Part shown: positions 1-22,399 of the stretch, in pieces
Position numbering within the stretch: position 1 is the first letter of the stretch
Layout: each line of letters begins with the position of its first letter
Assembly: GCA_046293555.1 (NCBI GenBank)
Contig: JBKBOT010000001.1
Location: 87,753-110,151 of the forward strand
Length of the DNA: 22,399 nucleotides
Source: Pyrobaculum sp.
GTDB lineage: Archaea; Thermoproteota; Thermoprotei; Thermoproteales; Thermoproteaceae
Direction: 5' to 3'
The notes under the pieces: generated by a model
What the model saw: the letters and a program-made list of their open reading frames with translations, nothing else
Told to the model about the DNA's origin: nothing
The model's database searches: none
Made by a program: the position numbers and the translations under genes

Positions 1-172
1 TCCTCACCTCCCTGGGGTCAAACCTCTTCACAAAGGTGGCCACTGGACACCGGAGGACGCCAGGCCTCACCCTGCCGTATGTGACATATAGATTGCCGAC
101 GGCGGCAGTTATGTACACCACCACAAAGCCCTCCTCTCTACACATTAACTCCACATCGCTTGGGTCAGACAT
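1..172 (-). CDS. Hypothetical protein, N-terminal part (runs off the left edge)
   Basis: Open frame from ATG at 172 (MSDPSDVELMCREEGFVVVYITAAVGNLYVTYGRVRPGVLRCPVATFVKRFDPREVR...) with no stop before position 1. AT-rich TATA-like CTTAAAG at about 181-188. The start could be GTG at 154. Confidence 0.6.
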   Translation of the reverse strand, partial: MSDPSDVELMCREEGFVVVYITAAVGNLYVTYGRVRPGVLRCPVATFVKRFDPREVR

Positions 173-273
173 GTAGACATCTTTAAGTATGTACACGCCG
201 CCTGGCGGCGGCGGGCCCCAGTACATCTGCCACCCCTCGCCTAGAAACTCCGCCACTTGTCTCAACCGAGACG

Positions 274-942
274 TCATGGCGATTTGTACAAAATCCCGCC
301 GCCTCCAGTTTTTGTACAGTTGGCATTTCTGCACACATCTCCCCACCTCCCCAATTTGGCGTCAACATACGGCATCCGCCCGGTGTCAAGCCAGTAGAGC
401 CACTCGGCCAGATGTCTATTTCTCCTATCCCGCCACCTGGACCACGCCACCCACGCGTAGCCCCTCTCTCTAGCTAGCTCTCTCAGCCACTGCGGGAAGG
501 CCGACCTGAAGACCCACAGGGGCCTCGCCTTCGGCACGTCAGAAACCCATTTAAATAACGTCGGCGCCCTGTTTCTCCAGACGTAAGCCCTCCCGTCGTG
601 TAGAGATGTGAGGAGGTAACACGGCGAGACCTGCAGCCTTATGTCTAACGTCCCGTATTCCACCACGGGAGGCCACCTGGTCCGATAGCTAGGCGAGACG
701 TAGCCGCCCTCTATATACAACATCCAGTCCCGTCTATACACGCCGCCAATTTTCAGCCCCCTAAGGCCCATGTAGATAACGGGGGGGCTCTCCCTGGCGA
801 ATTCCACTAGGTCATCCACATCTCTGGCTACATGTCTCAACCTCCTCAAGAGTTCTTTCACAAAGTCGCCGCCTAGCAGCGTCTCCCAGTCTTCTGGAAT
901 GTAGTGGATAAATATACACGGGTCTACACCTGGCTTAAACAC
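274..942 (-). CDS. Hypothetical protein, Trp/Arg-rich C-terminus (222 aa)
   Basis: Long ORF with GTG start and TATA box TTTATAAA at 957-964. No recognisable family motif. Confidence 0.7.
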   Translation of the reverse strand: MFKPGVDPCIFIHYIPEDWETLLGGDFVKELLRRLRHVARDVDDLVEFARESPPVIYMGLRGLKIGGVYRRDWMLYIEGGYVSPSYRTRWPPVVEYGTLDIRLQVSPCYLLTSLHDGRAYVWRNRAPTLFKWVSDVPKARPLWVFRSAFPQWLRELARERGYAWVAWSRWRDRRNRHLAEWLYWLDTGRMPYVDAKLGRWGDVCRNANCTKTGGGGILYKSP

Positions 943-974
943 GATATTTCTACCTGTTTATAAACAGATTAAGG

Positions 975-1080
975 TGGAGCCCCGGCCGGGATTTGAACTC
1001 CCGGGGTGCCCCTCCCGGGACCTACGGGTCTCCACAACTCTCTGCAGCCCGCCGCTCTGACCGGACTGAGCTACCGGGGC
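975..1080 (-). tRNA. tRNA-Cys(GCA) with two introns: 12 nt at 37/38 (1030-1041) and 16 nt at 53/54 (998-1013); CCA encoded
   Basis: Minus strand reads GCCCCGG-TA-GCTC..GAGC-G-GCGGG-CT-GCA-G[AGAGTTGTGGAG]A-CCCGT-AGGTC-CCGGG[AGGGGCACCCCGGGAG]TTCAAAT-CCCGG-CCGGGGC-T-CCA. U73 discriminator. Both introns fit BHB/BHL geometry (central helices CUGC/GUGG and CCCG/CGGG). Confidence 0.93.
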
Positions 1081-1087
1081 CAGTTCT

Positions 1088-1771
1088 CTATGTTGCAGCT
1101 CTTTTTATTATTTTCGCCTCTCTAATTTCGAAATACCCCCACCCAGCCTCGCGCCAATATCTCTCCCCACGGACCTCAATAACAAAAAGGGGGCTCTCTA
1201 CGACATATGTCTCGAATTCTCCCCCCTCGCCCACGGGGGAAAAGCCGTGTTTCCTACTTAACAGAATTAGCCCCTCCGCCGCCTCCGGGGTGATAACCAC
1301 GCCCAGATGTTCCGGCCTAAGGCCCATGGCCATAGCCGCAGTGAGGATAAACTTAAGCCGACGTGATTCTTCTCTCAAAAGCTCCCCCTGATCTCTACCC
1401 CATAGTGGAGACAGATGTACAAGACCTACCCTCTCCGCTATGTGGTCCACCCTCTCTTTTTGGTACCTAGACGCCACGACTCCCGACACGACGCCGTCGA
1501 AGCCATATAGCTCTTTTAGCTTCCCCACTGCGTGTAGTAACTCCTCGACCTCTCTTTCCCTATCCCCACTTACCTCTACCGCCACCTGGGGGACCCCAAT
1601 GGCCAGGCCGTGGAGAAAACTCCACCTTATGTTATATGTGTGGAACATATAGGAGTCCACCCGCCGGGGCACCACGGTGACTAGACAGGCCAGCTCGTGT
1701 CCCTCCTCTATGGCTTTAAGCATAGCGTAATGGCTATCTTTCCCCCCGCTGTATAAGACAGCAACCTTCAT
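1088..1771 (-). CDS. dph6: Diphthine-ammonia ligase (PP-loop ATPase, Dph6 family)
   Basis: N-terminal LYSGGKDS PP-loop, plus DSYMFH, SRYQKERV, PLWG and GEGGEFETYV family motifs. Confidence 0.88.
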   Translation of the reverse strand: MKVAVLYSGGKDSHYAMLKAIEEGHELACLVTVVPRRVDSYMFHTYNIRWSFLHGLAIGVPQVAVEVSGDREREVEELLHAVGKLKELYGFDGVVSGVVASRYQKERVDHIAERVGLVHLSPLWGRDQGELLREESRRLKFILTAAMAMGLRPEHLGVVITPEAAEGLILLSRKHGFSPVGEGGEFETYVVESPLFVIEVRGERYWREAGWGYFEIREAKIIKRAAT

Positions 1772-2037
1772 CTCAGGTTGCGAACTATTTTCTCCATCTG
1801 CGCTATGGCGTCAAGGCGGCCCCTGGCCTCTATCACGCCCTCTCTCTGTGTCTCCCCGCTTTTGACCACATATACCAACCTCCTAGTGGTGGGGAACCAC
1901 AAGAAGTAGACCTCATAGCCCCCCACCCTCCCGATGACCCACTCCATCGCCCCGCCGGCCTCTCCGGCGGACTCCACGACGTCTAGAAGCTTTGCCCCCT
2001 CCACGTGAAAAGCCTCTACAAATTGCAACAAGTCCAC
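1768..2037 (-). CDS. Hypothetical protein (89 aa), translationally coupled to dph6
   Basis: ATGA-type stop/start overlap with dph6 at 1768-1771. TATA box (minus-strand TTTTTAAAA, 2052-2060) upstream of the GTG. Confidence 0.75.
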   Translation of the reverse strand: MDLLQFVEAFHVEGAKLLDVVESAGEAGGAMEWVIGRVGGYEVYFLWFPTTRRLVYVVKSGETQREGVIEARGRLDAIAQMEKIVRNLR

Positions 2038-2232
2038 GTAGATATTGGGAGTTTTAAAAAGCTATGTTTTTGTACACCGCTCTCTACGTTCAGCTTTCAG
2101 ATCGCTCTCCTGCTTGGGCGCCCCAAATCTACACACGTCTAGATAAGGCGCCAGGAGGAGACACATGCTGTTAATAAAGTTCTTTATCTTTGTCCACATG
2201 GATAAAAACTACCCCCACTTTGAAAAATTTTT

Positions 2233-4977
2233 CTATTCGTGTTGTTTTTGCCTCTCCAATACCGCAGCCTGTGCGGCAGCTAGTCTGGCTAGCGGCACTC
2301 TATACGGCGAGGCGCTTACGTAATCCACCTTAGTCTTGTGGAGGAAATGTATCGACCTGGGGTCGCCGCCGTGTTCTCCACAAATCCCAACCTCTATAGA
2401 CGGATTCACCTCCTTGGCGGTGGCTGCCGCCAGTTCGACCAGTTTGCCTACACCCCTTACGTCAAGAGTCTCGAAGGGGTTGGCGTCTAACAGCTTTAGC
2501 TCTAGGTACTGAGGTATGAACTTGTTCTCAGCGTCGTCGCGGCTGAAGCTAAACACCGCCTGAGTCAAGTCGTTAGTGCCAAAACTAATGAAATCCACAT
2601 GTTTGCCAATTTCGTCCATGGTTAACGCCGCCCTCACGGTCTCCACCATGGTGCCAATCTTGACGTCTAGCTTTACGCCAAATTCGCTCTCCACATCTCT
2701 CAACGCCGGGAGAATCGCCTTCTCCTTTACGTATAGTATCTCTCTCACTTCAGCCACCTGCGGTATCATGACCTCCACTACAGGCCTGGCGCCCTCTTTC
2801 TTCAACTCGGCGGCGGCCTCAAATATGGCCTTGTTTAGATAGTAGTAGAAATCCGTATGTGTGACCCCAACCCTCACGCCCCTATGGCCTAACATCGGGT
2901 TGGCTTCCTGCAACGCCTTAATACGGCGGTAGAACTTCTCCAGCTCTTTCACCTCTTCACCCCTGGACCTGTATATCTGCTCCAACACCTCCTCTGGCTT
3001 CGGCAGGAACTCATGTAGCGGCGGGTCGATTAGCCTCACGATAACCGGCAGCCCGTCCATTATCTTAAACACCTCCTTGAAGTCGCCTTTCAGCATCCTG
3101 TAGAGCTGTTCTAAATATGGCCTCCTCTCCTCTGGCGATTCCGCCAGGATGATTTTCCTCAAAAGTTCTAACCTCTCGGGCTTTCTAAACATCCTCTCTA
3201 TCCGCAACAGCCCGATGCCCTCCGCGCCGAACTTTCTGGCAATAGCCGCATCTTCCGGCAGGTCGGCGTTTGCCCTCACGCCAAGCCTCCTGTATTCATC
3301 AGCCCATCTTAACAACTCTTCTAGCTCTGGAATTAACTCGGCCTCGATTGTAGGCACCACGCCGATGTAGACACTGCCGGTATGGCCATCTATAGTTATC
3401 CAGTCGCCCTCTTTTACCGCCACGTCGCCAATCTTGAGATATTTCCCCTCCTCGTTGATCTCAATGGCCTCTGCGCCAACTACAGCTGGCTTCCCGATCG
3501 CCCGTGCCACCACTGCGGCGTGGCTGGTCATCCCCCCGCGGCTGGTCAAAATGCCCACAGAGGCGTAGAAGCCATGTACGTCATCTGGCTTTGTCTCCAC
3601 TCTCGCCAAAATCACGCGCCTGCCTTCAGCCGCCTGCCTCACCGCATCGTCTGGGTGAAATACCACCTGTCCAGATACGGCGCCGGGGCTTGCAGGTAGG
3701 CCTTGAGCCGCCGGCTTTGCCTTAGCCTTGGGGTCTATCCTGGGGTACAGTAGCTGTATCACGTGTTCCGGCTTGACGTAAAGAAGGCTCTCCTCTCTTG
3801 TAATAATGCCCTCCTTGGCCATATCTACGGCCGTCTTTACTCTCGCCAAGGCTGTCATCTTGGCGTTTCTGCTCTGTAGGAAGTACAAGACGCCGCGCTC
3901 TACAGTAAACTCCACGTCCTGGACGTCTTTATTTACTCTCTCCAGCTGCTTTGCCCCTCTGTACAACTCCTCGTAGAGATGTGGAAACCCCTTTCTGAAC
4001 TCCTCGATGTTCATAGGCGTCCTGATGCCGGCCACTACGTCCTCGCCTTGAGCTACGGGCAGGAACTCGCCATATAGCTTGTCCTCCCCAGTGGCGACAT
4101 CTCTACTAAACACAACGCCGGTGCCGGAGTCCCACCCGGCGTTGCCGAAAACCATGGTAACTATATTTACCGCCGTACAGTCGGCAACGTCGGGAGTTAT
4201 CTTCTCAATAATCCTATAGAAGATAGCCCTGGGGCTCATCCAAGACCTAAAGACAGCCTTTATGGCAAGTCTTAGCTGCATCCAGGGGTCTTGTGGGGGT
4301 ACCTCCCTCTCCCTGTATATAATTTCCTTGAACTTCTCCACCGCCTCCTTAAGCCCCTCTAGGGGTACCTCCGGGTCGTCCTTTACGCCGTACTTCCTCT
4401 TGATCTCCTCCCAGGCGGTAGAGAATAGCTTGTCTTCAATAGACAGGACGATTTTGCCAAACATCTGTAGGAACCTCCTATATGCGTCATAGGCAAACCA
4501 CTCGTTGTTAGTTTGTTTCGCCAGACCTCTAACTGTCTCGTCATTAAGGCCAAGGTTTAACACTGTGTCCATCATCCCCGGCATGGAGACAGCCGCGCCG
4601 CTTCTCACAGAGACAAGCAGCGGGTTCTCGGCATCGCCGAATTTCTTCCCACTCTCTTTCTCCAGTTGATACATATACTGCACGGCCTCCCTCCAGATCT
4701 CTTCAGGTATCTCCAAACTGTTTATAACGTCGTGAAGCTTTTTAATAACCTCATCGCGTACCTCCGGAGGGGGGTTCTTCAAGAGGATTGCCTCCAGTTT
4801 GGAGATCTCCTCCTGTCTCGGCTCGTAGAACTTCTTACAGGCCTCGGTAGTTATGATAAAGCCTGGCGGCACCCTGAGGCCTAGTTGCGTCATTTGGATC
4901 AAGCTAGCCCCCTTGCCGCCAAAGAGCTTTTTATCTCGATAATCTGCCTCCTTAAAGCTGTAGACATATCTACCCAT
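2233..4977 (-). CDS. ppdK: Pyruvate, phosphate dikinase
   Basis: Motifs GGKGA, LLVSVRSGAAVSMPGMMDTVLNLGLN, AQGEDVVAGIRTP, phospho-His motif GGMTSHAAVVAR, SFGTNDLTQ and GICGEHGGDP. 914 aa. Confidence 0.97.
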   Translation of the reverse strand: MGRYVYSFKEADYRDKKLFGGKGASLIQMTQLGLRVPPGFIITTEACKKFYEPRQEEISKLEAILLKNPPPEVRDEVIKKLHDVINSLEIPEEIWREAVQYMYQLEKESGKKFGDAENPLLVSVRSGAAVSMPGMMDTVLNLGLNDETVRGLAKQTNNEWFAYDAYRRFLQMFGKIVLSIEDKLFSTAWEEIKRKYGVKDDPEVPLEGLKEAVEKFKEIIYREREVPPQDPWMQLRLAIKAVFRSWMSPRAIFYRIIEKITPDVADCTAVNIVTMVFGNAGWDSGTGVVFSRDVATGEDKLYGEFLPVAQGEDVVAGIRTPMNIEEFRKGFPHLYEELYRGAKQLERVNKDVQDVEFTVERGVLYFLQSRNAKMTALARVKTAVDMAKEGIITREESLLYVKPEHVIQLLYPRIDPKAKAKPAAQGLPASPGAVSGQVVFHPDDAVRQAAEGRRVILARVETKPDDVHGFYASVGILTSRGGMTSHAAVVARAIGKPAVVGAEAIEINEEGKYLKIGDVAVKEGDWITIDGHTGSVYIGVVPTIEAELIPELEELLRWADEYRRLGVRANADLPEDAAIARKFGAEGIGLLRIERMFRKPERLELLRKIILAESPEERRPYLEQLYRMLKGDFKEVFKIMDGLPVIVRLIDPPLHEFLPKPEEVLEQIYRSRGEEVKELEKFYRRIKALQEANPMLGHRGVRVGVTHTDFYYYLNKAIFEAAAELKKEGARPVVEVMIPQVAEVREILYVKEKAILPALRDVESEFGVKLDVKIGTMVETVRAALTMDEIGKHVDFISFGTNDLTQAVFSFSRDDAENKFIPQYLELKLLDANPFETLDVRGVGKLVELAAATAKEVNPSIEVGICGEHGGDPRSIHFLHKTKVDYVSASPYRVPLARLAAAQAAVLERQKQHE

Positions 4978-5123
4978 GTGCCCACAATCTTTAAAATTTA
5001 AAAATTTTTCTCAATTAAATTCTTAGACCCTATCTGTAATAGGTAAATAACAACCACATGAAAGAATATAAACAGACTTACAATTATATATAATTATAAT
5101 TTCCGCAAAAGGGGAGATATATA

Positions 5124-5837
5124 TCACATATTGGCTAACGGCCCCAGCTCTATGGGCAACGTCTTTACAAACCCCACCCCCCACTTGAAGACATCTAGCT
5201 TCGCCGCCACTACCCCCACGCCACTTCTGTAGGCATAAGTCAAAGCTTGAGAAAACCTCCTGTCTGTCCCCCAGTTGGGGGAGAAAACCTCTGCCCTCTT
5301 TCTAAAAACTAGAAACAACACCCACGCCTCATGTCCCAGCCTAGCCGCCTCCACAAGTTTTAACATGTGGCGGGCCCCCCTTGAGGTGGGGGCATCTGGG
5401 AAGAGGGCACGTCCGCCCGACTCCAGGGTCACTCCTTTCACCTCCACGTAGGCTAAGCCGCCCGTGGGGGTACGTAACAACAGGTCAAATCTCCCCCCGC
5501 CAAAAGCCGGCTCTGTCTTCTCTACGCGATATCCATGAAACACATGTCCACTCTCTATAAGCCACCTGGCGATTTTTGTATGTAACGCCGAGTCTACAAG
5601 AACTAGCTCACCTCCCACCTCCGCCGCGAGGAGGTAATACCTGGCTCTGCCCTTCCCCCTCTCTCTGGCCCATATCATAACACCTGGAGTTAACACCTCC
5701 GCCAGCCTCCCGGGGTCATGTATGTGTATCTCCACCACCCCTCCACTAATTTCAGCTAGGCCGAGAAACCTGTTTACCCGCCTGACAAAACGTCCAGCCA
5801 CATCTGGCGGGGGGAGGGGAAAAGACATTAACCCCAC
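5124..5837 (-). CDS. sfsA: SfsA family DNA/RNA nuclease (PD-(D/E)XK fold)
   Basis: Motifs [29 protein letters not shown] and [12 protein letters not shown]. Confidence 0.92.
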
Positions 5838-5851
5838 AGATCTGGGAGCTT

Positions 5852-6778
5852 GTGTCTGTTATTAAAGTACCTCTGCCGGGCATGGAGCTAGGCCATGTCA
5901 ACATCTATGTGGTAAAATGTGCCGACGGCTACGGCGTCATTGATGTAGGCATGGCGACCTACGAGGCCGCCCTGGCGTTAATAAGGGGCTTGAAGCACGC
6001 CGAGATAAAACCAGTCACCAAGGTTTTTATCACACATTTCCACGCAGATCACATCACGTTGTCGCAACTCCTTGCGGAAATCGCCTCGCCGGATTTCTAC
6101 ATAGGCCTAGAGGAATTCCTCCCCCACGACATAGAGGAGGTGGTAAAGCTGTATATAGAGGAATACAGGCGGCACGGCGTGCCAACCCAACTTCTGGAGG
6201 GTTTCTACACCATACACCCCATCTCCCGTTTCAGAAAGGCTTTTGAAGACCTCTCAAAGCTGTCCTGGCGTCGGGTAAGAGACGGCGAAAGGCTAGACTG
6301 CGGCCTCGAGGCCATGTGGACGCCAGGCCACACGCCGGGACATACGGTATATATATCGCCACACGGGGTGTACACCGGCGACCACGTCCTGCCTAAAATT
6401 ACCCCCAACATCTCCTGGCTTCCCAAAGAGGGCTTTAACCCCCTGGCGGAATATCTTACAAGTCTCCGTAAGACCCACCTAAAGGCGACGGCCTATCCAG
6501 GCCACGGCGCCCCCATTCCAGACCTCTCTCGACGTGTGGAAGAACTCCTAGCCCATCACTACAGGCGCCTAGAGGAGATCTTGAAGATATTAACAAAACC
6601 CATGACGTTATACGACGTGGCTAGACAGGTTCCGTGGGACGCCGGCCTTTTCGAACAGTTCGACGTTTTTAACAGGATATTCGCCATAGGCGAGACCTAC
6701 AGCCACCTCATGTATCTAGAGACAGCTGGAAAGGTGGAGAGGGTAGAAAAAGAGGTGGTCTACTGGAGGCCAGCCTAG
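5852..6778 (+). CDS. MBL-fold metallo-hydrolase with C-terminal winged-helix-like domain
   Basis: Metal-ligand motifs [19 protein letters not shown] and PGHG. Confidence 0.9.
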
Positions 6779-7059
6779 CCGCCAAAAGGCGGGATTATCT
6801 GAACCACATCCCCCTCATGTAGCATGGTGTCTAACCCCTCTAGAAAATCTATAGAACGGCCGTTAATCCAGATGTCATGCATGGGGATTATCTTATCGCC
6901 ACTTAGGAGCCTCCTCTTGAGCCCAGGGTGGCGTATTTCTAACAGCTCTAAAACCTCTCTGACAGAGGCCCCGTCTCCCACCTCAAGGACGTAAGTAACC
7001 ACGTCGTATTGATCTAAGCCGAAGTATCTAGGCCCAAAGATCTTCACCACTATTCTCAC
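6775..7059 (-). CDS. MoaD/ThiS/Urm1(SAMP)-like ubiquitin-fold protein
   Basis: 94 aa with [22 protein letters not shown] ending in a C-terminal di-glycine. Confidence 0.9.
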   Translation of the reverse strand: MRIVVKIFGPRYFGLDQYDVVTYVLEVGDGASVREVLELLEIRHPGLKRRLLSGDKIIPMHDIWINGRSIDFLEGLDTMLHEGDVVQIIPPFGG

Positions 7060-7108
7060 ACCCGTTAACCTCTTAAAACTTTTAAAATTTACGAATTAGT
7101 GATAACAG

Positions 7109-7196
7109 GCGGGGGTGCCCGAGCCAGGTCAAAGGGGCAGGGTTTAGGTCCCTGTGGCGTAGGCCTGCGTGGGTTCAAATCCCACCCCCCGCACCA
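7109..7196 (+). tRNA. tRNA-Leu(TAG), intronless, long variable arm, CCA encoded
   Basis: GCGGGGG/CCCCCGC acceptor stem, CAGGG-TT-TAG-GT-CCCTG anticodon arm, GTGGG-TTCAAAT-CCCAC T arm, A73 followed by CCA. TATA box TTTAAAA at 7081. Confidence 0.96.
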
Positions 7197-7237
7197 CTTC
7201 AGGGTAATAGATATAAAGGGGTATAAACATCTCACAT

Positions 7238-7408
7238 ATGGCACGCAGAAAGAAGGTGGAGGGACTTAACCCCTTCGTGGCGGCCGGCTTAATTAAATTT
7301 AGCGAGGAGGGAGAGCTAGAGAAGATAAAACTCTCCCCAAAATCTGCCGTAGTTATTTCCATCATAATAATAGCCACCATATTCGCATTACATCTAATAC
7401 CGCTGTAG
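7238..7408 (+). CDS. secG: Preprotein translocase subunit Sec61beta (archaeal SecG-like), 56 aa; absent from the ORF track
   Basis: MARRKKVEGLNPFVAAGLIKFSEEGELEKIKLSPKSAVVISIIIIATIFALHLIPL: AGLI.F.EE..K..P motif followed by one C-terminal TM helix. Own TATA box (ATATAAA, about 7211). Confidence 0.88.
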   Translation: MARRKKVEGLNPFVAAGLIKFSEEGELEKIKLSPKSAVVISIIIIATIFALHLIPL

Positions 7409-7817
7409 TTAGTGACAGCTAAACGGCGGCTAATTGGCGTAGGAAGTCAGGCGACTGTCGTACATCCTATAGAAAGGCCGTTGCAGCCAGCATACAGCCA
7501 TCCTTAACTGCTGACATCTGCCGCAATTACGGCAGCGGTGGAGCCTATGTCGCATCTCAACATCTGGGTAGACTTTTGGGATCTACCCGCCGTCGGCTTG
7601 TAGACAAGGCAGTAACCCATTGTGAGTGGTCTCACCTTGGCGTTTTGGAATCGGAAGGAGGACTACCTCCGCCTTTATGCTCTGGCCGAGGGCAGTTGTA
7701 GCCATACTGCGTCGGCCTCCACCGACGCCTTGCCGGAGGTGCCCCACCGCGTTGTTACGCGGGCCTTTCTAGTCAGCGTCCAGTAACCATAAGATGCGTC
7801 TTCTCGTGTGATGGGTG

Positions 7818-8477
7818 TTATGGAGTTGTTTTGTCCTGTCCGGCTTTTAGATTGTCAAAAATTGTCTTAACCCACTGGAGCCAGTCTGTAAACGTTTGGT
7901 CTCTCCCAACTGTAAAAGGCTCGTAAACCACATAGGTTGTGTCGTTACGAAACACGGCGATGTATATTGGGGGTATTGGCGTGATCTCAACGCCGCCCAG
8001 CGGCCTATAGGAGCCGTAAGCTCTCGCAAGAAATCTCGCTAGCTCCAACGCGCCGTCTATTTTTGTAGAGTCTGGTTGCCCTACCTTCACGACGCCGTGT
8101 AGATACTCCTCAAGTGCCAGCTGGCCGCCGTAGAGTAGAGATAGGCACTGCCTAGTGGTGTTGTCAGTAGCCCAAGGCGCCAGATATACTGTATACCCCT
8201 CTGCCATCTTTAACACGTCTGTTAACACCAGAAGCAGCTCAGCCCTATTTGTGGCATTTATCTCATCTCTATAGCCGATAACCACCACGCCGCTATCTCC
8301 TCTTTTTGCCAATATGGCCACTTGAGAAACAAGCTGTATCGCCTTCTGTCTAGCTGTCTGGTCTTCCCAATATGGCTTGTGTACCGGCTCCTTACTTCCG
8401 GCGGGCAGCGTGGCAAATAGCAGCCCCACGGTGGCCACAAAGGCCGCCACAAATATGACCCAGTTGGAGAACCTCAT
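7818..8477 (-). CDS. Hypothetical secreted or membrane-anchored protein
   Basis: ATG at 8477 gives MRFSNWVIFVAAFVATVGLLFA, which is signal-peptide-like. AT-rich divergent promoter at 8498-8512. Confidence 0.75.
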   Translation of the reverse strand: MRFSNWVIFVAAFVATVGLLFATLPAGSKEPVHKPYWEDQTARQKAIQLVSQVAILAKRGDSGVVVIGYRDEINATNRAELLLVLTDVLKMAEGYTVYLAPWATDNTTRQCLSLLYGGQLALEEYLHGVVKVGQPDSTKIDGALELARFLARAYGSYRPLGGVEITPIPPIYIAVFRNDTTYVVYEPFTVGRDQTFTDWLQWVKTIFDNLKAGQDKTTP

Positions 8478-8530
8478 GTGGCCCACCTTTCTCACTGTTA
8501 TAAATATTTAAAGGAGGTGACCTCACCGAC

Positions 8531-9709
8531 GTGTACTGGCTTAGAGGAAACGTGGGGGTGATGGTAATCTCGTGGTTTCTCTTCGCCATCTCCGGCTCTC
8601 TGACGTTTCCCTACATGTCTAAATACTTACACCTACTGGGGGCTTCAGACATCGAGATCGGCTTGGTGAGAGCCCTCGGGTCGCTGGCCGTCATGTTGAC
8701 AATACTGCCGGGAGGCCTTTTGACAGACCTCGTGGGTAGAAAGCGGTCAATTGTCGTAGGCACGTGGGGAATTGCGGTAGTGCAATTTGCCTACGCCATT
8801 GTACAAGACTGGAGACAATTTGCCCTAGTGTACGTTGTCGACTGGGCGCTTCATTTCTACCAGCCAGCTCTCACCGCAATACTGCTAGACTCCCTCCCAC
8901 AGGAAAAGAGGGGTGGCGGCATGATGTTAACCACAGTACTGCCTCAAATCCCGTGGCTCTTCCTGCCGCCAGTGGGGGGCTATCTGCTGGATCAATTCGG
9001 CATATGGGGAATGCGGCTCTCTTTCCTCCTCTCCGGCGTGATTTCAGTCACTGTGGCGTTATTGCGAATGCGGGCACTCCAGGAGACTATTGTGGTGAAA
9101 AAAGAGGGGGATGTGGCTAGACGGCTGTTGTCCACATATCTCTTCTGGCGTGGACTGAGAGAACTCTCCCCATATATGGCGTACATAACTACTCTGGGCT
9201 TCATAATGTCGTGGGCCTCTATAGCTATGCAGACTTTCGGCGTGTTATACGCCACCACGGTGATTGGAATTGACAACACCTCCTGGGGGGTTATCCAGAG
9301 CGCGGCCACAGCTGTCAGCATATTTTTCGGCCTCGTGTTGATACCAGTGATAGACAAGACGCCGAGAGTTATAGCCCTGTTCTCAGGCCTCTTGCTTATA
9401 GCCACCGGGTACCTTATGGCGGGATTTTGGAAAAACGTAGTGGCTTTAGTGACGGCGGCAATTATTGTGGGAATTGGGGCAGAGGCCACCATGGCGGTAC
9501 GTAGGGCGTTAGTGGGAGATTACATAAATCCAGAAAACAGGGGGAGAGTGTTGGGGGCAATGTTGGCACTTGAATATCTCGGCTCGATTGCAGGCGGGGT
9601 AATCACGGCGGTGGTCTACACACACTCGCCAACAGCCGCCTTTATATACTCGGGGGCTATGTTGCTCCTAGCCGCAGCGCCGCTAGTCAGGAGGCTACTT
9701 AACTACTAG
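8531..9709 (+). CDS. MFS transporter
   Basis: 392 aa with about 12 hydrophobic segments. MFS motif A GGLLTDLVGRKR and a PENRGRVLG loop motif. Confidence 0.92.
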   Translation: MYWLRGNVGVMVISWFLFAISGSLTFPYMSKYLHLLGASDIEIGLVRALGSLAVMLTILPGGLLTDLVGRKRSIVVGTWGIAVVQFAYAIVQDWRQFALVYVVDWALHFYQPALTAILLDSLPQEKRGGGMMLTTVLPQIPWLFLPPVGGYLLDQFGIWGMRLSFLLSGVISVTVALLRMRALQETIVVKKEGDVARRLLSTYLFWRGLRELSPYMAYITTLGFIMSWASIAMQTFGVLYATTVIGIDNTSWGVIQSAATAVSIFFGLVLIPVIDKTPRVIALFSGLLLIATGYLMAGFWKNVVALVTAAIIVGIGAEATMAVRRALVGDYINPENRGRVLGAMLALEYLGSIAGGVITAVVYTHSPTAAFIYSGAMLLLAAAPLVRRLLNY

Positions 9710-10105
9710 CACGTCAATTGGCGACTCTTGTACCACTCTCGAGGAGACGCTGCCCATTAAAACCCGCCGTATTGTAGACAAGCCCCGTGAGCCCACCACA
9801 ATGAGCGATGCCCCAACCTCTCGGGCAAATCTCACAATCTCGTGGGCGGGGTCTCCCTCAAGTACGTGCCCCTCGGCCCCAGGCCCAAGCCGGGAGAGAG
9901 CCTCCTCAACTAGTTTCTCCCCCTTTTCCCTCAGGGAGGCCCATATGGAGGGAGAGGTAAATGCCTCAGAGAGAGAAACAACCGCCGTATCTATCACGTG
10001 GATTACATACACCTTAGACCCGAACTTCTCCATAAGGGCTCTAGCTCTCTCCAGAGCCTTCCTAGCCTGTTCAGACCCGTCGTAAGCCACCACAATTTTT
10101 TCCAT
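9695..10105 (-). CDS. Universal stress protein (UspA family)
   Basis: Motifs KIVVAYDGSE, GDPAHEI and IVVGSRG...MGSVS...PIDVLVV. Confidence 0.94.
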   Translation of the reverse strand: MEKIVVAYDGSEQARKALERARALMEKFGSKVYVIHVIDTAVVSLSEAFTSPSIWASLREKGEKLVEEALSRLGPGAEGHVLEGDPAHEIVRFAREVGASLIVVGSRGLSTIRRVLMGSVSSRVVQESPIDVLVVK

Positions 10106-10132
10106 ATACCTACTGTGACCTGTATATATAGG

Positions 10133-10561
10133 TTAATCCGCCGCGCTTCTATGTTCTTCAAACACGCCGTATTCAACCAGGTTTTTCAACACAGATTCTT
10201 CTGACACGAGGTCTCTAATAGAGAGCACGCCGTATAGGCGCCCCCCCTTTGTCACCACCACGTGACGTATGTTATGTTGACGCATTATGTCCGCCACCCT
10301 CCAGATGGGCTCGTCACCCTCTACAGACAACACGGGGCTCGACATGATGTCTTTTACCGGCAGGTTTAAGTCCACGTTGTTAGCCACCGCCTTTACGATG
10401 TCGCGTTCCGACACGACGCCAACCACGACGTCGGGCTGGTTTTTATCTACCACCACCACCAAGCCAATTTTCCTCTCGGCCATCAACCTGGCCGCATCCT
10501 TTATGCGCGCATCTGGGGTTGTGGTAACCGGCGGCCTTCTGGCCACAACCTCAGCCCTCAT
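10133..10561 (-). CDS. Tandem CBS-domain protein
   Basis: Two CBS repeats (MAERKIGLVVVVD..GVVSERDIV; MRQHNIRHVVV..GVLSIRDLV). Confidence 0.93.
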   Translation of the reverse strand: MRAEVVARRPPVTTTPDARIKDAARLMAERKIGLVVVVDKNQPDVVVGVVSERDIVKAVANNVDLNLPVKDIMSSPVLSVEGDEPIWRVADIMRQHNIRHVVVTKGGRLYGVLSIRDLVSEESVLKNLVEYGVFEEHRSAAD

Positions 10562-10597
10562 GGCTATAGTTGGGGAGATATATAAAAATATTCCCAG

Positions 10598-10669
10598 TGG
10601 ACCGGCCGGGATTTGAACCCGGGGTCTCCCGCGCGCAAGGCGGGCATCCTTCCGCTAGACTACCGGCCC
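10598..10669 (-). tRNA. tRNA-Ala(TGC), intronless, CCA not encoded
   Basis: GGGCCGG/CCGGTCC acceptor stem with the G3:U70 identity pair, CCCGC-CT-TGC-GC-GCGGG anticodon arm, CCGGG-TTCAAAT-CCCGG T arm. Confidence 0.96.
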
Positions 10670-10698
10670 GACGTGTCTTATGTACAAGTTTTTATACT

Positions 10699-10914
10699 TT
10701 ATCTGAAGTCTATACTTACAAAAACTGCGGCTGGAAAACTCTTGACTATTCTCCACACTAGCTCCTCTACCCCCTCTAGTTTAATCTTGATGACATCTCC
10801 CTCTACGCTTATCTCAGCCTGTTTTCCCACAGCCTTAACTTCCCCCACGATACGTCTATAGACTAAATCAGCTAAATATGGGTTCGCAAGAGTTATAGAG
10901 GCGGCCATGGGCAT
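10699..10914 (-). CDS. Small hypothetical protein (71 aa)
   Basis: ORF fills the gap between tRNA-Ala and tRNA-Gln. TATA-like minus-strand TTTATAT at about 10935-10941. Protein-like composition. Confidence 0.65.
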   Translation of the reverse strand: MPMAASITLANPYLADLVYRRIVGEVKAVGKQAEISVEGDVIKIKLEGVEELVWRIVKSFPAAVFVSIDFR

Positions 10915-10986
10915 ATATAGCTGAACAACTGTCCATATAAATTTTTCTTACATAAAGTTTTAAAAGTTGGCTGATAAGTTCTCTGG

Positions 10987-11074
10987 AGCCCGGTCGTCTA
11001 GCGGCCAAAGGAAACCCGGCTTGGGATGCGGGGCTTTGGACCCCGTGGCCCGGGTTCGAATCCCGGCCGGGCTA
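10987..11074 (+). tRNA. tRNA-Gln(TTG) with a 15-nt intron at 21/22 (11009-11023); CCA not encoded
   Basis: AGCCCGG/CCGGGCT acceptor stem (A1-U72, typical of archaeal Gln) and CGGGG-CT-TTG-GA-CCCCG anticodon arm. Intron AGGAAACCCGGCTTG forms a BHB with central helix GGCC/GGCU. Confidence 0.93.
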
Positions 11075-11102
11075 CTTTGTACTCCCCCTTGTCAGAAGGT
11101 AG

Positions 11103-11193
11103 CGGGCCCGGTGGGATTTGAACCCACGGCCTACGGCTCCGGAGGCCGCCGCTGTGGACCGACACTCGGCTGTCCTGACTGAGCTACGGGCCC
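11103..11193 (-). tRNA. tRNA-Arg(CCG) with a 16-nt intron at 22/23 (11154-11169); CCA not encoded
   Basis: GGGCCCG/CGGGCCC acceptor stem, A20, GCGGC-CT-CCG-GA-GCCGT anticodon arm. Intron CCGAGTGTCGGTCCAC has a perfect GGAC/GUCC central helix. Confidence 0.94.
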
Positions 11194-11197
11194 CAGT

Positions 11198-11222
11198 GGG
11201 TTATATATAGCTATTAAAATCT
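11198..11222. promoter_or_regulatory. Interleaved divergent TATA boxes for tRNA-Arg (-) and AKR (+)
   Basis: TTATATAT (11201-11208) lies 27 nt before GTG 11228. Minus-strand TTTAATAG (11218-11211) lies about 25 nt before the tRNA start at 11193. Confidence 0.65.
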
Positions 11223-11227
11223 TTGTT

Positions 11228-12037
11228 GTGAAAATCTGCCTCCATAAGGCTGGATGTGTGTCTGCCATAGGTCTGGGCACTTGGGGTATGGGAGGCGGCC
11301 TTTGGACTGTCGACAGTAGTAGAGACTCTATTTGGATAGAGGCTATTAGGTACGCCATAGAGAGGGGCCTCAGGCTTGTAGACACCGCCGAGATGTATGG
11401 CGGGGGACATACAGAGGAGCTCGTAGGCCTCGCCATAAGGGGATTTCCAAGAGAGGAGCTATATGTGGTCACCAAGGTGTGGCCTAATCACGCCAGGTTT
11501 GACGACGTGATAAAATCTGCCGGGGCCAGCGCAAAAAGGCTTGGCACATATATAGACCTATATCTATTACACTGGCCTTCAGACGTGGCGCCGATATGTG
11601 AGACCATTAGGGCTTTTGAGGTTCTGACAGATAGAGGCGTAATTAGGCACTTTGGCGTCAGCAACTTCACGCTTAGACAACTTCAGGAGGCTGAGTCATG
11701 TGTCAAGAGGTATGAAATAGCGGCTGTACAAAACAGGTATTCGCTCTACTATAGACAAGACGAGAGAGACCTAATCCCCTACGTGTTGTCCAGCGGCATG
11801 ATGTATATGGCATATACGCCGCTAGAAAAAGGCGTGTTGGCAAAAGACCCAAGACTTGTGGAGATGGGGAAGAAATACGGCGCGACAGCAGTCCAGATGG
11901 CGCTGGCGTGGTACGTCAAGAGGGGCATTGTTCCAATACCAAAAGCGGAGAGAAAAGACCACATAGACGAGATAGCGGGGGCCCTCAAGATAGACCTAAG
12001 CGACGAGGACTTCCGCCACATGTCGTCGTGGAGGTAG
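11228..12037 (+). CDS. Aldo/keto reductase
   Basis: Motifs IGLGTWGMGG, DTAEMYG, TKVWP, DLYLLHWP, GVSNF, AYTPL and PIPKA. Confidence 0.94.
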   Translation: MKICLHKAGCVSAIGLGTWGMGGGLWTVDSSRDSIWIEAIRYAIERGLRLVDTAEMYGGGHTEELVGLAIRGFPREELYVVTKVWPNHARFDDVIKSAGASAKRLGTYIDLYLLHWPSDVAPICETIRAFEVLTDRGVIRHFGVSNFTLRQLQEAESCVKRYEIAAVQNRYSLYYRQDERDLIPYVLSSGMMYMAYTPLEKGVLAKDPRLVEMGKKYGATAVQMALAWYVKRGIVPIPKAERKDHIDEIAGALKIDLSDEDFRHMSSWR

Positions 12038-12552
12038 AAGTCAACAAAACAAAGGCGTTGGAAATCCTGGAGACTTATTACCACGGCCCCGTCAAGTACG
12101 CAAAGGCCGTATTGGAGAGATGGCCTCTCTCCAACGGGCTTGTTGTATACAAGACAGGCCGTCCGGCCGGCGCCGAGATTTTCTACAGGGTGGATCTGGC
12201 ACAGCCGACATGTGTACATTACTACCTAATAGTGGCGCCACAATTCCAAAGACAGGGGGTGGCGACCTATTTGGCAAATAAGGTGGGGGAGATATGCGGC
12301 GCCGAGGTCTTTCTGGCTACAACCACAGTGGAAAACATGGCCGCGGTAGGTCTATTTAAAAAACTGGGCTATATGGTGTATAGATGGCCGGAATTACCCC
12401 GTAAGGTCAGAGACGTGTTGTTAAAAGCCACCTGTGGCTATGATGACGACATTTTGTTCATAAAAGGCGCAGAGCCGACACAAGTCGCAAAGCCAACCGC
12501 CGAGGTGCAGAAGCTGTGGAGAGAGACATGTCTATTGCCATATTTTAGCTAG
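12028..12552 (+). CDS. GNAT family N-acetyltransferase
   Basis: Acetyl-CoA motif VAPQFQRQGVAT and N..A..LFKKLGY. Start reassigned to in-frame GTG at 12028, overlapping the AKR stop. Confidence 0.82.
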   Translation: MEVEVNKTKALEILETYYHGPVKYAKAVLERWPLSNGLVVYKTGRPAGAEIFYRVDLAQPTCVHYYLIVAPQFQRQGVATYLANKVGEICGAEVFLATTTVENMAAVGLFKKLGYMVYRWPELPRKVRDVLLKATCGYDDDILFIKGAEPTQVAKPTAEVQKLWRETCLLPYFS

Positions 12553-12561
12553 TGTTGCTTT

Positions 12562-12903
12562 ATGGCGGCCAGGAGAACAGCCGTGGAGATCTGGCTGTTA
12601 CGTATAAAAAATGTGGCCAAGCTGTGGACACATCTCAGCCGTCTGGGGAAGATATATTACTGTCCGAAAGACGGGAAGAAACTAGGCGGATTTTTTACCA
12701 CAAGTCCCACCTCGGCGCCGCCAGAGGTGGAGTTGTTACAAGTCTCTCCAGAAGAGTCCACGACGCTTATAAGATGTGCGATAGAGTACTACAAGAGGAG
12801 ACTGTGGGAACTAAGCCGCGGGGGCAGATACGCCCTGGAGATGAGGAAAAAGGTGGCAAAAAAACTAGAGGAGCTCACCCAACTATTGGAGTCACAAAGC
12901 TGA
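12562..12903 (+). CDS. Hypothetical protein (113 aa)
   Basis: ATG 9 nt after the GNAT stop on the same strand. Helical, charged C-terminus. Confidence 0.68.
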   Translation: MAARRTAVEIWLLRIKNVAKLWTHLSRLGKIYYCPKDGKKLGGFFTTSPTSAPPEVELLQVSPEESTTLIRCAIEYYKRRLWELSRGGRYALEMRKKVAKKLEELTQLLESQS

Positions 12904-12988
12904 GCTGTGGCGAAACCAGTAGTTTCTCTCATCTCTCTACCTACATATCATACTAGACTACATTTTTCTTGCCAGTAGTTTGGTAAAT

Positions 12989-13438
12989 ATGTGCAAAGAG
13001 TTTATAAAGGCTGGCGAGCTCCTTAGAGTAGCCAGAGTTGTGGCCAGCCGTGGGGGATCTGCCTCGTTTCTAGTCTTCCGATCTATATGGCGCGAGAGGG
13101 CGTTTGACATAATAAGAGCCGCCGAGCTGCTTGAAGTAATCAAGAAAGATGGAGAGACCTACCGTATTGGCCCCCGTGGGGAGGAGATGCTCACGTTCTA
13201 TCACATAGATAGAATTTACCTTAAGGCCTCTAGAGGCCGCGTGATCTTAAAGACCGTATTTGGCGACACGGTAATAGAGCCAACGCCCTCCTTCCTCATG
13301 TCTATTGCAGAAAAGCTTTCTTTTGGGAGAGACGTCTTTAAGACCTATAGAGCCTTAGTCACAGCTCTCGAGAACGCCTGTATGGAGGCTAGAGGCATGG
13401 AGAGATGGATTTGTTTGACACGCCTCGGCCGCCTGTGA
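12989..13438 (+). CDS. Hypothetical protein, possible N-terminal winged-helix
   Basis: ORF with in-frame ATG at 12989. The segment AAELLEVIKKDGETYRIGPRG resembles a wHTH wing (inference). Confidence 0.65.
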   Translation: MCKEFIKAGELLRVARVVASRGGSASFLVFRSIWRERAFDIIRAAELLEVIKKDGETYRIGPRGEEMLTFYHIDRIYLKASRGRVILKTVFGDTVIEPTPSFLMSIAEKLSFGRDVFKTYRALVTALENACMEARGMERWICLTRLGRL

Positions 13439-13507
13439 AAACTCGCCAATAGAGGCCACATGTAACCAGCAAAGAATCTATGACGGCGACACTGGCGTAG
13501 TTCCCGT

Positions 13508-14245
13508 TCACATGGCGGCCAAGGTGTAGATTTTATACGTCGTGACGACAATAAGCAGAATTCCAAAGAGCTGTCTCACCCTGTTGCTCGGCATGTAGAG
13601 ACTTGTAAGCCTTGCCCCAATATACGAGCCGACAGCGCCTGCCGCGACGAGGGGGGCCACCAGGCTGTAATCCCACTGGGCTCTCCCCAGATGGGGGATG
13701 AGGGCAGAAAATGACGGAGGAGTTACAGCAAAGGCGTTTATCCCCGCGGCATTTTTAGGCGGGAAGCCCACAAGGATAAGTGTGGGCATAAGGAGGAAGC
13801 CCGGCCCAACGCCAAGAAAGCCGCTTAGGATCGATATAGGCACTGCAAGCAGGATGGCAAGTCCAAAATTTTCGCCGCCCTCTCTTTTCCCAACAGGTCT
13901 GAAGAGTCTATATGTCAGATAGATGACAGCCATAAGGTATACAGCCCACACGTAGGTCTGTTCCACATGTTGGACTAGATATGCGCCAACGGGGGCGAAA
14001 GAAGTTGTGACAACCGCCAGCGTGATGGCCCTCCTCCAGTCTACATAACCACTCTTAGCAAATCCAACTGCGGCAAGAAGCGCGGTGACGCCATTGAGAA
14101 GGAGGCTTAGAGGCTGGACTTGATGGACAAGATCGTGAAGAAATAATCCGAGAAATGGAATTGCGGCAAAAGCAACGCCGAGGCCAAGCATGCCGGAAAC
14201 CACTGAAAGGACGGCAATAGTCACGACAACAACCTCGCCTCCCAT
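13508..14245 (-). CDS. Sulfite exporter TauE/SafE (TSUP) family membrane protein
   Basis: Internally repeated SGMLGLG..A..P and SGFLGVGPG..MP motifs, G..IGA motif, about 8 TM helices. Start reassigned to ATG 14245, with TATA-like ATTAATA at about 14266-14272. Confidence 0.87.
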   Translation of the reverse strand: MGGEVVVVTIAVLSVVSGMLGLGVAFAAIPFLGLFLHDLVHQVQPLSLLLNGVTALLAAVGFAKSGYVDWRRAITLAVVTTSFAPVGAYLVQHVEQTYVWAVYLMAVIYLTYRLFRPVGKREGGENFGLAILLAVPISILSGFLGVGPGFLLMPTLILVGFPPKNAAGINAFAVTPPSFSALIPHLGRAQWDYSLVAPLVAAGAVGSYIGARLTSLYMPSNRVRQLFGILLIVVTTYKIYTLAAM

Positions 14246-14328
14246 ACACTTGGGATAACCCACCCTATTAATACATGACCTCCAAGGGTGTGACGGGAGG
14301 CGTGAAAGGCCGCGATGTTGGCTGCTGT

Positions 14329-14610
14329 TTAACCCCATCTACATCTCCCCTCTATACATCTACATCTCACGCCATATCTCTCCGCGTTGTAACATTCTTT
14401 CCACTCGCATGTGGTGATTACTGGGTCTTCGTATGTACTTCTACAGACCTGTCCACTACAGCCGTCTACCACACAATCTAGGTCTGTGACACACTTCCCG
14501 CCGGTAGACCACCCACAGAACTCTGTACCCCCGTCGGGCTGTGGGTTTTTCATCGTTATTACCATAAATATTACAAATATCAACACTGCTAGTATGGCTA
14601 TTTGATACAT
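14329..14610 (-). CDS. Secreted or membrane-anchored eight-cysteine-cluster domain protein (93 aa)
   Basis: N-terminal hydrophobic helix followed by FCGWST.G.C..D.DC...GCSGQVC......TTCEWKECY.....C.C..G.C.W. The ATG's A is the tRNA-Trp discriminator base. Confidence 0.82.
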   Translation of the reverse strand: MYQIAILAVLIFVIFMVITMKNPQPDGGTEFCGWSTGGKCVTDLDCVVDGCSGQVCRSTYEDPVITTCEWKECYNAERYGVRCRCIEGRCRWG

Positions 14611-14703
14611 GGGGCCGGAGGGATTTGAACCCCCGCCTTCCGTTTGGCGAGGCCAATCTACGGGTCTGGAGCCCGCCGCTCTGCCTGGCTGAGCTACGGC
14701 CCC
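14610..14703 (-). tRNA. tRNA-Trp(CCA) with a 20-nt intron at 45/46 (14638-14657); CCA not encoded
   Basis: GGGGCCG/CGGCCCC acceptor stem and GCGGG-CT-CCA-GA-CCCGT anticodon arm. Intron ATTGGCCTCGCCAAACGGAA forms a strict BHB (CCGU/ACGG central helix, UUGGC/GCCAA intron stem). Confidence 0.94.
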
Positions 14704-14726
14704 CATATCCTTCTTCTCCCCCCTTT

Positions 14727-15356
14727 TTAAATTTTTATTATAACCCTGGCGTCTGCCACATAGGCGCCTTTCTCCAAGACAAAAACTGGGTTTAGGTCGG
14801 CCTGTAGTACCCCCCTCTCTACTGCCAGTTGGGAGAATTTAGTCAATATGTCCACAACAGCCGCCACGTCGCGTGGCGGCATGCCTCTATATCCCGAGAG
14901 TATGTGGAAGGCTTTTGTCTCTCTGACCATATCCCACGCGTCTCGTCTCTCTATGGGGGCTATGCGTATAGACATGTCTCTATATAACTCTGTATATATC
15001 CCACCTAGCCCGAAGAGTATTACGTGTCCAAATATCTCGTCGTAAGTCGCGCCGACCATTACCTCCACGCCCCCCGAGGCCATCTTCTGTATCAAGACGC
15101 CGTCGCCAATTTTGCTCAGCCTTCTGTATGCCTCTCTCACCTCTCTTGGGTTGTTGAGATTAAGCAAGACGCCTCCCACTTCTGTCTTGTGGAGTATCTT
15201 TGTGGAAACTATCTTGGCCACCACTGGGTATCCAATCTGCTCTGCGGCACTTACAGCCTCCACCTCGTCGTTTACAATCCTGTATTCTAGCACCGAGATG
15301 TGGTAAGACTCAAGGAGGGCAAATGCCACGTCTTCTCTTAACTTCTCAACCCCCAT
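14727..15356 (-). CDS. ADP-forming acetate/acyl-CoA ligase, beta subunit (ATP-grasp)
   Basis: Motifs GYPVVAKI.S..ILHKTEVGGV, EVMVG...D..FG.VI.FGLGGIYTEL.RD and DLNPV...ADAR. Confidence 0.9.
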   Translation of the reverse strand: MGVEKLREDVAFALLESYHISVLEYRIVNDEVEAVSAAEQIGYPVVAKIVSTKILHKTEVGGVLLNLNNPREVREAYRRLSKIGDGVLIQKMASGGVEVMVGATYDEIFGHVILFGLGGIYTELYRDMSIRIAPIERRDAWDMVRETKAFHILSGYRGMPPRDVAAVVDILTKFSQLAVERGVLQADLNPVFVLEKGAYVADARVIIKI

Positions 15357-15402
15357 TTCGACCCGACGTTATACACATCCTGAGTGTCCCCACACAGGTG
15401 TC

Positions 15403-16134
15403 CTAGAGGGGCCTTATAGCTTTTTCTTTCACCAACTCTATCTCTACCTCCCAGTTCTCCTTTGGGATCACTACGGCTAGGGCTGGCCTCATGCCGAGTT
15501 TTTCCAATACCTCCTGCCGTCTTTTTAACAGTAGCCACTTCTTTCTAAGCTTCTGGTCTGTGGGGGTCTGTGTAGTCTTCACCTCGACGTGGTATATACC
15601 CCCGTCGACAATTATGAAGTCAACCTCAAGTAGTGTCTCTATGGCCGTTCTGGCAAATTGGGGGCTGTCTAGTAGTCTAAAGAGGCGGGCAGCTATCTCA
15701 AGTTCTACATCTCTAAATATCTCCCATCCGGATAGATACGTGGGTTTTTGCCCCCTAAACGCCAGGTCTCTAAGTTCCTCGAGGCCCACTTTTAGCAGAT
15801 GTAGGTAGGTCCCCTCCACGTCTCTCCCGATATATCTCACCAGCCTCTTGGGTGGGTCTACCAATACGCGCGGCTCTCCCGAGTCCACAGTTGGCACAAA
15901 CCACGACTTGTGTATAGGCCATTCGGTAGATATATGTCTAGACAGAATTCCCTCCGCCGCCTCTCTTGGCATTAAAGATGTGGGTGGTTTGATCTTACCT
16001 AAAGAATACAATCCCTCTAGGGCTATAGCCACGTTTTCGCCACGTGCCGCGTTGGGAAACGCCTTTGCGAACACTAGCTCTCCAAAAAACCCGATTTCGG
16101 GCCCCCATTCTTTCAACAAGTTTACTCTAGTCAA
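15403..16134 (-). CDS. Putative PD-(D/E)XK (restriction-endonuclease-fold) nuclease
   Basis: N-terminal G..GE helix (GFFGELVF) and C-terminal VDFIIVDGGIYHVEVKT, matching catalytic motifs II and III. Confidence 0.65.
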   Translation of the reverse strand: MTRVNLLKEWGPEIGFFGELVFAKAFPNAARGENVAIALEGLYSLGKIKPPTSLMPREAAEGILSRHISTEWPIHKSWFVPTVDSGEPRVLVDPPKRLVRYIGRDVEGTYLHLLKVGLEELRDLAFRGQKPTYLSGWEIFRDVELEIAARLFRLLDSPQFARTAIETLLEVDFIIVDGGIYHVEVKTTQTPTDQKLRKKWLLLKRRQEVLEKLGMRPALAVVIPKENWEVEIELVKEKAIRPL

Positions 16135-16150
16135 CAGCCCATCTTAACGC

Positions 16151-16197
16151 TATATATTTCACCCCAATGTTCAAATTAAACCACATTGCTTTTATAT
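16151..16197. promoter_or_regulatory. Divergent promoter with inverted repeat CAATGT-N12-ACATTG between two TATA boxes
   Basis: TATATATTT at 16151-16159, CAATGT at 16165-16170, ACATTG at 16183-16188, TTTTATAT at 16190-16197. Confidence 0.5.
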
Positions 16198-16216
16198 CAA
16201 CTCCCCATTCTTAGCT

Positions 16217-16690
16217 GTGAGACACGTAGTGGTGCTACTCGGCGTAGGCGGCGTGGGGAAAACCACCCTGGCGTATAGACTTATGGGCCTCTCCCTAAAG
16301 CCCAGAGTGACGCTACGGCCGGGCGTCTACCGCATCTTTCTAGAAAGCTGGGAGGTAAACATTATAGACGTGCCTGGGCAGTACGTATATCAGGTTGTAC
16401 AGAACTTCGTCCGGATGTCCACCTTTTTTGTAGATAAGGTGCTCTATATGTACGACGTGACGCAATACGACACGTTACAGTCCATCGTGGAGATACACAG
16501 CCGGCTGCTAGACAGATTTATCAAGCCTTTTAAAAAAATCGCCGTTGTTGGCAACAAGATGGACTTAGCCAGAGAGATCGGGATACAAGTCGAGGCAGAC
16601 GAGATAGCGGCGGCGGTAGGGACACGGGAGGTTTACTACATCTCCGCCCTTTACGACGACGTGAAAGAACTAATTAAAATCCTGTGGTAA
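16217..16690 (+). CDS. Ras-superfamily-like small GTPase
   Basis: G1 GVGGVGKTT, G2 Thr (PRVT), G3 DVPGQ, G4 NKMD, G5 SAL. 157 aa. TATA box TTTTATAT at 16190. Confidence 0.88.
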   Translation: MRHVVVLLGVGGVGKTTLAYRLMGLSLKPRVTLRPGVYRIFLESWEVNIIDVPGQYVYQVVQNFVRMSTFFVDKVLYMYDVTQYDTLQSIVEIHSRLLDRFIKPFKKIAVVGNKMDLAREIGIQVEADEIAAAVGTREVYYISALYDDVKELIKILW

Positions 16691-18344
16691 CTCTCGTCTT
16701 ACCTCCAGACATGACTTCCTTAACCAGCCCCGCCACCTTTCCGTCACCCTCCTCTTCAGCTCTCTTCACAAGTACTTTAAGTACCGACGTGGCCTCCTGT
16801 GGCGTTTCGCCAAAGTAATGTATTAGGGCGAGTTTCCGCAACGTGGCTGCCTTTACTCTCTCTGCAGAGGCCTCTATATAGTCGCGATATAGACGGTAAA
16901 ACCGGGGCAGTGCCGCGGGCTCCTCCAGAACCTTGCCGTATAGAATTTCGACAAATTTCTCCAGGAGAGTTTCCGCAACCCATCTGGCATCCACCAGGGC
17001 TAGTTGCGTCAAGATCTCCACCTCGTTCCCATATATCGCAGGCTCTGTGGCGAGAATCGCGGTGATTCTACCGCCATGAGTCAAAGCCTCCACCACCACT
17101 GGCGGGACTGAGTCCTCGTAGCAGAGATACTCGCTTATTTTCACACGGCAGGGGTCAAGCCCCCATGTAATATATGCAACAGCCTTGGCGAACTCATATA
17201 CTGCATCTTGATTCACGGCGATAAGTCCGCGATAGATAGTTCTCACGTCTTCCACCACGTTTGGAGAGCCCCTCAGCCCGCTCAAGGCCTCTCTCACAAC
17301 GCCCTCTTTAGGAGCTGCGGCCCACATTAAGTCGTTCCACATCCCCTCGTCGATGTCGTAAAACTCCTCGAGCTCTTCTAGCAGGTCCTCTCGTATACGC
17401 CTATCATCTGTCCTCTTCTCTAAGATCTTAAGTCTTTTTGCTATCTTTTCCACCTCTGGGAGCAAATACGCCACTGCAGGCGGCAAATATATGCCGTTAA
17501 GACTGAGGGAGATGGCAGGGATAAGCCTTCTATTTTCCGCAAAAAAGAGGTCTTCATAAAGTCCTTGATATAGCCTAGATAGCTCTCCCACGGCCTCGCG
17601 ATATAGCTCTTTGGGTTCGTAACGCCCACATCTACGTTTAGCCACAATTTTCGCCCCATATACTGCCAGCGGAAATACGCCACTGAAATCGCTATGTCTA
17701 TACAAGAGGAGGTCTATATACGGCGCTGGGTCTAGATCCCTACACCCAAGCGCTGCGGCGTGTGAGGAAAAAACCTCACTTAACGCACGGCGGGCATCTA
17801 CGTTATGTAGGTACTCCTCCATGTCTATTAGCTTTGCCGACTTGGCTAACAGCTCGGTACATGGGACGTAATGGTATAAGTCTTGCGGCAAAACTAGTAT
17901 AGTGGGCACATTGAGGGCGTGTAGATAGACTATACGGTCTATTATCCGGCTACACCGTTTTTTCCACATACGGGCCGCCTCGCTTCTTACAAGCAGGGGG
18001 CTGTCGTAAAAGGTGATCCCAAGCGGGTCGTAAAACCCCAGCGCGTCTGGCATCTCGTGTAACACCTCAATGGCGCTATCAAAGACGTCTTCAGATGTGC
18101 CAATATCAATAATGGCGTATTGGGCAGCCGCAAATTCTGCGGCTATATATCTCGCTAGTACTGACTTGCCTGTACCATGTGGGCCTATTAACGCAATTGA
18201 AGTCCCCGTCTTTAGGCTAGACATAATTCTCTCGGCCAGTAGTTGAAACCACGGCACAAGCCTAGCCCTATAGTTCTCAGTAATATTTAAGACGTAATAA
18301 TCCCCCTCACTACCCCTATAGACACCTAACAACAGGGAGGACAT
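16674..18344 (-). CDS. P-loop ATPase, STAND-like, with long helical C-terminal region
   Basis: Walker A GPHGTGKS, degenerate Walker B LGFYDPLG, GxP-like SGVFPLAV, and about 300 aa of predicted helical tail. Confidence 0.7.
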   Translation of the reverse strand: MSSLLLGVYRGSEGDYYVLNITENYRARLVPWFQLLAERIMSSLKTGTSIALIGPHGTGKSVLARYIAAEFAAAQYAIIDIGTSEDVFDSAIEVLHEMPDALGFYDPLGITFYDSPLLVRSEAARMWKKRCSRIIDRIVYLHALNVPTILVLPQDLYHYVPCTELLAKSAKLIDMEEYLHNVDARRALSEVFSSHAAALGCRDLDPAPYIDLLLYRHSDFSGVFPLAVYGAKIVAKRRCGRYEPKELYREAVGELSRLYQGLYEDLFFAENRRLIPAISLSLNGIYLPPAVAYLLPEVEKIAKRLKILEKRTDDRRIREDLLEELEEFYDIDEGMWNDLMWAAAPKEGVVREALSGLRGSPNVVEDVRTIYRGLIAVNQDAVYEFAKAVAYITWGLDPCRVKISEYLCYEDSVPPVVVEALTHGGRITAILATEPAIYGNEVEILTQLALVDARWVAETLLEKFVEILYGKVLEEPAALPRFYRLYRDYIEASAERVKAATLRKLALIHYFGETPQEATSVLKVLVKRAEEEGDGKVAGLVKEVMSGGKTRVTTGF

Positions 18345-18403
18345 GAGATTAGTGAAATAGGCATATATATGTGCATACTTTATTTTTAAGCTGTCGGCAA
18401 TAA

Positions 18404-18700
18404 CTACTGAGCTATGTAGAACCTCGGGGGGTCAATTCTCTCGTTTTTACAGTGGGGGCATCGACTTGGCTTTTTTAGCCTCTCTCTGTCTCTAAACTCG
18501 TATCCGCATTTTTTACAACGGGCTGGCACTACCTCCAGACGGTAGCCCATCCTCTTGAGGGTCTTTTTGACGTGTTCTAACTCTTCATAAAGCTCGTTGG
18601 GCTTCAAGTCGGTCTCTACTAACGCCTGTAGTTGATAGATAGATAGCGGCTCTCTGGCCTCAAGCAGGACTTTAGCCAGCCGCTCTCTTATAGTCCCCAT
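18404..18700 (-). CDS. HTH + Zn-ribbon predicted transcriptional regulator (COG3357-like)
   Basis: TIRERL..L...PLS..LYEELEHV.K HTH-like region, then PARCKKCGYEF..KPSRCPHCK.E.I.PP.F. ATG 18700 overlaps the upstream TAA. Confidence 0.85.
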   Translation of the reverse strand: MGTIRERLAKVLLEAREPLSIYQLQALVETDLKPNELYEELEHVKKTLKRMGYRLEVVPARCKKCGYEFRDRERLKKPSRCPHCKNERIDPPRFYIAQ

Positions 18701-19008
18701 TACCTCTCCACCACGGCTGACTGGAGCCACAAGGCCTTGTAGACCCCGCCTGGTTTCAACACGGCGAAGGTGAAGATGTGGAGATTTTTGTCGCCCTCTC
18801 TATAGGCCTCAATTCTCACAAATCTTGTGTCTTCCGGCCTCTCCACTGGGTCTACGTTGGCGTCTAGGAGCTGCGTCTTGGCGACTGTATAGCCAGAGGC
18901 CTTTATCCCCTCTGTGATACAGTTTACAAGCTCTATGGGGGTACCTCCAGAACATTGTGCCCTCTCAATTTGGGACTTCACCTTTGCGTGTTCAATACTG
19001 TAGTCCAT
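18700..19008 (-). CDS. Hypothetical protein (102 aa)
   Basis: Start reassigned to ATG 19008 with TATA box at about 19024-19034. TAATG coupling to the downstream regulator. Confidence 0.75.
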   Translation of the reverse strand: MDYSIEHAKVKSQIERAQCSGGTPIELVNCITEGIKASGYTVAKTQLLDANVDPVERPEDTRFVRIEAYREGDKNLHIFTFAVLKPGGVYKALWLQSAVVER

Positions 19009-19034
19009 GTGTGGGCTGGGGTTATTAATATAAA

Positions 19035-19082
19035 TCAGTTGCTCAGCCCTCTTCACCCCTCCGACCTTGTAAGCCTCTTCAC
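19035..19082 (-). ncRNA. Box C/D 2'-O-methylation guide sRNA
   Basis: Minus strand reads GTGAAGA(C)-GGCTTACAAGGT-CGGA(D')-GGG-GTGAAGA(C')-GGGCTGAGCAA-CTGA(D): canonical archaeal spacing with 12- and 11-nt guides. Intergenic, with TATA-like TATTTAA at 19100-19106. Confidence 0.88.
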
Positions 19083-19110
19083 GAAATTATATTAGGCCGT
19101 TAAATATAGT

Positions 19111-21201
19111 ATGAGTCTAAAAGCCCTGGCGATAGTCATGGCGTTCCTTCTGGCCGTTATTTTTCTGCCGCCTTCTGTCACCCGTCTTGCAGACCCATTT
19201 CACGGCCCCATGAAGGCTATAGCCCGCCCACCCCCGCCGGCCCCCATAGAGAACTACACGTTGGTGATAAGAGCTGGCGGCGAGAGGGAGGCTTACTACA
19301 AGCTTGGCTACGCCCACGCCTATTACAGGCTTTTCCAGATGGACGTAATGCGGCGAGTTGCCCAAGGGCGGCTGGCAGAACTTCTCGGCGAGGCGGCGCT
19401 GGAGGTAGATATATACTTCAGGACCAGAGGGCTATACATCTCTGCCGAAAAGACGTGGAGATATATAAAGGAGAGACATCCAGACTTCGCCCAACTTTTA
19501 GAGGAATATGTAAAGGGCGTGAATGACTACATCAAAAAATACCCCCCGATGTTGGAGTACCTGATCTTGGGGAAAGAGCCGGAGCTGTGGAGACCTGAAG
19601 ACGTGGTGGCTGTGGGGAAGCTTGTGGCGTGGAGTTTAAGCGGAGGCGAGACAGACCTCGAGTTTAGAGAGGTGGCGGGGGCCCTCGGGCCAAAGGTTTT
19701 AGACATCGCCCTGTCTAGACGACACAATACCCCAATCTTGCCCCACGGGGCGGTCTTCTCGCCGCCGTGGGGGCTGGCAGGGGGTAGTAACAACTGGGTG
19801 ATCTCCCCACGGCTCTCGGCGACGGGGTATGCCATATTGGCAAATGACCCACATCTCTCACTCTCGGCGCCGCCCATCTGGATATTCCAAAAGGTGGAGA
19901 CCCCCCAATATGTGGTAATGGGGGTGGCGTTTCCCGGCGCGCCGGTTGTCGTCATTGGGACAAATGGCCACGTGGCGTGGGGTTTTACCAACACTGGGGT
20001 AGACGTGATAGACTATTACTACTACCTCTGGGATGAAGGCCGGTATTTTTACAACGGCACGTGGAGAGAGGCGGGGAGGCGGCTGGAGGAGTTTAAGATA
20101 TGTGACATAAACAACCGGTGTTATTACAGAAAGGTAGAGGTGTGGGAGACCGTACATGGCCCCGTGGTGGAATACAGGGGCGTGAGATACGCCATGAGGT
20201 GGCTAGGCAATAACGTCACCCTGGAGGCATTAGCTCTCTACGGGATGAACAAGGCGAGAAATCTGACAGAATTTCTCGACGCCTTGAGGTACTTTGTGGT
20301 CCCCAGCCAAAACGTGGTATATGCAGACATTGGGGGCACGGTGGCGTATTTCGCCAGCGGCTACCTCCCCCTGAGGGACGGCGGCTATCTCCCCTTTAAC
20401 GGCTCCCGGGGGGAGGGCGAGTGGGGGCGGGCGGTCTGGCTGCCCTCAGTCCTATATTACGTAAACCCGCCCTACTTAGTTACGGCAAACAACAAGGTGG
20501 CTGAGACAAATATCTACCTACAGTGGCGGTGGGCAGATAGGTACCGCCACGACAGAATCGCCGAGCTTATATTACAGAAGGCACCCGGCAAGATCTCCGT
20601 ACGGGAGGTGATGGGGATACAGCTAGACGTTGTGGATATCTCCTGCCGAGACGTCAGAAAGCTGTTAAAAAAATACGGCGGTAAAAACGGCGTGAGGCTA
20701 CTGGACGAGTTGGAGAGATGGGACTGCGCCATGGCGCCTCAGTCCATCACTGCTGCAAGATACGCCACATTTGTCTATAACCTCCAAAAGCTGGCGTGGG
20801 GGAAGTTTGGCGTCTCTCTCACCCTCATGCCTCTAGAGGTGACAATAGAGGCTATAGACAGCGGGCTTATCGACAGAGGTATAGTTGAGACCGCAGCCGC
20901 CGAGGCCCTGAAGACCTCGGCCCCCTGGGGCAAGCTACATGTCTACAACATACGCCACGTGTTGGGGTCTGCAGTACCCCAGCTTAACTACAGGCAGGTA
21001 GAGGCGCCGGGGAGCTGGTTTACAGTCAACGTGGCCCCCGACTTTCAGGTATCGCAAGGCCCTAGCGTCAGGTTTGTAGTGGCTTTTGGCGACGGCGTCT
21101 ATATGTCACTACCGGGGGGGCCAGATGGCGACCCCCTAAGCCCCCTATATGACGCCATGTACCCACTCTGGGTGAGGGGAGAATATGTCAAAGTGGGTTA
21201 G
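19111..21201 (+). CDS. Penicillin acylase family (peptidase S45) Ntn-hydrolase, secreted
   Basis: Signal peptide; GYAHA..RLFQMD..RR...GRLAE; GSNNW (nucleophile Ser226); LANDPHL; AWGFTN; TVHGPV; TANN. Confidence 0.93.
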   Translation: MSLKALAIVMAFLLAVIFLPPSVTRLADPFHGPMKAIARPPPPAPIENYTLVIRAGGEREAYYKLGYAHAYYRLFQMDVMRRVAQGRLAELLGEAALEVDIYFRTRGLYISAEKTWRYIKERHPDFAQLLEEYVKGVNDYIKKYPPMLEYLILGKEPELWRPEDVVAVGKLVAWSLSGGETDLEFREVAGALGPKVLDIALSRRHNTPILPHGAVFSPPWGLAGGSNNWVISPRLSATGYAILANDPHLSLSAPPIWIFQKVETPQYVVMGVAFPGAPVVVIGTNGHVAWGFTNTGVDVIDYYYYLWDEGRYFYNGTWREAGRRLEEFKICDINNRCYYRKVEVWETVHGPVVEYRGVRYAMRWLGNNVTLEALALYGMNKARNLTEFLDALRYFVVPSQNVVYADIGGTVAYFASGYLPLRDGGYLPFNGSRGEGEWGRAVWLPSVLYYVNPPYLVTANNKVAETNIYLQWRWADRYRHDRIAELILQKAPGKISVREVMGIQLDVVDISCRDVRKLLKKYGGKNGVRLLDELERWDCAMAPQSITAARYATFVYNLQKLAWGKFGVSLTLMPLEVTIEAIDSGLIDRGIVETAAAEALKTSAPWGKLHVYNIRHVLGSAVPQLNYRQVEAPGSWFTVNVAPDFQVSQGPSVRFVVAFGDGVYMSLPGGPDGDPLSPLYDAMYPLWVRGEYVKVG

Positions 21202-21514
21202 ATACATATCGACTGCAGTGCCCCTACTTGGCGTATTGACGTCAATACATATAGCCAACGCGGCCCTCTGGCCGTTTCTAGGCGGCTACATATACGGCTG
21301 GGCCTCCGAGAGGAGACGCGACGTGTTGTCGGCGCCCCTGTTTGCAGTAATCCCCATAGCGGCAGTGGCGATTTACTACGCCATGGTTGACCTCACCAGA
21401 TTCCTCCGCCTTGTTGACATACTGCCAGTAGCAGTGGTGTTGTGGATATCAAGCTGGGTTTTATCCTTCACTGCAGGCGCGGCGGCTGGGTACTTAACGT
21501 ATAAAAAACGGTGA
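21185..21514 (+). CDS. Small integral membrane protein
   Basis: 109 aa with 3-4 hydrophobic segments, overlapping the acylase stop. Confidence 0.72.
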   Translation: MSKWVRYISTAVPLLGVLTSIHIANAALWPFLGGYIYGWASERRRDVLSAPLFAVIPIAAVAIYYAMVDLTRFLRLVDILPVAVVLWISSWVLSFTAGAAAGYLTYKKR

Positions 21515-21526
21515 TCTCCATGTGGT

Positions 21527-22399
21527 ATGAGCCCAAAAATCTATCTGTTAGTAGCACTAGTGATGATTCTCGCCGCCGTGTTTTTCATGTTTCTCTCCAC
21601 TCCGCCCACAGCGCCGCCGGCTTCACCCCCCGCAAAAGCTGTGTACATCATTTACGACATTGGGGGTCGTGGAGATCTGTCTTTTAACGACATGGCCTAT
21701 CTAGGCGCCTTCAATGCGGCGAGAGACTTTAAGCTACAGCTAAAAGAGGTGCAGAGCAGGACTCAAGACGACTATGTGCCAAACCTACGTGCAGCCGCCC
21801 GTACGGGCGATGCGGCTGTGATCGTGGGCGTGGGCTTCCTTATGGTAGACGCGGTGAGACAGGTGTCGCAGGAATACCCCCACACGAGCTTCGCCATAGT
21901 TGACGGCTATATTCCAGATAGGCCCAACGTGATGTCTATCCTATATAGGGAAAATGAGGGCTCGGCGCTTGTGGGCGCCCTGGCCGCCCTCGCTGCCCAT
22001 CACTTCAACTGTACCAAAGTCGGCATCGTGTTGGGAATGGAGATCCCAGTGTTGTGGAAATTTGAGATCGGCTATGCATACGGCGTCAGGTGGGCAGAGC
22101 GTTACATAAGGCAGAAGTTTGGAAAAGAGACAAAATTCGACCTCCTGTATATATATACTGGGTCTTTTAACGACCCGGCGAAGGGGAAACAGGCGGCTGA
22201 GGTGATGTTAGCCAGAGGCGTCTGTGTGATCTACCAGGCGGCTGGCGCCACGGGCCTTGGCGTATTTGAGGCGGTGGCTGAGGCGGGGAGGAGGGCTGGC
22301 AGAGAGATGGGGCCGCCGTTTGCCATAGGGGTAGATGCAGACCAGGACTACATCAAGCCTGGGTTCATCCTAGCCTCTATGCTCACGAGAGTCGACGTG
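21527..22399 (+). CDS. BMP family ABC transporter substrate-binding protein (runs off the right edge)
   Basis: MSPKIYLLVALVMILAAVFFM anchor, Pro-rich linker, then GGRGDLSFNDMAYLG, GVGF, YRENEGSALVG, GSFNDPAKGK and AIGVDADQD. Confidence 0.92.
   Translation, partial: MSPKIYLLVALVMILAAVFFMFLSTPPTAPPASPPAKAVYIIYDIGGRGDLSFNDMAYLGAFNAARDFKLQLKEVQSRTQDDYVPNLRAAARTGDAAVIVGVGFLMVDAVRQVSQEYPHTSFAIVDGYIPDRPNVMSILYRENEGSALVGALAALAAHHFNCTKVGIVLGMEIPVLWKFEIGYAYGVRWAERYIRQKFGKETKFDLLYIYTGSFNDPAKGKQAAEVMLARGVCVIYQAAGATGLGVFEAVAEAGRRAGREMGPPFAIGVDADQDYIKPGFILASMLTRVDV

Follow-up and report, generated by a model that had tools for sequence, protein, structure and literature searches.

A tRNA-Trp gene and a gene for a small cysteine-rich protein share one base, and probably one promoter, in Pyrobaculum sp.

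The tRNA-Trp locus

The window, the whole stretch of 22,399 nt analysed here from the hot-spring archaeon Pyrobaculum sp., carries a tRNA-Trp gene and a gene for a small cysteine-rich protein that share one base and probably also one promoter. All elements of the junction lie on the minus strand (Table 1). The ATG at 14706-14704 adjoins the first base of the tRNA, the sequence GGGGCCG with G1 at 14703 coming next, and A14610 is both the discriminator A73 of the tRNA and the A of the ATG (14610-14608) of the 93-aa ORF, in frame with ATG14706. The tRNA-spanning frame is free of stops over 31-32 codons, and the ORF 14706..14329 comprises 125 aa uninterrupted by a stop. The sole TGG of the tRNA-spanning frame (14655-14653) is intronic, and the intron length of 20 nt is not a multiple of 3. 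The TATA box TTTAAAAA at 14731-14724 lies 25 nt ahead of A14706, and no T-tract follows the tRNA, the minus strand from 14720 to 14200 containing zero runs of at least four T. Every sequence statement of the original prediction, which had proposed that the tRNA precursor may double as an mRNA, was reproduced on re-reading of the window. The ATP-grasp gene upstream ends inside the tRNA TATA box, its stop codon occupying 14729-14727.

Table 1. Features of the tRNA-Trp/eight-cysteine protein junction, with positions in the window.
Feature	Position	Strand	Description
tRNA promoter	14724..14736	-	A-run, BRE-like, 14736-14732, and TATA box TTTAAAAA, 14731-14724
ATG abutting tRNA base 1	14704..14706	-	Pre-tRNA leader of 3 nt (or 1 nt), or start codon at the 5' terminus of a leaderless mRNA
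tRNA-Trp(CCA)	14610..14703	-	Exon 1 14703-14658, intron 14657-14638, exon 2 14637-14610; ARAGORN and Rfam RF00005
Eight-cysteine-cluster protein CDS, 93 aa	14329..14610	-	Start ATG 14610-14608, stop 14331-14329; TIGR04289
N-terminal hydrophobic segment, residues 4-19, IAILAVLIFVIFMVIT	14554..14601	-	Predicted signal peptide or membrane anchor
Eight-cysteine-cluster domain, residues 39-92	14335..14496	-	TIGR04289 profile positions 1-52 of 52
Remnant of ancestral CDS promoter	14599..14609	-	Aligns to the post-tRNA TATA box of G017, with a 3-nt gap inside (pairwise alignment)
AT-rich stretch within hydrophobic-segment codons	14564..14581	-	Promoter-like for in-frame ATG14553 (or ATG14565); possible 74-78-aa form without signal peptide

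The tRNA matched RF00005 with 60.1 bits (gathering score 29) over model positions 1-71 of 71, and ARAGORN called Trp(cca) with the same boundaries, 14703-14610. It has a cloverleaf scoring above the gathering score, the anticodon CCA, a 7-bp acceptor stem and A73, as is required of a tRNA-Trp. An A at position 73 was found in the tRNA-Trp of 15 out of 15 relatives, and the CCA end is not encoded in the gene. This is the sole credible tRNA-Trp of the assembly, with no second close copy in the genome. A second ARAGORN call of Trp, on contig C16, was rejected as a miscall, its sequence reading as a CTT anticodon with an intron.

The 20-nt intron lies in the variable loop, at position 45/46. Its borders were set by comparison with intronless relatives and agree with the tRNA-Trp genes of five such genomes (G001, G002, G005, G007 and G025). 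The predicted fold comprises a 4-bp helix, CCGU/ACGG, between two 3-nt bulges, AGA and AAG, the AAG after the helix. The helix, the two bulges on opposite strands and the existence of intronless relatives together indicate an archaeal bulge-helix-bulge intron. Across the genus, the length of the tRNA-Trp intron was observed to be 0, 16, 17 or 20 nt. The minimum-free-energy fold of the precursor contained no cloverleaf and was no more stable than those of shuffled sequences (z -1.2), and from that fold the intron hairpin alone was used.

How unusual is the junction? Among the 43 ARAGORN tRNA calls of this genome, an ATG at -3..-1 occurs in two, a frame free of stops from -3 in 11, and A73 followed by TG in two. 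A joint chance occurrence would be expected in roughly a few of every thousand tRNAs; this is unusual, yet it was noticed after the fact. In the 29 genomes of the family, the A73+TG pattern at tRNA ends gave 31 matches, 30 of which were examined. Three other ORFs at such a pattern (70-104 aa) were judged spurious, having no Pfam match.

The eight-cysteine protein and its N-terminus

The 93-aa protein matched TIGR04289 with 66.2 bits (cut-off 50) over the whole profile (positions 1-52 of 52). By this score, its eight Cys residues and its hydrophobic N-terminus, it is a member of the eight-cysteine-cluster family. A profile search of a local copy of Pfam with the 93-aa protein gave no match, and no relative of it was found in the PDB. 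Comparison with the strain of run X2 (X2 strain) gave a pN/pS of 0.16 over 63 codons, with a pS of 0.24. All eight Cys residues (8/8) are retained in the X2 strain, the ORF is unbroken in both strains, and the three indels that separate the X2 sequence from the window are each a net multiple of 3. These sequence comparisons indicate that the CDS is real and under purifying selection. An X2-type fragment of the protein is also carried on a 1566-nt NCBI contig (P0011). The strain comparison used DNA contigs; of the other runs examined, X1 is probably the source of the window and not independent, and X3 and X4 gave no sequence of the region.

The same comparisons bear on the possibility that the CDS is a silent relic, its promoter and start lost by deletions and its juxtaposition with the tRNA functionless. 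The ancestral TATA box and start codon are gone relative to the closest relative, G017, and the gene family is patchy, being present in 7 of 29 genomes of the taxonomic family. However, selection has acted at this level since the split from the X2 strain, which has the same fused layout, and the intact ORF, the retained Cys residues and the frame-preserving indels argue in the same direction, making a relic highly improbable.

Gene callers report the 93-aa form; a 125-aa form is also on record (P0012), being a gene call in another assembly of the same DNA. The hydrophobic segment near the N-terminus of the 93-aa form reaches a maximum 15-aa Kyte-Doolittle mean of 3.59; none of 888 real promoter regions, translated in frame, came above 2.53. 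In the X2 strain, the segment differs by two net 3-nt indels and by conservative changes, with the frame and hydrophobicity kept. In a pairwise alignment it is in frame with the signal peptide of G017, and a comparable N-terminal segment was found in 32 of 33 metagenomic homologues. Since the segment is too hydrophobic for a translated promoter, translation should begin at or upstream of 14610, and the segment would act as a signal peptide or as an anchor, making this small protein either secreted or membrane-bound. The orthologues of G015 and G016 begin right at the Cys domain and have no signal peptide. A signal peptide starting at AUG14610 has no Lys or Arg ahead of its hydrophobic core, whereas the homologues have them.

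Promoters and start sites

Promoters were scored with a matrix self-trained on the ORF calls of the genome itself (TATA -27..-20, A-rich -32..-29), not on mapped transcription starts. With this matrix, the tRNA promoter scores 12.84 if transcription starts at G14704 and 11.27 if it starts at A14706, values that each exceed the 99.9th percentile of random positions. Genome-wide, in a set of 306 start codons judged unambiguous, the hexamer TTTAAA/TTTATA begins at -27 (n=13), -26 (n=11) and -25 (n=11) ahead of the start codon, and the TATA spacing at the tRNA is about equally compatible with transcription from A14706 and from G14704. The full start-site score of ATG14706, 16.6, lies at the 90.9th percentile among 1377 gene starts.

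The original prediction had stated that no TATA box is evident for the CDS, and for ATG14610 this holds. Its promoter score of -10.1 corresponds to the 18th percentile of random positions and is lower than that of the best start of every one of 865 ORFs of at least 250 aa; its full score, -7.1, is lower than that of any of the 1377 gene starts chosen. Between 14702 and 14611, no promoter-like site above the 95th percentile of the self-trained matrix was found. ATG14553, in frame further downstream, does have promoter-like scores: its own, 4.2, corresponds to the 97.7th percentile of random positions and to the 40th when set against the best start of each real gene, the nearby positions 14556 and 14551 score 7.7 and 9.7, and its full start score of 8.9 lies at the 37.5th percentile of gene starts. 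The signature of a leaderless gene with its own promoter is thus absent at ATG14610, present at ATG14706 and weakly present at ATG14553. No Shine-Dalgarno-like 4-mer was found upstream of AUG14610, and the 12-15 nt before it belong to the acceptor and T stems of the tRNA, itself a very stable structure. Shine-Dalgarno-like motifs precede 37% of 235 putative operon-internal starts of the genome, versus 17% of 782 strong-promoter starts.

The scores around ATG14553 are consistent with a CDS that is independent of the tRNA. A promoter in 14581-14564 would then give a leaderless mRNA from ATG14553 (or ATG14565) and a cytoplasmic protein of 74-78 aa without a signal peptide, leaving the upstream segment and the discriminator ATG untranslated. 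An ATG at the equivalent site in the X2 strain has a promoter score of 7.65, and the G015 and G016 orthologues, which clearly begin at the Cys domain, have strong promoters (8.8 and 10.3). At other tRNA-gene pairs of this genome, the same scoring rule selects the start that possesses a promoter. At least eight other tRNAs of the genome are followed on the same strand by a start 27-38 nt past the tRNA end with a promoter score of at least 4, and the order tRNA, TATA box, leaderless start is the normal compact layout, common in this genome. However, the 19 in-frame codons upstream of ATG14553 have a hydrophobicity far outside that of the 888 promoter regions, their frame is kept through the indels and conservative substitutions of the X2 strain, and they correspond to a signal peptide in G017 and to a signal or anchor segment in nearly all the distant homologues. 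In addition, AT-rich hydrophobic codons can score promoter-like by chance, as shown by a score of 7.56 that arises within the signal-peptide codons of G017. This independent short form is therefore considered unlikely.

Relatives and the origin of the overlap

Conservation of both ATGs among relatives, to which the original prediction had looked, was not observed: none of the 13 relatives whose 5' flank could be read has the 5' ATG, and none of 15 has the discriminator ATG. One locus (L024 in G026), at first Trp-like, was left out of all counts, being given a 4-base anticodon by ARAGORN and reading as another tRNA. The X2 strain has both ATGs. This proves little: with a pS of 0.24, three neutral bases would be expected to show no change in about 44% of cases.

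In G017, the 20-nt intron, the open frame and its phase are all present, and the CDS is separate, beginning with GTG behind a spacer of ~31 nt that contains its own TATA box (promoter score 4.88, 98.5th percentile). The intron, frame and phase were therefore not shaped for coding. The intron is older than the fusion of tRNA and CDS, and the 5' ATG is lineage-specific. Five of six orthologues have their own promoter (scores: G017, 4.9; G014, 3.9/4.9; G016, 10.3; G015, 8.8; G003, 8.4), and the spacing between tRNA and CDS among the compared genomes is 0, ~31, ~110 or ~330 nt. Pairwise alignment of the window with G017 revealed deletions of 3 nt and 26 nt at the old TATA box and start codon, and a T>G change beside the promoter remnant that creates the ATG at the discriminator. 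Among 33 metagenomic loci found to encode the protein (best 71% identical), ARAGORN detected an upstream tRNA-Trp in none. A search of a 5.8-billion-protein collection with the 125-aa reading gave 10 matches among 15 candidates, and a tRNA-derived N-terminus occurred only in P0012, which represents the same DNA.

A proposed tRNA-mRNA co-transcript

With a promoterless ATG14610, a gene under selection and an apparently translated hydrophobic segment, the best reading of the locus is an obligate tRNA-mRNA co-transcript driven by the promoter of the tRNA; on it, cutting by RNase Z and initiation at AUG14610 would be mutually exclusive. The probability of this tentative reading is put at roughly 0.45. 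G017 retains the ancestral state, with a tRNA, a TATA box and a leaderless start ~31 nt on. In the common lineage of this genome and the X2 strain, the 3-nt and 26-nt deletions destroyed the TATA box and the old start codon, and the T>G change turned A73-U-G into a putative new one. With the CDS intact and selected and 14610 lacking a promoter, the strong promoter of the tRNA most likely drives the CDS as well, within the co-transcript. We infer that translation starts at AUG14610 on those molecules that RNase Z has left uncut. RNase Z cuts after A73, and as this base is also the A of the AUG, excision of the tRNA would cost the message its start codon: a precursor could mature into tRNA or serve as an mRNA whose start codon is whole, but not both. 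A homologue of RNase Z was found in the genome (C15:275-1057) with 222 bits, under the curated cut-off of 293. The ATG of the 5' leader would most likely be a by-product of a leader of 1-3 nt.

Against the co-transcript reading stand the missing Shine-Dalgarno-like motif and the stable tRNA stems directly upstream of AUG14610, the promoter-like ATG14553 in both strains together with the G015 and G016 orthologues without a signal peptide, and the lack of Lys or Arg before the hydrophobic core.

A related possibility is that the co-transcript is made and that the mRNA is the trailer released by RNase Z, with its 5' end at U14609. Translation would start at GTG14586, TTG14583 or ATG14565 after a leader of 23-45 nt and give a shortened hydrophobic N-terminus, so that tRNA maturation and mRNA production would be coupled, not competing. 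GTG14586 and TTG14583 are in frame, the X2 strain has extra in-frame GTG codons there, and 63% of the putative internal starts have no Shine-Dalgarno-like motif. RNase Z has been described as freeing downstream C/D box sRNAs from tRNA co-transcripts in the portion of PMC4247193 consulted. However, a start at GTG14586 or TTG14583 would leave a hydrophobic stretch of just 10-11 residues and no explanation for codons 4-8 ahead of it, which are conserved as open and hydrophobic, and no Shine-Dalgarno-like motif was seen by eye before GTG14586, TTG14583 or ATG14565. An mRNA of this kind is regarded as quite unlikely.

The original prediction went further upstream, to a leaderless mRNA from A14706. 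On this model, ribosomes would cross the unspliced tRNA (32 codons) into the CDS, and the 125-aa product would have a membrane anchor behind a cytoplasmic N-terminal extension. RNase P, RNase Z and splicing would each destroy the message, so that protein output would compete with tRNA maturation and might be Trp-sensitive. The score of ATG14706 among gene starts, a TATA position at -25 that is as common as -27 (11 versus 13 of 306) and a frame that is open and in phase with the CDS all agree with this. An ATG leader is also rare enough that, given a promoterless CDS, 2/43 tRNAs translates into a coincidence of 2-5%. AUG14610 has no Shine-Dalgarno motif, the extension would add three Arg before a core otherwise lacking a positive N-terminal region, and the X2 strain retains both ATGs. 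However, the relatives have neither ATG, and the intron, open frame and phase pre-exist in G017 next to a separate CDS. The matrix favours G14704, from which a transcript would lack the AUG, and the resulting 1-nt leader belongs to the commonest leader class of this genome (17/43). The tRNA-Glu-UUC likewise has an ATG leader, but with in-frame stops. Retention in the X2 strain is uninformative at its pS, the lone Trp codon is no attenuator signature, and no further fusion of this type was seen among the 10 matches from the protein collection. It is doubtful, then, that the pre-tRNA-Trp is a leaderless mRNA which ribosomes catch before the tRNA folds. On that reading each primary transcript would yield either the essential tRNA or the membrane-anchored protein, depending on whether the processing enzymes (RNase P, RNase Z and the splicing endonuclease) or the ribosome acted first. 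Both Trp sensing and translation across the tRNA remain speculative and improbable. Of the proposal that the tRNA precursor is a competing mRNA, transcription from the tRNA promoter and the conflict between RNase Z and AUG14610 are retained on indirect evidence, whereas the tRNA-spanning frame as a designed coding region is not.

If the co-transcript is real, the locus would be a natural case of an essential single-copy tRNA and a protein gene sharing a promoter and one nucleotide, and tRNA 3' maturation and translation initiation would exclude each other on every RNA molecule. The comparison with G017 outlines a route to such an overlap in a compact archaeal genome, in which the normal layout takes up just ~30 nt. 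A gene can be shifted from its own promoter to that of a tRNA by no more than two small deletions and a single point change. The locus also offers a defined substrate for asking how a Thermoproteales ribosome initiates at an internal AUG that lacks a Shine-Dalgarno motif, whether ribosomes start on pre-tRNA 5' ends and how RNase Z handles an mRNA trailer. As the arrangement is confined to one lineage, it is for now a curiosity, not a general principle.

Comparison with known systems

In attenuation of the trp-operon type, the availability of a particular amino acid is sensed through translation of a short leader frame. The idea of an upstream frame whose translation senses an amino acid is common to that system and to the Trp-sensitive output suggested by the original prediction. 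However, the present locus has no tandem Trp codons, no terminator/antiterminator alternative and no downstream biosynthetic operon. Judged as an attenuator leader peptide, it lacks clustered Trp codons and a T-tract terminator. With one TGG in 32 codons, inside an intron that is absent or different in relatives, and no attenuator-like feature, the suggestion of a Trp-sensitive output was not sustained.

In mitochondria, tRNAs abut mRNAs in one transcript, and the cuts by RNase P and RNase Z set the mRNA ends, an arrangement known as tRNA punctuation. Where mitochondrial tRNA genes overlap, the shared bases make the two products mutually exclusive. The direct abutment of tRNA and mRNA, the shared base and the exclusive products resemble the Pyrobaculum locus. 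Unlike this single locus, the mitochondrial system is genome-wide and includes repair of truncated ends; the other tRNAs and neighbouring genes of the Pyrobaculum genome have their own promoters.

No description of a start codon overlapping a tRNA discriminator in Archaea was found in the main texts searched, which does not prove its absence from the literature, and the consulted sections of PMC3848588, PMC3388794 and PMC3579882 on tRNA leaders and tRNA-mRNA processing held nothing useful to this case. In Thermococcus kodakarensis, the sections of PMC4247193 consulted place a tRNA-Lys (TKt03) inside the 159-nt 5' UTR of TK0306, with co-transcription mapped. As would apply at the Pyrobaculum locus, a single promoter there gives a single primary transcript for the tRNA and the gene behind it, and the tRNA must be excised from an mRNA leader. 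The differences are that a spacer precedes the start codon in T. kodakarensis, compared with -1 nt in Pyrobaculum, and that co-transcription is mapped in the former and inferred in the latter.

Pyrobaculum C/D box sRNAs, according to the part of PMC6009581 consulted, are co-transcribed with mRNAs whose start codons fall inside the sRNA, and sR44 is co-transcribed with a tRNA-Met at variable spacing; the distance is 8 nt, 100 nt or 13 kb depending on the species. The same genus thus offers structured RNAs and mRNAs on one promoter, with start codons inside a non-coding RNA. In the tRNA-Trp case the partner is an essential single-copy tRNA, not a guide sRNA, and the one-base overlap lies at the tRNA 3' processing site. 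The spacing and promoters of sR44, as described there, are gained and lost between species, as is the spacing of 0 to ~330 nt at the tRNA-Trp locus.

Anatomy of the tRNA-Trp/protein-gene junction

The features of the junction between the tRNA-Trp gene and the eight-cysteine gene are collected in the table below. The full Rfam model RF00005 scores 60.1 bits on the tRNA (gathering score 29), and the 145-contig assembly of the genome (1.75 Mb, 52% G+C) contains no other credible tRNA-Trp. A second ARAGORN tRNA-Trp(cca), at 19646-19738 of contig C16, is a miscall that reads as a CTT-anticodon tRNA with a non-canonical intron, a warning for automatic tRNA counts within the clade. The ORF starting at the 5' ATG (ATG14706) is open for 125 aa (14706..14329), and in the same frame the discriminator base, A14610, is the A of the ATG (ATG14610) opening a 93-aa ORF. 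Across the tRNA this frame contains TGG just once, at 14655-14653 within the intron, and the intron borders fold into two 3-nt bulges flanking a 4-bp helix. The ATGs, tRNA, intron, frame and TATA box were re-read, and the sequence statements of the original prediction were all found to be correct.

Features at the tRNA-Trp/eight-cysteine gene junction
Feature	Position	Strand	Remark
ATP-grasp gene (ADP-forming acyl-CoA synthetase type)			upstream of tRNA-Trp
TATA box TTTAAAAA	14731-14724	minus	tRNA promoter
5' ATG	14706-14704	minus	GGGGCCG... comes directly next
tRNA-Trp(CCA)	14703-14610	minus	ARAGORN and Rfam RF00005
Intron	14657-14638 (20 nt)	minus	variable loop, position 45/46; set by comparison with relatives' intronless tRNA-Trp
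TauE/SafE gene			downstream of eight-cysteine gene

At 14727-14731 the stop codon of the ATP-grasp gene sits within the tRNA TATA box. The longest TauE/SafE ORF opens at ATG14338, overlapping the end of the eight-cysteine gene with its stop codon (14329-14338); the preferred start is ATG14245, which agrees with the Pfam match and has a TATA-like site (promoter score 0.9, 90.7th percentile).

Evidence for translation of the eight-cysteine protein's N-terminus

Whether the overlap matters is decided by the reality of the CDS N-terminus. Residues 39-92 of the 93-aa product form a TIGR04289 (eight-cysteine-cluster domain) match of 66.2 bits (cut-off 50); no match was found in the local Pfam copy and no relative in the PDB. 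Over the 19 in-frame codons before ATG14553, the 15-aa Kyte-Doolittle mean reaches 3.59, whereas the maximum was 2.53, with none higher, in a control of 888 good-promoter gene starts, 307 of them with stop-free upstream frames. The same fused layout is present in a second strain, represented by the DNA sequencing run X2 from another study, whose contigs span 14329-14694 and 14670-14850 and differ from the window at 36/366 (27 substitutions and 9 gap letters) and 11/181 positions, respectively, with no difference listed within 14602-14710. Two indels of net 3 nt, one Ile>Val substitution and one synonymous change fall in the X2 N-terminal region, and one more 3-nt insertion in the linker. The X2 variant, reconstructed from the table of differences and rebuilt by coordinate, keeps the frame open and the N-terminal segment hydrophobic, and the database protein fragment P0011 agrees with the rebuilt protein. 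The segment aligns in frame to the signal peptide of the closest relative, G017, and a hydrophobic segment precedes the domain in 32 of 33 metagenomic homologues, the one exception being truncated by the locus edge. Between the two strains, pN/pS is 0.16 and pS 0.24 (63 indel-free domain codons). Judged from the hydrophobicity, in-frame indels, G017 alignment, homologues and pN/pS, the eight-cysteine gene is functional and its translation should start at or upstream of 14601, where ATG14610 and ATG14706 are the only in-frame ATG/GTG/TTG codons. A short form made from ATG14553 keeps some weight: this ATG scores as promoter-like in both the window and X2 strains, and the orthologues of two relatives (G015 and G016) are without a signal peptide, but the hydrophobicity of the codons before it and the in-frame X2 indels argue against such a start.

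Promoter and proposed co-transcript

Promoters were scored with a position matrix self-trained on 1378 long ORFs with iterative start choice, and its pattern is leaderless (TATA at -27..-20, A-rich BRE at -32..-29, pyrimidine at -1). Random genomic positions have a mean of -5.6, a 99th percentile of 5.7 and a 99.9th of 9.6. For the tRNA promoter the matrix gives 12.84 if transcription starts at G14704 and 11.27 if it starts at A14706; the candidate protein starts score -10.1 (ATG14610), -6.6 (GTG14586), -2.8 (TTG14583), 1.9 (ATG14565) and 4.2 (ATG14553). No position within 14702-14611 exceeds the 95th percentile. Across 865 ORFs with 250 aa or more, the best starts have a median of 5.7 and none is as low as -10.1, and with start-codon columns added ATG14610 falls below all 1377 gene starts; the earlier statement that the CDS has no well-placed TATA box thus holds for this start.

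Because a selected gene starts at the last base of the tRNA with neither promoter nor terminator between, the simplest reading is that the tRNA promoter drives the eight-cysteine gene, through a putative co-transcript. tRNAs co-transcribed with mRNAs are documented for T. kodakarensis (PMC4247193), and non-coding RNAs containing mRNA start codons for Pyrobaculum (PMC6009581). The genome encodes an RNase Z homologue; an RNase Z cut behind A73 would deprive AUG14610 of its A, so that mature tRNA and mRNA with an intact start codon would be alternative products. No Shine-Dalgarno-like motif was found upstream of AUG14610, which is weak evidence because such motifs precede just 37% of 235 putative internal starts. 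In two relatives (L076 in G006, L090 in G005), a GCGGCGG-acceptor-stem tRNA has C-box and D-box motifs 8 nt beyond its end, in agreement with the Pyrobaculum tRNA-Met/sR44 co-transcript described in PMC6009581.

The original prediction suggested that the pre-tRNA itself may be translated from ATG14706 into the eight-cysteine protein, which is unlikely. ATG14706 does resemble an excellent leaderless start (90.9th percentile of 1377 gene starts, start-codon columns included), and an ATG leader given a promoterless CDS is a 2-5% coincidence (2/43 tRNAs). However, the intron length, open frame and phase predate the fusion, and the 5' ATG is restricted to one shallow lineage; the proposed Trp sensing found no support. 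The TTTAAA/TTTATA hexamer begins at -27 in 13, -26 in 11 and -25 in 11 of 306 unambiguous starts, and with such similar counts A14706 (-25) and G14704 (-27) fit the TATA box about equally. With tRNA borders taken from ARAGORN, the inferred start lies 1 nt upstream of tRNA base 1 in 17/43, 2 nt in 10/43, 0 nt in 7/43 and 3 nt in 6/43. A tRNA-Glu(UUC) (C1:19288-19380, minus strand) also has ATG at -3..-1, with stops in all three frames.

Origin of the fusion

The query DNA was matched in all 29 family genomes, mainly via the tRNA part. Conservation of the two ATGs was not borne out: ATG occupies -3..-1 of tRNA-Trp in 0/13 relatives with a readable 5' flank (G017, G006, G011, G004, G001, G005, G002, G007, G025, G003, G018, G015 and G008) and the discriminator in 0/15 with a readable 3' flank, 14 of which encode CCA there and G017 TTT. 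One locus (L024), not a credible tRNA-Trp, was removed from the counts. Intron states range from none through 16, 17 or 20 nt at 45/46 to T-loop introns, a D-arm intron and apparently split genes.

The eight-cysteine gene is present in 7/29 genomes, in four of which it lies downstream of tRNA-Trp, with spacers of 0 (window), ~31-40 (G017), ~110 (G015) and ~330 nt (G016). In 5/6 orthologues a promoter-like site stands at a sensible start (4.9, 3.9/4.9, 10.3, 8.8 and 8.4). In G017 the intron has the same 20-nt length, a TATA box adjoins the tRNA 3' end and a GTG start follows ~25 nt beyond. In the pairwise alignment, a 3-nt gap breaks this former TATA box in the window, the old start falls in a 26-nt gap and ATT becomes ATG at the discriminator. 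Because at least eight tRNAs of the window's genome are followed on their own strand, 27-38 nt past the 3' end, by a start whose promoter scores 4 or more, the G017 layout is the usual one and the fusion is exceptional. Among 30 A73+TG tRNA ends read in the 29 genomes, the window case alone starts a CDS with a family match.

The compact layout, a TATA box abutting the tRNA 3' end and then a leaderless start, recurs on contigs C1, C2, C6, C8, C9, C14 and C38 of the window's genome. The sixth orthologue (L037, G028:C110), without a signal peptide, begins right after the stop of a DsbA-like gene whose product carries a CPFC motif, a neighbour that tentatively suggests a connection with disulfide chemistry. 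In G015 (L035) the intron, again at 45/46, is likewise 20 nt long, with ~75 nt from a TATA-like site to the tRNA 5' end. On G016:C46 (L034/L029, ~locus 1100-1240) tRNA-Trp is represented by its 3' part alone, with its own promoter-like site in front, and searching that assembly (98% complete) for a 16-mer from the 5' exon gave no match. The tRNA-Trp of G008 (C1 ~1555290-1556310, minus; L022/L102) resembles a split gene, with T6 after the trailer that closes its 5' half. The 3' half, ~950 nt further downstream on that strand, has a BRE/TATA-like promoter of its own, and its leader is complementary to the trailer of the 5' half.
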